Positions 1 through 64,000 of a DNA stretch of 64,000 nt are shown piece after piece (the stretch's first letter is position 1; every line of letters starts with the position of its first letter). Source of the stretch: an uncultured Desulfobacteraceae bacterium (GTDB lineage: Bacteria > Desulfobacterota > DSM-4660 > Desulfatiglandales > Desulfatiglandaceae); NCBI GenBank assembly GCA_964412835.1, contig CAYPQJ010000002.1, forward strand, positions 2,006-66,005. The letters are read 5' to 3'. The translations under genes were made by a program, and so were the position numbers. The notes beneath the pieces were generated by a model that was given only the letters and a program-made list of their open reading frames with translations, did no database searches and had not been told where the DNA came from.

Positions 1-590
1 AACGGGGGGAGAATCTCGGTATACCCATGTTCTGTTGTGTGAATATGGATCATGAAATTGATCAAGGCGCGCTCCATGGCAGCCCCCGCTCCCCGATAAA
101 GTGCAAATCTTGCCCCCGAGAGCTTGGCGGCACAGGCAAAATCCAGAATACCCAGGGTTTCGCCGATCTCCCAGTGGGGAAGGGGCTTAAATTCAAAGTC
201 TTCAATTTCGCCCCAGGTCCTGATGACCGGGTTGTCCTTTTCATCTTTGCCCACCGGAACGGATTCATCCGGGATATTGGGTATGAGCTGAAGGAGCCGT
301 TCCAGTTCTTCCACAAAACGTGGGAGTTCCTTTTCCTTTTCTTTAATCCGGGCTGAAACCGTTTTCATTTCAGAAATGACATCCGAGGCATCTTCGCCGT
401 TCTTTTTCATGGCGGCGATATCATCGCTGACACTGTTTCTGCGGTGTCTGAGCGCTTCCAAAACGGAAAGCCGCTCTCTTCTTTCCCTGTCCAACCGCTC
501 AAAATGTGAAATATCCAGATCGTATCCGCGGTCGAGGATCATTGTTTTAATATCCTCCAGATTCGACCTGACAAATTTTAGATCCAGCAT
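1..590 (-). CDS. serS: Seryl-tRNA synthetase, N-terminal ~196 codons (rest lies beyond the window start)
   Basis: Edge-open ORF, so absent from the track. Reverse-strand translation from ATG at 588-590 reads MLDLKFVRSNLEDIKTMILDRGYDLD...HWEIGETLGILDFACAAKLSGARFALYRGAGAAMERALINFMIHIHTTEHGYTEILPP. This is the SerRS coiled-coil arm plus the start of the class II core. Track ORFs 27-356(+) and 376-651(+) are antisense shadows. Confidence 0.9.
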   Translation of the reverse strand, partial: MLDLKFVRSNLEDIKTMILDRGYDLDISHFERLDRERRERLSVLEALRHRRNSVSDDIAAMKKNGEDASDVISEMKTVSARIKEKEKELPRFVEELERLLQLIPNIPDESVPVGKDEKDNPVIRTWGEIEDFEFKPLPHWEIGETLGILDFACAAKLSGARFALYRGAGAAMERALINFMIHIHTTEHGYTEILPP

Positions 591-851
591 AATTGTCTCC
601 CGAATTTTCAAAACCATTCCGACAAACATCCCAGGTGCCTTTTCTACATGATGGAACAGCAATGGTCAAACCTTTTAGGGTCTTCAAACAAATTGAACTT
701 TATAAAAATTCATGTTATGAGGGCTTTTCTTGAAATTCCATGGGCCTTTAAAGAAAAAGGGCCATAAAACGTTTAACTTCCGGAGGAAAGGGGAAATTTT
801 ACAGAGCAACCACCGAATAGAACACTGTTTTTTCCTTTTAATCATGATCTT

Positions 852-2264
852 ATGAAAAATGCCCAATCCAAAAACAACCCCAATGCTTTCTGGCGATTCT
901 TAAGTTCCGTTAAACTGACCATTGTCCTTTTGATCTTGCTGGCCATCGTTTCCATTGTGGGGACCGTGATCCCTCAGGAACAGGGTGCCGTCGAATTTGC
1001 AAAAAATCTCAGCCCGGCCATGTTTCGGTTACTTTCAACGCTGCAGCTCTTTGATATGTATAACGCCCCGTGGTTCAGGCTCCTCATCGCATTTCTAGCC
1101 CTTAACCTGGTTGTCTGTTCCATTAACCGGTTTCCATCCACATGGAAGCGTTTTTCCGTCAAACCGGCGCCCAACCGGAGCAAGCCTTTTGAAAAAAACA
1201 CACTGGAAGATTGTTTTGAAGTCACCGTTAATGGGGATGAGGCATCAAAACGGGTCGAAAAAATACTCAAATCAGGTTACAGAAACGTCCGCCGAAAAAC
1301 CAGCGGCGCCGATCATTTTTTCTACGGGGATAAGGGAAGTCTCTCCTATTTCGGCGTCTATGTGGTTCATTTGAGCGTACTTTTGATCCTTGTGGGAGGC
1401 CTGGTGGGATCGTTTTTTGGTTTTGAGGCCTATGTCAACATTCTGGAGGGAGAAAAAGCAGATCAGGTGATCATTCGGAAAACCATGAGACCTCTGAATC
1501 TCGGTTTTGAAGTCCGTTGCGACAAGTTCTCGGTTGATTTCTACAAGACCGGAGCACCCAAGGAATTCAAGTCCCTACTCACCTTTCTGGTCAACGGGAA
1601 GGCCGTCCAAAAGAACGATCTTCTGGTCAATCATCCCGTAGAATTCGGCGGCATCACCTTTTATCAGGCCACCTACGGCTCCGTTGCCGGCAAAGAGGCA
1701 CATTTGCGCATTGACAGGAAATCAAACAAACCCGTCTCATCTGAAAAAACCGTAAAAGGCAACATAAGCTATCCGTTGCCCGACAGCGAAGGGACCTTCA
1801 AGGTGGTAGACATGAGAAACGATATCATGCACCTGGGTCCTGCCGTACTCATTTCCATAAAACCAAAAACAGGAAATCCGCTCGAGTTCTGGGTGTTTAA
1901 GGACCATGATGCGGTAAAAAAAAGGTTGCCGCCCCCCATGCTGGCCTCCCCGAAATTTAATCCTGAAGCTTTTCCCCCCTACCGCTTCTCGCTTACAGGT
2001 CTCAAAACCCTTTATTACACGGGGCTCCAGGCCAACAGAGATCCGGGTGTTCCCATTGTGTGGGTGGGCTGTTTTCTTATGGTGTCAGGTTTGTTTGTGA
2101 CCTTTTTTATGTCGCACAAAAGGGTGTGGGTGCGTATCCTTGATCAGGGGGCAAGGGCAAAGATCGAAGTGGCAGGAACCACCAACAAAAACCCGGTGGG
2201 GCTTCAAAAAGAGCTCCGGCATCTCATGATAAATCTTCAAACCGAATTCCATAAAAAGGGCTAG
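852..2264 (+). CDS. ccsB: Cytochrome c biogenesis protein ResB/CcsB (system II)
   Basis: 470 aa. The N-terminus NPNAFWRFLSSVKLTIVLLILLAIVSIVGTVIPQ and the TM / large soluble loop / C-terminal TM layout are typical of ResB. ccsA follows directly. Confidence 0.85.
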   Translation: MKNAQSKNNPNAFWRFLSSVKLTIVLLILLAIVSIVGTVIPQEQGAVEFAKNLSPAMFRLLSTLQLFDMYNAPWFRLLIAFLALNLVVCSINRFPSTWKRFSVKPAPNRSKPFEKNTLEDCFEVTVNGDEASKRVEKILKSGYRNVRRKTSGADHFFYGDKGSLSYFGVYVVHLSVLLILVGGLVGSFFGFEAYVNILEGEKADQVIIRKTMRPLNLGFEVRCDKFSVDFYKTGAPKEFKSLLTFLVNGKAVQKNDLLVNHPVEFGGITFYQATYGSVAGKEAHLRIDRKSNKPVSSEKTVKGNISYPLPDSEGTFKVVDMRNDIMHLGPAVLISIKPKTGNPLEFWVFKDHDAVKKRLPPPMLASPKFNPEAFPPYRFSLTGLKTLYYTGLQANRDPGVPIVWVGCFLMVSGLFVTFFMSHKRVWVRILDQGARAKIEVAGTTNKNPVGLQKELRHLMINLQTEFHKKG

Positions 2265-2269
2265 AACAC

Positions 2270-3112
2270 ATGGATAACTCTCTGATTCTCAGTTACACCA
2301 CCTTTATATATTTCCTGGCGTTCATGGTTTACCTGCTGGGCATGGTCATGAATCGTGCTGTTCTTTCCCGCCTGGGCACTTATCTCTCCCTTCTGGGGTT
2401 TACGGCCCAGACCCTGGCCATTATTCTGCGGTGGGTGGAATCCTACGAAATGGGCATCGGCCATGCGCCCTTTTCCAACCTTTATGAGTCTTTGATTTTC
2501 TTTGCATGGACGTTGATGTTTCTTTACCTTATCCTGGAGTGGCGCACCAAAAACAGAACCATCGGCGCTTTTGTGACCCCGCTGGCGTTTCTGGCCATGG
2601 CTTATGCCTCCTTTTCCCCCAATATCAGCAGCCACATTCAGCCATTGATCCCGGCGCTCAAAAGCAACTGGCTCATCAGCCATGTCATCACCTGTTTTTT
2701 CGGATACGCCGCCTTTGCGCTATCGTTCGGGATCAGCATTATGTACCTGTTGAAACGTCTGGATACGGCAGAGAAAAACAGCCTTTTTCTGAGACTCATC
2801 CCTTCGACTGCCGTGCTGGACGATCTCAATTACCAGATGGTCGTCATCGGTTTTCTCATGTTGACCCTTGGTATTATCACCGGGTCCGTCTGGGCCCATT
2901 CAGCGTGGGGAACTTACTGGAGTTGGGACCCCAAAGAGACCTGGTCGCTCATTACCTGGCTGGTTTATGCATCGGTTATCCATACGCGACTGGTGAAAGG
3001 CTGGAAAGGAAAAAAGATCGCGATCCTATCCATTGTGGGTTTTCTCTGTGTCCTTTTCACCTATTTCGGCGTCAATTATCTGGCCGGGCTTCACAGTTAC
3101 GCAAAAAAATAA
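2270..3112 (+). CDS. ccsA: Cytochrome c-type biogenesis protein CcsA/ResC
   Basis: 280 aa polytopic protein with the Trp-rich haem-handling motif WGTYWSWDPKETW. It starts 5 nt after the ccsB stop. Confidence 0.9.
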   Translation: MDNSLILSYTTFIYFLAFMVYLLGMVMNRAVLSRLGTYLSLLGFTAQTLAIILRWVESYEMGIGHAPFSNLYESLIFFAWTLMFLYLILEWRTKNRTIGAFVTPLAFLAMAYASFSPNISSHIQPLIPALKSNWLISHVITCFFGYAAFALSFGISIMYLLKRLDTAEKNSLFLRLIPSTAVLDDLNYQMVVIGFLMLTLGIITGSVWAHSAWGTYWSWDPKETWSLITWLVYASVIHTRLVKGWKGKKIAILSIVGFLCVLFTYFGVNYLAGLHSYAKK

Positions 3113-3224
3113 TTGTTTTATCACCATGGTTTCCCTTGACATTTCCAGCCTACTCTGAAATTGTAGGTAAGTATGCGATCTCCCCTTTTTCAAATCCTTT
3201 CGGAAACCAGACGAGGTTTAAGCG

Positions 3225-4478
3225 ATGCCTAAAATCATGATAGTTGATGATGATGTGATTACCGTTACGGAATTAATCGAAGCCCTGAGATCTTCCGGAT
3301 ACGAAATCGGGGGCACAGCGGAATCCGGCGAGGAAGCCATTAAAATGGCTAAAAAAACCCGCCCGGATCTTGTTCTGATGGACATTGTCATGCCGGGTAA
3401 AGTTGACGGTATAAAGGCAGCAAAAAATATCAGAGAAGAGCTGAACATCCCTGTGATATTCCTGACCGGCTACTCGGAGGAAAAATATATTGAAAGGGCG
3501 AAATCGGCGCGATCCTTCGGGTACCTTCTCAAGCCGTTCGTCGACGCACAGGTCAGTTCGGCCATTAAGATCGCCCTATACAATTTTGAACTTGAGAAAT
3601 CACTGGCAGAGGCCCATCTCCAGCTTGAAAAAATCGTTGAGGAACGTACCGCTGCTCTGGAAAAGACCTACGATCAGATGAGCGCGCTGATCAATGCTTC
3701 TTCTGATGCCGCGCAACTCCTGGACCCGAAGGGAAATATTATCACCGCGAACAAGGTGACCGCCAAAAGGCTCAAAGCACCGCTTAAAGAACTCCTGGGC
3801 AAGTGCGTGTATGATTACCTGCCGCCCGAGATTGCCAAAAAGAGAAAAGGAAAGGTTGCCCAGGTCATCAAAACGGGTAAACCAAGCCGGTTTGAGGATC
3901 GCACAAGCAAGCTTGTTTTGCAGAACACCATGTATCCTGTTGTGAACGCAAAAGGAAAAGTGGTGCAGCTGGCCGTCTATTCCAGGGATGTTTCTCCGGA
4001 AAAAAAGAATATCGCAAACCTTAAAAAAAGAGAAAAAGAACTGAACTATCGGACGCGAAGCCTGGAAGAAGCCAATACCGCCTTCAGCATATTGTTGCGG
4101 CGGCGCGAGGAAGACCGGACCGAATTTGAATCCTCGGTGGTCAGCAACATGAGCACCCTGATCAAACCCTATATTGAAAAACTTAAAAGCACTCCCCTTG
4201 ATGCCATTCAGACCAACCATTTACATGTGATTGAAACCAATCTGGAACAGATTGTTTCCCCGTTTGTTCGGGATATCGGGTCCAGGGTGCTGGAACTGAC
4301 GCCCATGGAAATCCGGGTGGCCACTCTGGTCAAAGAAGGCAAGAGCAATATCGAAATTGCTGAAAAACTCTCTGTATCAAAAAATACGATTTTAACCCAT
4401 CGCTTTAACCTGAGGCGGAAGCTGGGCATCAAAAACAAAAAGATCAACCTGCGCGCCTACCTCCTTTCGTTTCATTAA
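3225..4478 (+). CDS. Response regulator with receiver, PAS-like, coiled-coil and LuxR/FixJ-type HTH domains
   Basis: Receiver motifs IMIVDDD, DLVLMDIVMPG and LLKPF. Central PAS-like segment. C-terminal HTH LTPMEIRVATLVKEGKSNIEIAEKLSVSKNTILTHRFNLRRKLG. Confidence 0.8.
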   Translation: MPKIMIVDDDVITVTELIEALRSSGYEIGGTAESGEEAIKMAKKTRPDLVLMDIVMPGKVDGIKAAKNIREELNIPVIFLTGYSEEKYIERAKSARSFGYLLKPFVDAQVSSAIKIALYNFELEKSLAEAHLQLEKIVEERTAALEKTYDQMSALINASSDAAQLLDPKGNIITANKVTAKRLKAPLKELLGKCVYDYLPPEIAKKRKGKVAQVIKTGKPSRFEDRTSKLVLQNTMYPVVNAKGKVVQLAVYSRDVSPEKKNIANLKKREKELNYRTRSLEEANTAFSILLRRREEDRTEFESSVVSNMSTLIKPYIEKLKSTPLDAIQTNHLHVIETNLEQIVSPFVRDIGSRVLELTPMEIRVATLVKEGKSNIEIAEKLSVSKNTILTHRFNLRRKLGIKNKKINLRAYLLSFH

Positions 4479-4497
4479 GATTCCGGGGTTATGGGAC

Positions 4498-4779
4498 TCA
4501 CTGGATCGTCACTTCTCCTCCCGGTTCTTCGGCCATTTGAATGGGGCCGAATTTCTGCTCGTATTTTTCAAGATTCTCCTGCAACGCATGAAGAATCCGT
4601 TTCATGTGTCCGGGACTCACGACGATACGTGATTTGACCACGCCTGCCGGAGGAGCGATCATAATATAATCCATAATAAACTCTTCGGCGGTGTGGGTTA
4701 CCGCCATATTGTTGGCATATGCGCCACCTACCATTTCTTTGGGGAATTCTACGTTAATTTGATTCGGGTTGTTACTCAT
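4498..4779 (-). CDS. DUF3467-like small protein
   Basis: MSNNPNQINVEFPKEMVGGAYANNMAVTHTAEEFIMDYIM... resembles the DUF3467 family. Start moved to the internal ATG, which is preceded by AAGGAG. The longer track ORF (to 4809) has no RBS. Confidence 0.6.
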   Translation of the reverse strand: MSNNPNQINVEFPKEMVGGAYANNMAVTHTAEEFIMDYIMIAPPAGVVKSRIVVSPGHMKRILHALQENLEKYEQKFGPIQMAEEPGGEVTIQ

Positions 4780-4897
4780 ACTGCTCTCCTTTAGTTTGCA
4801 TTTTGTCATATTGCATTTAATCGTTATCGGTGTGCAGTTTTCAAAATTTCACCCTGCCCCCTGACAACTGCACCCTGTGAACTTTTTACCATCAATA

Positions 4898-6196
4898 TCA
4901 TCCACCATAAAGAAATGAGCAAACCGCCATAGCCGCCAAAATGCCGGCCAGATCCGCTGTCAAAGCCGCCGCCAGGGCATGGCGGATGCGTTTGATCTGA
5001 ACCGCGCCAAAATAGACGGCCAACACATAAAAGCTGGTTTCGGTTGATCCCTGGAGCGTGGAAACCAGATAACCCGTGTAACTGTCAGGGCCGATCCCGG
5101 GGTCATTGATAATGGAAGCCATCACCCCGTAGGCACCGGATCCCGACAGGGGGCGCAGGAGGGCCATGGGGAGTGCATCGGCCGGCATTCCCACCTTGGT
5201 GGTCCATGTTCCCAGAAAATTGACCATTTGATCCATGGCGCCGCTGGCGCGCAGCATCCCCACCGCCACCAGGATGGCGACCAGATAGGGGATAATGCGG
5301 ATGGCGACCTGAAATCCCTCTTTGGCGCCTTCCACGAATACCTCATAGACCGGCACTTTCCGTAAAACACCGAATGCCAGGAAACCCAGCATCAAGGCGG
5401 GAATGATCCAGGGTGAAATAGCATGGCCGAACAGGACCGTTACGGGAATAAGCGAGACCAGGATTGCCATGGCAATACCGCTTACCCAAAGGGGATACCC
5501 TTTCTCGGTCTCTTTTGTTAGGGAATCAGGCGCCTCATCATCGCTTAACCCCTCTGAAAGTTCGCTTTTAACCGGACGTGTTCGTTTGAAAAAAGGCAGC
5601 TTTCCATAGAGCTTGGCCGCGAAAATAGCAATGATGGTTGAAAAAAGCGTTGCAAAAAGGGTCGTGGGCAGAATACCCGCCGGATCATTGGACCCTGCTG
5701 CAGCGCGAATTGCGATAACACCGGTGGGCAAAAGGGTCACATTGGAGGTATTGATGGCCAGAAACAGAACCATTGCATCGGTGGCTGTCCCCTTAACCGG
5801 GTTCAATTTGTCCAGTTCCTGCATGGCGCGAATGCCGAACGGGGTGGCGGCATTCCCCAGGCCCAGGGCGTTTGCAGACATGTTCAGGATCATGCTGCCC
5901 ATGGCCGGGTGATCCGCGGGCACAGAGGGAAACAATCTTACCATTACCGGTCGGATAAGCCGGGCCACAATGGTGAGCATCCCCCCTGATTCAGCGACCT
6001 TCATCAACCCCAGGAAAAGGGTCATCACCCCCACCAATCCCAGGGCAAGTTCCACTGAGCCGGTGGCTGAATCCACCATTGCCTTGGAAAGCATTTCCAT
6101 GGGGGGAACACCCCCCGTCTCCGGGGTCCAAACCATCTGCCGCCAGCCCGCTGAACAAACTGCCGCCAATACCATGAAAAAAAAGATAAAGTTCAT
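4898..6196 (-). CDS. Nucleoside-recognition-domain membrane protein (fused SpmA/SpmB-like)
   Basis: Polytopic protein with SpmA/SpmB-type segments (GLVGVMTLFLGLMKVAE, NMSANALGLGNAATPFG, GSGAYGV). Start taken at MNFIFFFMV (ATG 6194-6196), which overlaps the upstream gene stop by 1 nt (TAATG). The first 92 codons of the track ORF run inside the upstream gene. Confidence 0.6.
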   Translation of the reverse strand: MNFIFFFMVLAAVCSAGWRQMVWTPETGGVPPMEMLSKAMVDSATGSVELALGLVGVMTLFLGLMKVAESGGMLTIVARLIRPVMVRLFPSVPADHPAMGSMILNMSANALGLGNAATPFGIRAMQELDKLNPVKGTATDAMVLFLAINTSNVTLLPTGVIAIRAAAGSNDPAGILPTTLFATLFSTIIAIFAAKLYGKLPFFKRTRPVKSELSEGLSDDEAPDSLTKETEKGYPLWVSGIAMAILVSLIPVTVLFGHAISPWIIPALMLGFLAFGVLRKVPVYEVFVEGAKEGFQVAIRIIPYLVAILVAVGMLRASGAMDQMVNFLGTWTTKVGMPADALPMALLRPLSGSGAYGVMASIINDPGIGPDSYTGYLVSTLQGSTETSFYVLAVYFGAVQIKRIRHALAAALTADLAGILAAMAVCSFLYGG

Positions 6197-7500
6197 TATT
6201 TTGAGCGTTTCCCCATCAAGAAATGGCAGCTGGTGATGAGGTAGACCAAAAAACATATAATAAGCAAGGCACCCAGCATTTGTGAATCCCGGGCTTTTAT
6301 GAGGTAGGCGATAATAAATACAACCACAAAACCGAACATGACAATCAGGGTTCGCGGCAAACGGGTCAGAATAACCCTTCCAAAATGAACAAATCGAATG
6401 TGACTTACCAGTAAAAAAGCGGTAAGGCAAATGACCAGCGTGACAGCCCATGGTCGGGTGCAGAACAGACAAGCGCCCAGCGCCGCAATGGCCCCCGCCG
6501 GGCTCGGCAATCCGTTAAAAACGCCGGGAGGCAGGCTGTTGTTTTTCTTGTCAATCATGAGATATCGCCACAGTCGATACCCGATGGCCAGGGTATAAAG
6601 GGCTCCCAGAATGAAAAAAAGAAGTTTCATGTCCCCTTTGAGGATGATCAGCAATCCCGGACATATGCCAAAACTGACCAGGTCGGCGATATCGTCCAGC
6701 CAGGGCCCGAACCGGGTACCCCCATGCTTCTCTGCCATCCGTCCGTCAAAGAGATCAAAAATCTGTCCCGCAAGGATTGCCATGGTTGCATAGGCATACC
6801 GCCCCTGAAACACCAGAAAGATGCCCATGATACCGCAAAAAAGATTTAACAGGGATAAAATGTCCGCGTAAAAGTGGTTCGGTATGATTTTAAAAACAAT
6901 GGATGAAACGGATAAAATAATGCACAGATTCAGCATTTGCTTTGAGAAATTGGGGAGTTTCAGGGCATCATCCAAAAGTGCACAGTAAATGATCAGGGAA
7001 AAACACAAAACCGCTTTAATTTTCCCAAAATTGTTTGCCGCCACAGAGAACTGGGTAAACCGTTTGATGACGTATCTCACCACAAACTGTCCGCACACTT
7101 CTATGACCACCAGAGCCCATGCTGCCGCCACATCCAGATAACCCTGGTATGCAAAAAACAGAATGGGCGGCAAATAGGTCAATTTGTCGCATAAGGGATC
7201 GATTTCCTCCCCGAAAGACGTGGTCAGTTTGCATTGACGGGCAACAAGCCCGTCAACACCGTCCAAGACCGCTGAAACAGTAAACAACAGGATGCCAAGG
7301 GCGTGCTGCCCTGCCACAAAATACAATAATGTTCCCGATGCCCCGATGATCACCCGCCAGAGGCAGATGGTATTGGGATGAAAAATCCAATGGCGGCCCA
7401 GAAAATCTCTTCCTCTATCCGTTTTTAAAACCAGCACGAAAGCCAGATACATTAAACCGGAAATAACCACGGATATACTGAGATAAATGGTTCTATCCAA
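6196..7500 (-). CDS. Membrane protein with two tandem CDP-alcohol phosphatidyltransferase domains
   Basis: Two copies of the D-G-x2-A-R/E-x8-G-x3-D-x3-D signature: DGVDGLVARQCKLTTSFGEEIDPLCD and DLFDGRMAEKHGGTRFGPWLDDIAD. Each is embedded in its own set of TM helices. The track start is TTG; an ATG lies 16 codons in. Confidence 0.7.
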   Translation of the reverse strand: MDRTIYLSISVVISGLMYLAFVLVLKTDRGRDFLGRHWIFHPNTICLWRVIIGASGTLLYFVAGQHALGILLFTVSAVLDGVDGLVARQCKLTTSFGEEIDPLCDKLTYLPPILFFAYQGYLDVAAAWALVVIEVCGQFVVRYVIKRFTQFSVAANNFGKIKAVLCFSLIIYCALLDDALKLPNFSKQMLNLCIILSVSSIVFKIIPNHFYADILSLLNLFCGIMGIFLVFQGRYAYATMAILAGQIFDLFDGRMAEKHGGTRFGPWLDDIADLVSFGICPGLLIILKGDMKLLFFILGALYTLAIGYRLWRYLMIDKKNNSLPPGVFNGLPSPAGAIAALGACLFCTRPWAVTLVICLTAFLLVSHIRFVHFGRVILTRLPRTLIVMFGFVVVFIIAYLIKARDSQMLGALLIICFLVYLITSCHFLMGKRSK

Positions 7501-7609
7501 CTGAAGACTCCTTAGTTGTGATGCCGCCGTGTACGAGCCATTCTATATCAGGTATTGGGTCTGTATGGTAGCGATTTCTCCAGCCAACAACAAATCTTCT
7601 TTTATTGCT

Positions 7610-7652
7610 TTACATTTTTGTCATATTTTTTCAGCCAAATTACATTTTTGTC
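7610..7652. repeat. Direct repeat TTACATTTTTGTC x2 (30-nt period) in AT-rich intergenic DNA
   Basis: Identical 13-mers at 7610-7622 and 7640-7652. They lie between the divergent lipid-synthesis gene and the amt/glnK relic. Confidence 0.8.
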
Positions 7653-7729
7653 TTTCACCTCAGCCTTGTTGAATAGCTGTAACATATTGTTTATTATCTA
7701 TAAATACAATTATCCCCCATAACCTCCCC

Positions 7730-7978
7730 ATGACCCTCACCGGTGCGGCACTACTCTGGTTCGGGTGGTTCGGTTTTAATGCCGGGAGCGCCCTGGCTGC
7801 CGACGGACTTGCCGCCAACGCTTTCGTGGTTATGGACGCTGACCTGGTGCCCGAGGCCGTTAAGATAATTCAGGACAAAGGGAGGACCGGACAGATTGGA
7901 GACGGAAAAATCTTTATCATGCCTGTGGAAGAAGTCATTAGAATCCGCACGGGAAAAACCGGAAAAGAAGCCATATAG
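7730..7978 (+). pseudogene. Chimeric relic: ammonium transporter (Amt) internal fragment fused in frame to the C-terminal third of PII (GlnK/GlnB)
   Basis: Residues 2-33, [31 protein letters not shown], match the conserved central Amt helix region. Residues ~35-82, [47 protein letters not shown], match the PII C-terminus. Neither parent gene is complete. Confidence 0.75.
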
Positions 7979-8079
7979 TCACATCCTCCCCCCTGCATGG
8001 AATAACCGCCTTGACATAGGCCCTGCGCACATGTAACAGATGGGCTATAATCAAACCGGATTCCTGCAGGGGGGTACAA

Positions 8080-9570
8080 ATGAAGTGGCAAAGGCTCAAG
8101 GCAAAAGGCGTCTGTATATTGTTGCTGACTTTTTTTATTATTTGTCCAAATTCTCTTCCCGCCGCTGAAGGTGATACAACATGGCAGCTTTCCCTCGGCA
8201 GCGGTATTGATTCTTCCCCGGCCATCGGACCCACCGGTAATATTTACGTGGGATGTCTTGATAACAATCTTTACGCAATCAGTTCCAGTGGAAGTCTTAC
8301 ATGGACTTTTACGACCCAGGGTGAAATCCATTCTTCCCCGGCTGTGGGAAGCGACGGCACCATCTACGTGGGATCCAATGACAGCAATCTTTATGCGATT
8401 AATTCGGACGGTACCCGGAAATGGGTGTTTTCCGCACCTTTGGGACCCATTTCATCCTCGCCCGCCATCAGCTCCGACGGCACCCTTTATGTGGGCTCTG
8501 AAGATGGCAGGCTCTACGCTGTCAATTCAGACGGCAGCAGCGCGTTGGGTAACTGGCCGTTTACAGCCGACAGCGCCATCACCAGTTCTCCGGCGGTTGC
8601 CTCAGACGGTACCATTTATATTGGGTCAAAAGGAGGAATACTTTATGCCATCACTTCAACCGGGAGTTTGAGCTGGGATTTTTCCGACAGTAACAACATC
8701 GGCAGCATCTATTCTTCCCCAGCCATTGATGGAGATGGCACTGTCATTTTCGGTTCAAACAATTCCACTGATTCCAAAGTATATGCCGTAAAATCAAATG
8801 GGAGCCTCAAATGGTCCCACCTAATCGGCACCTCGATCCTGTCCTCTCCCGTAATTCGTCAGGACGGGAGTGTTCTAATAGGCTCAGGCAATGGCATATT
8901 TTACGCACTGAGCCAGACGGATGGTAGTGAAGTCTGGACCTACAACCGTGACGACAAAGAAATTCCTTCATCCGCGCTGGTGTCTTCCGACGGCATCATC
9001 TATTACGGATCCAATGATGAGAAAGTTTTTGCCCTCAACAGCAGCGGGACCCTCAAATGGGAACTCATGGTAACCGGTCTGGTCTCCACTTCTCCGGCCA
9101 TGGGATTCGGAGGCAACATTTATGTCGGCACGGAATCAGGGTACCTCTACGCCATTGAAACCGCCTCCAGCCGGCTTGCCACGGGTTTATGGCCTTCGTT
9201 TCATCACGATGCAAGGCATACGGGGCGCAACAATAGCAACAAAGGTCCCACCGCCAATGCGGGATCTGACCAGACGGTAAAATCCGAGAACACGGTCACC
9301 CTGAACGGCTCCGGCAGTTCCGATCCGGATTACGGCATTCCTCTGTTCAACTGGACCCAGACGGAGGGTGACACTGTTTCTCTCCGTAACGTCACTTTCG
9401 TCACACCGAGCTTTACAGCCCCCACTGTCAGCGACGACAACAAAAAAACGCTTACCTTTCAACTGAAGGTGACCGATAACGGTGCCCTTACCAGCACGGA
9501 TACGGTTCAGGTTACAGTGGAAAAAAACGACGAAAATAACGGGTGCTTTATCAGAACGCTCAGCAATTAA
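8080..9570 (+). CDS. Secreted 8-bladed PQQ-like beta-propeller protein with C-terminal PKD/Ig-like domain
   Basis: Signal peptide MKWQRLKAKGVCILLLTFFIICPNSLPAAEG. Eight ~40-aa repeats of the form SSPA(I/V)xxDGT(I/L)YVGSxDxxLYA(I/V)NSxG. Then WPSFHHDARHTGRN, followed by ANAGSDQTV...LNGSGSSDPD...FQLKVTDNGALTSTDTVQVTV. Confidence 0.75.
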   Translation: MKWQRLKAKGVCILLLTFFIICPNSLPAAEGDTTWQLSLGSGIDSSPAIGPTGNIYVGCLDNNLYAISSSGSLTWTFTTQGEIHSSPAVGSDGTIYVGSNDSNLYAINSDGTRKWVFSAPLGPISSSPAISSDGTLYVGSEDGRLYAVNSDGSSALGNWPFTADSAITSSPAVASDGTIYIGSKGGILYAITSTGSLSWDFSDSNNIGSIYSSPAIDGDGTVIFGSNNSTDSKVYAVKSNGSLKWSHLIGTSILSSPVIRQDGSVLIGSGNGIFYALSQTDGSEVWTYNRDDKEIPSSALVSSDGIIYYGSNDEKVFALNSSGTLKWELMVTGLVSTSPAMGFGGNIYVGTESGYLYAIETASSRLATGLWPSFHHDARHTGRNNSNKGPTANAGSDQTVKSENTVTLNGSGSSDPDYGIPLFNWTQTEGDTVSLRNVTFVTPSFTAPTVSDDNKKTLTFQLKVTDNGALTSTDTVQVTVEKNDENNGCFIRTLSN

Positions 9571-10181
9571 GCGCTTAGTGATGACAGGACAAAAAGGGCC
9601 AGGTTCCCCAGCACGTGAAGGGTGATGGGGACCATGAGATTTTTTTCAATCTCGTAGGCAAAAGCAAAGACAATCCCTCCTGTGAACTGGACAAATATTA
9701 TTCCTGCAAAAGCTGTATGATGGGCCAGAACAAAAGCCAGTGAACTGAAAACAACCGCTGAAACTGGTCCCCAGCGCCGCAGGAAACCATAAACAACACC
9801 CCTGAAAAACAGTTCTTCCGTTACAGGTGAAATAATGCCGCCCACGAGGAAGAACAAGATGAGATCCCCGGTCATTAACGGCAGGGGAGTTTTGATAAAC
9901 GGTAACGGGTCAGTTCCCATGGCCGGAAGAGATACGGAAACCAAAACCACGAGCGCCCCGAAGCCCGCTGACCATAAGAGACCTCTCCAAAACCCTGAAA
10001 GCGCCGTCCCCGTTGAAAGACCCACAACCGAAAGGCCATATTTCCCCATCAGGGCGACACCAATGATCAATGCCCCTTCAAATAAACGCCATACGCCCAG
10101 AACCAACAGGGGTGATACCATTTCAGGCCAGTGGATTGTTCTGAGCGCTATTTCCATTGCCAGCACACCCAGAACAACCAT
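9567..10181 (-). CDS. CPBP family intramembrane glutamic endopeptidase (CAAX protease-like)
   Basis: Motifs PVTEELFFRG, FVLAHH and TLHVLGN in a polytopic protein. Start moved to MVVLGV because the track start (10316) lies inside the cspA terminator hairpin. The start remains uncertain. Confidence 0.65.
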   Translation of the reverse strand: MVVLGVLAMEIALRTIHWPEMVSPLLVLGVWRLFEGALIIGVALMGKYGLSVVGLSTGTALSGFWRGLLWSAGFGALVVLVSVSLPAMGTDPLPFIKTPLPLMTGDLILFFLVGGIISPVTEELFFRGVVYGFLRRWGPVSAVVFSSLAFVLAHHTAFAGIIFVQFTGGIVFAFAYEIEKNLMVPITLHVLGNLALFVLSSLSA

Positions 10182-10296
10182 GATCAGTGTTCCGGCGTTA
10201 ATGGGGCCTGTGGTGGCTTTGGCGCTATCCAATCCAGTCACCTCACTGTTCTTCCGGCATATCAATTCATTTGGCAGGATATCACAGGAGCACAAC

Positions 10297-10334
10297 AAAA
10301 AAAAGCACGCCCCCACTTTTCAGCAGGGCATGCT
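10297..10334 (-). terminator. Rho-independent terminator of the cold-shock gene
   Basis: On the - strand, AGCAUGCCC (10334-10326) pairs with GGGCGUGCU (10312-10304) with one G-U pair. It is followed by a run of 7-8 U (10303-10297) and lies ~29 nt after the cspA stop. Confidence 0.65.
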
Positions 10335-10362
10335 TTTATGACGTCAGTGATGATTTTTGATA

Positions 10363-10563
10363 CTACGCAACCGTTACATTGACCGCGGCAGGACCTTTCT
10401 GACCCTCCTCGATATCAAAGGTAACCGAATCGCCTTCATCAAGGTCCTTGAAACCTGAACCGTTGATCCCCGAGTGATGCACAAACACATCCGGACCGCC
10501 TTCCTGTTCAATGAATCCGTAACCTTTGCTGCTGTTAAACCATTTTACAACTCCATTCGCCAT
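10363..10563 (-). CDS. cspA: Cold-shock protein, CspA family
   Basis: 66 aa: [33 protein letters not shown]..., with RNP1 (KGYGFI) and RNP2 (VFVHH) motifs. Confidence 0.95.
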
Positions 10564-10918
10564 AATGACACCCTCCTTTCAAAAATTTCACATCGTTCCA
10601 GACTTCGGGTACCACTTTGACAAATGGGTCTTTCCTTTAGCACAAAACAGGCCCGAAAAAAATGGACGCTTTATGATGGTCGCATAATAAGCTGTTTTTC
10701 CTTGAAGTCAACCCTCTATGTAAATTGAACAGTGTCGTCTCCGCATAACGACACGCATTTCGTCCAAAAGCTTCATGGCAATACGTTGTTTCAGGGTTGA
10801 CTTTTTGAATGGAGTTTACATTAGATATTCGATATTGTAAACAAGTAATTCTGCCTGATAATCAATGGCTATGCGTACAGAATTATGAAAAAGAAAGCTA
10901 ATTGGAAGGAAGGAAAAT

Positions 10919-11230
10919 ATGAAATTACTATTTATTATATCCACTGATGATGCTGAAACAATTTATAATGCAATCAGATTGGCTAATGTTGCTGTGAAAA
11001 AAGACGATGAAGTGAGCGTTTTCATGCTCGGTAAAGGCGTTCTTTATGAGAAAAGCAGCAACGATCAGTTCGATGTAATTGGACAGGCCAATCAATTCGA
11101 GGGAGACTTTTATGTCTGAGGGGTGTGTATGAAATCCCACGGTCTGGTGGGATCGAGCTCATGCCCTATTGCCTGGATGGATGATCTTTATGAACTGTCC
11201 ATGGAAGCTGACAAGGTTTTTACATTTTGA
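10919..11230 (+). CDS. DsrE/DsrF-like sulfur-relay family selenoprotein (in-frame UGA at 11117-11119 read as Sec)
   Basis: Track ORF 10919-11119 stops at TGA, but the same frame continues 36 codons to TGA at 11228-11230. The joined product is ...QFEGDFYV-U-GVCMKSHGLVGSSSCPIAWMDDLYELSMEADKVFTF. It has the DsrE-family C-G-x-C motif position and a ...DKV(L/F)TF tail. A SECIS-like hairpin follows the UGA. Confidence 0.8.
11127..11164 (+). promoter_or_regulatory. Candidate bacterial SECIS element
   Basis: Lower stem GTATGA (11127-11132) pairs with TCATGC (11159-11164), including one G-U pair. Upper stem ATCCCAC (11134-11140) pairs with GTGGGAT (11147-11153). Apical loop GGTCTG. The element starts 8 nt after the UGA. 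Confidence 0.55.
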
Positions 11231-11430
11231 AATAAAACGAAGCGGGCATAACCAAACGCTACACCAGCGCCGTAAAGCGACCGGATTTTCAATAGACGTC
11301 CTCGCCGGCCAATTCTTGACAACCCCGTCCGGAAGGGATTATTCTCCCTGAACATGTCAAAAAACAGGTTATTTTCATTAATGCCATGCGTTTATTGTCA
11401 CCAGACCCGCTGCGACCAATGGAGAAAAAA

Positions 11431-13194
11431 ATGAACAACTCTGAAATTCTTCCTATGAAAACACACCCCTTTGTATCCGCCAGGCTCCTTTGCCTTTTTC
11501 TGTTGCTCGTTTCTTTTCTTTCCACAGGGTTTTCCCTGAGACTTGCCCACGGGGAGGATATCATCAAAATCGGACTGCCGGAAGAACCCAAAACCCTCAA
11601 TGTATGGGCTGCCACGGACGTCTGGTCCAACCGGGTACTGAATCAACTGCTTCAACCCCTTTATATTCGAGAACCCAAAACCCTGAAACTCATCCCATGG
11701 ATGGCTGCCGAAGACCCTATCTATGATCCGGCCACCCTTTCTTATACCATTAAACTCAGAGATTCAAAATGGTCTGACGGCTCGGAATTCACCTCCCATG
11801 ATGTAGCCTTTACGGGCCATGTGATCAAGACCTTCCGGGTTCCCCGGTTCATCGCCAACTGGGAATTCATTAAAAAGATGGAAACTCCGGATAAACACAC
11901 CGTTCGTTTTTTCCTCAAGGAGCCTAAGGCCCTGTTTCTCTCCAGAACCCTCACCACGCCGATGGTACAGAAGAAAAAGTGGGCACCCATCTGCGAACGT
12001 GCCGAAAAAGCGGCCGAGGTTTCAAACACAAACGGGGCTCTTGCTCTGTTGCTCAAGGAAAGGATCATTAAACCTGTCGGCAGCGGCCCTTTTGTGTTTA
12101 AAAAGTGGGAAAAGGGAAACCACCTGCTGCTTGAGAAAAACAGATATTTTTTCGGCACTGGAAAGCAGATTTCAGGTTTCGGAGTGGGGCCTTATGTTGC
12201 CGGTATTCGATTCAGATTTATCGACAATACGGATGCCGCCGTCCTGGGTCTGTTCACGGGCAGCATCGATATGTACTGGTGGGGATTACAGGAAAATTAC
12301 ATTCATGATCTGGATTCCCACAAAAACATAACGGTTTTTACCAATCAAAAAAGCGCCCTCTATTACATGGGGTTTAACGTCAGGAAAAAACCATTCAATG
12401 ATCTCTATTTTCGAAAAGCCATTGCCTTATCCGTGGATAAACAATTTATTATAAAGCGGATCGTGCAGGGTTATGCTGTTCTGTCCAACTCCATCATTCC
12501 ATCGGGCAATACCTTCTGGTACGACCCCAACGTCCCCACATATGGACAAGGGCTTTCCCGGGAACAACGGATTCGCAAGGCCTACAAGCTGCTCCGTGAA
12601 TCGGGCTACACCTGGGAACTGCCACCCGTCAACCCTGAAGGGAAAGTGGTGAAAGGCCAAGGAATCCGCTATCCGGATGGACTCCCAATGGAAACCCTCA
12701 CCATCCTGACACCGCCCGCGGAATATGATCCCAAACGGGCCATGGTGGGTAACATGGTCCAGCAGTGGCTCAAAATGCTGGGGATACCCGTTGAGACTAA
12801 AAGTTTCTCCCTGGGGGTTCTCCTTAAAAAAGTCAAAACAGAGCATGATTTTGATTGCGTTGTACTGGGTTATGGCAACCTTTCCCTGGATCCGGACTAT
12901 TTGCGCAATTTCTTCATATCCAGAAACAATAAACAGGGCGGCTGGAATACCAGCGGATACAGCAGCCGGCGTTTTGATCAAATTGCAGATGCCAGCGCCG
13001 ATGCCCTGGATGTCAACAAAAGGCAGCAGCTCATCCGGCAGATGCAGAATATCATTATGGATCATGTACCCTGGATCCCCCTTTACAGCCCGAAAGTGGT
13101 TGAAGCGGCCCGCCAGGACCGTTTTACGGGGTGGGTGTCCATGATGGGGGGCATCGGGAACCGGTGGTCTTTCTGTTGTATCAAACCCAGGTGA
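11431..13194 (+). CDS. ABC transporter substrate-binding protein, family 5 (peptide/nickel/oligosaccharide type)
   Basis: Signal-peptide-like N-terminus (LLCLFLLLVSFLSTGFSLRLAHG) and SBP_bac_5-like body (IKIGLPEEPKTLNVW..., GSGPFVFKKWEKGNHLLLEKN). Start set at ATG 11431, preceded by GGAGA. Confidence 0.8.
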   Translation: MNNSEILPMKTHPFVSARLLCLFLLLVSFLSTGFSLRLAHGEDIIKIGLPEEPKTLNVWAATDVWSNRVLNQLLQPLYIREPKTLKLIPWMAAEDPIYDPATLSYTIKLRDSKWSDGSEFTSHDVAFTGHVIKTFRVPRFIANWEFIKKMETPDKHTVRFFLKEPKALFLSRTLTTPMVQKKKWAPICERAEKAAEVSNTNGALALLLKERIIKPVGSGPFVFKKWEKGNHLLLEKNRYFFGTGKQISGFGVGPYVAGIRFRFIDNTDAAVLGLFTGSIDMYWWGLQENYIHDLDSHKNITVFTNQKSALYYMGFNVRKKPFNDLYFRKAIALSVDKQFIIKRIVQGYAVLSNSIIPSGNTFWYDPNVPTYGQGLSREQRIRKAYKLLRESGYTWELPPVNPEGKVVKGQGIRYPDGLPMETLTILTPPAEYDPKRAMVGNMVQQWLKMLGIPVETKSFSLGVLLKKVKTEHDFDCVVLGYGNLSLDPDYLRNFFISRNNKQGGWNTSGYSSRRFDQIADASADALDVNKRQQLIRQMQNIIMDHVPWIPLYSPKVVEAARQDRFTGWVSMMGGIGNRWSFCCIKPR

Positions 13195-13212
13195 GGGGAA
13201 GGAGTCACTTTG

Positions 13213-14580
13213 ATGGATTTTTTCTTTACCCCCCGCGGCATCGCCTTGCTGGGTGCAACCGCCAATGAAAAAAAAGGCGGATTTTCCATATTAAAAAACC
13301 TCATGACCGGTTTTTCCGGAAACATATACCCTGTAAACCCCCGATATGCCGAAATCAACGGCCTTCCCTGCTATGCCGCCATTGCCCAAGTACCGGATCC
13401 CGTGGACATGGCCATCATTTTTGTGCCGGCCCCCGCAGCGCCTGAGCTGGTCCAGGCAAGCGCGAACCGGGGTTTGTCCGGTGTCATCATCCAGTGTGCC
13501 GGCTTTGCTGAAACCGGGGAAAAGGGAAAGGCACTTCAAAATCAACTGGCTGAAATATCGCGCCGAACCGGCATCCGCATCTGGGGGCCCAACTGCATGG
13601 GAATGGTGGACGCGGTCCACAAAAGGGTTTTTTCTTTTGTTTCGCCCAGCATCTGGGATGAGGGGATGTTGCCCGGAAGCATTTCCCTTATTGTGCAAAG
13701 CGGAATGCTCTCCGCTGGATTTCTCATCGACATGATGACCCGCGATAAACTGGGGGTGAGCAAGGTCTGCTCCATCGGAAACAAGGTGGATGTTAATGAA
13801 TGCGATATCCTGGAGTATCTGCTGACGGATCCGGACACGGCCGTCATCGGCCTTTACCTGGAATCTATCAAAGAGGGGCGGCGGTTTTTTGAAATCTGCA
13901 GGGGCGCGGGGAAACCCATCGTGGTCCTAAAGGGTGGAAAAAGTGAGAACGGTGCCCGAGCCGCCATGAGCCATACGGCCAGCATGGCCGGAAACAGCGC
14001 CATCATCAAAGGCGCCATGGCCCAGGCGGGCGTGGTGCAGGCCGATGACTTCAAACAGATGATGGATTTTTCCCACATCCTGAGCCTGTTCCCCAATGGA
14101 AACAGGCACCGGCCCGGACGAATTGCCATTGCCACCTTCAGCGGTGGTGCAGGCATTGTGTCCAGTGATTTTCTGGATCGTCATGGCCTGGCATTGGCGG
14201 ATCTTTCCGAAGACACCCATGCACTATTGAAAAATATTTTCCCTGAATGGATGCCTTCATCCAACCCCATTGATCTCTGGCCTGCCATAGAACGTAACGG
14301 CGTTGATAAGGCTTACGGACAAACCGTGGATGCCGTGTGCGCCGATCCGGGGGTGGATGCGGTTTTTCTGCATGCTTTTGTGGGGGGGCTGATCTGGCGA
14401 TTGAAACTTAAACCCATCGTCGAAACAGCCATGAAAGCGGGCAAACCCATGTTTTTTTGGCTGATCGGCAATGAAAAGGATACGCAACATTTCCAGGAAG
14501 AAGCCCGAAAACTCAAGGTCCCGGTTTTCCGGGAACTTTCCCGGGCCGTGGAATGTATGGCAGCTATTTTTAACATATGA
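13213..14580 (+). CDS. CoA-binding acyl-CoA synthetase (NDP-forming) alpha-type protein, no ATP-grasp part
   Basis: FFTPRGIALLGATANEKKGGFSILKNL...IYPVNPRYAEINGLPCY...DMAIIFVPA (CoA-binding domain), followed by a succinyl-CoA-ligase-like flavodoxin domain. ATG 13213 lies 8 nt after GGAG. Confidence 0.7.
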   Translation: MDFFFTPRGIALLGATANEKKGGFSILKNLMTGFSGNIYPVNPRYAEINGLPCYAAIAQVPDPVDMAIIFVPAPAAPELVQASANRGLSGVIIQCAGFAETGEKGKALQNQLAEISRRTGIRIWGPNCMGMVDAVHKRVFSFVSPSIWDEGMLPGSISLIVQSGMLSAGFLIDMMTRDKLGVSKVCSIGNKVDVNECDILEYLLTDPDTAVIGLYLESIKEGRRFFEICRGAGKPIVVLKGGKSENGARAAMSHTASMAGNSAIIKGAMAQAGVVQADDFKQMMDFSHILSLFPNGNRHRPGRIAIATFSGGAGIVSSDFLDRHGLALADLSEDTHALLKNIFPEWMPSSNPIDLWPAIERNGVDKAYGQTVDAVCADPGVDAVFLHAFVGGLIWRLKLKPIVETAMKAGKPMFFWLIGNEKDTQHFQEEARKLKVPVFRELSRAVECMAAIFNI

Positions 14581-14715
14581 CAAAACGTCAGTCCACATGA
14601 TCCTTGACAAGGCACACCATATTCGATATGCCAACTGAAAATATTGAATCCCCAGCTTCACCGGAGCCCGCCGGGGTTCATGTGTTTATTTGGCCATTTA
14701 ACGATATCACAAAAG

Positions 14716-15183
14716 ATGATTGACGATACGGACAAGAAAGTCATCAGCCAGATCCAGAAGGATCTGCCGGTGCACCCCCAACCCTTTTCACTGATGGCTG
14801 AAAAAATCGGCATTTCGGAAGAGGAGTTCATCGAAAGGGTCAAGCACCTTAAAGATAGAGGCATCATCCGTCGTTTCGGTGCCACGCTGCGCCACCAGGA
14901 GGCCGGGTTCAAGGCGAACGCCATGATTGCCTGGAAGTCACCTGAAAGTGCTATCCGCGAAATGGGAAAAACCCTGGCCGGTTTCAGGGAAGTTTCCCAC
15001 TGCTATCACAGAGCCCCAAAGGGCGACTGGCCCTACAACCTTTATACAATGGTTCACGGGGGAAACCGGGATGACTGCCGTGAAATTGCCGAGCAGATGT
15101 CCGCAGCTACAGGCCTCAGCGACTACGCCGTTTTGTTCAGTGAAAAAGAGTTCAAGAAAACCAGCATGGAGTATTTTACATGA
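14716..15183 (+). CDS. Lrp/AsnC-like siroheme decarboxylase subunit (AhbA/AhbB, NirD/L/G/H family)
   Basis: [58 protein letters not shown]...VSHCYHR...[10 protein letters not shown] is typical of alternative-haem-pathway decarboxylase subunits. The stop overlaps the hemL start (ATGA). Confidence 0.7.
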
Positions 15184-16472
15184 GAGAAAAATCCAAGGCC
15201 CTGTTTGAGAAAGCCAAAAAAATCATCCCCGGCGGTGTGAACAGTCCCGTCAGAGCCGGGAAATCCGTCGGGATGGATCCTCCCTTCATCACGTCCGCCA
15301 AAGGCGCCCTGATCCGGGATGCGGACGGTAACGAATACATCGATTATGTGGGTTCGTGGGGCCCCATGATTCTCGGTCATGCCCACCCCGAAGTGGTGGA
15401 AGCGGTCATCAAGAGCGCCGAACGGGGTACCAGCTACGGCGCGCCGACGGAAGGTGAAGTCACCATGGCCCAGGCCATTGTGGATATGGTCCCTTCCGTC
15501 GAGACAGTGCGTATGGTGAATTCAGGCACGGAAGCCACCATGAGCGCCATTCGACTGGCAAGGGGGTATACGGGCCGGGACAAAATCGTGAAATTTGACG
15601 GCTGCTACCATGGTCATTCGGACGGTCTTCTGGTTGCCGCCGGCTCAGGACTTGCCACCCTCGGCATTCCCGGAAGCCCCGGCGTTCCTGAAGATGTGGC
15701 CAGGCATACCATTTCACTTCCCTATAACAATCTGACCGCTGTTGAAGCGGCTTTTGACCGGTTCGGCCCTGAAATCGCCTGTGTCATCCTGGAAGCTGTT
15801 CCCGGAAATATGGGCGTCGTTATTCCGGATCAATCTTTCCTGGAGGGGGTAAGGCGCATCACGAGCAATCATGGAGCGATCCTTATTTTTGATGAAGTGA
15901 TCACCGGGTTCAGACTGGCCCCCGGAGGCGCACAGGAAATTTTCGGCATCACGCCGGACCTTACCTGTTTCGGGAAAATCATCGGCGGTGGGCTACCGGT
16001 GGGCGCCTATGGCGGCAGGGCGGAAATTATGGCCAGGATCGCTCCGGATGGAGATGTTTACCAGGCCGGAACCCTTTCCGGGAATCCCCTGGCCATGGCT
16101 GCGGGTCTGGCCACCCTGAACATCCTGAAACGGGAAAACCCCTATGATGAACTCAACCGGAAGTGTGAAACACTCTTCCTGGGCCTTGAAAAAGCCGCAA
16201 AAAAAGCCGGCATACCGGTGACGGTAAACCGCATGGGATCCATGGGGTGCCTCTTTTTTACCCCTGAAGCCGTAACGGATTTCGCCACCGCCCAAACCGG
16301 TAACCAGGATGTTTTCAGGCAATATTATCAAGAGATGCTGGATCGGGGCGTGTACCTGGCGCCATCACCTTTTGAGACCACGTTTCTTTCCCTGGCCCAT
16401 ACAGGGGAAATGATAGCGGAAACCATTGATCGGGCTGAAAAAGCCTTTGAAGTTGTAGCGCAGGGGTTCTAG
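15180..16472 (+). CDS. hemL: Glutamate-1-semialdehyde 2,1-aminomutase
   Basis: 430 aa. [19 protein letters not shown]..., [40 protein letters not shown]. Confidence 0.95.
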
Positions 16473-16517
16473 CCCTGCTATTTTCCGTATAAGCGTTTTT
16501 GAGGAAAGGTAAATTGA

Positions 16518-16919
16518 ATGTCTGAGGTTGAAAAAAATAAAGTTGTCCTTGACTTTTCAAAAGGGGATGGGTTGCTTCCGGCTATTGCGCAGGACGCTGC
16601 ATCAGGGAAAATATTGATGCTGGCCTACATCAACAAAGCGGCGTGGGATAAAACCCTTGAAACCGGTGAAGCCCATTACTGGAGCCGTTCCAGGCAGGAG
16701 CTGTGGCACAAGGGGGGCACTTCCGGACATGTTCAGATCATCGAGGAAGTGTTTGCGGACTGTGATGATGATACAGTTGTCTTTCGGGTGGAACAGATTG
16801 GCGGCGCAGCTTGCCACACGGGCCATGAAACCTGTTTCCACAAAAAAATAGCCCCTGACGGCACCGTGACCATTGTGGGAGAAAAAGTATTTGATCCGGA
16901 GAAGGTATACAAAAAATGA
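16518..16919 (+). CDS. hisI: Phosphoribosyl-AMP cyclohydrolase
   Basis: [53 protein letters not shown]...[27 protein letters not shown]. Confidence 0.9.
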
Positions 16920-17788
16920 ACACATTGAAATTCGGCATTCCCAAGGGAAGCCTTCAGAAAGCAACCATTGGTCTTTTTGAGAAATCCGGCTGGAAAATCA
17001 CCGTAAACCGCCGAAGTTATTTTCCTGACATTAACGATTCCGAGATCGAATGCGCCCTCTGCCGGGCCCAGGAAATGTCCCTGTACGTGGAAAACGGCAC
17101 ACTGGATGCGGGCCTTACCGGCAGGGACTGGATTGAGGAAAACGAATCCGATGTGGTGACGGTGGATGATCTGGTTTACTCCAAAGTCAGCCAGAACCCT
17201 GCGCGATGGGTGCTGGCAGTGCCTGCGGGCTCAGACATCAAAACCCTCCAAGACCTTCAGGGGAAGGAAATCGCCACGGAACTGGTCAATTTCACCCGGA
17301 AATTTTTTGAAGAAAATAACATCGATGTGAAGGTTTCCTTTTCATGGGGGGCCACTGAAGCCAAGGTGGTCTCCGGGCTGGCGGATGCCATCGTTGAAGT
17401 CACCGAGACCGGCAGCACCATTCGGGCCCACGGCCTCAAAATTATTCATGAACTCATGGAAACCAATACCCAGTTGATCGCCAACCGGGAGGCCTATCGG
17501 GATGAATGGAAAAAGCAGAAGATTTCCCAAATTATTCTGCTTCTCAAAGGGGCCTTGCGGGCGGAGAACATGGTGGCGCTCAAAATGAACATCCTCAAAC
17601 GAAACCTTGAGGAGATTATCGAGATTCTCCCGAGCCTGAATGCGCCCACCATCGCTGGGCTTCACCACTCCGGCTGGATATCCGTTGAAACCGTTGTGGA
17701 TGCCCGGCTGGTGAGGGACCTTATTCCCCAACTGATGCACGCCGGCGCCCAGGGAATCATTGAGTACGCCCTGAACAAGGTTATCTGA
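16916..17788 (+). CDS. hisG: ATP phosphoribosyltransferase (long form)
   Basis: [14 protein letters not shown]..., [31 protein letters not shown]. Has the C-terminal regulatory domain. Overlaps the hisI stop by 4 nt. Confidence 0.9.
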
Positions 17789-17815
17789 GACTGACATTAA
17801 ATCGAGAATAAACCC

Positions 17816-18973
17816 ATGAACAGAATCACCGAACGGACCCGAAACATTCCCCCCTTCATCGTCATGGACGTGCTGGAAAGAGCCCACGAACTGGCCAGAC
17901 AGGGCCGTGACATTATCCACCTGGAAATCGGTGAACCTGACTTCAAAACACCCGAGTGCATCTGCGAGGCGGCCCGGGAAGCCATTTCGAGGGGCGAAAC
18001 CCATTATACCCACAGCCTGGGACTACTGGAACTGCGGGAAGCCATCTGCGAGCATTACTATGATAAATACGGCGTCAGTGTTGATCCGGATCGCATCCTG
18101 GTGACTTCGGGCACCTCCCCTGCCCTGTTCATGGTCTTCTCCGCCCTCCTCGAGGCGGGGGAAGAGGTGATCATGACCGATCCCCATTATCCCTGCTACC
18201 CCAATTTCGCGGAATTTCTGGGGGCCCGGCCCAGCCGGGTAAAGGGCTATGAAGAAGACGGATTTCAGCTTCGGCCGGAAGCGGTCAAGAAAAATATCGG
18301 GCCGAAAACAAGGGGCATCCTCATCAATTCTCCTTCCAACCCCACCGGAAACCTGCTTTCCAGGGATCGAATGGCGGAAATTGCGCAACTGGGCCCCCCC
18401 ATCATATCCGATGAGATTTATCATGGCCTGGTCTACGGAGAAAAAGAGCATTCCATCCTTGAATTCACGGAGAATGCCTTTGTGTTAAACGGGTTTTCCA
18501 AGATTTTTGCCATGACCGGATGGCGTTTGGGCTATTTGATTACACCCCCCCCATTCATTCGGCCCTTGCAGAAAGTACAACAGAATTTTTTCATATCTGC
18601 GGGAAGCGTTTCCCAATGGGCCGGTATTGCCGCCCTCAAGCATGCCCACAAAGATGTTGAGCGGATGCGGGCCGTTTATGACGAACGCCGGAAATACATG
18701 ATCAAACGGATTCGGGAATTGGGTTTCGGCGTTGCCGTGGAACCGGCAGGCGCCTTTTATATGCTGGCCAATGCCCGCCACCTTTCTGAAAGCTCCTATG
18801 ATCTGGCCTTTGAAATCCTCGAAAAAGCCGGTGTGGGCGTATCGCCCGGGATCGACTTCGGGCAAAACGCCGAAGGCTATATCCGTTTTTCTTATGCCAA
18901 TTCTCTTGAGAATATTCAGGAAGGGCTAAACCGAATTGAGCTCTTTTTAAAGGACAGAAGCGCTAATGGCTAA
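17816..18973 (+). CDS. PLP-dependent aminotransferase, class I/II (aspartate/aromatic type)
   Basis: HLEIGEPDFKTP, INSPSNPTG, and LNGFSKIFAMTGWRLGY with the PLP lysine in S-K. Confidence 0.85.
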   Translation: MNRITERTRNIPPFIVMDVLERAHELARQGRDIIHLEIGEPDFKTPECICEAAREAISRGETHYTHSLGLLELREAICEHYYDKYGVSVDPDRILVTSGTSPALFMVFSALLEAGEEVIMTDPHYPCYPNFAEFLGARPSRVKGYEEDGFQLRPEAVKKNIGPKTRGILINSPSNPTGNLLSRDRMAEIAQLGPPIISDEIYHGLVYGEKEHSILEFTENAFVLNGFSKIFAMTGWRLGYLITPPPFIRPLQKVQQNFFISAGSVSQWAGIAALKHAHKDVERMRAVYDERRKYMIKRIRELGFGVAVEPAGAFYMLANARHLSESSYDLAFEILEKAGVGVSPGIDFGQNAEGYIRFSYANSLENIQEGLNRIELFLKDRSANG

Positions 18974-18994
18974 CCGCTAAAAGCCAACAATCCC

Positions 18995-19582
18995 ATGGAC
19001 GTTGAATTCATCAAAAGTGCTTTCGAGAAAAAACACTATCCACCCCCTGACAGGCCGGAGGTCGCCTTTGCGGGAAAATCCAATGTGGGCAAGTCTAGCC
19101 TTCTCAACACCCTTGTCAATCGGCGAAAACTGGCCAGAATCAGCAGCACCCCCGGCAGAACTCAGGCCATTAATTTCTTCCGCTTCGGCAAAACCCTCTA
19201 CCTGGTGGATTTACCCGGTTACGGCTTTGCCAAGGTGCCCACCAAGATCAAAAAATCCTGGGGACTAATGGTGGAAGAATACCTCCGAATACGGGAAACC
19301 CTGAAAGCGGTGGTGGTGATACTCGATATTCGCAGAGACCCTTCATCAGGGGATGAAGACCTTATCAACTGGCTGAATCATTATCATATAGAACCGATCC
19401 TCGTACTGACGAAAGCGGATAAAATTTCCCGCCAGCAAACCAAAAGAAGAGCAGACCTCATTACCGGCAGCCTGAAGGATGTCTCATTTACAACGCCTGT
19501 TATTTTCTCATCCCACACCCGACAAGGGGTGAAGGAATTATGGGAGATCATCAACGAAACAGCACTCCCTCAAACAACCTGA
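18995..19582 (+). CDS. engB: Ribosome biogenesis GTP-binding protein YsxC/EngB
   Basis: PEVAFAGKSNVGKSSLLNTL (G1), LVDLPGYGFAKV (G3), LTKADK (G4). Confidence 0.9.
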   Translation: MDVEFIKSAFEKKHYPPPDRPEVAFAGKSNVGKSSLLNTLVNRRKLARISSTPGRTQAINFFRFGKTLYLVDLPGYGFAKVPTKIKKSWGLMVEEYLRIRETLKAVVVILDIRRDPSSGDEDLINWLNHYHIEPILVLTKADKISRQQTKRRADLITGSLKDVSFTTPVIFSSHTRQGVKELWEIINETALPQTT

Positions 19583-19623
19583 CTTCATCCACGTTTGAAC
19601 ATTCAAACAGAGGACGTCATGAA

Positions 19624-19715
19624 ATGTCCACGTTCGACAACCTAAAATGAGATATCTCCGGCGGCATATCCGCCGCGGTGATCGCCCTGCCCCTGACCTT
19701 CGGCCTGACATGCGA
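19624..19715 (+). pseudogene. Possible relic of a SulP-family anion transporter N-terminus, interrupted by TGA
   Basis: The frame from ATG 19624 reads MSTFDNLK-TGA-DISGGISAAVIALPLTFGLT. It resembles the conserved SulP start ...NL(R/K)xD(I/L)xxG(L/I)(T/S)xAxxALPLxxxxG. Similarity ends where the convergent kinase gene begins. Confidence 0.35.
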
Positions 19716-19730
19716 GGGATCTTCCTTGGG

Positions 19731-21893
19731 TTATTGTTTCCCGCTGTCTCCCAACAGCTGTTTTAACTTCTCGGACAATGCGGAGATTGAAAACGGCTTC
19801 TGAACAAATCCCTCTGCGCCCGCATCCAGGATCTCCTGAACCGGGCCGTCCAGGGCGTAACCGCTGCACACAAGCACCTTCATTTCGGGTCTGGCCGCCA
19901 TGATGAGCGGATACAGCTGGTTCCCCGTCAGATCGGGTAGTTTGATATCCAGGAGGGCAAGGTCAATCTTTTCATCAAGTTTTTCTGCCATCTCAACAGC
20001 CTTTTCCCCGGTGGCTGCTTCAAAAACACGGTACCCCAATCTTTCCAGGATTGTCCGGGTCATTTCCATCACCGATGCTTCGTCTTCTATGATCAGGATG
20101 CTACCCTGTCCCATGACCGGTTTCACCTCGGGTTCCCTGATGAGCGCTGTGCCGGGGGCCTTGTCACCCGTACCTACAGCGGGCAGATAGATCCGAACCG
20201 TGGTCCCCTTTTCCAATTCTGAATCCACGGTGATGCTGCCGTCGTGGTTGGTGACAATGCCGAAAACGGCAGCCATGCCAAGTCCCCGACCGATGAAGTG
20301 GGTGGTGAAAAAAGGTTCAAATATCCTGCTTACCGTCTCCTCATCCATACCCTTCCCATCATCCTCTACCGTAAGGGTTATATAAGTCCCCGGGGCAAGA
20401 CCCGGATGGGTCTTTACAAAGGCCTCGTCAAGCTGTTCTTCCCCCACAGAAATCCGAATACACCCTTTTTCCTCAATGGCATCGTTGGCGTTGGCGACAA
20501 CAGCCGACAACACCATCTTCATCTGGGTGAAATCGAGGCTTACGTCCATGGTGGTTGAGGGCAGATCCGTATGCAGCTGCACTTCGGGATTCAATGCAGA
20601 TTCAATTGAGGGTAATGAAGCTTGCACAAAATCGCTCAGGGAAACGCTCCGGGAATGGTATTTTCCTCCCCTGGCATAGGCCAGCAACTGGCTGGTCAGA
20701 TAGACCACATTCCGGCTCGAGGTCTTCATGGTCTTCAAGTCCGCGGCCGTATCCGCATCTTCCGCATATTTTAATTGAAGAAGCTCAATCCGCCCGATGA
20801 TGGGGGTCATGGCGTTATTGAACTTGTGAGCAATACCCCCGGCCAGAGTGGCAATGGCCTCCATCTTCCGGGACTGCTGGAGTTGGGATTCAAGCCGGGT
20901 TCTCTCTCTTTCAGCCTGCTTCCTGTTTGAGATGTCCCGGTAGATGACAAAGTTTCCAACTTGCACATTGTCAACGACAAAATGGGCGGAACGCAGGGAC
21001 ACTTCGAACCGGGTGCCATCCTTTTTCCGGCGCACGGTTTCCTCATTCAGGGTTCCACCCGAAGCCACCCGCCGACGGTAAAATCGAGACTCTTCCAGCC
21101 GATCCGGAGTGCCCACAAGTTCGCTGATGTTCTGTCCCAGGACTTCTTTCTCAAGATATCCGAACATCTCAACAAACTGGGGGTTCACCTCCGTAATGGT
21201 CCCTTTATCATCAAATACGGCAATACCGTCCGGGATATTATCCACCAGCCCTTCAAGATATGCCTTTTTGAACTGCAGCTCCTCTTGAACCTTTTTTTTG
21301 TCATCGATTTCGGTACACAGTTGCGCATTCCGCGTGCGCAGTTGTTCCCTCATGCGACCGATTTCACGCCCCATCAATGTGAAACAGGATAATACAAGGG
21401 AAAAGGAGAACCACACAATAAGTTCATTTTTCACATTAATAATCTGTGGATGAAATGTGTATAGGAGGCCGATCACCGCTCCGTATAGGATGATGGCGTA
21501 AAGGCTCAGATAAATGAAATCCTTGAAAGCCAGGCGCAGGAAACCGAAGAGCATTCCCACGAGGAACAGCATGAGAACGACCGGACGCAACCCGTCCAGG
21601 AAGTAGACCGACGCCATAACGCAGGTTGCCGACCACAGTATCTGCGCAAAGGTCAGGCTTGGGTCGGAGAACCGCTTGTTGAAACCTGTCCTGATGATGA
21701 AAAAGAATGTAAAGTGCCCAATGAACAGGAGTATTGAGAAAACAATAAATCCGGTGAGTGAAAGCCGGAAAAGCCCTCGATAATACATGGCACAGCATAT
21801 GATAATGTGCGTTCCAGCCACAATGATGGCCAGGATGTTCCGTTGAACTCGCAGCGCCTGGCGCGCATCTTCCTTAGGTACGATTGAAAACAT
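19731..21893 (-). CDS. Membrane-bound hybrid sensor histidine kinase (multi-TM, PAS, HisKA, HATPase, receiver)
   Basis: About 6 N-terminal TM helices and a PAS segment. H-box GGIAHKFNNAMTPIIG, G-boxes DDGKGMD and GRGLGMA. C-terminal receiver ILIIEDE...LALLDIKLPDLTG. Confidence 0.85.
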   Translation of the reverse strand: MFSIVPKEDARQALRVQRNILAIIVAGTHIIICCAMYYRGLFRLSLTGFIVFSILLFIGHFTFFFIIRTGFNKRFSDPSLTFAQILWSATCVMASVYFLDGLRPVVLMLFLVGMLFGFLRLAFKDFIYLSLYAIILYGAVIGLLYTFHPQIINVKNELIVWFSFSLVLSCFTLMGREIGRMREQLRTRNAQLCTEIDDKKKVQEELQFKKAYLEGLVDNIPDGIAVFDDKGTITEVNPQFVEMFGYLEKEVLGQNISELVGTPDRLEESRFYRRRVASGGTLNEETVRRKKDGTRFEVSLRSAHFVVDNVQVGNFVIYRDISNRKQAERERTRLESQLQQSRKMEAIATLAGGIAHKFNNAMTPIIGRIELLQLKYAEDADTAADLKTMKTSSRNVVYLTSQLLAYARGGKYHSRSVSLSDFVQASLPSIESALNPEVQLHTDLPSTTMDVSLDFTQMKMVLSAVVANANDAIEEKGCIRISVGEEQLDEAFVKTHPGLAPGTYITLTVEDDGKGMDEETVSRIFEPFFTTHFIGRGLGMAAVFGIVTNHDGSITVDSELEKGTTVRIYLPAVGTGDKAPGTALIREPEVKPVMGQGSILIIEDEASVMEMTRTILERLGYRVFEAATGEKAVEMAEKLDEKIDLALLDIKLPDLTGNQLYPLIMAARPEMKVLVCSGYALDGPVQEILDAGAEGFVQKPFSISALSEKLKQLLGDSGKQ

Positions 21894-21966
21894 TGCTCTT
21901 GTGTATCCCCATCTTTAATGTTGGCAAATGTATCTTATCAGGGTTGCGTCGGCCGAAGAAAGTCTG

Positions 21967-22458
21967 TCAGCGGTGCTTCCCTTCACTGCTTGCGCTTTCA
22001 CCGGTTGTCAATTTCTCAATCATCCTAAAGACGATTTCCTTTTTGATGGGTTTGGTGACATAGTCATCCATGCCGACGCCAAGGCATATTTCCCGGTCCC
22101 CCTTCATGGCACTGGCCGTCATTGCCACAATTGGAATCGTGTCAAACCCTTCCTCCCTGATGGACCGGGTTGCCGCCAGCCCGTCCATTTCCGGCATCTG
22201 AACATCCATGAAGATCAGGTCGAAATCCTCCGGCGAATCAGTGAATTTCCTGACCGCCTCCTGACCATTCACGGCAATAACCACGCTGTGGCCCATTTTC
22301 TTCAACATGATACCGGCAACTTTCTGGTTGACGATGTTGTCTTCAGCCAACAGTATGCGCAGTTTCCGGTCCGCTACTGCCTCGCAAACCCTGTTTTCTT
22401 CGGGAAGGGAATAGGTAAATTCCGTGAATCGATTGTATTCCTGGATAAATCCATTCAT
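21967..22458 (-). CDS. Stand-alone receiver-domain protein (looks like the C-terminal receiver of a hybrid kinase)
   Basis: RILLAEDNIVNQKVAGIMLKKMGH...LIFMDVQMPEMDG...IPIVAMTASAMKGDREICLGVGMDDYVTKPIKKE. Nearly colinear with the last receiver of the kinase at 44499-47843. Confidence 0.8.
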   Translation of the reverse strand: MNGFIQEYNRFTEFTYSLPEENRVCEAVADRKLRILLAEDNIVNQKVAGIMLKKMGHSVVIAVNGQEAVRKFTDSPEDFDLIFMDVQMPEMDGLAATRSIREEGFDTIPIVAMTASAMKGDREICLGVGMDDYVTKPIKKEIVFRMIEKLTTGESASSEGKHR

Positions 22459-22494
22459 GTACGCGACGAGTTGTTTAATTGCCCTCAGTTAAAC

Positions 22495-22753
22495 CACGGG
22501 CTACGCCCGTGTGACCCTAAAGGTTCTACCTTAACAGCGAGATGGCCTTTCCCCAATAAACATTTCGCCAAAAACCTCCATTATTGAAAATTTGGAGAAT
22601 GGAGGCCGTGGCATCTGAATGGGGTAAGCGAATGAGCCTCCAAAAAAAGTTGGAGAAGGACCAACAGTATTTTTATCGAAGCACTCAAGCAGCAAGAAGG
22701 GCTTTTTTGCCCCCTTCGAGGGGGCTTCCTCATACCACGTCCTATGGGCGTGG
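22495..22753. other. Densely structured ~260-nt non-coding segment (five hairpins)
   Basis: Five hairpins: CACGGG/CCCGTG (22495-22511); CCTCCATT/AATGGAGG (22575-22605); CTCCAA/TTGGAG (22638-22655); GCCCCCT/AGGGGGC (22709-22725), which competes with GAAGGG/CCCTTC (22696-22717); CCACG/CGTGG (22735-22753). Confidence 0.5.
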
Positions 22754-22947
22754 TTGCTGATTTCATTATCAGGATAACCGGAGGGCAGATCCAATGGCAC
22801 CGGCGCCTTCCCGTTCAGGATTGAATAGACGGCTTCGGTGATCCTATCAATGATTTTCTCATCCACGGATAGCATTTCAGGCCACCTGCTCAGGCAGAAA
22901 TATATCTTCTCCACATATTCCCTCTGGTCCCGCAAAGCCATCCTCAC
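22531..22947 (-). pseudogene. Possible N-terminal remnant of a sensor protein; product uncertain
   Basis: The first ~65 codons (...SVDEKIIDRITEAVYSILNGKAPVPLDLPSGYPDNEI) look like a cytoplasmic sensor N-terminus. The remainder is translated through the hairpin-rich segment and looks non-protein-like. Confidence 0.3.
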
Positions 22948-23410
22948 AGCGCCGGACCCTCCCTGGGAATAATATTACCCCTGGATAGAAACCGACAGAC
23001 TTCCCTGGGGGAAAGGCCGAGTTCGAATTGCCACAGAATGCCGCCATGAGAGATGACCGGGCTCGAAGCGCTGCCACCTGAAAGAGAAGTGTTTTTCCAC
23101 AGGCGGGACTCGGTCACCAATTCAGGTATTTATTCGTCAGAAGGACTTTATAAAAAGAAGAGGTTTTAATCCACTTCTTTTTCCTAATTTCTAACATATT
23201 TAATCATTGGACTTTTCAGAGTAAAACGTAAACATAAAATGATATTTTTTTATTTAAAGTCGAGCATTGTAAACTTTTTGGGATCGATAATTGACACAGC
23301 CTTTTAATAGGAGTAACTGTTTCCTATAAAACCAAGCAAAGTCAAACGAGGCATTATTATACACAAAGGAATAAGTTTTAGGGAAATAAGGGGACACAAT
23401 GGGGATTTCC

Positions 23411-23462
23411 GGGGACATGATACTGTTTTAGTCAGAATGTATAGGAAATTAGTATTGTCCCC
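23411..23462. promoter_or_regulatory. Imperfect inverted repeat upstream of the deacetylase gene
   Basis: GGGGACATGATACT (23411-23424) and AGTATTGTCCCC (23451-23462) flank a 26-nt AT-rich spacer. A further GGGGACA lies at 23390-23396. The repeat is 45 nt upstream of ATG 23507. Confidence 0.4.
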
Positions 23463-23506
23463 AGATTTCGTATATCAAAACGCCAGCGATTCAGAAGGTT
23501 TTTCTC

Positions 23507-24286
23507 ATGAGCATTCATATCATTTTTCATGAACAATATTATAATTCAGACTATGCAGATGATCCTGCAGCTCTTCCGGGCCGCCTGGAAGGGATTATGG
23601 CGGTTATTAAATCCAAGCCGGACATGTATCACATTAAAAAGCCAGAACCGGCTTCAGATACGGATATATTGAGGGCTCACGGTAAGGGTCAATTAAATAT
23701 TATTAAATTCAATTCCCTTCGATACGAATTGGCGGCACTGGCAGCCGGAGGTGCCATTAAAGCGGCCCAAACCGCTTATAAAGGAACCCCAGGCTTTGCC
23801 GTGATCCGGCCACCGGGGCATCATGCCTCAGCCAATTCATGCTGGGGATTCTGTGATTTCAACAATATGGCCATCAGCCTGCTCAAACTATATTCCGAAG
23901 AAAAAATTCAGACTGCCTTTATCCTGGATTTTGATTTTCACACCGGAGACGGTAATATAAACATACTGGAAAACAGGAAAGACGGATTTAAGGTCACGAT
24001 TCTTAATCCTGACTCAGTAGACAGGATAAATTATTTGAGTGAGGTCGAAAGAGTCATGGACAATTTGACCGATGCAGATATTCTGGCGGCATCTGCAGGG
24101 TTTGATCATGGAATTGAAGACTGGGGAGGTCTTCTTTCCACAGAGGATTACAGGGAACTGGGCCGCATGATGAAACAAACAGCCGAGCGGCTTTGCCAGG
24201 GCAGGCGGTTTGCAATCCTTGAAGGCGGATACAACCATGCTGTTCTTGGGCTCAATGTAAATTCATTTTGCGAAGGGTTTGAATAA
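23507..24286 (+). CDS. Compact histone-deacetylase-family (arginase/deacetylase fold) amidohydrolase
   Basis: GFAVIRPPGHHA, LDFDFHTGDGN (metal site), ASAGFD, ILEGGYN. At 259 aa it is shorter than acetoin-utilisation or acetylpolyamine amidohydrolases. Confidence 0.8.
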   Translation: MSIHIIFHEQYYNSDYADDPAALPGRLEGIMAVIKSKPDMYHIKKPEPASDTDILRAHGKGQLNIIKFNSLRYELAALAAGGAIKAAQTAYKGTPGFAVIRPPGHHASANSCWGFCDFNNMAISLLKLYSEEKIQTAFILDFDFHTGDGNINILENRKDGFKVTILNPDSVDRINYLSEVERVMDNLTDADILAASAGFDHGIEDWGGLLSTEDYRELGRMMKQTAERLCQGRRFAILEGGYNHAVLGLNVNSFCEGFE

Positions 24287-24578
24287 TCTGGATGTCCCTT
24301 TGTAAAATGCTGTAGAACGCTCTTTTAAAGAACTTTCAGGCTTTACCAATCAATTTTCCTTTGGTTTTGATAAATTTAAAATAAAAATAGAGGCGTCTAC
24401 TTTTGCCCTTCGAATTACCGAACTCCGGGGACATCTAAACCATTAAAAATGAAAAAGATAAAAGCATAACAAAGCTAGTACAATCGACGAAAAACCGTGC
24501 GGCTGATTAGCGGCACTGTTCAAATGAACCCATTATAATCTTAAATAAGTTAAAGAATTGAGCGGATTTCAGGGAAGT

Positions 24579-25259
24579 TCAAGGTAGGGTAAGTTCCATA
24601 ACGATAGAATCAAATGGCCCCCATAATAAGGATCGTTTTGGAGTGAACCCCAGTTTCCTGTAAACTGCAATGGCGCGTTTATTATCGGATCTGACACGCA
24701 ATTCAATAGTTTTTATTGCTTTTGATTTTCTGGCCCAATCCAGCAATGCCCCCATTATGTCGCTGCCAATCCCCAACCCCCAGTTCTTTTTTGAAACAGA
24801 AAAGGCAAATTCTCCTGCACTTCGAAGTCTTTGCCACATATTAGATCTGAAGGCCAGATATCCCACGACTTCATCCTGTAACCAGCCTATCAGAAGTGCA
24901 TGATGCTCTGAATTCCGGCATTTTCTGATATGCTTTTTTTCATTGTCCACTGAAATATTATCAATCCCCTCATCAAACGACAGAAAGCTGCTGTCCTGTC
25001 TGATCTTATACACATAGCGGATCAGGTCGCCGGCTTCATTTTCCTGTGCCTCCTTTACCAGCAGTATCTGGTCGTTTTTGATGACGGATTTTTTTTGGTA
25101 TAATTCCGGTGTGGCATTTTTGACTTTGACAAGGTCAATTACAAAGCTCAACAGGCTTGCCAGTTTCATTTTAACAAGGCTGTTGAACAAAGCCGTCTGT
25201 TCGAAATCTCTTGCATAAACAGCACTGTAGTTCGGTGTATGGACGGATATCTTTAGCAT
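24579..25259 (-). CDS. GNAT family N-acetyltransferase with ~75-aa N-terminal extension
   Basis: GYLAFRSN...FSVSKKNWGLGIGSDIMGALLDWARKSKAIKTIELRVRSDNKRAIAVYRKLGF (acetyl-CoA-binding Q/R-x-x-G-x-G/A-like region). Start set at ATG 25259, preceded by AAGGAG. The track start at 25379 is TTG and has no RBS. Confidence 0.75.
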   Translation of the reverse strand: MLKISVHTPNYSAVYARDFEQTALFNSLVKMKLASLLSFVIDLVKVKNATPELYQKKSVIKNDQILLVKEAQENEAGDLIRYVYKIRQDSSFLSFDEGIDNISVDNEKKHIRKCRNSEHHALLIGWLQDEVVGYLAFRSNMWQRLRSAGEFAFSVSKKNWGLGIGSDIMGALLDWARKSKAIKTIELRVRSDNKRAIAVYRKLGFTPKRSLLWGPFDSIVMELTLP

Positions 25260-25403
25260 GAAAAACTCCTTGTCTTTGAAGTTATTTTTTTTCTCCTTTA
25301 AAAACTCTTCAAACATCTGTCCAAGGAAATCCGGGTAACCCCAGGTGCAACTATTTTTTTTTGTAAAGTTATTGTTCAATAGTTTGATTTATATAATATC
25401 GTG

Positions 25404-25433
25404 TTGACCATACAATTGTCACTATGGTATTAT
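25404..25433 (+). promoter_or_regulatory. Sigma70-like promoter for the LuxR-type regulator
   Basis: TTGACC (25404-25409), 18-nt spacer, TATTAT (25428-25433). Flanked by a ~22-nt direct repeat ATAGTTTG..TATAT..TAATAT at 25379-25400 and 25439-25462. Confidence 0.4.
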
Positions 25434-25494
25434 CACCGATAGTTTGCCTATATCTAATATGCATTTTGTTGATTTTTTTGTGGGGAGAAATAAA

Positions 25495-26730
25495 ATGGGG
25501 AAAAATAAAGGGCCTGTTGAACAGTCGATGCATGAAAGAGAGAAAGAGCTAAACTGCTTATACAATGTAGCAAACTTAATGATAGATCATGAAAAATCAT
25601 TAGAGGAAATTTTTAATGTAATTGTTGGTTATCTTCCCCCTTCATGGCAATATCCCGATATCGCCTGTGCAAGGATAACCTTTAGGGGTCAGGAATATGT
25701 TTCTGCTGGTTTTAAACCATCAAGATGGAAACAATCCGCTAACATTTTTAATGGAAGTCAAAAAGCTGGGTGCATAGAAGTTTACTACCAAAAAAAAAGG
25801 CCGGTTATGGATGAGGGGCCATTTCTAAAAGAAGAACGAATATTAATAGATACAATAGCCTGCCAGGTTGGGAACGCATATAAGAGAATCAAATTAGAGG
25901 ATACCCTGAAGGAGAGAATAAAAGAACTTGGCTGTCTTTATGGTGTGTCTAACATTATAGAGAAGCATAACAGTGATTATAATAAAATTTTACAAGGGAT
26001 TGTTGATTTGCTTCCAGCTGCATGGCAGTATCCAGGGATAACCTGCGCAAAAATCATATTAAACATCGAAGAGTTTAAAACTGATAATTATAAAGATATG
26101 CCATGGAAACAAATTGCCGAAATAAAAATTGAACATCAGAGAATAGGCCTTATCGAAATTGCATACACAAAAGATATGCCTGTGTTTGATGAAGGGCCAT
26201 TCTTAAAAGAAGAAAGGCTCTTAATCAATGCTCTCGCAGAACGTATCAGTAACGCTGTTAAACGTATCAGGGCGGAAGAAGAACTTGGAATTGAAAAGAT
26301 TGCCTTAGAAAATAAAAATATTGCTTTAAAAGAAGTTTTAAAAAAAGTACATGAAGAAAAAAGAGAAATAGCAACGAGAGTGCAGGCAAATGTTGAAAAA
26401 ATTATCATGCCAATTTTTTCTATTCTTGAAAAAAATGCAAATTATAATGATGCTTCAGTTTTAAAGTTGCTTAAAAAAAACCTTGAAGAGGTTACTTCCC
26501 CATTCACTAATGCAATATCAAAAGAATTTGTAAGCCTGTCACCAGTGGAAATCCAAATATGCAATTACATTAAAAACGGATTTTCAACAAAAGATATTGC
26601 ACAGTTGAGAGGAATTGCAGTTGCAACCGTTAGCCGACACCGTGAACATATCAGGGAAAAACTGAACCTGAAAAACAAAAATATTAATCTTGTAACCTAT
26701 CTCAACAGTTTTAAGATGGAAAAAGAATAA
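25495..26730 (+). CDS. LuxR-family regulator with two tandem copies of an uncharacterised Cys-containing sensor module
   Basis: Copy 1: EKELNCLYNVANL...LPPSWQYPDIACARITF...DEGPFLKEERILIDTIA. Copy 2: IKELGCLYGVSNI...LPAAWQYPGITCAKIIL...DEGPFLKEERLLINALA. Then a coiled coil and the HTH LSPVEIQICNYIKNGFSTKDIAQLRGIAVATVSRHREHIREKL. ATG 25495 is preceded by GGGGAGA. Confidence 0.8.
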   Translation: MGKNKGPVEQSMHEREKELNCLYNVANLMIDHEKSLEEIFNVIVGYLPPSWQYPDIACARITFRGQEYVSAGFKPSRWKQSANIFNGSQKAGCIEVYYQKKRPVMDEGPFLKEERILIDTIACQVGNAYKRIKLEDTLKERIKELGCLYGVSNIIEKHNSDYNKILQGIVDLLPAAWQYPGITCAKIILNIEEFKTDNYKDMPWKQIAEIKIEHQRIGLIEIAYTKDMPVFDEGPFLKEERLLINALAERISNAVKRIRAEEELGIEKIALENKNIALKEVLKKVHEEKREIATRVQANVEKIIMPIFSILEKNANYNDASVLKLLKKNLEEVTSPFTNAISKEFVSLSPVEIQICNYIKNGFSTKDIAQLRGIAVATVSRHREHIREKLNLKNKNINLVTYLNSFKMEKE

Positions 26731-27305
26731 TACAATTTATACCGATTATCGTTTCGGATCGAATAGAGATTTGAATACCTGTCGCAGTCCTGCTTTTCTA
26801 TATTAAAACTCCATTATTTTAGAGTTTTCAAAATTTTTTATATTCAAATTTCCATTCAACTTGATACTTCAAAAACACGATTCCAAGTGGTCATTCGGTT
26901 GTGTGAAAATATTGAAATTAGCATCTTAATCATCCCCATTCAAGATTGCATCATCAGGTAGTAAAAAGTGAGTCTTTTGTCTATTTTTAAACCCTTTTTT
27001 CCTACCTTATTTCAATGGGGACTGGTATTTCAAAGACTCAGTCCAGACAAATTGAAGGCACCCCTATATATGGCGTATAGCATTTTTTCAGTTTTGAAAT
27101 TTTGATTCCACTATATGAGCCTCAACCGCTGTTACAAGCCAATCCTTCACTGTAATTTTTATAATATATATAAATAATAGCAACGCTTAATTTTCAACAA
27201 ACAATCTCTGTTTTTTCTTGAAGTACTATCGTTTAATGATGGTATAAAGTAGGACTCTCTAAAATCAGAAATGAGCCAGTACTGGGTAAAAAGTAAAACT
27301 CAGTT

Positions 27306-27845
27306 CTAATCTTGATTGATCCAACTCATAATTTGATCCTTAGACTTTGGTAATGGATTTGACTCCATTCGTTCCCATTTGCCAATAGAAGTCGGGGCAA
27401 CTTTAAGTTGTTTTGCAAGCTGTTTAATAGACAAAAAGCTTTGCATCCTGGTTACACGTAATTTTTCACCAAGTGTATTGTGTTCTTTAGGGTAGGAGAC
27501 ATTATTTTTAAAGCAAAAACCCCAAAATTCTTTTTCAGGCATGAAACCATTTACATGAGGTTTTAAAAATTCAACAACTGATTTTAAAATACGAGGCCTT
27601 GATTGAGATCTGTTCATCTCCAAGTTAATTACAGTCTGTTCACAAACTCCCAATTGCTTTGCAAATTGTTTGACCTCAAGGCCAAGGTCCATTCGGGTTT
27701 TCCGGATGAGATCACCAAGAGTTTTGATTTCAGCTGGGTAGCCATTGACAAAGATTTGTTTTGGAATTTCAAGAGTTAGATGATATATATTTTGGGATGA
27801 GAGTGCATCCGAAAAGTATAAGTTCTGTCCCGCACGGCTGTCCAA
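27306..27845 (-). CDS. XRE-family protein with two helix-turn-helix domains
   Basis: HTH 1: LGDLIRKTRMDLGLEVKQFAKQLGVCEQTVINLEMNRS. HTH 2: LGEKLRVTRMQSFLSIKQLAKQLKVAPTSIGKWERMES. The track start is TTG, so the true start is uncertain. Confidence 0.7.
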   Translation of the reverse strand: MDSRAGQNLYFSDALSSQNIYHLTLEIPKQIFVNGYPAEIKTLGDLIRKTRMDLGLEVKQFAKQLGVCEQTVINLEMNRSQSRPRILKSVVEFLKPHVNGFMPEKEFWGFCFKNNVSYPKEHNTLGEKLRVTRMQSFLSIKQLAKQLKVAPTSIGKWERMESNPLPKSKDQIMSWINQD

Positions 27846-27930
27846 GAAGTAATCGCCACCAATCGAAAGCTATAGTGCGGAACTGAGAGATATAGTGAGT
27901 TTTTCAATTCTTCAAATTTTTCAAACTTCC

Positions 27931-28009
27931 TTCTCGAATACCACTCGAAACCTTACAACTTCAGATAGTTATAAAATAGTTGTTATTCTGTCCCGAATCC
28001 TACTCGAAA
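27931..28009. repeat. Two ~20-nt direct repeats, each containing (C/T)CGAA half-sites, upstream of the XRE gene
   Basis: TTCTCGAATACCACTCGAAA (27931-27950) and GTCCCGAATCCTACTCGAAA (27990-28009) are identical at 16 of 20 positions, with a 59-nt period. Confidence 0.45.
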
Positions 28010-28343
28010 TTAGGGTAACTTAAGGATCTGTTCAAATATTATTGAGTTTTGTTGAATAGGAATACTATTGATTATCCTATCCTTGAGCGTTGAGTACCAG
28101 TCATAACTCAAGAATACATATGATATCTCATCAATTCAATGGGGTGAGGTACCTTGACAGTATCTCAGCATATCAGATGAATTAAAGATGCATTAATAGT
28201 GAAAACACTTATGTCGAATCAGTATATACCCTTACGCTCAGTAAAATGTATAAGTCAAGGAAAATCTATTTTTTTGGTTTATTGGGCATTTTTGGGAAAT
28301 CTGCGAGGGAAATCCTTTTCAAGGAAATGATGGAGAAATTTTC

Positions 28344-28380
28344 TTGCATATGTACAGTACATGGTTTATTCTATGTACAT
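28344..28380 (+). promoter_or_regulatory. Promoter with palindromic operators for the Phd-VapC operon
   Basis: TTGCAT (28344-28349), 17 nt, TATTCT (28367-28372). Palindrome ATGTAC-A-GTACAT (28350-28362) lies in the spacer, with a second ATGTACAT at 28373-28380. Confidence 0.5.
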
Positions 28381-28416
28381 GTTTTTCTCTCGTATTTATC
28401 TCAAGGAGTATCCCGG

Positions 28417-28650
28417 ATGGTAGCCATGTCTTTAACCTCGCTTAGAGGGAAACTGTTTAAAGTTGTGGACGAAGTGATCCGGACCGGCATACCGGCGGAG
28501 ATTGAGCGGAAAGGGCAGCGGGTCAAGATTGTTCCCGAAACAAAAAAAAGCAAACTGGACAATCTAAAACCTCATGACTGTATTGTCGGCGATCCGGATG
28601 ACCTGATTGCATTGAAGGTAGCCCCATGGCACGAACCCGACCATCTGTAG
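28417..28650 (+). CDS. Type II antitoxin, Phd/YefM family
   Basis: MVAMSLTSLRGKLFKVVDEVIRTGIPAEIERKGQRVKIVP... ATG 28417 lies 8 nt after AAGGAG. The upstream 57 codons of the track ORF lie in AT-rich promoter DNA. Confidence 0.75.
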   Translation: MVAMSLTSLRGKLFKVVDEVIRTGIPAEIERKGQRVKIVPETKKSKLDNLKPHDCIVGDPDDLIALKVAPWHEPDHL

Positions 28651-29021
28651 TCTACATGGATACGCATATCGTGGTTTGGCTTTACGCGGGGTTGACGGAA
28701 AAACTGTCCGAAAAAGCAAAATTCGCAATCGAAGAATACCAGGTCCTGATTTCTCAACCGGTCAAATTGGAATTGCAGTATCTATTTGAAATAAAACGAA
28801 TAAAGAACAGGCCTTTAACCCTTATTAACAGCTTGTCAAAGTCGATCGATCTCAGGGTTTCGGACTGTCCCTTTCATAAGATTGTGGATGTCGCGCTCAA
28901 GATATCCTGGACCAGAGATGTCTTCGATCGATTGCTCACCGCCGAGGCTATCGCTGAAAATGCGGGCTTCATTACCGCCGACAGAGAAATCAGGAAGAAT
29001 CTCAAACAGGCCATTTGGTAG
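28626..29021 (+). CDS. vapC: PIN-domain toxin (VapC-like)
   Basis: YMDTHIVVWLYAG..., WTRDVFDRLLTAEAIAENAGFITADREI (acidic PIN residues). An alternative start, ATG 28656, lies 5 nt after the antitoxin stop. Confidence 0.8.
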   Translation: MARTRPSVVYMDTHIVVWLYAGLTEKLSEKAKFAIEEYQVLISQPVKLELQYLFEIKRIKNRPLTLINSLSKSIDLRVSDCPFHKIVDVALKISWTRDVFDRLLTAEAIAENAGFITADREIRKNLKQAIW

Positions 29022-29137
29022 TCCCATTCATCTTTCCCACAACCTTTAATGAAACTAAGGGCTCGCGCAAAGATATTTGAAATTTGCTTTTTCATGAATT
29101 TAGAATTGGGTGAAAATCAATTCCACGGGAAGCTGAA

Positions 29138-30265
29138 TCACCCGGCGGCCAGAAACCTGTCCACCTTGGATTTGATCAGCATGGAGATAAGTTTGCCTGA
29201 GCCCAGTTTACCGCGAGCCTTTCCCAGTTGAATGGCCGCCTGCACCATGTCCCTGGGAACCTTCATCTGTTCGGATTCAGGTCTGCGGATCAGGGTTAAA
29301 GCGTCGGCAGGACAGGTGGAGACGCAAAGCCCGCAGCCAATGCAACGGTCCCTGTCAAGAACCACGTGATCCATTTCAATTCGCAACGCTTCCATCTGGC
29401 ATCGATCAAGACAGGTTTCACAACCGATGCAGGCATCGGGATTGGTCGTGACAACAAAGGCTGCGGCAGCCATGCTCGCGGGTTTTTCATGGCGCTTGTA
29501 TGCTTTCAGCACTTGGCAGCAGCAACCGCAGCAGCAGCAAATATTCAGAAGTTCCCGGGTATTGCCCGGCTGAAGCACCAGACCGGCCTCATTGGCCCTT
29601 TCAAGGATATCCAATGCTTCCTGTTGGTCGATGACCCTGCCGATACCGTTTCGCTGGTAATAGTCAGCCCCAACGCCGAATACGAGGCAAGATTCCTCCG
29701 GTTTATCGCAACCGTGACCGGTTATCGTTTGTTCTCTCCGGCAAATACACGGTGCTACCAAAATTTTGTCCTGTGTTCCCACCATTTCCTCGGCTTTCTC
29801 ATAGGGAAGGACCTCGGTGTGAACGCTGATACTACGGCCTACGGGGATCGTGCGCAATTGGGGCACTTTCCAGGCTTCTTCCGAAAGCATGGGGACATAC
29901 GCGTTCATGTCCCGGATGAGTTCCGGGTCCAGGCTGTTTACGTGGAATTCCCAAATGCCGATAACGTATTGGGCGGCCATATATTGAAACGGTTTTCCGG
30001 CACGTCGGGGCGCCATTCTCAAAATGAGCCCCTGTTTGGCCATTTCCTCAAGGCGGCAGGCGGTATCCGCCACATCGCTCCCGGCACGTCCGGCAACCAC
30101 ACAGGGTTCTTCCGCAATGAGGGTGAGGTGCAAGGCAAGCGCCGCCTGCTCGGGGGAAAATAGACGCCGAAGTATCCGTAGCTCCACACCGCTTTCAGTC
30201 GGGGGAAAACCTCCCGGAAGGTTGTCCAGGTGCCGTGCCAATTTTTGGTAGATTTTTTCAGTCAT
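29138..30265 (-). CDS. 4Fe-4S dicluster protein with N-terminal winged-helix-like region and a CCCCGCCC cysteine run
   Basis: CIGCETCLDRCQMEAL and CIGCGLCVSTCPADAL ferredoxin motifs. N-terminus KLARHLDNLPGGFPPTESGVELRILRRLF. Central NICCCCGCCCQ. Confidence 0.75.
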   Translation of the reverse strand: MTEKIYQKLARHLDNLPGGFPPTESGVELRILRRLFSPEQAALALHLTLIAEEPCVVAGRAGSDVADTACRLEEMAKQGLILRMAPRRAGKPFQYMAAQYVIGIWEFHVNSLDPELIRDMNAYVPMLSEEAWKVPQLRTIPVGRSISVHTEVLPYEKAEEMVGTQDKILVAPCICRREQTITGHGCDKPEESCLVFGVGADYYQRNGIGRVIDQQEALDILERANEAGLVLQPGNTRELLNICCCCGCCCQVLKAYKRHEKPASMAAAAFVVTTNPDACIGCETCLDRCQMEALRIEMDHVVLDRDRCIGCGLCVSTCPADALTLIRRPESEQMKVPRDMVQAAIQLGKARGKLGSGKLISMLIKSKVDRFLAAG

Positions 30266-30366
30266 TCAATTTTCTTTATGGTCGGCAGAGGTTATGGTAC
30301 GAGAAATCAAATAGCAAATACGGTGGGACAGATGAGCAGTGTGCGGACCCGTAAGCGCGGTTCTGT

Positions 30367-30400
30367 GGGCAGATGGGGGCTTTTATAGCCCCTTCTGCCC
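30367..30400 (-). terminator. Strong GC hairpin between the SYLF and Fe-S genes (no U-tract)
   Basis: GGGCAGA (30367-30373) pairs with TCTGCCC (30394-30400), with an inner stem GGGGC (30376-30380)/GCCCC (30388-30392). Its role as a terminator is uncertain. Confidence 0.3.
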
Positions 30401-30557
30401 GATCGAAAGAGTTTAATGCGTAAAGACGAGGATGTTCTCCAACAGTCGTGATTTACACCCCCCGGAAAATTGAGTCTTAGAAAATTCCCGATGCACGCGC
30501 AAGTAACAGCATATTCTGCTGAGCAGGTTGGGAAAGGTGTCCTTTTGAGTGAAACCG

Positions 30558-31268
30558 CTATTTGGCGGCAGAAGCTTTGTCGACCGCTGTGATCAGACCA
30601 TAAGCCCCTTTATTTACAGCATTGTGCTTCACCAAAATATCCGTTGGGTTTACCTTCTTGCCGTAATAGGCATCGTTCAGACTGCCTCTGACTCCCACCA
30701 CGGCACCATCCACAGACACGCCTCCGAAGAGCCCTTTGCTGCGTGAAAAGCTTAAGATATCCGCACTGAGATTGGCCGTGGCAGCCGCAGCCCCGACTCC
30801 AACCGGACCAACGGCAATCGAGCCATCCACGCCCAGTTTAAAGTTGTTCGACAAAAAGGCCGTGACTCCGCGATCGGTCATGGCTAACAGAATCACTTCA
30901 GAGGCGGATCCTCCGATCTGTAAGCCGAAACTTGCCTCACCCATGGTGTAAAAGGCGGGGCCAAACCACTTATTGGTCTTTTTGTCGCGCGCTAAAAACA
31001 CCCCGCTCCCTCCGGATGCGCCCACGATAAAGGCTCCTTTAAGGACCGAAGGCGAAATGAAAACCCCTTTCGCCTTTTTTATCAGATCACGAAAACCGCC
31101 CATTTCCTTCCCGGTTTCGAAACTGTTGAAACTCATCTTGGCTTTTTCCACCAGATTCTGTGCATCAGTCGCATCATCTGCCAGGACAGGTACTGCGCCG
31201 ACCAGAAGAAACATCCCTGCTAACAATACTGCCATTGGTGCAAGAAAAACCTTCGACAACGATTTCAT
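30558..31268 (-). CDS. Secreted SYLF (Ysc84/DUF500) lipid-binding domain protein
   Basis: Signal peptide MKSLSKVFLAPMAVLLAGMFLLVGAVPVLA. SYLF-like body (GVFISPSVLKGAFIVGASGGSGVFLARD...FGLQIGG...GVDGSIAVGPVG). ATG 31268 lies 8 nt after AGGAGG. Confidence 0.75.
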   Translation of the reverse strand: MKSLSKVFLAPMAVLLAGMFLLVGAVPVLADDATDAQNLVEKAKMSFNSFETGKEMGGFRDLIKKAKGVFISPSVLKGAFIVGASGGSGVFLARDKKTNKWFGPAFYTMGEASFGLQIGGSASEVILLAMTDRGVTAFLSNNFKLGVDGSIAVGPVGVGAAAATANLSADILSFSRSKGLFGGVSVDGAVVGVRGSLNDAYYGKKVNPTDILVKHNAVNKGAYGLITAVDKASAAK

Positions 31269-31704
31269 CTCCATTACCTCCTTTTTCGTTTTCATGAATC
31301 TTCTCAGCCGATCATATTTCAGCTCACGCACCATGGTGAGGCGAAAAGATTCAGTTTTTAGTTGCTTAACATAAGCGCATTAGTCTTGCGAGTCAAGAAA
31401 AAGTGGAGAGTAGGCCGATGGGATTGTTTCAATCATTCCCAATCCCAGAGTTCGGAGAAAATCTCTCTGATCTGATTTAACTATCTGAAATGATTTGCAT
31501 CTCTTTATTCAAATGGGTTAAAAGTCATTTTCGAGCCAATTGCAACACACCCCCTTTTTCTCGATCTCTGCGGCAGTCTCACCCGTTCTTAATAAAATGG
31601 GTTAATCCTCTGAATATTAAATATATTCCCGGGGTTAAAATTTTCGCCTTCCTTGATATCGAACAAAATTGAACATTTTGAAATTGGCTCTTTCAATTGG
31701 AATA

Positions 31705-31719
31705 ATCCCGGAAACCGGG
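31705..31719 (-). terminator. Short hairpin after the glycine-zipper gene
   Basis: TCCCGG-AAA-CCGGGA is a perfect 6-bp stem 6 nt after the stop at 31725. On the - strand it is followed by UUAUU. Confidence 0.45.
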
Positions 31720-31724
31720 AAAAT

Positions 31725-31997
31725 CTATTGTCTCTGCTTACCCGCGTTATACCCCTGTTGATACGCACTCTTCTCCGATTCCTTATGCTTACCATAGAGA
31801 TACCCGCCTCCGGCGCCGACCGCACCACCGATGGCGGCGCCCAGGCCCGCATTTCCGGCAATGGCGCCGATAATGGCACCACCGGCAGCGCCCATGGCGC
31901 CGCCGCTGAGGGTCCTCTGTCCCGTATCGCTCATTCCCGCACATCCACCCAGTACGAGGCAGGTAGCAATCATCAATGCAATTACAGTTTTCGTCAT
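31725..31997 (-). CDS. Glycine-zipper lipoprotein (YMGG/Rick 17 kDa-like)
   Basis: Lipobox MTKTVIALMIATCLVLGGCAG. Gly-zipper GGAMGAAGGAIIGAIAGNAGLGAAIGGAVGAGGGY. ATG 31997 is preceded by GAGGAG. Confidence 0.7.
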   Translation of the reverse strand: MTKTVIALMIATCLVLGGCAGMSDTGQRTLSGGAMGAAGGAIIGAIAGNAGLGAAIGGAVGAGGGYLYGKHKESEKSAYQQGYNAGKQRQ

Positions 31998-32025
31998 TTC
32001 AATCTCCTCTCTCATGTGGGTTAAT

Positions 32026-32412
32026 TCAGGGTTTACAGGGGTACGTCTCGATGAGGAAGCGGAACCACGTCTCAACGGGTTCATCTTCCATGTATTGCGG
32101 ATGTTTTTTTACCCAATCCATGAACATTTTCCCCACTTTGGATCGCGGCGGCGGCGGATCGGGGGGGCAGACCATGGGGTTTCCTTTCGGACCCGCATTT
32201 TCCGCCACATGATAGTGATAGGCCCCCACCAGGAAACCGACGCAGAAACTGACGGCTTCCCTCTGGAGTGGATCGCTGCTGGGTGCGGTACACAGCTCCA
32301 CCAGATCTCCCGTGGTGTCAAGTTCAAAATCGTCCTCCGATACGGCACCCGCCCATCCCGGAGCACACAAAAGCGCAACGAGTACCAGAAACATCCATTT
32401 CCCTCTCATCAT
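32026..32412 (-). CDS. Small secreted protein, Rap1a/Tai4-like fold suspected
   Basis: Signal peptide MMRGKWMFLVLVALLCAPGWAGA. The pattern C-x-G-F-L-x-G ... C-P-P ... HPQYM ... YPC resembles Rap1a/Tai4 periplasmic proteins. This call is by eye only. Confidence 0.45.
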   Translation of the reverse strand: MMRGKWMFLVLVALLCAPGWAGAVSEDDFELDTTGDLVELCTAPSSDPLQREAVSFCVGFLVGAYHYHVAENAGPKGNPMVCPPDPPPPRSKVGKMFMDWVKKHPQYMEDEPVETWFRFLIETYPCKP

Positions 32413-32599
32413 AAATTCCTCCTTTCATGGTCTAAGGTCGGCGGGACGTTTTGCTGAAAAATATTTTCTCCGACCGACCCATGGTTTACCGTTAATGCCG
32501 GAAAAGAATCGCTTTCTTCAACCACATAGGCTTTGAAGGAATGGTTTGTCAAGACAATATCCTTTCCCAAAATCGTTCAAAGGGTACAGGGGAGAATTG

Positions 32600-33517
32600 T
32601 CAGGGGGCAGGATGAAAAAGGTCCTGCAATGCACTCAAAAGATCAGGGTATTGAAACTGAAACCCCGCCTTCAGCAACTTTTCGGGAACGACCCGCTGAC
32701 CTTTGAGCAACACATTACCGAATTCCCCTTTGACCATACGGATCACAAAACCCGGCACAGAGGGCATGAACGTGGGTTTTTCGAGAACTTTCCCCAGAAC
32801 GTGCGTCAACTCTTGATTTCGAACAGGCCCAGGCGCCGTGCAGTTGAACGGCCCCGAAAGATCTTCCCGTTCCATGAGGAACAAAAAGATACGCACCAGA
32901 TCCATCTGATGAATCCAGGAAAACCATTGTTTTCCACTGCCCAACGGGCTCCCGAGGCCTTTATTAAAAACCGGAATCATTTCACCCAGGGCGCCACCGC
33001 CCGATCCCAGAACGATACCGAAACGACACCGCACCACCCGGACACCCAGCGCTTCAGCCTTTAGGGCCATCTCCTCCCATTCTCTGGCCACGGACGCCAG
33101 AAAATCGTTTCCAGGGGAACTTTCCTCGTTCAAAGTTTCATCCCCGTGAAACCCGTAGTACCCCACCGCAGACGTACTCAAAAGCGTCGTTTTCATGCCG
33201 TTTCGAGACGCGAGGGCCTCGACCAGATTCGTGGTGGTCTGAATCCGGCTGTCAAGAATACGGCGCTTTTCCGCTTCGGTCCAGCGCCTGAAAATGGAAG
33301 CCCCGGCCAGGTTGATAAGGACCTCATGATCCGCCACTTTTTCCTGCCAGGCGCCCCGCTCCATTGGATTCCCTTCAACCATGGAAACGCCTTCGGGCGT
33401 AAGGCGGTTTTTACGAATTTTCCGTGTTAACAGGGTTACCGTGTGTCCCTGTGTTATCAGACTTTTCGTGAGCATGGACCCCACAAAACCGGTGCCGCCG
33501 GTTACAAAAACCCGCAT
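32600..33517 (-). CDS. TIGR01777/YfcH-type NAD-dependent epimerase/dehydratase family protein (DUF1731 C-terminus)
   Basis: MRVFVTGGTGFVGSMLTKSL Rossmann start, GKQWFSWIHQMDL, and C-terminal PEKLLKAGFQFQYPDL. The track ORF extends 76 codons upstream into the neighbouring gene. Confidence 0.8.
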   Translation of the reverse strand: MRVFVTGGTGFVGSMLTKSLITQGHTVTLLTRKIRKNRLTPEGVSMVEGNPMERGAWQEKVADHEVLINLAGASIFRRWTEAEKRRILDSRIQTTTNLVEALASRNGMKTTLLSTSAVGYYGFHGDETLNEESSPGNDFLASVAREWEEMALKAEALGVRVVRCRFGIVLGSGGGALGEMIPVFNKGLGSPLGSGKQWFSWIHQMDLVRIFLFLMEREDLSGPFNCTAPGPVRNQELTHVLGKVLEKPTFMPSVPGFVIRMVKGEFGNVLLKGQRVVPEKLLKAGFQFQYPDLLSALQDLFHPAP

Positions 33518-33536
33518 GGTAGATTTCCCCTGATAA

Positions 33537-33926
33537 TTAATCACCCCCGCTGCCGATGAGCGACAGGGCCTTGTCGATCTTAAAAAAAACCAGAAAACGG
33601 GGCTTACCCTCTTCTTTTTCTGAGGCATATTTTCGGTTCCGCAGGGTAAACAAAAGCTCAGAGTCCTGCTCTTCCCCCGTCTTGGTGAGAAAAAGCCTTT
33701 TGCCCTTGTAACCCGGCCCCTCTTCCATAAACAGATAAGCGGCACCGTCGTTGCTTTGAAGATTGTGGTGGGTCAGGCGGTCCGCCATGATAAATGCCGC
33801 AGTGCCGTCTTCCAGAAAGTGAGGTTTGGCAAAAACCGCCATATCCACTTTCCCTTCTCCATCCGCTGTTGCGAGGATGCCCTTCCCTTTCGTCCCTTCA
33901 AAATAGTCTTTCAACGCCATCTTCAT
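33537..33926 (-). CDS. Pyridoxamine 5'-phosphate oxidase-like FMN-binding split-barrel protein
   Basis: 129 aa. KGKGILATADGEGKVDMAVFAKPHFLEDGTAAFIMADRLTHHNL... is typical of small PNPOx-family proteins. Confidence 0.55.
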   Translation of the reverse strand: MKMALKDYFEGTKGKGILATADGEGKVDMAVFAKPHFLEDGTAAFIMADRLTHHNLQSNDGAAYLFMEEGPGYKGKRLFLTKTGEEQDSELLFTLRNRKYASEKEEGKPRFLVFFKIDKALSLIGSGGD

Positions 33927-34158
33927 CTCCTTATTTTTACATCAAAACGCCACTGATCCCCTTCAAACCGATCCCTGTCATTCAGAAAAAGACCCTTTTT
34001 TTCCGTAAACGTATCAAATATAGGGTGGAATGCTTCACAGGTCAAGCGGCTTGCGGACTGGTATCGCCTATCCAGTGCCCTTCCACAAATGGCCAAGAGG
34101 TTCATCCCGCTATGACCGGCACCCGGTAACCGCTGAGGCGACTTTTCCAAAGATCAGC

Positions 34159-34929
34159 CTACATCTGCTTGAACAGGTGCATGCAGGATCGGCTGATGGT
34201 TAAGGATTCGGGCACATCTTTCAATCGGATGACCCCACGCCCCGTCACGGATCGGCTCACACCGGAAATGCACCTGACATTGACAAGGGTTCCTCGATGG
34301 ATTTGCCAGAAAATATCCGGATCCAGCTGCGCTGAAAGGTTTTTAATGGACCGTTTGATGAGGGATTCCCCCGTTACGGTCCGCACAAGGGTATACTTGT
34401 CGCTCGCCTTGAAATAGCAAACATCATCCACTGAAATAAGCTGAATACGGTTCCCCTCCTGCACCTTGACCCATCGAAGACAGGTCTTCCGGTGGTCCTT
34501 GCCGGTGATCCCCGCTAACATTCGCTCAATGGCCGCCAGACTTTCCGTTGAAGGCGTTACGGATTTATGCAGGGTTTCCTTGAGCCTCAGAACGGTTTTT
34601 TCCAGTCTTTCCCGGGTAACCGGTTTCAGCAGGTAATCAACCGCTTCCGTTTCAAAGGCCTCCACAGCATACTGATCATAAGCAGTGACAAAAACCACCC
34701 GGCAGAAACCGATAATTTTTTTGGCCACCGCCATTCCCGAAAGCCCCGGCATACGGATATCCAGGAAGGCCACATGGGGACGTAACCGTTGAATCAATTC
34801 CAGAGCCGCCACCCCATTTTCCGCCGCACCGAGAATATGAAGCTCCGGCCAAACCATAGTGAGCTTTTTCAGCAGATAATTGCGAAGTTCCTCTTCGTCT
34901 TCAGCGATGATCGCGGTTGTTTGTGTCAT
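34159..34929 (-). CDS. LytR/AlgR-family response regulator (receiver + LytTR)
   Basis: AIIAEDEEELRNYL...VAFLDIRMPGLSG, followed by LytTR (ISVDDVCYFKASDKYTLVRT..., FWQIHRGTLVNV). ATG 34929 overlaps the kinase 3' end. Confidence 0.85.
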   Translation of the reverse strand: MTQTTAIIAEDEEELRNYLLKKLTMVWPELHILGAAENGVAALELIQRLRPHVAFLDIRMPGLSGMAVAKKIIGFCRVVFVTAYDQYAVEAFETEAVDYLLKPVTRERLEKTVLRLKETLHKSVTPSTESLAAIERMLAGITGKDHRKTCLRWVKVQEGNRIQLISVDDVCYFKASDKYTLVRTVTGESLIKRSIKNLSAQLDPDIFWQIHRGTLVNVRCISGVSRSVTGRGVIRLKDVPESLTISRSCMHLFKQM

Positions 34930-35977
34930 ATGGCATCTCAATGGTTGCTTTCAACCCTCTGGGTTGGTTTTCCGACAGGGTCAAACGGGCCTTATCACCG
35001 TAAAGGCTTTTCAATCGGTCCCGGATGCTGCAAAGCCCGAAACCGGCATCGCCGAATTCGTCAAACCCCTGGCCCGTGTCCGTTACCGATATTTTTAACC
35101 CTCCGTTTTCCCTGACCGCTGTAATGGCGACAATTCCGCCTTCCGTGGCCGGTTCAAGCCCATGCTTCAAGGCGTTTTCCACCAGAGGCTGTACCAGCAT
35201 GGGAGGAATGACGTGGGCCTTTACGTCATCCGGAATCCGGAAGTGATATTCAAGACGGTCGCCCATGCGAATTTTCCAGATGTTCAGATAAGCGCGAATC
35301 ATCTCCATTTCCTGATGAAGGGTGGTGTTTTCAGCCCTGGTTTTTGAGAGTGACACCCTTAGATAGTGGATGAGATCCGTCAACATAAGCCCGGCTTTTT
35401 TCGCATCCGTATCCAGCAGGGTCAATACCGTGCTCAGGCTGTTAAACAGGAAATGGGGTTCAATCTGGGCCTGAAGCATTTTGAGATGGGCTTCAAGAGC
35501 AGTTTTTTCACTGTCAAGCCGTTTGATACGCTCATCCTGCATCTGCCGTCTGGTTTCGGAAATCCGTTCCTGGGAAAAGAAAAAGTAGGTAATAATGGCG
35601 CCAAAGAGAATACCGATGGAAACCAACTGAAAAAAGAAAGTCGCTTTACCCTGAAACACCGCTTCCAGTGGAAAACCCGCAATGGCTGCGCCCAAAAGCG
35701 ACCCCAAAGCAGCGCCTGCACCCATGGCGACCAGAATCATGAAAAAATGTCTCATCCGAGTGCTGGTGTCCACCAGAAAATGCCCGGCCAGAATAGCGCC
35801 ACAGATGGACAGCCCGATGCATTGGGCGACAATGAGATTGACCGCAAAACCTTTCCCGTATTCCAGATGGGTCAAAAACAGGGCGATAACGGTGTTAAAC
35901 AGGGCCGTCAGCAAAAGTGATTTAACGACGCGCTTTCGGTCCATCACGAGGCCCGGCATGTGGGCGCAGCCGAACAT
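34901..35977 (-). CDS. LytS/YehU-type sensor histidine kinase
   Basis: Multi-TM N-terminus. His_kinase box LQAQIEPHFLFNSLSTV. HATPase PPMLVQPLVENALKHG...DTGQGFD. Confidence 0.85.
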   Translation of the reverse strand: MFGCAHMPGLVMDRKRVVKSLLLTALFNTVIALFLTHLEYGKGFAVNLIVAQCIGLSICGAILAGHFLVDTSTRMRHFFMILVAMGAGAALGSLLGAAIAGFPLEAVFQGKATFFFQLVSIGILFGAIITYFFFSQERISETRRQMQDERIKRLDSEKTALEAHLKMLQAQIEPHFLFNSLSTVLTLLDTDAKKAGLMLTDLIHYLRVSLSKTRAENTTLHQEMEMIRAYLNIWKIRMGDRLEYHFRIPDDVKAHVIPPMLVQPLVENALKHGLEPATEGGIVAITAVRENGGLKISVTDTGQGFDEFGDAGFGLCSIRDRLKSLYGDKARLTLSENQPRGLKATIEMPYDTNNRDHR

Positions 35978-36045
35978 GGTTTCCCCTTATGTGATCACTG
36001 GATAATAGAGTTGATTGTATAAAATTGTAAATATACCTTTAAACT

Positions 36046-36564
36046 TCAAATAAGAAAAGGAAGATAACGTTTGGTTTTCCCCTGATACCTGAGATAATCA
36101 TCCCCGAATTTTTCCATATTTTCATTTTCCTCAATCCGGGAAGCCAGAAGGAGAAAAATAAACGCGACGCCAAATGCCAGGATAGCGCCGGAAGACAGAT
36201 GGTTTAACAGAAAGGCCAGTGCCAGCAGCATCAAACTGGTATAGAGCGGATGACGGATCCACCCGAAAATACCACGTTCAATCAATCGGGTGGTATCTTC
36301 CCAATCTTTTTGGGGTTGTCCGTACCGTTTCAATCCATAAAACCCGGAGATGGCCACCAGCCCGGAACAGAGCAGGAGGACTCCTGAAAGATACTGAATG
36401 CCGTTAAAAGGCCCATTCAGATGGATGTTGAGATACCCCAAAACCAGAAGCGCTTCAAACGCAAAAAACATGTAAAACCCGTGGCTTTCAGGTCGGCGCA
36501 ATTCGGTTCTGAATTTCAAGAAAATCAGAAGCGCAATGCATGGGAAAATAATATTTTTAATCAA
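36046..36564 (-). CDS. Isoprenylcysteine carboxyl / phospholipid methyltransferase-family membrane protein
   Basis: Polytopic 172 aa protein with GIFGWIRHPLYTSLMLLALAFLL and a C-terminal EE..L...FGDDY motif. Confidence 0.7.
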   Translation of the reverse strand: MIKNIIFPCIALLIFLKFRTELRRPESHGFYMFFAFEALLVLGYLNIHLNGPFNGIQYLSGVLLLCSGLVAISGFYGLKRYGQPQKDWEDTTRLIERGIFGWIRHPLYTSLMLLALAFLLNHLSSGAILAFGVAFIFLLLASRIEENENMEKFGDDYLRYQGKTKRYLPFLI

Positions 36565-36608
36565 ATTGTTATCCTCCTTTCTTAACCTAACTTATCGGGA
36601 TATATCTC

Positions 36609-38240
36609 CTACCCCAAATCTTTAATTATTTCCACGAAAGCGGACTGTCCACTGCGGAGTACCCCGCCAAATCCGCCGCCCGGACTCCCCCAGGCTCCGG
36701 CCAGATACAGCCCCTTAACGGGGGTCCGGGTTTTGATGCGATCCATAAACGCATTGTCCACGGATTGTTCAAAACCGTAAATGGCGCCCTCCGGGTTGCG
36801 GGTATATCGCCAGTTGGTGAGCGGCGTGGCGGATTCGCTCACTTCAATCATGGAAGAAAGGTTGGGAACGACCTCATTTTCGGCCCTTTGAACGAGAATA
36901 TGCTTCCATCGCTTTTTTTCCTTCCCATAGGCAGTCTTTCTTCCAGCCCGATAGTCGGCCTCGAATTTCCGCCAGGGCTCATAGCCCGAAAGGAAAAGAA
37001 GCATCAGTGTGGAAGTCCCAGGCTTGGAATAACCCTTGAAAATGTTATCATAAATACTCACGCTGAATCCCCCGCGATCCACTTCCCCTTTAACGCATGA
37101 TTGATAATCCGCCTCGGGCCCTCTTCCTGACGCCACGTGGGTGGAAAACCCGGGGATTTTCCCGCGAATATCCCGGTTCAGCCCCAGCCACACAATAAAA
37201 GAAGACATGCTGGGTCTGTACCCTTCCAGTTTTTTCAGGTAATCAGTGGGTACCACACCGGAAGGCAGCATTGTTTTAAAGGTGGTCAACGCGCCGGCAT
37301 TGCTAACGACATATCGAGCCGGAAACATTTTTCTTTCCGCGGTCCGAACCCCGGCGACGGCGCCGCCTTTCATCTCAATTTTTTCAGCGGCGGTGTCATA
37401 ATGAAGGGTTCCACCCGCTTCCATAATGACCTCGGCCAGTGCGTTGCTGAGCGCCTGGGAACGTTGTTCGAAATAGTAGGAGCCGTTCTTGAGATACCCG
37501 CCGGTGGCATTGGCATAATAAAAGGCGGAGAGTTTCTCGGGGGGCAGTCCGTAATACCCCCAAAGGGCCGACAAGGCATTCCTGGCCTCCGGATTTTTAA
37601 CGTGTTTATCCAGCATCTGGGACAACGTCTTCTTACGGATATCCCACATTTTGGGATATTGGAAGGGAAAAAGAAGCTTGATGAATTTGCCCTTTTTTTC
37701 ACTCAGTTTGTTCACCTCTTCGGAAACACCGATCATTTCTTCAACAAATGACCGTATCCCATTTGCATCATTGGGAAAATTCCGGCTTAACATGTTGATG
37801 TAGGCATCGGGGTCTTTCTGGGGAACGGAAATGTCCAGCCCCGGACTCTTGAGCCGATATACCTCGGGAAGCGCCACCAGTTTCAGACGCTTGAGCACAC
37901 CCAATTCAGAGAGACATCGGGAGGTGCCGTTGTTGTGAATGGCCGTGCCGTGAAGGGAGACTTCAAATGTAAATTTGCCCCCGGCACGGTCAAAAGCCGT
38001 GGCATATCCTCCCGGAATATTATGCTGTTCCAGGATGGTCACGGGAAAGCCGGCCCGGGCCAGGTATGCGCCGCAACACAACCCCCCCAGGCCCGCCCCG
38101 ATAATCACCACCGGATACTCCGATTTTGGGCCTATGCTTTTGGCGAAGGCCGAAAACCGCTGCCGGTCCAGAGCCAAAGCGCCCGCCGTCATGGCGCTGA
38201 TGGACAAAAAGGTACGTCTGGAAATTTTTTGCTTAAACAT
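36609..38240 (-). CDS. Tat-signal-bearing FAD-dependent oxidoreductase of the phytoene desaturase/amine oxidase (CrtI-like) family
   Basis: Twin-arginine leader MFKQKISRRTFLSISAMTAGALALD. Dinucleotide fold VVIIGAGLGGLCCGAYLARAGFPVTILE. C-terminal GLYLAGAW. Confidence 0.75.
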   Translation of the reverse strand: MFKQKISRRTFLSISAMTAGALALDRQRFSAFAKSIGPKSEYPVVIIGAGLGGLCCGAYLARAGFPVTILEQHNIPGGYATAFDRAGGKFTFEVSLHGTAIHNNGTSRCLSELGVLKRLKLVALPEVYRLKSPGLDISVPQKDPDAYINMLSRNFPNDANGIRSFVEEMIGVSEEVNKLSEKKGKFIKLLFPFQYPKMWDIRKKTLSQMLDKHVKNPEARNALSALWGYYGLPPEKLSAFYYANATGGYLKNGSYYFEQRSQALSNALAEVIMEAGGTLHYDTAAEKIEMKGGAVAGVRTAERKMFPARYVVSNAGALTTFKTMLPSGVVPTDYLKKLEGYRPSMSSFIVWLGLNRDIRGKIPGFSTHVASGRGPEADYQSCVKGEVDRGGFSVSIYDNIFKGYSKPGTSTLMLLFLSGYEPWRKFEADYRAGRKTAYGKEKKRWKHILVQRAENEVVPNLSSMIEVSESATPLTNWRYTRNPEGAIYGFEQSVDNAFMDRIKTRTPVKGLYLAGAWGSPGGGFGGVLRSGQSAFVEIIKDLG

Positions 38241-38383
38241 GATCGCCTCCTTGCGAGTTAAAATAAAATCGGTTGGCCTTGACGCTAATCATGGATAAAA
38301 ATATCGTCCGCTGCAAATGGTGTGCGATGAAAGATCCGAATCAGGGTGTGAATTGTATCAGTGGAAGATGAGCTGAAAAGAGC

Positions 38384-38412
38384 TTGCAACATTGGAATCT
38401 CCAAGCCATAAT
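38384..38412 (+). promoter_or_regulatory. Sigma70-like promoter for the ferritin-like gene
   Basis: TTGCAA (38384-38389), 17 nt, CATAAT (38407-38412). Palindrome ATCAA-A-TTGAT (38443-38453) lies between the promoter and the RBS AAGGAG. Confidence 0.45.
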
Positions 38413-38473
38413 ATGGGCGGGTAGAAATCCGGTAGGACAAAAATCAAATTGATGGGTTTTAAGGAGAAATCAA

Positions 38474-38983
38474 ATGGGAGATAACCAGGAAATTCTGGAT
38501 GGACTGAAAACCGCCATGGAAGCGGAACTGACCGGTTTTAACTTTTACAAAATGGCGGCAGACAATGTGAAAGATGCCAACGCTAAAAAAACGCTGTCTC
38601 AAATGGCTGAAGAAGAAATGGGCCACTTTAAATATTTGCGGCATCAATACAAATCCGTGCTTGAAAAGGGAAACTATGACTTCGCCAGGGCATTCATCAA
38701 GAAGACTGAAGATGAAAACGAGAGCCCCATTTTCAGCGCCGCCATCAAAGATCGGATCAAGGACAGCCACTACGAGGTCAGTGTTCTGACCATCGGCATG
38801 AAACTTGAGATGGAAGCCATGATTTTTTACCGTTCCTGTGCGGAAAAAGCGGACTCAGTGGATGCCAAACAGTTTTACAATGAGCTTGCAGACTGGGAAC
38901 AGGGGCATTATAAAGCGTTTGAAAATGAGTTGGACATGCTGAAAGAAGACTACTGGGCGGCCAACGATTTTATACCCATGTAA
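38474..38983 (+). CDS. Ferritin-like / rubrerythrin-family di-iron protein (no rubredoxin domain)
   Basis: AMEAELTGFNFYKMAA...EEMGHFKYL and MEAMIFYRSCA...WEQGHYKAF give two E-x-x-H four-helix-bundle motifs. Confidence 0.7.
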   Translation: MGDNQEILDGLKTAMEAELTGFNFYKMAADNVKDANAKKTLSQMAEEEMGHFKYLRHQYKSVLEKGNYDFARAFIKKTEDENESPIFSAAIKDRIKDSHYEVSVLTIGMKLEMEAMIFYRSCAEKADSVDAKQFYNELADWEQGHYKAFENELDMLKEDYWAANDFIPM

Positions 38984-39003
38984 TCGTCATTTGGAGGCGG
39001 CAC

Positions 39004-40632
39004 ATGAAAACCTTTTCCGGAAATATTGTGGATGTGGTGAACGGCGAGATTTTCCCGGGAACCATTGACATAAGGAATGGAAAAATCCATGACATAAAAC
39101 GCCATAACCAGACCTATCAGCACTTCATCACGCCGGGATTCATTGACGCTCACGTCCACATTGAAAGTGCCATGATGCCGCCTTCCGAATTTGCTCGCAT
39201 CGCCGTGGCCCACGGCACGGTTGCCGCCGTATGCGATCCCCACGAGATTGCCAATGTGCTGGGGGTTCAGGGTGTAAAATACATGATGGAAAATGCTGTC
39301 GGGGTTCCCATGAAATTCTACTTTTCCGCCCCTTCCTGCGTTCCGGCCACCAATTTCGAAACCAGTGGGGCGCGGCTGACCCTGGAAGACACGGAAACCC
39401 TTCTGGAAATGCCCGAAATCAAATTTCTGGGGGAAATGATGAATTTCCCGGGCGTCATTTATGACGACCCGGAGGTCTTGAAGAAACTGGAGATGGCAAA
39501 AGCGCACCACAAGGCCATTGACGGACATTCTCCGGGGCTGGGTGGCGATGATCTCAAAAAATATATTGCCGCGGGGATTACGACGGACCATGAGTGTTTC
39601 ACCATGGACGAGGCACTGGAAAAGCTTTCCCTGGGCATGAGAATCCTAATCCGTGAAGGATCTGCGGTTCAAAACTTTGATGACCTGATCCCCATCGCGG
39701 ATGAGCACTACCGGAACTGTATGTTCTGTTCGGACGATAAGCACCCGGATGACCTTCAGAAAGGGCATATCAACGATCTGGTCAAACGAGCCCTTGATAG
39801 GGACCTGGACAAAATGAAAGTCCTCCGGATGGCCTGCATCAATCCCGTGACCCATTACGGCCTGGACGTGGGATGCCTTCAAAAAGGAGACCCGGCGGAT
39901 TTTCTCATCATCGATGACTTTGACCGGTTGCGGATTCAGCAGACCGTGATTCAGGGGGAAATTGTCGCGGAGAACGGCCGTAGCCTGCTGCCCCGGAAAC
40001 CGGCCGGGATCATCAACCGGTTTGCCGCAAACCCCAAGAAACCGGAAGACTTTTCCGTGCCCCATAAAAACCGGCCGGTCCACATCATGGATGTGATTGA
40101 CAGCCAGCTGATCACGCGTAAATCCTCTGACACATTGGAATCTTTAAACGGCTCTCCGGCATGTAATCTCGAAAAAGACATCCTCAAGATCGCCGTGGTC
40201 AATCGATATGAAGACCGTAAACCGGCCATCGGTTTTGTCCGAAACTTCGGTTTAAAACAGGGCGCCATTGCGGGTTCCATTGCCCACGACTCCCACAACA
40301 TTATCGCCGTGGGGACCACCGATGAGGAGATTTGCAGCGCCGTAAACCTCATCATCGCCAACAAGGGCGGCATCTGTGCGGTGTGTGAAACAAAAAACAT
40401 TCGGGAAATCCTACCCCTGCCCATTGCAGGACTCATGAGTGATAAAAATTTTGAGACCATCGCCCGCAAATATACCCGGCTTGACACCCTGGCAAAAGAG
40501 ATGGGATCCACTTTGCACGCGCCGTTTATGACCCTCTCCTTTATGGCGCTCCTGGTTATTCCGGAAATAAAATTGAGTGACAAGGGGCTATTTGATGGCA
40601 CCCGCTTTGAATTCATGGATCTTTTTTCTTAA
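39004..40632 (+). CDS. ade: Adenine deaminase
   Basis: 542 aa. PGFIDAHVHIESAMM, HGTVAAVCDPHEIANV, GITTDHEC, SIAHDSHNIIAVG. Confidence 0.9.
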   Translation: MKTFSGNIVDVVNGEIFPGTIDIRNGKIHDIKRHNQTYQHFITPGFIDAHVHIESAMMPPSEFARIAVAHGTVAAVCDPHEIANVLGVQGVKYMMENAVGVPMKFYFSAPSCVPATNFETSGARLTLEDTETLLEMPEIKFLGEMMNFPGVIYDDPEVLKKLEMAKAHHKAIDGHSPGLGGDDLKKYIAAGITTDHECFTMDEALEKLSLGMRILIREGSAVQNFDDLIPIADEHYRNCMFCSDDKHPDDLQKGHINDLVKRALDRDLDKMKVLRMACINPVTHYGLDVGCLQKGDPADFLIIDDFDRLRIQQTVIQGEIVAENGRSLLPRKPAGIINRFAANPKKPEDFSVPHKNRPVHIMDVIDSQLITRKSSDTLESLNGSPACNLEKDILKIAVVNRYEDRKPAIGFVRNFGLKQGAIAGSIAHDSHNIIAVGTTDEEICSAVNLIIANKGGICAVCETKNIREILPLPIAGLMSDKNFETIARKYTRLDTLAKEMGSTLHAPFMTLSFMALLVIPEIKLSDKGLFDGTRFEFMDLFS

Positions 40633-43447
40633 TTTCCTCCACCCTCACGGGAATCTCCTCCAGATCCAACCCCACCGCATCCCTGACGGCGTTCAGCACC
40701 GCCGGTGCAATGGGGACAACGGGCAACTCCCCGATCCCCTTGGCGCCCATGGGTCCCAAAGGATCCGGCACTTCCACGATAAGGGTTTCAATGGGGGGCG
40801 TATCGGTGGTTCGCGGCAAGTGATAGCGGTCAAAATTATCATTTTGAATGACACCCTCCACCACGTTGATCCGTTCCTTGAAACACCAACCCAGACCCAT
40901 GGCCACCCCCCCCTGCACCTGCCCCACGATCCCGGATGGATTGATGGCTTTCCCCACGTCCTGGGCCACCGCTACCTTTAAAACGCGAACACGCCCGGTT
41001 TTCTCGTTGACCGCCACCGCCACCGCCGCAGCCACATAACCCAGTGACGGTAAAATACGCTGATCAGGCCCGATTTCCGTGACGATTTGGGGGGGAAACA
41101 TGTTTTTCACCGGAGGCGTATAGATTTCGTTAACGGTGGGCAATTGACCCGACCCCGCACATTTTTGCGCCAGATCCTCAAAAGAAATAAACGCTCCGTC
41201 ATGGCGTTTCTCCCCGACCCCATCTGTTTTCAATACCAGAGAATCCAAAGGTTTTTGGAGCACCTGGGCCGCTGATTGGACCAGTTGTCTCTTGAACTTC
41301 ACCGCGGCCCGCAAGATGGCGCCGCCCGTTAGAAATACCTGCTGGCTGGCGCTGGTGAGCATTCGTGAGGTGGTATGGTCCGTGGATCCGGGGATAATCC
41401 GAATCCGGAGCATTGGTAAATCCAGCGCCTGGGCCGTAATGCGGCTCAAGGCATCCACCAGGCCCTGACCCAGTTCGCATCCTCCGGTATACACTTCAAA
41501 AATCCCGTTTTCGTCCAGGCGAAGGGTCACATCCGTGCTCCCCTCGGGAATCATGGTGGGGGTGCTGCTGTTTTTATACCCGGCGGCAAGACCAATCCCC
41601 AGCTTTTCCCCGCTTGGAACCCGCACGTCCGAGCGCATGGCCTTAATCACCGGCAAAAGGGATTCCAGGCACGCTTTCACCCCCACATCAGCCCCCATGA
41701 CCTGACCCCACTGGGAAACCTTGCCCATTTCCAGGGCATTTTTCATGCGCACATCCATGGGATCCAATCCCAGTCGGCGGGCCAACCGGTCCATCTGACA
41801 TTCCATGGCCAGGCACACCTGCGGAACCCCGAAACCGCGCATGGCACCCGATGTGGGGTTGTTGGTATAGGCGGCGGTGACTTTTACGTCCACATGATTT
41901 ACCGCATAGGGTCCGGTGGCAAAAACAACGGCGTTTTCCACCACCGCAAGGGTGGCCGAATGATACGCACCGGCATCCGCAGTCCCGCTTACCACACAAT
42001 GGGTGAGCCGACCCTTCCCATCAGCACCGGTTTCATAGTCCAGAACAAAAGGGTGTCGGTGGCTGTGAACCCGCATGGACTCTTCTCGGGTCAACCCCAG
42101 GCGCACGGGTCTTCCCATCAAACGGGTTCCCAGGGCGCAAAGGTGCTGGATGGTCAAGTCACCACGCCCGCCGAAAGCCCCGCCGGCCGGAAGCGTCCTG
42201 AGCCGGACCCGGTCCTCGGGCAGTTTACAGATGGCGGCGATCTGGTCCCGATAGCTGATGGGCGCCTGGCTGGCCGTAGCCACCACCAGGGTGCCATCCG
42301 GATCGAGATAGGTGAGACAGGCTTCCGGTTCCATGAACGCCGGGTCTACCATGGGGGTTCGGTACCGGCCTTTGATTACCACTTCCGCCAGTTCCCGACC
42401 CTTTGCAATATCCCCCTTCCGGCAGGTCAACCGGTGGGCAATATTCCCTTTGGGCGTCAAGCGAGGGGCATCGGGGGAAAGGGCTATTACGGGGTCAAAA
42501 ACCCCGCTTAAGGGTTCATAATCCACCTTTAACCGGTTTGCCCCGTCCTCTGCGGCTTCGGGTGTTTCCGCCAGCACCAGTGCAACCGCATCCGCCACGG
42601 AACGGATTTCAGTTTCCGCCAGCACCGGCTGATCGGAAAAGATCACACCAAATGTCTTTTTTCCGGGCAAATCCTTGTGGGTAATCACACGGGTTACCCC
42701 GTCCACTTGTTCAGCGGGTGCCGGATCAATGGATCGGATACGGGCACTTGGAAAGCGACTCCAGACCACTTTCGCCCACAGTTGACCCGGCATATGAAGA
42801 TCCCGGGCATAAAGCAGCGCTCCGTTTACTTTCTTTTCCGATGCCCGGGTAACGCCCGCAAAACTGTAGTCGGGTTGTTTCAGCAGGTGCCGTTTGAAAT
42901 GGGGGTCTGCCGCTGCCCGTACCGATTCAATAATCTTCTGATATCCGGTGCAGCGGCAGAGGTTTCCATGAAGCCCCCGCCGAATCTCTTTTTCCGTAGG
43001 ATACGGGTTGTCTCTTAAAAGGCAACCGGCGCTCAATACAAACCCGGGGGCACAGTAACCGCATTGGAAGACCCCCAGCTCGGAAAAAGTTCTCCGTACC
43101 CGCAGTAGGGCTTCCGAACCTTTCCCGGATCGTTCAATCCCCTCGATGGTGATGACGTTCATCCCCTCCAGATGCCGGGGGTTCACCACGCAGGACCGCA
43201 TGGGCGAATCGTTAATCAGAACCGTACAGGCACCGCAAACCCCCACACCACACCCGTATTTGCTGCCGTGAAGTGCCAGATCCCGCCGGAGAAATTCCAG
43301 AAGGCTCATCTCGCGGTCACCCGGAAAAACCACATCCCGCCCGTTCACCCTGAACAAAACCGTGGCCGGGGGCCGGCAATGAATCGGCATTCGGGCCGTT
43401 GTCAGCCCCATGCGCTTCAGGAACTGCTGTTGTGTGAGGAGCGGCAT
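40613..43447 (-). CDS. Molybdopterin aldehyde/xanthine oxidoreductase family protein with N-terminal 2x[2Fe-2S], no FAD domain (Mop-like)
   Basis: GCGVGVCGACTV and CRCTGYQKI cluster motifs, followed by ~750 aa of Mo-binding domains (GGAFGGRG, AGAMRGFG). Start uncertain: ATG 43447 is used, ATG 43390 is also possible, and the track start 43483 is TTG. Confidence 0.85.
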   Translation of the reverse strand: MPLLTQQQFLKRMGLTTARMPIHCRPPATVLFRVNGRDVVFPGDREMSLLEFLRRDLALHGSKYGCGVGVCGACTVLINDSPMRSCVVNPRHLEGMNVITIEGIERSGKGSEALLRVRRTFSELGVFQCGYCAPGFVLSAGCLLRDNPYPTEKEIRRGLHGNLCRCTGYQKIIESVRAAADPHFKRHLLKQPDYSFAGVTRASEKKVNGALLYARDLHMPGQLWAKVVWSRFPSARIRSIDPAPAEQVDGVTRVITHKDLPGKKTFGVIFSDQPVLAETEIRSVADAVALVLAETPEAAEDGANRLKVDYEPLSGVFDPVIALSPDAPRLTPKGNIAHRLTCRKGDIAKGRELAEVVIKGRYRTPMVDPAFMEPEACLTYLDPDGTLVVATASQAPISYRDQIAAICKLPEDRVRLRTLPAGGAFGGRGDLTIQHLCALGTRLMGRPVRLGLTREESMRVHSHRHPFVLDYETGADGKGRLTHCVVSGTADAGAYHSATLAVVENAVVFATGPYAVNHVDVKVTAAYTNNPTSGAMRGFGVPQVCLAMECQMDRLARRLGLDPMDVRMKNALEMGKVSQWGQVMGADVGVKACLESLLPVIKAMRSDVRVPSGEKLGIGLAAGYKNSSTPTMIPEGSTDVTLRLDENGIFEVYTGGCELGQGLVDALSRITAQALDLPMLRIRIIPGSTDHTTSRMLTSASQQVFLTGGAILRAAVKFKRQLVQSAAQVLQKPLDSLVLKTDGVGEKRHDGAFISFEDLAQKCAGSGQLPTVNEIYTPPVKNMFPPQIVTEIGPDQRILPSLGYVAAAVAVAVNEKTGRVRVLKVAVAQDVGKAINPSGIVGQVQGGVAMGLGWCFKERINVVEGVIQNDNFDRYHLPRTTDTPPIETLIVEVPDPLGPMGAKGIGELPVVPIAPAVLNAVRDAVGLDLEEIPVRVEEIKKKDP

Positions 43448-43508
43448 TTTTTTCTTCCAAAAAACAGGAAACGGGTAATTCAAATATGAAGGAGGTCTCG
43501 TTATTCAA

Positions 43509-43922
43509 TCAAAGGGCTGAAAGGACCGGTACAGCCTCGGCTTCGATGATTCTTTTATCTGCGGTAACCAGGGTGAGATCATAAACCAGCGCCGTGGCGG
43601 CAAGGAATCGATCCGCCGGATCTTGATGGGGCAGATCCACCAGTCGACTCCGGATTGCCACTTCCCGATTAACAGGTGCTTCCCTGAAAGGGATTCGCAG
43701 AAAAATATTACGCACTGCTTTGATACTGTCACCTTGAAATAAAATGCGTTTCTTTTCAGTAAGCAACAAAATTTCCCAAACGCTGATCGGTGAAAACCAG
43801 AGTGTATTTTCGAGATCCTCCAATTCACGGACAACCTTACGGGGAAGTCGGTCAGGCTCAGAGATGCTCCAAAGTATGATGTGCGTATCCAGTAGCAGCT
43901 TCAATTGTTTAATACCTCCCAT
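43509..43922 (-). CDS. vapC: PIN-domain toxin (VapC-like)
   Basis: LLLDTHIILWSISEP..., SPISVWEILLL, DPADRFLAATALVYDLTLVTADKRI. Confidence 0.8.
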   Translation of the reverse strand: MGGIKQLKLLLDTHIILWSISEPDRLPRKVVRELEDLENTLWFSPISVWEILLLTEKKRILFQGDSIKAVRNIFLRIPFREAPVNREVAIRSRLVDLPHQDPADRFLAATALVYDLTLVTADKRIIEAEAVPVLSAL

Positions 43923-44146
43923 TCCTCTTCATCTGAGGCCGGCGATACCACATCACCCACAATTTTAAGCTTGTCCCTCATGGAACCCATCCAGGAATCC
44001 GTATTTGGGGGGGGGGGAGGTGGACTGACCAGAGCGATGGGCTCCCCATTCCGGGTCACCAATAAGGGCTGTCCGGTTTTGTTCACATCATCCAGTAAGC
44101 GAAGACATGTCGCCTTGAATCTAGAGATCGGGATTGTTTGATTCAT
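43901..44146 (-). CDS. Type II antitoxin, Phd/YefM-like
   Basis: MNQTIPISRFKATCLRLLDDVNKTGQPLLVTRNGEPIALVSP, then a Pro6 linker and an acidic tail. Overlaps the toxin gene by 22 nt. Confidence 0.75.
   Translation of the reverse strand: MNQTIPISRFKATCLRLLDDVNKTGQPLLVTRNGEPIALVSPPPPPPNTDSWMGSMRDKLKIVGDVVSPASDEEEWEVLNN
44007..44017. repeat. Homopolymeric G11 (C11 on the coding strand) inside the antitoxin gene
   Basis: Direct count in gtatttGGGGGGGGGGGagg. It encodes most of the PPPPPP linker. Confidence 0.95.
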
Positions 44147-44182
44147 TCTTATCCAGCTCCTTTCAGAGTTACTGTTAAAAAA

Positions 44183-44211
44183 ATATTACCATAGTCAATG
44201 ACTATAGTCAA
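44183..44211 (-). promoter_or_regulatory. Near-consensus promoter with operator palindrome for the Phd-VapC operon
   Basis: On the - strand: TTGACT (44211-44206), 17 nt, TAATAT (44188-44183). The spacer contains the palindrome TAGTCA-T-TGACTA (44192-44204). RBS AGGAG follows, then ATG 44146. Confidence 0.55.
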
Positions 44212-44498
44212 CTTATCATTTGGTTGCGCATCCAACGCATGGGGGTTAAAATCAGGTGCTCAGTAAAAAGCCGGCTTTGAGGGGTGAAAATCCCGTGAAT
44301 TTGTGCAATCGATGCATCAGCGGTAGAGGCATACAGCTTGAAATTACAGAGAGATTGAGAAAAACGGTGTTTACCTCCCCTGAAGGGTGGGGTATAAGAA
44401 AAAAACAGAATGTCTTTTCCGTTTCACAAATGCCGTAAAAACCGCTTTGGTGCCCTGAAAATGAATACGCCGCGCTCATTAAAATCAGGAGAATGTAG

Positions 44499-47400
44499 AT
44501 GAAAAGACGGCTCCTGTTTGACCTCTTTATCCTCAGTTTGTTTGTGTCGGCCCTGACGGCCGGGGGAATTCTGTATTTCTCCATGAAAGACTATGCCCTC
44601 AAGACAGCCAACACCGATGCACAACGGATCACCGACATGGTCGCGGAGCATATATCGACCGGCATCACGGAACATCAGCGGGCGGTTCAGCTGTTGGCAG
44701 GAAACGAATCCATTTTGACGGCCATCCGCACACCGAATCCCAAAACCCTGGACAGGGCCAACCGGCTGCTGGTGCATTTCAGAAAAATCTTTGACCTGGA
44801 CGTCTGCTATCTGATGGACAGAGGGGGCAAGACCCTTGCCTCATCCAACTGGGATTCGCCCAAAAGTTTCGTCAACAAGAATTATGGTTTCCGGCCCTAT
44901 TTCAAGAAAGCCATCAAAGGGCAACCTTTCATCTATATGGCCGTAGGGGTTACCACCAATAAACCGGGCATCTATTACAGCTGCCCCATAACCGGGACGG
45001 AAGACCCATCCCCTTTGGGCGTTGTGGTCATCAAGGATTCGGTGAATGCCCTTAAAAAAGCGGTCTCCCAGGGTGAAAACGGCTATATGATGTTGACCGG
45101 ACCCCACGGGGTTATTTTTGTCTCCAACCATGATAAATGGCGCTTCCAGGTATTATGGCAGGTCCAACCGGGAACCCTTTCAGCCATTGCCGGGACCGGA
45201 CAATTCGGAAGAGGCCCCTGGGACTGGACAGGCATCCAACGCGAGGGAAAGAATCAAGCGGTTGACGGCTCAGGAAGGACATATCGCATCCATAGCGCAT
45301 CCATCGATCAGATGCCCCTGTGGCGCCTCTATTTCCTCCATGATATTCAGGAAATCCTGGTTTCCCTCTCCCTGCCGCTTCTGAAAAATGCCGGCTACGG
45401 CGCCCTCCTGTTCATCCTGCTGATTGGTGTCTCCGGCTTTCTATTGTCATATCTGAGAAAACAGGAGCTGAAAACCCTTACGGCAGCGCATCAGGAGACA
45501 AGATTGCAGAAAGCCTACCTGGAAAGCCTGGTGGAAAACATGCCGGAAGCGGTAGCGCTTTTTGATCAGACCGGCACAATCGAACGAATCAACCGGGGTT
45601 TTACGGAAATTTTCGGTTACCGTGACACCGAAGCCCTTGGGCGGAACATCAGCGAACTGCTTGCCCCCCCGGACCGCCTGAAAGAAGCCCAAGATATTCG
45701 GCAGCGCACTTTCGGGGGCGAGAGCATCAATCTGGAAACCATCCGAAAAGGAAGGGACGGTGAGCGTTTCAATGTTTCGCTTCTCTCCACACCCATCACC
45801 ACCGAGGAGGAAACCCTGGGATACCTGGCAATATACCGGGACATCTCGGATCGAAAAGAACAGGAAAACGCCCTTCGGGAATCGGAAGATCGTCTCAAGA
45901 CCATCCTTGAAACCGTTCAGGCCGGCATCGTCGTGATTGACGCTGAAACCCATATCATCACTGAAGCGAATCCCGCGGCCCTTTCGCTGATCGGGCTGCC
46001 GAAGCAGGACATTGTGGGAAAGATGTGCCACAGTCATATCTGTCCTGCCGAAATAGGCAAATGCCCCATTACGGATCTGGGTCAGTCCGTTGACAATGCC
46101 GAAAGGACTTTGTTAAATGCCGAAGGACAGGAAATTCCCATTCTCAAAACGGCTAAACCGTTCACCGCCTATGGCAGGCCATATCTTCTTGAGAGTTTCG
46201 TAGACATTTCCTCTCTTGTGCAAACGCGCATTGAGGCCCAGGCCGCCAGCCAGGCCAAAAGCGAATTTCTGGCCAACATGAGCCACGAAATCCGCACCCC
46301 CATGAACGGTATTATCGGCATGACGGAGTTGGCGCTGCAGACGGAACTTACCGATGAACAAACGGAATTCCTGACAGCGGTTAAGGATTCAGCCGACGCA
46401 CTCCTCACCATTATCAACGATATCCTCGATTTTTCAAAGGTGGAAGCGGGTAAATTGGAGCTGGAGTCCATAGACTTTGATCTTCGCACCACCCTGGAAA
46501 ATGCCATGGATCCCCTGGCGGTAAAAGCCCATGAGAAAGGCCTTGAACTGATCTGCCGCATCAAACCCGATGTTCCCACCGCCCTCAAAGGGGACCCGGT
46601 GCGACTTCGCCAGATCGTGGTCAACCTGGCCGGTAATGCCATCAAGTTTACGGAAACAGGCGAAGTCGTGGTCATCGTAGCCTTGGAAGAGGAGACAGAT
46701 GGCAATATCCGGCTCCATTTCTCAGTATCCGACACGGGCATCGGCATTGCACCGGAAACAGTCTCCACCATTTTTGAAAGTTTCCACCAGGCGGATGGGT
46801 CGGTCACCCGCCAGTACGGCGGCACCGGTCTGGGCCTGGCCATCAGCAGACAACTGGCGGAATTGATGAACGGTCGAATCTGGGTGGAAAGTAAAGAAGG
46901 GGAAGGGAGTATTTTTAACTTTACAGCCCGGTTTACGCCGGGCGACCTGCCGGCGGCCCCCTTTCTACCGGCGGATACGTCAACCCTTCAAGGGCTTCCG
47001 CTGCTGATTGTGGACGACAACCAAATGAACCGCAAGGTTTTCATGGAAATAACCACCGCCTGGGGAATGAAGCCAAAGGCCGTATCCGGGGGAAAGGAAG
47101 CCCTTGGCGAGTTGAAACAGGCGAAAACCGCCGGCAACCCGTATCGTTTCCTGCTGCTGGATTTCCATATGCCGGATCTGGACGGATATGAAACCGTCAA
47201 AGAAATGAAAATCCAGGGCACGGCAGAAAACCTGAGCATTATTTTGCTCACATCAGCCGGGCGAAAGGGCGACGCCGCCAGATGCAGCCATATGGGTATT
47301 TCCGCCTATCTTCTGAAACCCGTAAAACAGGCGGATCTGCTGGATGCCCTCCACCTTTCCCTTGGACACGACAAACGAAAAGACGCCATCATCACCCGTT

Positions 47401-47843
47401 ACACGGTTGAAGAGGTTCGCCGCAAACTGCGCATCCTGTTGGTTGAGGACAATGTGGTCAACCAAACACTGGCCGTCAAAATTCTGGAAAAAAGAGGGCA
47501 CCGGGTGGTGGTGGCCGCAAACGGGCAGGAAGCCCTTGAAGCCCTCTCCCGGGAAAACTTTCACGTGATCCTGATGGATGTGCAGATGCCCGTGATGGAC
47601 GGATATACGGCCACCCGCAAGATCCGTAAATGGGAAGATCAATCCAGAACTTCCGAATCCCACATCCCCATCATCGCCATGACCGCACATGCCATGAAAG
47701 GGGACCGGGGAAAATGCCTGGCCGCGGGCATGGATGATTACGTGACCAAACCCATCAAGCCGGAGACCCTCTTTCCGGTTATTGAACAGTGGACGGGAGG
47801 GGGTAGAAAGGGTTCAGGGGACAGTTTTCAGGGGGCAGGATGA
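44499..47843 (+). CDS. Hybrid sensor histidine kinase (periplasmic Cache-like, 2x PAS, HisKA, HATPase, 2x receiver)
   Basis: TM-flanked ~280-aa sensor domain. H-box FLANMSHEIRTPMNGIIG. GTGLGLAIS. Receivers LLIVDDNQMNRKV...LLLDFHMPDLDG and ILLVEDNVVNQTL...ILMDVQMPVMDG. Confidence 0.9.
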   Translation: MKRRLLFDLFILSLFVSALTAGGILYFSMKDYALKTANTDAQRITDMVAEHISTGITEHQRAVQLLAGNESILTAIRTPNPKTLDRANRLLVHFRKIFDLDVCYLMDRGGKTLASSNWDSPKSFVNKNYGFRPYFKKAIKGQPFIYMAVGVTTNKPGIYYSCPITGTEDPSPLGVVVIKDSVNALKKAVSQGENGYMMLTGPHGVIFVSNHDKWRFQVLWQVQPGTLSAIAGTGQFGRGPWDWTGIQREGKNQAVDGSGRTYRIHSASIDQMPLWRLYFLHDIQEILVSLSLPLLKNAGYGALLFILLIGVSGFLLSYLRKQELKTLTAAHQETRLQKAYLESLVENMPEAVALFDQTGTIERINRGFTEIFGYRDTEALGRNISELLAPPDRLKEAQDIRQRTFGGESINLETIRKGRDGERFNVSLLSTPITTEEETLGYLAIYRDISDRKEQENALRESEDRLKTILETVQAGIVVIDAETHIITEANPAALSLIGLPKQDIVGKMCHSHICPAEIGKCPITDLGQSVDNAERTLLNAEGQEIPILKTAKPFTAYGRPYLLESFVDISSLVQTRIEAQAASQAKSEFLANMSHEIRTPMNGIIGMTELALQTELTDEQTEFLTAVKDSADALLTIINDILDFSKVEAGKLELESIDFDLRTTLENAMDPLAVKAHEKGLELICRIKPDVPTALKGDPVRLRQIVVNLAGNAIKFTETGEVVVIVALEEETDGNIRLHFSVSDTGIGIAPETVSTIFESFHQADGSVTRQYGGTGLGLAISRQLAELMNGRIWVESKEGEGSIFNFTARFTPGDLPAAPFLPADTSTLQGLPLLIVDDNQMNRKVFMEITTAWGMKPKAVSGGKEALGELKQAKTAGNPYRFLLLDFHMPDLDGYETVKEMKIQGTAENLSIILLTSAGRKGDAARCSHMGISAYLLKPVKQADLLDALHLSLGHDKRKDAIITRYTVEEVRRKLRILLVEDNVVNQTLAVKILEKRGHRVVVAANGQEALEALSRENFHVILMDVQMPVMDGYTATRKIRKWEDQSRTSESHIPIIAMTAHAMKGDRGKCLAAGMDDYVTKPIKPETLFPVIEQWTGGGRKGSGDSFQGAG

Positions 47844-47888
47844 AAAAGGAGTATTTTAATGAGAATTGCTGCTCAAAGTTCTTGGTTG

Positions 47889-47934
47889 TTGACAAAACAA
47901 ACTACGGGGGATATCTTTACTGTAAAGAGTAAAG
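47889..47934 (+). promoter_or_regulatory. Promoter and operator for the MazEF-like operon
   Basis: TTGACA (47889-47894), 17 nt, TATCTT (47912-47917). Palindrome CTTTAC-T-GTAAAG (47915-47927) plus an extra half-site AGTAAAG. Confidence 0.5.
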
Positions 47935-47959
47935 ATCAGGGATTTGAGAGGTGAATCGA

Positions 47960-48187
47960 ATGCAGCATGTGAGTAGGCTATCTACAAAAGGGCAGGTAAC
48001 AATACCAGTGGACCTACGGAAGGCCATAGGTATAGAACCTGGCGATATGGTCGTTTATGAACTGCAGGGAAAAAGCGTGAAACTTAAAAGGGTCGATCCG
48101 TTTGACGCAGCATATCACGCAGCGGTGGCGGAAACTCTTGAAGAGTGGAACAGCCCTGAGGATGAAGAGGCCTTCAATGATCTGTAG
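47960..48187 (+). CDS. AbrB/MazE/SpoVT-family antitoxin
   Basis: LSTKGQVTIPVDLRKAIGIEPGDMVVYELQGKSVKLKRV (swapped-hairpin barrel motif). ATG 47960 is preceded by GAGAGGTG. Confidence 0.75.
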   Translation: MQHVSRLSTKGQVTIPVDLRKAIGIEPGDMVVYELQGKSVKLKRVDPFDAAYHAAVAETLEEWNSPEDEEAFNDL

Positions 48188-48515
48188 ACGATATGATGTG
48201 GTCACCGTCCCCTTCCCGTTTGTTGACAGACCTAAAACGAAAAACCGCCCCGCGGTCGTACTCAGTAGCAAAGAATTTAACAGAAGCAACCACACAATTC
48301 TTGCCATGATAACCACGAAAAAAGAGCCGGCATGGCCGGGCGACTCACAAATCAACGATTACGCCGATGCTGGTTTACGCCTCCCATGCCTGGTCCGCTT
48401 AAAGTTTTTCACGCTTGATAACCGCCTATTGCAGAAAAAGATAGGGCATCTGAGCGAAAAAGATTCAAACAAAATATCAAAGCATCTATGTTCTTATCTG
48501 GTTGCGCACGGATAG
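48177..48515 (+). CDS. mazF: MazF/PemK-family endoribonuclease toxin
   Basis: RRYDVVTVPFPFVDRPKTKNRPAVVLS...ILAMITT...LPCLVRLKFFTLDNRLL. ATG 48177 overlaps the antitoxin 3' end by 11 nt. Confidence 0.8.
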   Translation: MICRRYDVVTVPFPFVDRPKTKNRPAVVLSSKEFNRSNHTILAMITTKKEPAWPGDSQINDYADAGLRLPCLVRLKFFTLDNRLLQKKIGHLSEKDSNKISKHLCSYLVAHG

Positions 48516-48564
48516 ATTGCCGGTTTCATTTCCGCCAGCCGTAAACCGCTATTTCGTCTGCGCT

Positions 48565-48591
48565 AAGCCTTTTCTTTTCGGGGGCTTTTTT
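48565..48591 (+). terminator. Weak intrinsic terminator after mazF
   Basis: AAGCC (48565-48569) pairs with GGCTT (48583-48587) and runs into a T6 tract. The stem is short, so confidence is low. Confidence 0.35.
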
Positions 48592-48651
48592 CATAAAGTC
48601 TTCTCTCCTGAAGTGTGGATTTCCAAAGCGTCACAAGGTGAATATATTCGC

Positions 48652-49587
48652 CTATCCCCCACTTCGGACCTTCACCTGATTTCGACCGGTCTCTTTGGCG
48701 CGGTACAGCGCCTCATCGGCCCGGTCGATGAGCTTCCGAATGGAATCCTTATTTCCGGTTCTGTTCTGTGTGACGCCGATGCTGATGGTAATTTGAATGG
48801 GACCGGTCCGCCATGGTATCCGGTTTTCCACCACCATCCGCCGCAGCCTTTCACAGGCAGCGCGCGCCCCTTCCAGATCGGTTTCCGGAAGGATCACCGC
48901 GAATTCCTCACCCCCGTACCGGCAGGGCAGATCGGACAGTCGTGACCATTCCCTGATAATCCTGCCCATATCCGCCAGAACAAGGTCCCCCGCACTATGC
49001 CCTTGTTGATCGTTAACACGTTTAAAAAAATCCAGATCCATCATACAGAGGGAAAGGGCTTTGCCATGCCGTTCGGCCCGCGATCGTTCCCGTTCCAAAG
49101 CTTCCATGAAGTACCGGCGATTGTACAGACCGGTGAGTTCATCGAGCGTGGCCATTTCTGAAAGCTTCCTTTGACCCATACGGATCTCTCTTTTGAGCTT
49201 TCCCTTCTCCATGACATTTCGAAAACATGCGGCGATGCTTTCCCGGTCAAAACGGGATTTGGTCAGGTAATCATCGGCACCCTCCCGGATCAGGCGGGAA
49301 GCGACCATTTCATCCCCCTGACCGGTCAATACCACCAGGGGAACGTCCCTATTCTTCGCCTTTAAAGCGCTTAAAAAATCAAACCCGTCGCCACCGGGCA
49401 GCAGATAGTCCAGCAGCACCAGATCCGGTGATATTTCGTCTACGAGGCACAGACCTTCTTCCAGGGTTTCAGCGCGGCTCAGCTGGATACCGTCGATGCT
49501 GTTCAATACCGATTCAATACGTTTGAAATCCGCATGGGAGCCTTCAATGGAGAGGATATGCAATTTCTGTCCAATGTTTAAAATCAT
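48652..49587 (-). CDS. Response regulator-diguanylate cyclase (receiver + GGDEF)
   Basis: Receiver DLVLLDYLLPGGDG. GGDEF domain DELTGLYNRRYF...RYGGEEFAVILP...ADEALYRAKETGRN. Confidence 0.85.
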   Translation of the reverse strand: MILNIGQKLHILSIEGSHADFKRIESVLNSIDGIQLSRAETLEEGLCLVDEISPDLVLLDYLLPGGDGFDFLSALKAKNRDVPLVVLTGQGDEMVASRLIREGADDYLTKSRFDRESIAACFRNVMEKGKLKREIRMGQRKLSEMATLDELTGLYNRRYFMEALERERSRAERHGKALSLCMMDLDFFKRVNDQQGHSAGDLVLADMGRIIREWSRLSDLPCRYGGEEFAVILPETDLEGARAACERLRRMVVENRIPWRTGPIQITISIGVTQNRTGNKDSIRKLIDRADEALYRAKETGRNQVKVRSGG

Positions 49588-49854
49588 ACCGCTGCACCCG
49601 TAGGGTTTGGTTTCATAGTACCGAATGTCTTGAATCTTTTTTCAGTTTATCACCATTAAAACATAACGACAATCCCTTGTAAATGCATCACCGGATAAAA
49701 AATGAAAATCATACCCGATAAGTCTGATGTTTTTCAAATATTGACAAACCCGTCGGGATATGAGAATCAAAACGCTGATTTGCTCCACCGACCAGCGTAG
49801 CATCACGGGCCAGTGAGGCCGCCGGAAATAATTTGATTCACAAGGAGTTGATTC

Positions 49855-51051
49855 TTGAAAGCCCTTGGTAAGCTGCTACGAAGCGACAATGTTATCCATG
49901 GTTATGAAAATACCGGCATCATTTATGAGTGGGCCAGGGATAAGGCCTATCTGGCCATTGATGCGGTTCAATATAAAGGGATCGAAGGTGCCATCCTGTA
50001 TTATCACAATCCTCCGGTGCATCAAATCGGAACCACTGCCCTCCATGCGTTTCATGAAGGGCTGGACCGTGTTATGGGAGAACTGAAACACCTGGAGTAT
50101 TTCATTCTCTACGGTCCCAATGATCCGGTTCACACGGGGGGAGACCTGAAAGAGAGCCTGGGGAAACTTCAAGAAAGCCTTCGGGCAAAAGAGGAAATGC
50201 GTTTGTCGGGTGCCTCTGTCCATGAAATGGACAAACTGTTCAGTTGGGGTGAAGCCCGTCTTCAAAAAGGAATCGTTCTTTACGATAAAATCAGAACCAT
50301 CAGCCGGCATGCCCGGGTGGTGGGCGTCTGCGGGGGCGGGTTGAGATTCGGGGGTTCTGCTGAAATTCAACTCATGTGTGATGTTCTGGTGGGCGATTCC
50401 AGAAGCGGTATGTGTTTCAGCGAGGCCATGATCGGCATCATTCCGGGGTGGGGGGGCATGGCCAGGGTTTTGACCAAGGCGGGTCTTGAAAATGCCGAAT
50501 ACATGACCCAAACCGCACAGGTTGTTCACGCCGATGAGCTCAAAGAAATCGGTATTTACGATGATGTGGTGGCCGTTAATCTTCCTTTTCCAAAGAAAAA
50601 CAGTGGCAAAGATCAAAACTATAAAGTGCGTCTTGAAGAACACGATTACAACACCGGACTTCTTTTGCTCCCCCGGGCATTGGAACTGGCAATTTGTAAA
50701 AAGAACGAAATCCCCTCCATTAAGAGGCAACACCGCAAGTCTCTGGCATCCCGAAAGGATATCGCCGGAGAAGTGGCCGCAAGGACCAATCCTGATCATT
50801 ATGCCCACATTCGAAACCGGCCCCTTCGGGAAGTCCATGAGGAAATCGAACGGCTGGGTCGACCCCTGGCACCCCAGTCCATAGCTGCACTGGAAGGACT
50901 GCTCAATACCCTGGAGTCCTCAACCTATAACGAGGAGCACTTTGTTCACCAAGAACTGAAAGCGGATGCAGCCCTATACAGGGACCCGAAATTCATTGAG
51001 GGCTTAACCGCCATGCTGGAACAACGGGTTCCGGATTTTAGAGAGCCATAA
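49855..51051 (+). CDS. Atypical crotonase-superfamily (enoyl-CoA hydratase/isomerase-like) protein with C-terminal extension
   Basis: HTGGDLKE, CGGGLRFGGSAEIQLMCD and EAMIGIIPGWGGMARV match the crotonase oxyanion-hole and active-site segments. About 130 extra C-terminal residues. TTG start. Confidence 0.7.
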   Translation: MKALGKLLRSDNVIHGYENTGIIYEWARDKAYLAIDAVQYKGIEGAILYYHNPPVHQIGTTALHAFHEGLDRVMGELKHLEYFILYGPNDPVHTGGDLKESLGKLQESLRAKEEMRLSGASVHEMDKLFSWGEARLQKGIVLYDKIRTISRHARVVGVCGGGLRFGGSAEIQLMCDVLVGDSRSGMCFSEAMIGIIPGWGGMARVLTKAGLENAEYMTQTAQVVHADELKEIGIYDDVVAVNLPFPKKNSGKDQNYKVRLEEHDYNTGLLLLPRALELAICKKNEIPSIKRQHRKSLASRKDIAGEVAARTNPDHYAHIRNRPLREVHEEIERLGRPLAPQSIAALEGLLNTLESSTYNEEHFVHQELKADAALYRDPKFIEGLTAMLEQRVPDFREP

Positions 51052-51070
51052 CAGAAAAAGGGGAAATCCA

Positions 51071-52243
51071 ATGAATCAACACGACATGTTCAGCCGGCAT
51101 CCCAGGATGCCCAAAAAAGTGCAAGTGGGAGACATCACCATCCGTGATGGATTTCAACACGAAGAAATTTTCATCCCCACCGAAGCCAAAATAACCTATC
51201 TGCAAGAGCTGGCTTTTGCCGGGGTTCGACGCATGGAAGTGACCAACCTGGGAAATGTCCGCATCATGCCCCAGTTCAAGGATGCCGAAATGGTACTTGC
51301 AGGGGTTCGGTCTGATATCTTCAATAACCGGCTGGCAAAGCGGAATATTGATCCTTCCCGGATTGAATGGACTGCCGTAACCATTCGGGAAGCCGCCGTG
51401 GACCGCGCCATTTCACTTAAAGAGCAGGGTCGCGGGCCGGACCGTGTACTGATGATGGTGTCTACGGATGAAGAACACCATTTTGCCAACAGCGGTACCA
51501 CCCTGCCCCAGTACTGGCGGGAGGCCGAGCGCTGTATCCGTAAATGCCGGGATGCGGGCATCAAAATGTGTGGCACCGTCAGCACCATCTGGGGAAGTCC
51601 CATTAGCGGCCCCACACAGCTGAAGGATGCCGTTGAGTTCACCAAGCGTTGGCTCAGCATCGGCGCCCATGATATCGAACATGCGGACCATGACGGCAGC
51701 GCACCGCCCGATCAGGTCTACCGTTATTTTTCCATGGTGCTGGATCAGATTCCCGATCCGGATCTGCATGTGGGGCACTTTCACGTGACCCGGGGCTGGG
51801 GTCTGGCCAACGTCCTGGCAGCCCTTCAGGCGGGCGTCCAAATCTTTGAAGGAACACTCGGGGGAACCGGAGGCCAACCCGCCAATTTCGTGGATCGAAC
51901 ACCCGTACCCGGCACAGGGGCCTATTATTACCGGGACCCCAACGTGGTGGGTCTGGTCAGCATCGAAGATCTGTGCGTCATGCTGGATGAGATGGGGATC
52001 GATGTGGGCGCCATTGATATTGACCGGTTGCTGGAAATGGGAACCCTCATGGAGCGTACCCTGGGCCGGCGGCTCAGATCCGAATCCATACTGAGCGGCA
52101 GGATACCCAAAACCCCGCGATATGAATTCAAACGTCCCAAACTGATGGCGTTAAAAGAAAAGGCTTGTGAAAAAGCAAGCCGGATCATTCCAGAAGAATG
52201 GTCGGAAAAGGCGATTTTACCGGAAGGCATGGACAAGAAATGA
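51071..52243 (+). CDS. HMGL-like (pyruvate carboxyltransferase TIM-barrel) lyase family protein
   Basis: VQVGDITIRDGFQHEE...AFAGVRRMEVTN and HFHVTRGWGLANVLAALQAGV (metal His pair). At 390 aa it is longer than HMG-CoA lyases. Confidence 0.75.
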   Translation: MNQHDMFSRHPRMPKKVQVGDITIRDGFQHEEIFIPTEAKITYLQELAFAGVRRMEVTNLGNVRIMPQFKDAEMVLAGVRSDIFNNRLAKRNIDPSRIEWTAVTIREAAVDRAISLKEQGRGPDRVLMMVSTDEEHHFANSGTTLPQYWREAERCIRKCRDAGIKMCGTVSTIWGSPISGPTQLKDAVEFTKRWLSIGAHDIEHADHDGSAPPDQVYRYFSMVLDQIPDPDLHVGHFHVTRGWGLANVLAALQAGVQIFEGTLGGTGGQPANFVDRTPVPGTGAYYYRDPNVVGLVSIEDLCVMLDEMGIDVGAIDIDRLLEMGTLMERTLGRRLRSESILSGRIPKTPRYEFKRPKLMALKEKACEKASRIIPEEWSEKAILPEGMDKK

Positions 52244-53163
52244 ACAGTAAACCGAATTTTTCACCCTTTCAAAAAGGGACCCTGTGGGCACGAATCCTGA
52301 AAGCCACCAATGCGGCACTCAAAAGCGGCGTACTGAAACCCATTCAAACGGAAGGCCGCGTCATGAAAGAGAGCGGCGTGGATTTTCTGGTCCGCATCGT
52401 CTCCAGTCTTGCCGGAAAAGACGCGGATAAAATTCTGCTCGCGGGAGATACCAAAGGGAAAAAAGAGAATCCGAACCCCTTTCTACCCTACGAAAAAGAA
52501 ATGTTTGTGGCGGACATCTTAGATACCCACCTGTGCCTGCTCAATAAATTCAATGTGATCGAACACCATCTGCTCATCGTTACCCGCGCATTTGAGCACC
52601 AGGAAAGGCTTCTTACGGTTCGAGATTTTCAAGCCATTTGGCGTTGCATGGCCGAATTTGAGGGGCTCGCTTTTTATAATGGCGGGAAAATTGCGGGCGC
52701 CAGTCAAGACCACAAGCACCTTCAGTTGATCCCGCTTCCCATGGGAACCTCCGGACGGGCAGTCCCCATGGAAAGCCTGTTTGAAGTGCCGCAGAAAACC
52801 CCGGGGCTGGTCTCCGGCATTCCTTTTCTTCATGCCTTCAAGCGTTTTTCATCCCTTACGGATATTTCCCATAATATGGCGGCCCAGGCACTGCACCAGA
52901 TGTATCGCCTCATGCTTCAACAGGTGGGGATGAACACCTTTACCGAACGGGAGGAAACCCTTCAATCCGGCCCTTACAACCTGCTCTTCACCCGCCGGTG
53001 GATGCTGCTGGTTCCCCGATCAAAGGAATTCTTTGAATCCATCTCCGTCAATGCCCTCGGGTTTGCCGGTGCATTGCTGGCCCGAACCCCTAAAGAGATG
53101 GATCTCATTCGAAAAAAAGGCGGTATGGGGGTGCTGCACCATACCGCCTTCGCACGATCGTAG
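52240..53163 (+). CDS. ATP adenylyltransferase / Ap4A phosphorylase (GalT-branch HIT) family protein
   Basis: LNKFNVIEHHLLIVTRAFEHQ and the H-x-H-x-Q motif QDHKHLQLIP. ATG 52240 overlaps the previous stop (ATGA). Confidence 0.75.
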   Translation: MNSKPNFSPFQKGTLWARILKATNAALKSGVLKPIQTEGRVMKESGVDFLVRIVSSLAGKDADKILLAGDTKGKKENPNPFLPYEKEMFVADILDTHLCLLNKFNVIEHHLLIVTRAFEHQERLLTVRDFQAIWRCMAEFEGLAFYNGGKIAGASQDHKHLQLIPLPMGTSGRAVPMESLFEVPQKTPGLVSGIPFLHAFKRFSSLTDISHNMAAQALHQMYRLMLQQVGMNTFTEREETLQSGPYNLLFTRRWMLLVPRSKEFFESISVNALGFAGALLARTPKEMDLIRKKGGMGVLHHTAFARS

Positions 53164-53185
53164 GGGCGCCCCCCTGTGGGCGCCC
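53164..53185 (+). terminator. GC-only hairpin immediately after the adenylyltransferase stop
   Basis: GGGCGCC (53164-53170) pairs with GGCGCCC (53179-53185), with an 8-nt loop. There is no T-tract. Confidence 0.35.
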
Positions 53186-53197
53186 AAGATGTAGAAT

Positions 53198-53276
53198 AAC
53201 CACGAGGGGAGATCGGGCAACCACGGGGGAGATCGGGCAACCACAGGGGAGATCGGGCAACCACAGGGGGTTGCCC
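53198..53276. repeat. Tandem repeat, ~20-nt unit AACCAC(N1-2)GGGGAGATCGGGC x3.6, ending in a perfect hairpin
   Basis: Copies at 53198-53218, 53219-53238 and 53239-53258. The last, partial copy forms GGGCAACC-ACAGGG-GGTTGCCC (53255-53276), abutting the stop of the convergent gene. Confidence 0.9.
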
Positions 53277-53804
53277 CTACTTCTTTTCGCTGGCCAGGTG
53301 CACGTTGGCTTCCACGGGATTGGTGGCATGCAGTCTTTCCCGGGCATCCTTTACCTCTTCCTCGGTGCCGTGGAAGATGACCAGAAATTTGTCGGCCTTG
53401 ACCGCGGTTTCATACTTTACCACGCTGTCCTTTGGAATGCCGATGCTGAAAAGGCCCGCGCCCAGCGCACTGAGTCCACCCACGATAATGGCGTTTTCAA
53501 GTGCCCCCAGGATCATGCCGCCCACCGGTCCCAGAGCCACGATGTGCCCTACGCCCGGAACAAAAAAGAGGGCTGATCCGAACAGCAGTCCCATTATCCC
53601 GCCCCAGAAGGCGCCCAGCTTACCCCAGAACTTCATTCGGTCTCCGGCGTTGTAGTAGCCCACCACATTCTCTTCCGCATGATATTCCTTGCCCAGAATG
53701 GACAGTTTTTTCATGTTGACGCCGGCCTTTTCCAGCGCCCTGATGGCCGTCTCAGCTTCGGTATGGGTATTGTAAATGGCAACCGCTGCACTTTCCTTGG
53801 ACAT
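53277..53804 (-). CDS. General-stress-protein-like membrane protein (YflT/DUF1269-like with glycine-zipper TM core)
   Basis: AVAIYNTHTEAETAIRALEKAGVNMKKLSILGKEYH, a Gly-rich TM region GAFWGGIMGLLFGSALFFVPGVGHIVALGPVGG, and a C-terminal repeat of the soluble domain. Confidence 0.55.
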   Translation of the reverse strand: MSKESAAVAIYNTHTEAETAIRALEKAGVNMKKLSILGKEYHAEENVVGYYNAGDRMKFWGKLGAFWGGIMGLLFGSALFFVPGVGHIVALGPVGGMILGALENAIIVGGLSALGAGLFSIGIPKDSVVKYETAVKADKFLVIFHGTEEEVKDARERLHATNPVEANVHLASEKK

Positions 53805-53850
53805 GTAACTCCTCCTCATAAAAAAAGATTTTTAAAACACATCGAAAAAC

Positions 53851-54993
53851 CTATTTCCCGATGACGTGTTTGGCAATGACGGTCCTCTGGATTTCAGAAG
53901 TTCCCTCATAAAGGGTGAACACCCTGGCATCCCGGTAATACCGTTCAACCGGGTACTCCTGCATATAACCATATCCCCCATGGATCTGCAGGGCCTGGTA
54001 GGCTGTCCTGTTGGCCATTTCGGAGGCAAATACCTTGGCCATGGAGGCCGCCGCACTGTAGTTTTCTCCCCTGTCACGCATGGCGGCGGCATTGAAGGTC
54101 AGAAGCCTGGCCGCTTCAATCTGCGTGGCCATGTCGGCGATCATCCACCGGAGACCCTGGAACTGGGAAATGGTTTTACCGAACTGCACCCGCTCTTTTG
54201 CATAGCCCACCGCCGCATCCAGGCACGCCTGGGCCACCCCCAGGGACTGGGATGAAATACCGATCCGCCCTCCGTCGAGTGACGTCATGGCAATCAGAAA
54301 TCCATCCCCCTCCTGCCCCAGAAGATTCTCCGCCGGAACGCGGCAATCTTCAAAAATCAACTCCACCGTGTCGGATGCGCGAAGCCCCATTTTTTTCTCT
54401 TCCTTGCCCACGGAAAAGCCAGGCGTTCCTTTTTCCACCACAAAGGCACTGATACCGCGATGCTTTTTCTCCGGGTCCGTATAGGCCGTGGCTACTGTCA
54501 CATGGGAATTCTTGCCCGTGGTAATGAACATCTTGTTGCCGTTGATGATGTAGCTGTCGCCGTCCCGCACCGCCTTGGTTTTCTGGCTTACGGGATCAGA
54601 ACCCGCCCCCGGTTCCGTGAGGGCAAACGAGCCGAGCATTTCCCCTGTGGCCAGCTTTTTCAGGTATTTACCTCTCAGGTAATCGGATCCAAAGAGGTTA
54701 ATGGGACCGCAGGCAACGGAATTGTGCACCGACATGATCACTGCCGTGGATGCGCAGGCATAGGCGATCTCCTGAAGGGCCAGGCAATAGCTGACCGTAT
54801 CCACCCCCGCGCCGTTAAACTCCACCGGTGCATTCATACCCAACAGGCCCAGCTTACCCATTTTTTTGAGATTATCGGCGGGGAATTCGCCGGTTAAATC
54901 CCTTTCCGCGGCAGTGGGTAAAACGCTCTCCCTGGCAAACTCCCTGACCATGGCACGGATCATCCGTTGTTCTTCATTGAGTTGGTAGGCCAT
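53851..54993 (-). CDS. Acyl-CoA dehydrogenase (short/branched-chain type)
   Basis: 380 aa. MAYQLNEEQRMIRAMVREFA, FALTEPGAGSD, QIHGGYGYMQEYPVERYYRDARVFTLYEGTSEIQ. Confidence 0.9.
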   Translation of the reverse strand: MAYQLNEEQRMIRAMVREFARESVLPTAAERDLTGEFPADNLKKMGKLGLLGMNAPVEFNGAGVDTVSYCLALQEIAYACASTAVIMSVHNSVACGPINLFGSDYLRGKYLKKLATGEMLGSFALTEPGAGSDPVSQKTKAVRDGDSYIINGNKMFITTGKNSHVTVATAYTDPEKKHRGISAFVVEKGTPGFSVGKEEKKMGLRASDTVELIFEDCRVPAENLLGQEGDGFLIAMTSLDGGRIGISSQSLGVAQACLDAAVGYAKERVQFGKTISQFQGLRWMIADMATQIEAARLLTFNAAAMRDRGENYSAAASMAKVFASEMANRTAYQALQIHGGYGYMQEYPVERYYRDARVFTLYEGTSEIQRTVIAKHVIGK

Positions 54994-55043
54994 TTTTCTC
55001 CCTCAAAATTCAACCTGTGTGGTTGGGTATAAGGTATTAGTTG

Positions 55044-55592
55044 TCAGGGCGTATAGAGCACCACCAGAAGTTCCGCCTTCTCCGAGCTGATATTTCTCAG
55101 TTTGTGAACAATGGATGAGTTGAAATGAAGGCTATCTCCGGGACCCAGAATATTTTTGTTCTCACCCACCATCACTTCAACTTTTCCCTTGATAACATAT
55201 TGGAACTCCTCTCCCAGATGCTGGTACCCCACGGGTTTGTGTTCACTTTCGGGGTCAATAAATATCTTGAAGGCTTTCAGGTGTTTATGGCGCGCTTCAG
55301 GGGTAAGGGTTTCATAACTGTAGTCCTCGGTTCGTTTCTGGTAGCCTTCGGCTTTTTTTTCACCGGCGCGTTTTTTCTCCTCCCGGAGCAGAAGACTCGA
55401 ATCCACTTCCAGGGCTCTCGACAGCTGAAGGATCACTGAAACCGGCGGCATCACCTCCCCCTTTTCCACCTGTGAGATAAACCTGGGATTCAGACCCGTT
55501 TCATTGCCAATATGCTTAAGGGTAAGCTTCTTTTCTTTCCTCAACTTCATGAGGCGCTTTCCGATGGGTCGGTCTTTTTTACCACTGGGCAT
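55044..55592 (-). CDS. XRE-family HTH + cupin-domain transcriptional regulator
   Basis: IGKRLMKLRKEKKLTLKHIGNETGLNPRFISQVEKGE, followed by cupin GEEFQYVIKGKVEVMVGE...GDSLHFNSSIVHKLRN. Confidence 0.8.
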   Translation of the reverse strand: MPSGKKDRPIGKRLMKLRKEKKLTLKHIGNETGLNPRFISQVEKGEVMPPVSVILQLSRALEVDSSLLLREEKKRAGEKKAEGYQKRTEDYSYETLTPEARHKHLKAFKIFIDPESEHKPVGYQHLGEEFQYVIKGKVEVMVGENKNILGPGDSLHFNSSIVHKLRNISSEKAELLVVLYTP

Positions 55593-55613
55593 GGATCCCT
55601 CCTGACGTTTTCA

Positions 55614-55847
55614 TTAACCTTCGTTATTCTTGGATAGCCTGTAGGCTTTTACCATTCTGAGAACAAAACCCAAAACCAGGGTGGCGCTGATGAGAATCAT
55701 GAGATTGGAAGCAAAAAATGCCATGATAAAGGAATAGGGGTTTTCAAGTTTATAGGCGGATATCAACATCAAAATGCCGAAACCCAGAAAACAACAACCG
55801 GCAAGCATCAGAAAGACCTGGCGTACCCACCAGAAAATGCCAAACAT
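55614..55847 (-). CDS. Small hypothetical membrane protein (2-3 TM)
   Basis: 77 aa hydrophobic ORF packed between the regulator and meaB. No recognisable motif. Confidence 0.4.
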   Translation of the reverse strand: MFGIFWWVRQVFLMLAGCCFLGFGILMLISAYKLENPYSFIMAFFASNLMILISATLVLGFVLRMVKAYRLSKNNEG

Positions 55848-55869
55848 AAAACGCTCTTTTCCAAATGGA

Positions 55870-56844
55870 CTATCCGTCGGCAGGAAGTCCTCCCAGTGCG
55901 GGAAACACCAGGTTTTCGCAGGCTGAGTAGGGATCCAGATCCCCTTTCACAATGGCATCCACAGCGCGATCGAAATCCCCGCTTTCCGTCAGTTTATCCA
56001 GCACTTCCTCAACCAACCGGGCCTTAATCATATCCACCATTTCCTGGCGCACCTTGTCCGGACTCCGCCTGGATTTAAGGCCGCCTGCCGTTTGTTCCAG
56101 GTATTCGGCGTGCCGGTCCACCTCATCTAAAAAGTCGTCCACCCCTTTATCAAACACGGCCTCTACCTTGAGGATGGGCGGCTTCCAAAGACCCCTGTCA
56201 AATTTCCGTTGATCCATCTCGATCATCAGCCGCAGTTCGTTGAGCGTTTTATCGGTCCCTTCGCGGTCGCTTTTGTTGATCAGGAAAATATCGCCCACTT
56301 CGAGAATCCCCGCCTTGATGGCCTGAATGTCATCCCCCATGCCGGGAACCACCACAATTACCGTGGTATGGGCGCTCCGCATCACGTCCACTTCATCCTG
56401 CCCAACCCCGACGGTTTCCACCACGATCACGTCTTTTCCCATGGCATCCAAAATATCGATGGCGCTTCGCGTCGATTGGGTTAACCCGCCGAAATGGCCT
56501 CGGGTAGCGAGGGATCGGATAAAAACCCCCGGATCCATGCTGTGCCGCTGCATGCGGACCCGATCCCCCAGGATGGCCCCCCCGCTGAAGGGACTGGTAG
56601 GATCCACCGCCAGAACCCCCACGGTTTTCCCCCGCTTTCTTAAATGGGCCAGCATCTGGTCCACCAGGGTGCTCTTTCCCACGCCCGGGGCGCCGGTGAT
56701 ACCGATTATGTAAGCCTTTCCCGTATGGGGATAAAGGGCCTTTAAGACATCCCGCACCTCGGGCATACCATCGTCCACATCTCGAATAAGACGCGCCACC
56801 GCCCGCACATCGCCGCTCGTCACCTTTTCAACCAAATCTTTCAT
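55870..56844 (-). CDS. meaB: Methylmalonyl-CoA mutase-associated G-protein chaperone (MeaB/ArgK)
   Basis: IGITGAPGVGKSTLV (P-loop), VLAVDPTSPFSGGAILGDRVRM, VETVGVGQ, INKSD. Confidence 0.9.
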   Translation of the reverse strand: MKDLVEKVTSGDVRAVARLIRDVDDGMPEVRDVLKALYPHTGKAYIIGITGAPGVGKSTLVDQMLAHLRKRGKTVGVLAVDPTSPFSGGAILGDRVRMQRHSMDPGVFIRSLATRGHFGGLTQSTRSAIDILDAMGKDVIVVETVGVGQDEVDVMRSAHTTVIVVVPGMGDDIQAIKAGILEVGDIFLINKSDREGTDKTLNELRLMIEMDQRKFDRGLWKPPILKVEAVFDKGVDDFLDEVDRHAEYLEQTAGGLKSRRSPDKVRQEMVDMIKARLVEEVLDKLTESGDFDRAVDAIVKGDLDPYSACENLVFPALGGLPADG

Positions 56845-56854
56845 AACCCGGCCC

Positions 56855-57262
56855 TTATCTTCTCGGCGTCACGTTCTTCCGCACCCAGGTGACAATTTCA
56901 TCCATGGTTGTTCCCGGTGTGAATATCTCCTTGACCCCGGCCGCTTTGAGTGTTTTGATATCGTCATCGGGAATAATACCGCCGCCGCACACCACGATAT
57001 CATCGGCGTTCTTTTCCCGCAGAAGATCCAAAACCGTCTGGAACAGATACTTGTGGGCGCCGGCCAGGCTGGACAGCCCCACCATGTCCACATCTTCCTG
57101 GATCGCCGCCTCTACGATCTCTTCAGGCGTCTGGTGAAGTCCCGTATAGACCACCTCAAACCCTGCATCGCGATAGGCGCGCGCAATGATTCTCGCTCCC
57201 CGGTCATGCCCATCCAATCCAGGCTTGGCGACCATCACCCTGACTCTTCGTTCCCGTTTCAT
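56855..57262 (-). CDS. B12-binding small subunit of an acyl-CoA mutase
   Basis: [34 protein letters not shown] (D-x-H-x-x-G cobalamin ligand motif), SSLAGAH, GGGIIP. Confidence 0.85.
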
Positions 57263-57286
57263 AATCCCCTCATTGTGATCACAATT

Positions 57287-58975
57287 TTAATAAATTCCCG
57301 GATCCCGGTAGGAACCAAAAACATCCCTGAAAACATCGCAGACTTCCTGAAGCGTGGCGCCGGTTTTGACCGCATCAATGAGATGTTCCATCACATTTTC
57401 AGTACCGGAACAGGCCTCCCCTACCCTTTCAAGACTTCTTGCCACGGCCTGGCCATCGCGACTCTCTTTGACCCGGTTGGTTTTTTCAATCTGCTGCGTC
57501 TCCAGTTCCTCGTCGATTTCCAGCACATCAACGGGGATATCTTCTTTCTCTATGGCGTACTTGTTCACCCCCACAACCGTCTTCTCACCATCATCAATCT
57601 GCTTCTGATAGTGATAGGCCGCATCGGCGATCTCCAACTGCGGGTAATTCTGCTCGATGGCTGCCAGCATCCCCCCCATGTCGTCAATCTTCCGAATGAT
57701 TTCGAAGGCCTCCTCTTCCATCCGGTTGGTGAGGGATTCCACTAAATAAGACCCCCCGAGGGGGTCAATACTATTGGCCACGCCCGATTCTTCCGCAATA
57801 ATCTGCTGGGTCCGGAGCGCAATGGTGGCAGCCTCCTCCGTGGGTATGGACAGGACCTCGTCCAGGGAATTGGTATGGAGTGACTGGGTCCCCCCCATGA
57901 CCGCCGCCAGACCCTGAAGCGCGGTCCTCACCACATTGTTGTAGGGCTGCTGGGCCGTAAGGGAACACCCGGCGGTCTGGGTGTGAAACCGCATCCACAA
58001 TGATCTGGGATCTTTCGCCTTGAATCGATCTTTCATGATCCTGGCCCACATGCGCCGGGCGGCCCGGAATTTGGCCACCTCTTCGAAAAAATCCAGATGG
58101 GAGTTAAAGAAGAAGGAGAATCGCGGGGCGAATTCATCCACGTGCAAACCCCGTTCCAGGGCTTTTTCCGTGTAGGCGATGCCGTCCGCCAGGGTAAAGG
58201 CCAGCTCCTGCACGGCCGTGGAGCCGGCTTCCCGAATGTGGTAACCGCTGATGCTGATGGTGTTCCACCGCGGTACCTGGCGGGTCCCGAATTCCACTGT
58301 GTCCGTCACAATGCGAACAGACGGTTCGGGGGGACACATGAAGGTTTTCTGCGCTACAAATTCCTTCAGCATGTCATTTTGAATGGTGCCGCCCAGGATC
58401 TTTCGATCGATCCCGCGGTTTTCCGCCATGGCGATATACATGGCCCAGATGACGGCGGCGGGCGGATTGATGGTCATGGAGGTGGTGATCCGGTCGATGG
58501 GAAGCCCGGCAAACAGGTCTTCCATGTCTTTTAACGTATCAATGGCCACACCGCACTTGCCGCATTCTCCCCTGGCCTTGTGGGAATCCGAGTCATATCC
58601 CATCAAGGTGGGCATGTCAAAAGCGGTGGAAAGGCCGGTCTGCCCTTCCCGAACCAGGAGATGAAAGCGCTGGTTCGTATCCATGGCACTACCGAGACCC
58701 GCAAACATGCGCATGGTCCAGAGGCGGCCCCGATACATGGAGGGCTGCACGCCCCGCGTAAAGGGGTAGTCCCCGGGAAATCCGATATCGGTATCAAAGT
58801 CCTGGTCTTTCAGGTCGGCAGGTGTATACAGATCATTGATTTCCCAGTCTGAAACCGTGGAAAATCGGTCCAACCGTGCCGGTCTGGCGGTAAAAACCTG
58901 TTTCAGTTTTTTCTTCCAGGCGCTGTACTTTTCTTCAATATCTTGAAAAATCTTAGGATTATAGGTCAAGGCCAT
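57287..58975 (-). CDS. Acyl-CoA mutase large (substrate-binding) subunit, isobutyryl-CoA-mutase-like signature
   Basis: FPGDYPFTRG...WTMRMFAGLG...GLSTAFDMPTLMGYDSD...GTIQNDMLKEFVAQKTF. Phe and Gln occupy the positions of Tyr89 and Arg207 in methylmalonyl-CoA mutase. ATG 58975 is preceded by GGAGGAGG. Confidence 0.85.
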   Translation of the reverse strand: MALTYNPKIFQDIEEKYSAWKKKLKQVFTARPARLDRFSTVSDWEINDLYTPADLKDQDFDTDIGFPGDYPFTRGVQPSMYRGRLWTMRMFAGLGSAMDTNQRFHLLVREGQTGLSTAFDMPTLMGYDSDSHKARGECGKCGVAIDTLKDMEDLFAGLPIDRITTSMTINPPAAVIWAMYIAMAENRGIDRKILGGTIQNDMLKEFVAQKTFMCPPEPSVRIVTDTVEFGTRQVPRWNTISISGYHIREAGSTAVQELAFTLADGIAYTEKALERGLHVDEFAPRFSFFFNSHLDFFEEVAKFRAARRMWARIMKDRFKAKDPRSLWMRFHTQTAGCSLTAQQPYNNVVRTALQGLAAVMGGTQSLHTNSLDEVLSIPTEEAATIALRTQQIIAEESGVANSIDPLGGSYLVESLTNRMEEEAFEIIRKIDDMGGMLAAIEQNYPQLEIADAAYHYQKQIDDGEKTVVGVNKYAIEKEDIPVDVLEIDEELETQQIEKTNRVKESRDGQAVARSLERVGEACSGTENVMEHLIDAVKTGATLQEVCDVFRDVFGSYRDPGIY

Positions 58976-58990
58976 GGTTACCTCCTCCAA

Positions 58991-60136
58991 TCAACCTTTG
59001 ATGAGGTTCTTCGCCACCACCAGACGCATGATCTCGTTGGTGCCCTCATAGATCTGGCATATCTTGGCATCACGCATGTGACGCTCCATGGGGTATTCCT
59101 TGCTGTATCCATATCCTCCCAGGATCTGAACCCCCTCAACAGACGCTCTCATGGCCGCATCCGAGGCGTACATCTTGGCCATGGCCGCTTCTTTCTCATA
59201 AGGCTTTTTGTGGTCTTCCAGCCAGGCTGCTCGAAGCGTCAGCAGTTCCGCTGCATCCAGTTCCGTGGCCATATCCGCCATTTTCCACTGGATGGCTTGA
59301 AATGCGCTGATGGGTTTTCCAAACTGCTCCCGGGTCTTGGCGTACTCAACCGAATCTTCCAGGACCGACCGGCCAATACCGATCGCCTGGGAAGCGATGC
59401 CGATACGACCGCCGTCAAGGGTCGTCAGCATCTGTTTAAACCCTTCCCCTTCTTTTCCCAGCAGGGCGTCCGCGGGCAACCTTGCATCTTCAAAAACCAG
59501 TTCCGCAGTCCCCGAAGCCAGAATACCCATTTTCTCTTCCAGGCGCCCCACCTTGAAGCCGGGGGTTTTTTCCCGATCCACCACAAAGGTGCTGATCCCT
59601 TTGTACCCTTTTTCTTTGTCCGTCACCGCAGCGATGACGGCGTATCGTGCCACATTGCCGTTGGTGATAAATTTCTTCTCCCCGTTTACGATCCATTCAT
59701 CACCGTCTTTGACGGCGGTGGTCCGCATACCCGCAGGGTCGGATCCGGCCCCGGCCTCCGTGAGGCCATAGCACCCCAGGTATTCGCCGGAGGCGCAGGG
59801 AGTGAGATATTTCTTTTTCTGAGCCTCCGTTCCATAAGCATATACCGGAAAACAGTAAAGAGAATTGTTGACACTCATAATGACCCCGGTGGACGCACAC
59901 GCCTTTGATATTTCAATCAAGGCCAGAACGTAACTCACATAATCCATGCCGCCACCACCATATTCTTCCGGTATGGCAATGCCCAGCATCTTCAATTCTC
60001 CCAATTGATTAACGATATCCGCCGGATGGGAGTGGGTTTCATCCAATTCTGCGGCCTTGGGCCGAATCTCCGCCTCGGCAAAGCGTGCCGCCATCTCTCG
60101 AACCATCTGCTGTTCTTCGGTTAATGCAAAATCCAT
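58991..60136 (-). CDS. Acyl-CoA dehydrogenase (butyryl/isobutyryl-CoA type)
   Basis: 381 aa. MDFALTEEQQMVREMAARFA, YGLTEAGAGSD, QILGGYGYSKEYPMERHMRDAKICQIYEGTNEI. Confidence 0.9.
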   Translation of the reverse strand: MDFALTEEQQMVREMAARFAEAEIRPKAAELDETHSHPADIVNQLGELKMLGIAIPEEYGGGGMDYVSYVLALIEISKACASTGVIMSVNNSLYCFPVYAYGTEAQKKKYLTPCASGEYLGCYGLTEAGAGSDPAGMRTTAVKDGDEWIVNGEKKFITNGNVARYAVIAAVTDKEKGYKGISTFVVDREKTPGFKVGRLEEKMGILASGTAELVFEDARLPADALLGKEGEGFKQMLTTLDGGRIGIASQAIGIGRSVLEDSVEYAKTREQFGKPISAFQAIQWKMADMATELDAAELLTLRAAWLEDHKKPYEKEAAMAKMYASDAAMRASVEGVQILGGYGYSKEYPMERHMRDAKICQIYEGTNEIMRLVVAKNLIKG

Positions 60137-60139
60137 TGA

Positions 60140-60928
60140 TTATACCAGCCCCCCTCTAAATTCGGGTTTTCGTTTCTCCAAAAACGCCGTCATTCCTTCC
60201 TTACCGTCCGGGCTCGACATGCACAGGGCGAAACCATCCGCCTCCATGAAATGGCCCGTGCGAAGATCCACGTCAAAACCGCGGTCAATGCAGTTCTTGA
60301 TAGCCTTCATGGACACCCTGCCCTTGCTTGCCATGAGTTTGGCGGTTTTCATGGTTTCCTCCCACAGGGCATCCGCGGGGAACACCTTGTTGGCCAGACC
60401 GATGTCCTTGGCTTCCTGGGCACTGATAATTATCCCTGTCATGCAAAGTTCTTTGGCCATTGCTTTACCCACCAGGCGGGATAACCGCTGGGTTCCACCG
60501 AATCCGGGCATGATGCCGAGGCTGATCTCCGGCTGGCCGAACTTGGCTTTTTCAGAAGCATAGATAAAATCACACGCCATGGCCAGTTCCGTTCCACCCC
60601 CCAGGGCGAACCCGTTAACACAGGCAATGACCGGTATTGAAAGGCTTTCCAGCCGAAACAGAAGCGCCTGGCCATCCAGTGCAAACTGCCGCCCCTGTAA
60701 CGGAGAAAAGGAGGCCATGTGGCTGATGTCCGCCCCGGCGATGAAGGCTTTATCCCCATTGCCGGTCAGCACCAGCACCTTGGCGACACCATCGGCCTCG
60801 ATTTTGTCCAGTGCTTCACCCATCTCAGCCAGCACGTCGGGATTGATGGCGTTCAAAGCCTTGGGTCGGTTAAATTTGATGATTGCGATATTCCCGTCTT
60901 CTTCAAAAATAATATTTTCAAATGCCAT
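60140..60928 (-). CDS. Enoyl-CoA hydratase (crotonase)
   Basis: IAIIKFNRPKALNAI, VLTGNGDKAFIAGADI, VNGFALGGGTELAMACDF, FGQPEISLGIMPGFGGTQRL. Confidence 0.9.
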   Translation of the reverse strand: MAFENIIFEEDGNIAIIKFNRPKALNAINPDVLAEMGEALDKIEADGVAKVLVLTGNGDKAFIAGADISHMASFSPLQGRQFALDGQALLFRLESLSIPVIACVNGFALGGGTELAMACDFIYASEKAKFGQPEISLGIMPGFGGTQRLSRLVGKAMAKELCMTGIIISAQEAKDIGLANKVFPADALWEETMKTAKLMASKGRVSMKAIKNCIDRGFDVDLRTGHFMEADGFALCMSSPDGKEGMTAFLEKRKPEFRGGLV

Positions 60929-60965
60929 TATATTAGGCCCCCGTAAGATTGAGATTTAGATAAAA

Positions 60966-62249
60966 TCAACACGCTTCCAGAATCATGGCCATACCCTGCC
61001 CGCCGCCGATGCAGAGGGAAGCCAGGCCCAATTCAACGTTTTTTCGCATCATTTCACCCATAAGCGTTAAGGTAATGCGCGCACCGGAACACCCGATGGG
61101 ATGCCCGATGGAGATGCCGCTGCCAAGTGCATTGGTTTTTTCCATGTCGCACCCAAGCTCCCGGACACAGGCGATGGCCTGAGACGCAAAGGCTTCGTTC
61201 AACTCGATGGCGCCGAAATCGTCAATGCTGAGGTTCTCCCTTTTCAGCAGTTTCCGGACAGCCGGTATGGGGCCAAGCCCCATGTAGGCCGGATCCAGCC
61301 CCGCATGGGAAAAGGCCCGTACTTTCACGAGCGGTTTCAACCCAAGATTTTTTGCCTTTTCATCCGACATGAGCAGAAGTGCCGCTGCCGCATCGTTGAT
61401 TCCTGAAGCATTTCCCGCTGTCACGGTGCCTTCCTTCTTAAAGGCGGGCCTGAGCCGGGCCATTTTTTCCACGGTGGTCTCCATGGGCCGTTCATCCGTA
61501 TCAAACACCAACGGGTCTTTTTTCCGTTGCGGTATCACCACCGGCACAATCTCATCTTTGAAAAGACCGTCTTTAATGGCTTTCATGGCACGCTGGTGGC
61601 TCAAGGCCCCCAGTGCATCCTGTTCTTCCCTGGAAATACCGTACTTCTCCGCAATGTTTTCCGCTGTCAGCCCCATGTGGTATCCATAAAAAATCTCAAA
61701 CAGGCCATCCATGACCATCAGATCCACCAGGTCCGCGTTATTCATGCGGGCGCCCCAGCGTGCCGCGGGCAATGCGTAGGGAATAAGGCTCATGTTTTCC
61801 ATACCGCCCGCCAGAATCACTTCCGCCTCGCCGGCAGCAATGGACTGGGCCGCGAGGGCAATGGCTTTCATGCCGGAAGCGCATACCTTATTCAATGTGA
61901 AAGCGCTGGTTTCCTTCGCGATCCCTGCCTTGATCATGGCCTGGCGAGCCACGTTCTGCCCCTGGCCCGCACCGACCACGTTTCCCATGATGACTTCATC
62001 CACTTGAACTGGCGCAAACGCACCATCGTAATCGTAAGCCTGTTTTTCAAGATCGATCATGCCAAGACCTTTGAGTGCGTCAGGCTCAAACTGCGTCAGA
62101 TTGTCTGTGGCCACCGGTTTCAACTGCACATTTTTGAGGGTTTCTTTCAGCACCAGCGCCCCCAGGTCTACCACCGGTGTCGATTTCAGCGTCTTTCCGA
62201 ATGTACCCACAGGGGTTCTCTTTCCCGAAACAACTACCACGTCTCCCAT
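60966..62249 (-). CDS. Thiolase (acetyl-CoA C-acyltransferase), long variant
   Basis: VVVSGKRTPVGTFG, LNKVCASGMKAI (active Cys), NEAFASQ, GHPIGCSGARI, CIGGGQGMA. About 30 aa longer than typical thiolases. Confidence 0.85.
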   Translation of the reverse strand: MGDVVVVSGKRTPVGTFGKTLKSTPVVDLGALVLKETLKNVQLKPVATDNLTQFEPDALKGLGMIDLEKQAYDYDGAFAPVQVDEVIMGNVVGAGQGQNVARQAMIKAGIAKETSAFTLNKVCASGMKAIALAAQSIAAGEAEVILAGGMENMSLIPYALPAARWGARMNNADLVDLMVMDGLFEIFYGYHMGLTAENIAEKYGISREEQDALGALSHQRAMKAIKDGLFKDEIVPVVIPQRKKDPLVFDTDERPMETTVEKMARLRPAFKKEGTVTAGNASGINDAAAALLLMSDEKAKNLGLKPLVKVRAFSHAGLDPAYMGLGPIPAVRKLLKRENLSIDDFGAIELNEAFASQAIACVRELGCDMEKTNALGSGISIGHPIGCSGARITLTLMGEMMRKNVELGLASLCIGGGQGMAMILEAC

Positions 62250-62307
62250 TCTTATCTCTCCTGTTTCATTTCTATGACCTTTTTGATCGGCCTATTTCGT
62301 TGTAAAA

Positions 62308-63498
62308 TCACCCTTCGTTATAAACCACCAGCGTCACGGCTTCACCACCCCCCAGACAAAGGGAGGCCTCTCCCACCCCGGCGCCCTGTTCTTTCATGGC
62401 ATAAATCAAGGTGGTCAGCACCCTGGCACCACTAGCACCGATGGGGTGGCCGATGGCCACGGAACCGCCATGGATATTTACTTTTGAAGGATCGATGCCC
62501 AGCTCCCGGTTGATGGTCACGGACGATGTGCTGAACGCCTCATTAATCTCATGCAGGTCAATATCCTCAACCTTGAGGCCATCCTTTGCCAGCACTTTCG
62601 GTATGGACAGAATCGGCGCCACCAGCACATATTTCATATCCAGGCCGGAGGCACCCTGCGCTCCCACACGCACCAAGGGCCTGCACCCGAGCGCGTCCGC
62701 CTTTTCCCGGCTCATCACCACCAGGGCCGATGCCCCATCGGCAATCTTGGATGCGTTCCCAGCCGTCACAAGACCGTCTTTCTTAAAGGCCGGACGCAGC
62801 TTTTTCAGGCCTTCCATGGTCGTGAGGGGCTTTCGGATGGGGATTTCATCTGTGTCAAAGATTACCGGATCGCCTTTTCGGCTGGGGATTTCCACGGGAA
62901 CAATCTCTGCCTTAAATGTCCCCTGCTCCTGGGACTGCCACGTTTTTTCGTATGAATTCAAGGCAAATGCATCTGAATCTTCACGACTGATGTTATATTT
63001 TTCCGCCACCAGTTCCGCACTGATGCCCATATGAAAATCGTTCACATGGTCCCAGAGCCCATCATGGACCATGCCGTCCACCATCCGGCTGTTGTTCATA
63101 CGATATCCGGTCCTGGCCTTTTTCAGCATGTAGGGACATAGGTTCATGTTTTCCTGCCCACCGGCCACCACCACGTCCGCGTCGCCACATTGAATGGCCT
63201 GGGCCGCCAACATCACCGCCTTGAGACCTGAACCGCAGACTTTGTTGACGGTAATGGCCCCAACATCCCAGGGCAAACCCGCGCGAACCATCGTTTGACG
63301 GGCCGGGTTCTGTCCCAGTCCATGAGGCAGCACACTGCCCATGATCACCTCGTCGACATCCTTATTTTCAACACCTGCCCGTTTAAGGGCCTCCTTCATG
63401 ACCAACGCCCCGAGATCCGTGGCGGAAACAGCACTCAGGGTCCCGGCGAAATCACCGACGGCGGTCCTGCATGCACTGACAATAACAACCTCTTTCAT
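62308..63498 (-). CDS. Acetyl-CoA acetyltransferase (thiolase II)
   Basis: MKEVVIVSACRTAVG, VNKVCGSGLKAV, NEAFS, GGSVAIGHPIGASGARV, CLGGGEAV. ATG 63498 is preceded by GGAAAGGGGA. Confidence 0.9.
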   Translation of the reverse strand: MKEVVIVSACRTAVGDFAGTLSAVSATDLGALVMKEALKRAGVENKDVDEVIMGSVLPHGLGQNPARQTMVRAGLPWDVGAITVNKVCGSGLKAVMLAAQAIQCGDADVVVAGGQENMNLCPYMLKKARTGYRMNNSRMVDGMVHDGLWDHVNDFHMGISAELVAEKYNISREDSDAFALNSYEKTWQSQEQGTFKAEIVPVEIPSRKGDPVIFDTDEIPIRKPLTTMEGLKKLRPAFKKDGLVTAGNASKIADGASALVVMSREKADALGCRPLVRVGAQGASGLDMKYVLVAPILSIPKVLAKDGLKVEDIDLHEINEAFSTSSVTINRELGIDPSKVNIHGGSVAIGHPIGASGARVLTTLIYAMKEQGAGVGEASLCLGGGEAVTLVVYNEG

Positions 63499-63693
63499 TG
63501 AATTTCCCCTTTCCAAAAACCATCAACTTCAAACACGAAACCTTCCCTGAAAACAGATCACCAATATATAGTAAAGGACCCATTTTCAAGTCAAGACAAT
63601 TCCCTCTCCCGTGGGTCTTTGCTGCTTGTATGTTTTCGTGAAGCATTGTATCATCTTCATGGTCTCTTTTAACAACGTTCAGGAGTCAAACCC

Positions 63694-64000
63694 ATGAGTG
63701 ATCCTCTCAGAACCCCTTTTTATGATCAGCACCTGGCCCTGAAAGCCAAAATGGTTGAATTCGGCGGCTGGGAGATGCCCCTCATGTACCCGGACGGCAT
63801 TGTTCGGGAGCATCTGAACACCCGCCGGGGGGCCGGCCTGTTTGACGTGAGCCACATGGGCCGTTTTCTGGTCCGGGGAAGAGACGCGCCGGCCTTCCTC
63901 CAACATGTCCTCACCAACAATGCCGCATCCCTCGATATTCAGAACGTAGGCGCTCAGTACACCCTCATTCCCACCGAAACAGGGGGTGCTGTAGATGATG
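63694..64000 (+). CDS. gcvT: Glycine cleavage system aminomethyltransferase T, N-terminal 102 codons (continues beyond the window end)
   Basis: Edge-open ORF not in the track. AGGAG, 8 nt, then ATG 63694. MSDPLRTPFYDQHLALKAKMVEFGGWEMPLMYPDGIVREHLNTRRGAGLFDVSHMGRFLVRG... Confidence 0.9.
   Translation, partial: MSDPLRTPFYDQHLALKAKMVEFGGWEMPLMYPDGIVREHLNTRRGAGLFDVSHMGRFLVRGRDAPAFLQHVLTNNAASLDIQNVGAQYTLIPTETGGAVDD

Follow-up and report, generated by a model that had tools for sequence, protein, structure and literature searches.

We found that positions 10919–11230 of the window, the stretch of 64,000 nt analyzed here, are well supported as a single gene for a stand-alone DsrE/YchN-like protein of 103 residues whose in-frame UGA is translated, and that this UGA, codon 67, very probably encodes selenocysteine (Sec). 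The selenoprotein family was already known and is here correctly found again, with modest additions: in Desulfobacterota the gene almost universally takes the Sec form, the core of the downstream SECIS hairpin is invariant in its nucleotides, links lead to YchN and to the C-terminal domain of YedF, and the public databases carry errors at this gene. Table 1 gives the coordinates of all features.

Table 1. Position and basis of the features of the DsrE-like gene in the 64-kb window
Feature	Position	Strand	Description or basis
Predicted selenoprotein gene, complete	10919..11230	+	103 codons plus stop; DsrE/YchN-like, with U67-G-V-C70 and C82
UGA codon 67, predicted selenocysteine	11117..11119	+	TGA in 81 of 81 distinct Sec-form genes; Cys in distant homologues; TGT in L001 and L002
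Cys70 codon, second residue of UxxC, putative resolving cysteine	11126..11128	+	Invariant in Sec forms; at least 90% in distant homologues
Cys82 codon (C-P motif), third conserved cysteine	11162..11164	+	Invariant in the first alignment and in Sec forms; present in most distant homologues
True terminator TGA	11228..11230	+	Homologues all end after ...TF; stop is TGA, TAA or TAG
Shine–Dalgarno-like GGAAGGAAGG	10904..10913	+	Direct reading of the sequence; 5 nt between its end and the ATG
Weak sigma-70-like promoter candidate, TTGTAA-16-GATAAT	10835..10862	+	9 of 12 consensus matches; candidate by consensus match alone
Predicted SECIS element, stem with AA bulge	11120..11165	+	RNAalifold consensus (columns 4–49); 84.9% of cells paired against 35–54% in slid controls; MFE
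SECIS consensus pairs	11120-11123/11162-11165, 11127-11128/11157-11158, 11130-11132/11153-11155, 11135-11140/11147-11152	+	RNAalifold
Nucleotide-invariant SECIS core, codons 72–78 AAA UCC CAC GGU CUG GNG GGA	11132..11152	+	Synonymous entropy
Apical loop GGUCUG	11141-11146	+	Starts 21 nt after the UGA

Reading frame and gene surroundings

From the ATG at 10919 the frame runs past the TGA at 11117–11119 and stays open for 36 further codons, up to the TGA at 11228–11230; the ORF end, the open frame and the joined translation given in the initial annotation all matched the DNA exactly. The promoter candidate upstream is located in an AT-rich divergent intergenic region with a GC content of 0.35 over positions 10700–10999. 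Scanning one genome per species we obtained 225 relatives and examined the best 80 of them (Desulfobacterota). These 80 loci belong to Desulfobacterales, Desulfatiglandales, Desulfarculia, Desulfuromonadales, Syntrophorhabdaceae and others, and the cultured carriers, with complete genomes, include Desulfosarcina widdelii PP31 (NZ_AP021875.1), D. variabilis Montpellier (NZ_CP159846.1) and strain NaphS2. We observed TGA at codon 67 in all 80 species-representative loci among these best 80 of 225 relatives, and in each of them the extension past the UGA measures exactly 36 codons and ends with ...DKVxTF, so the suggested conservation of the 36 downstream codons was borne out: they are kept as protein throughout the 80 loci. 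When the 81 distinct Sec-form genes were compared, codon 67 was TGA in every one, while the terminator was TGA in 37, TAA in 35 and TAG in 9 genes. Codons 85–103 of these 81 genes keep their amino acids and use synonymous codons freely (synonymous entropy 1.28 bits), which argues for protein-level selection after the UGA. For a Pfam search of the joined product the UGA was rendered as Cys, and the DsrE model PF02635 was matched by residues 1–103 over model positions 1–116 of 116 with 39.3 bits, compared to a cut-off of 22.7. As this match spans the UGA, the domain needs the residues on both sides of it.

We then compared the residue at column 67 among close and distant homologues. A distant-homologue search in 1.84 billion cluster representatives yielded relatives of about 106 aa with 28–47% identity. 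In the resulting alignment of 49–50 full-length sequences column 67 is Cys in at least 90% of the sequences, within an aCGTC motif, the second motif cysteine (C70) likewise reaches at least 90%, the third cysteine (C82) is present in most homologues and the tail consensus reads ...SDKVxTF. Since Cys aligns with the UGA in the distant homologues, the pattern is a classical Sec/Cys correspondence; the Cys at the UGA column, the C-G-x-C motif and the DKV(L/F)TF tail had been expected from the sequence, and 49 distant homologues agree with all three. The first alignment of full-length homologues looked different, with mostly W at column 67, C in two sequences and S in one. The close homologue P0014 has TGT at this column in two independent assemblies (L001 and L002), and P0013 (L003) has a genuine TGG, known from one contig of one sample and otherwise apparently intact. 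Four further W forms (L092–L096) carry TGA in the DNA and were translated with genetic code 4 on short contigs; the translation of P0006 even continues past the true TGA terminator. Programmed readthrough with Trp, or a variant in which Trp is functional, was considered and rejected: of five W forms checked, four owe their Trp to TGA read under code 4, which makes them additional Sec-codon members and not Trp proteins. L001, with Cys, and L003, with Trp, both retain the downstream hairpin, from which we infer that they are recent derivatives of Sec forms.

In the window the DsrE-like gene stands alone, with a divergent cold-shock gene on one side and an SBP_bac_5 gene on the other. No conserved neighbour was found across the 80 loci (the best 80 of 225 relatives); the recurrent ones are an ArsR-type regulator in 14 and ABC transporter genes in about 13 of these 80 loci. 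The largest neighbour ‘cluster’ was discarded as an artefact: it consists of a 70-aa antisense ORF which overlaps the DsrE-like gene and is a shadow of the sense gene. Neither dsrF/dsrH nor tusB/tusC partners lie adjacent in the window, and no recurrent DsrE-family neighbour appeared in the 80 loci. Within the 64-kb window we detected none of selA, selB, selD and tRNA-Sec, nor a second credible selenoprotein gene, and a tRNA-Sec was not found in 40 related loci either. In 2 of 81 loci, compared to about 0.16 expected by chance, selD and yedF adjoin the DsrE-like gene, on the same strand in L035 and divergently in L003. Both of these selD genes carry an in-frame UGA in the G-x-G-U-A-S-K motif, and a Sec-containing SelD implies that these relatives decode Sec. 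By analogy with them, the organism of the window would be competent for Sec as well.

Could the UGA be a genuine stop, leaving a truncated peptide of 66 residues and, downstream of it, either a peptide of 33 aa started at the ATG at 11129 or a non-coding remnant? Gene calling indeed outputs exactly a 66-aa and a 33-aa call, the ATG in question (codon 71) follows only three codons past the UGA, and the Sec machinery is absent from the window, but we regard a genuine stop as extremely improbable. Not one of the 81 genes has TAA or TAG at codon 67, although the terminator varies freely among them, and in all 80 species the extension keeps both its frame and its length. The Pfam match and the AlphaFold2 model described below require both halves for one domain, and the Cys homologues are single fused proteins. 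The separate downstream start is not conserved either, because about 10% of the homologues have Leu (CTG or TTG) in place of Met71, and no ribosome binding site precedes this codon. Translation through the UGA therefore remains the well supported reading.

The hairpin downstream of the UGA

We investigated the region following the UGA for a bacterial SECIS element. The minimum free energy fold of the window sequence reaches −23.5 kcal/mol, with a lower helix at 11120–11127/11160–11167 and an upper helix at 11134–11140/11147–11153. Taken alone this hairpin is not significant (z = −1.7), and equally good folds were obtained in 10 of 200 shuffled sequences. The comparison across genomes is more informative. 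Synonymous entropy amounts to 0.35 bits in codons 72–78, compared to 1.32 bits in codons 1–66 and 1.28 bits in codons 85–103, and the codons of this core are almost fixed: His is CAC and Gly is GGT in 81 of 81 genes each, and Ser is TCC in 75 of 76. The GGUC of the loop, G25 and G26 included, and the CCC/GGG of the stem are invariant in all 74 distinct segments of 60 nt, and the conserved block, a perfect inverted repeat, always keeps the same distance to the UGA. In cross-genome pair counts 83.5–85% of the hairpin cells are paired, compared to 33–58% when the partners were slid, and RNAalifold recovers the same stem independently. Within the apical helix we observed one compensatory double change from U-A to G-C (L081 and L086) and one change from C-G to U-G, and GC/CG swaps occur at columns 9/44 of the lower stem. 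With so little variation in the apical helix, covariation is sparse (RNAalifold covariation term only −0.36); for this reason the SECIS assignment rests mainly on the local drop in synonymous variation.

The GGUC motif also occurs in the characterized SECIS loops of fdhF and fdhA from E. coli and Moorella. The loop begins at +21 nt and contains conserved G, which places it within the published spacing of 16–37 nt between the UGA and bacterial SECIS loops (PMC10778597) and agrees with the conserved loop guanosines reported in bacterial SECIS elements (PMC1088965). The hairpin proposed in the initial annotation at 11127–11164, said to have the place and shape of a bacterial SECIS, is contained in the RNAalifold consensus at 11120–11165 and shares this spacing and the invariant guanosines. 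A search of Rfam gave zero matches, for the whole window at gathering thresholds as well as in a permissive scan of 11080–11230; as no suitable bacterial SECIS model matched, this result says nothing for or against the hairpin. Among the 146 in-frame TGA junctions in the window, codon 67 is the sole case outside shadow frames that combines a strong hairpin with a GGUC loop. A SECIS-like GCCGGUCUGGC hairpin after an in-frame TGA at 58850(+) was rejected as a chance occurrence, its frame being a shadow of genes on the minus strand.

Two other accounts of these data leave selenium out. Readthrough of the UGA might insert Trp by a near-cognate tRNA-Trp, or Cys when selenium is scarce, with the hairpin acting as a general stimulator of readthrough. 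Against this, the residue found family-wide is Cys in a CxxC motif and not Trp, and the loop guanosines of GGUC are invariant at the spacing of a SelB-dependent SECIS. The otherwise intact-looking L003, with its real TGG, speaks for such readthrough, but this sole TGG is known from a single contig in one sample, the other four of the five W forms are mistranslated TGA, and the organism of L003 has a SelD that contains Sec. No stop codon is leakier than UGA, and SelB and tRNA-Sec are not among the genes of the 64-kb window; weighing all of this, we consider selenium-free readthrough very unlikely. Even less credible is the view that the conservation at 11132–11152 stems from strong codon bias, from an element acting as antisense or sRNA, or from a DNA site bound by protein. 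Flanking codons in the same gene and the same genomes use all synonyms, so that the local drop is not codon bias, and the overlapping 70-aa antisense ORF, which might point to an antisense element, is only the shadow of the sense gene, its cluster being an artefact. Covariation is no proof of pairing in a near-invariant apical helix, which leaves some room for a site that is not a SECIS, yet the block reads as a perfect inverted repeat, its spacing to the UGA is constant and the rare changes preserve pairing (U-A to G-C and C-G to U-G). We thus keep to the reading of a SECIS hairpin that directs selenocysteine insertion at codon 67.

Fold, proposed function and annotation

Membership in the DsrE family, as claimed at the outset, holds by the PF02635 score and also by fold, which matches YchN and DsrE-like structures. 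The 103-aa product had no match in NCBIfam, TIGR03527 included, at E up to 1. We modeled the Cys form with AlphaFold2 using 49 aligned homologues and obtained a mean pLDDT of 96 and a pTM of 0.87; in this model residue 67 closes the strand 63–67 and caps the helix 68–73. Searching the PDB with Foldseek we found E. coli YchN (1jx7) with a TM score of 0.81, a DsrE/DsrF-like protein from Sulfolobus (3mc3) with a TM score of 0.83 and 3pnx, the ‘putative sulfurtransferase DsrE’ Swol_2425, while a PDB search with the single sequence gave a chance match only. To our knowledge YchN, the closest solved relative, has no established function. The family profile aligned to YchN with E = 7e-9, placing aCGTC on C-K-T-C with a common DKVLTF end. 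With the Allochromatium DsrE (2hy5) the alignment is weak (E about 1) and places the first Cys on the cysteine of MVV-C, which is the persulfide carrier in the DsrEFH/TusBCD systems. In the model and the alignment, Sec67 occupies the place that the active-site cysteine takes in the DsrE/TusD/YchN fold.

With only fold and motif to go by, the DsrE-like selenoprotein is most likely a chalcogen-transfer or redox module. In the mechanism we propose, the SelB/tRNA-Sec pathway would recode the UGA to selenocysteine, directed by the SECIS stem-loop inside the coding sequence, and the remainder of the domain would then be translated. The selenolate of Sec67 could attack a sulfane-sulfur, selenium or disulfide substrate to give an Se-S or Se-Se adduct, which Cys70, one helical turn after Sec67, may resolve as a selenenylsulfide; alternatively, the adduct might be handed to a partner protein. 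C82 and the invariant H74 may aid substrate binding. A more specific role, as a dedicated carrier of selenium or sulfane sulfur acting with YedF and SelD and not as a generic thiol oxidoreductase, would have an Se(0) or S(0) adduct on Sec67 serve selenophosphate synthesis or detoxification. This role seems rather unlikely to us; if true, it would mean a selenoprotein acting in selenium trafficking itself. Hints in its direction are the homology to the CGXC domain of YedF and the adjacency of Sec-encoding selD and yedF in L035 and L003, arranged differently in the two loci. Both this homology and the selD–yedF genes that occasionally lie alongside offer a testable lead on the role of the protein.

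The main value of the finding concerns annotation, as essentially all public records truncate the gene to 66 aa. In a search of 5.8 billion proteins we obtained 1429 matches, and the best 120 of these 1429 are mostly 66-aa calls, about 18 being full length; SPD74770.1, a ‘conserved hypothetical protein’, is one such 66-aa record. The expectation that standard gene callers would truncate the gene thus proved correct, with hundreds of 66-aa calls. In some metagenome catalogues a short contig was called under a code-4 model, and the catalytic residue therefore appears as Trp. Annotation errors of this kind touch more than 1000 protein clusters, and no NCBIfam model exists to rescue the gene. The subfamily almost always occurs in the Sec form, in several orders of Desulfobacterota, and its near-identical SECIS core makes an easy covariance or HMM marker. 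Knowledge of Sec decoding as such is unchanged by the window gene.

Comparison with known systems

The initial annotation supposed that the family was probably not new, and the literature from 2005–2007 together with a 2026 review confirms this. DsrE-like UxxC selenoproteins were described by Zhang, Gladyshev and co-workers from Sargasso Sea data in 2005 (PMC1088965), followed in 2006 by a DsrE-like selenoprotein in Desulfovibrio vulgaris (PMC1794560) and in 2007 by three DsrE-like Sec genes, with no Cys homologues, in the Desulfosarcina-related delta symbionts of Olavius (PMC1976440); each of these earlier reports covers one to three DsrE-like genes. Deltaproteobacteria have the largest known bacterial selenoproteomes, DsrE-like members included (PMC1794560, PMC1976440), and the 2026 review lists DsrE-like selenoproteins as ‘predicted with high confidence’ and functionally uncharacterized (PMC13188914). 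Like the window gene, the published family occurs in deltaproteobacterial hosts, its references there being WP_014524487.1 of D. vulgaris and the genes of the Olavius delta1 and delta4 symbionts. The Sargasso protein shares PF02635, a U-G-x-C motif after the same beta-strand and a SECIS immediately downstream. By inspection, the Sargasso sequence VPIYI-U-GGC...EADRVVTF and the window sequence FYV-U-GVC...EADKVFTF have the same Sec position and tail. However, the Sargasso protein continues as U-G-G-C-A-E-A-R-G without a third Cys, whereas the window protein reads U-G-V-C-M-K-S-H-G and adds C82-P; lacking the third Cys, the Sargasso sequences appear on this comparison to be a sister subfamily of the window protein.

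Among the proteins that use Cys, YchN (1jx7), 3mc3 and 2fb6 are likewise stand-alone single domains of about 105–117 residues without DsrF/DsrH partners, but YchN has Cys in place of Sec and only about 20% identity to the window protein. Crystal entries of YchN contain six chains each. DsrE of DsrEFH and TusD of TusBCD (2hy5) belong to the same superfamily, and the Sec column falls on their persulfide cysteine in a weak alignment (E about 1); both differ in lacking the second cysteine of UxxC, and their sequence similarity is marginal. A cysteine pattern equal to that of the window family, judging by the preprint description, is found in SaoD/CD2369 (Haft), a DsrE-like protein with an invariant CxxC and one more invariant Cys which is stated never to be a selenoprotein (bioRxiv 10.1101/2022.07.06.499078). 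SaoD differs in belonging to a nine-gene SAO locus, which is absent at the window gene. YedF (TIGR03527) is a selenium-metabolism candidate whose C-terminal DsrE-like domain was singled out for its CGXC motif by Lin et al. in 2015 (PMC5322559). Although the window protein, a single domain of 103 aa without the N-terminal SirA/TusA domain, is for lack of the TusA domain not a YedF, the C-terminal domain of YedF aligned with the family profile in hhalign at 88% and E = 3e-6; aCGTCl falls on vCGTCl, and the DKV tails agree.

Residues replacing selenocysteine

Tryptophan stands at the selenocysteine (Sec) position in full-length entries for the DsrE-like selenoprotein in metagenome protein catalogues (loci L092-L096; proteins P0002, P0006, P0009 and P0017), because the gene caller picked genetic code 4 on short contigs. 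In P0006 and P0008 the translation passes the real TGA terminator as well (...TF-W-YFFTS...). These Trp-for-Sec entries are a systematic artefact, which risks misleading surveys of Sec and Cys forms. Genuine sense-codon derivatives of the Sec codon are rare: we found a true TGG (Trp) on one contig and TGT (Cys) in two independent assemblies. The SECIS hairpin is still present in all three of these sequences, where it is a fossil. The Cys-form gene lies between trpC (IGPS) on one side and trpF (PRAI) on the other.

Neighbouring genes

At 2 of 81 loci, compared to about 0.16 expected by chance, the selenoprotein gene is directly adjoined by selD, which carries an in-frame TGA (G-x-G-U-A-S-K), followed by the selenium-metabolism candidate gene yedF (TIGR03527). 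The layout differs between the two, with selD-yedF on the same strand as the selenoprotein gene in L035 versus divergent in L003. Among 80 genome loci we observed two recurrent neighbours, an ArsR-family (HTH_5) regulator without cysteine about 1 kb upstream of the selenoprotein gene (14 loci) and a pair of ABC ATPase and ABC-2 permease genes (about 13 loci). The window holds no counterpart of this regulator or of the transporter gene pair.

Other features of the window

A hairpin of 8 bp with a T-rich tail, resembling a terminator, lies in the AT-rich (35% GC) stretch that separates the divergently oriented cold-shock and selenoprotein genes. It would fall within the 5' leader of the cold-shock transcript, where it might have a regulatory role. 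Elsewhere in the window an in-frame TGA is followed at SECIS-like spacing by a hairpin with GCCGGUCUGGC as apical sequence; it was rejected as a SECIS, being in a shadow frame opposite minus-strand genes for methylmalonyl-CoA mutase and acyl-CoA dehydrogenase, and was judged a coincidence. Another gene in the window encodes a molybdenum hydroxylase of 956 aa that belongs to the xanthine dehydrogenase/aldehyde oxidase type and has Fer2, Ald_Xan_dh_C and MoCoBD domains. A labile selenium cofactor is used by some members of this class. Two toxin-antitoxin pairs lie on either side of a 1114-aa multi-PAS sensor kinase.

Coordinates of features in the window and at related loci
Feature	Location	Strand
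Terminator-like hairpin	window 10732-10754	-
Molybdenum hydroxylase	window 40613-43483	-
Toxin-antitoxin pair PIN + PhdYeFM-like	window 43509-43922	-
Toxin-antitoxin pair MazE + PemK	window ~47960-48515	+
Rejected TGA and hairpin	window 58850-58900	+
TGG codon	L003:2343-2345	
TGT codon	L001:1068-1070	
TGT codon	L002	
selD-yedF	L035:2927-4669	
selD-yedF	L003:266-1970	
ArsR-family regulator (example)	L065:2122-2499	

Paralogous copies

Five MAGs each carry two paralogous selenoprotein gene copies on separate contigs (L014/L053, L051/L056, L024/L064, L033/L059 and L067/L074), with TGA in both copies. These paired copies resemble the situation in the Olavius delta1 symbiont, for which two copies have been reported.
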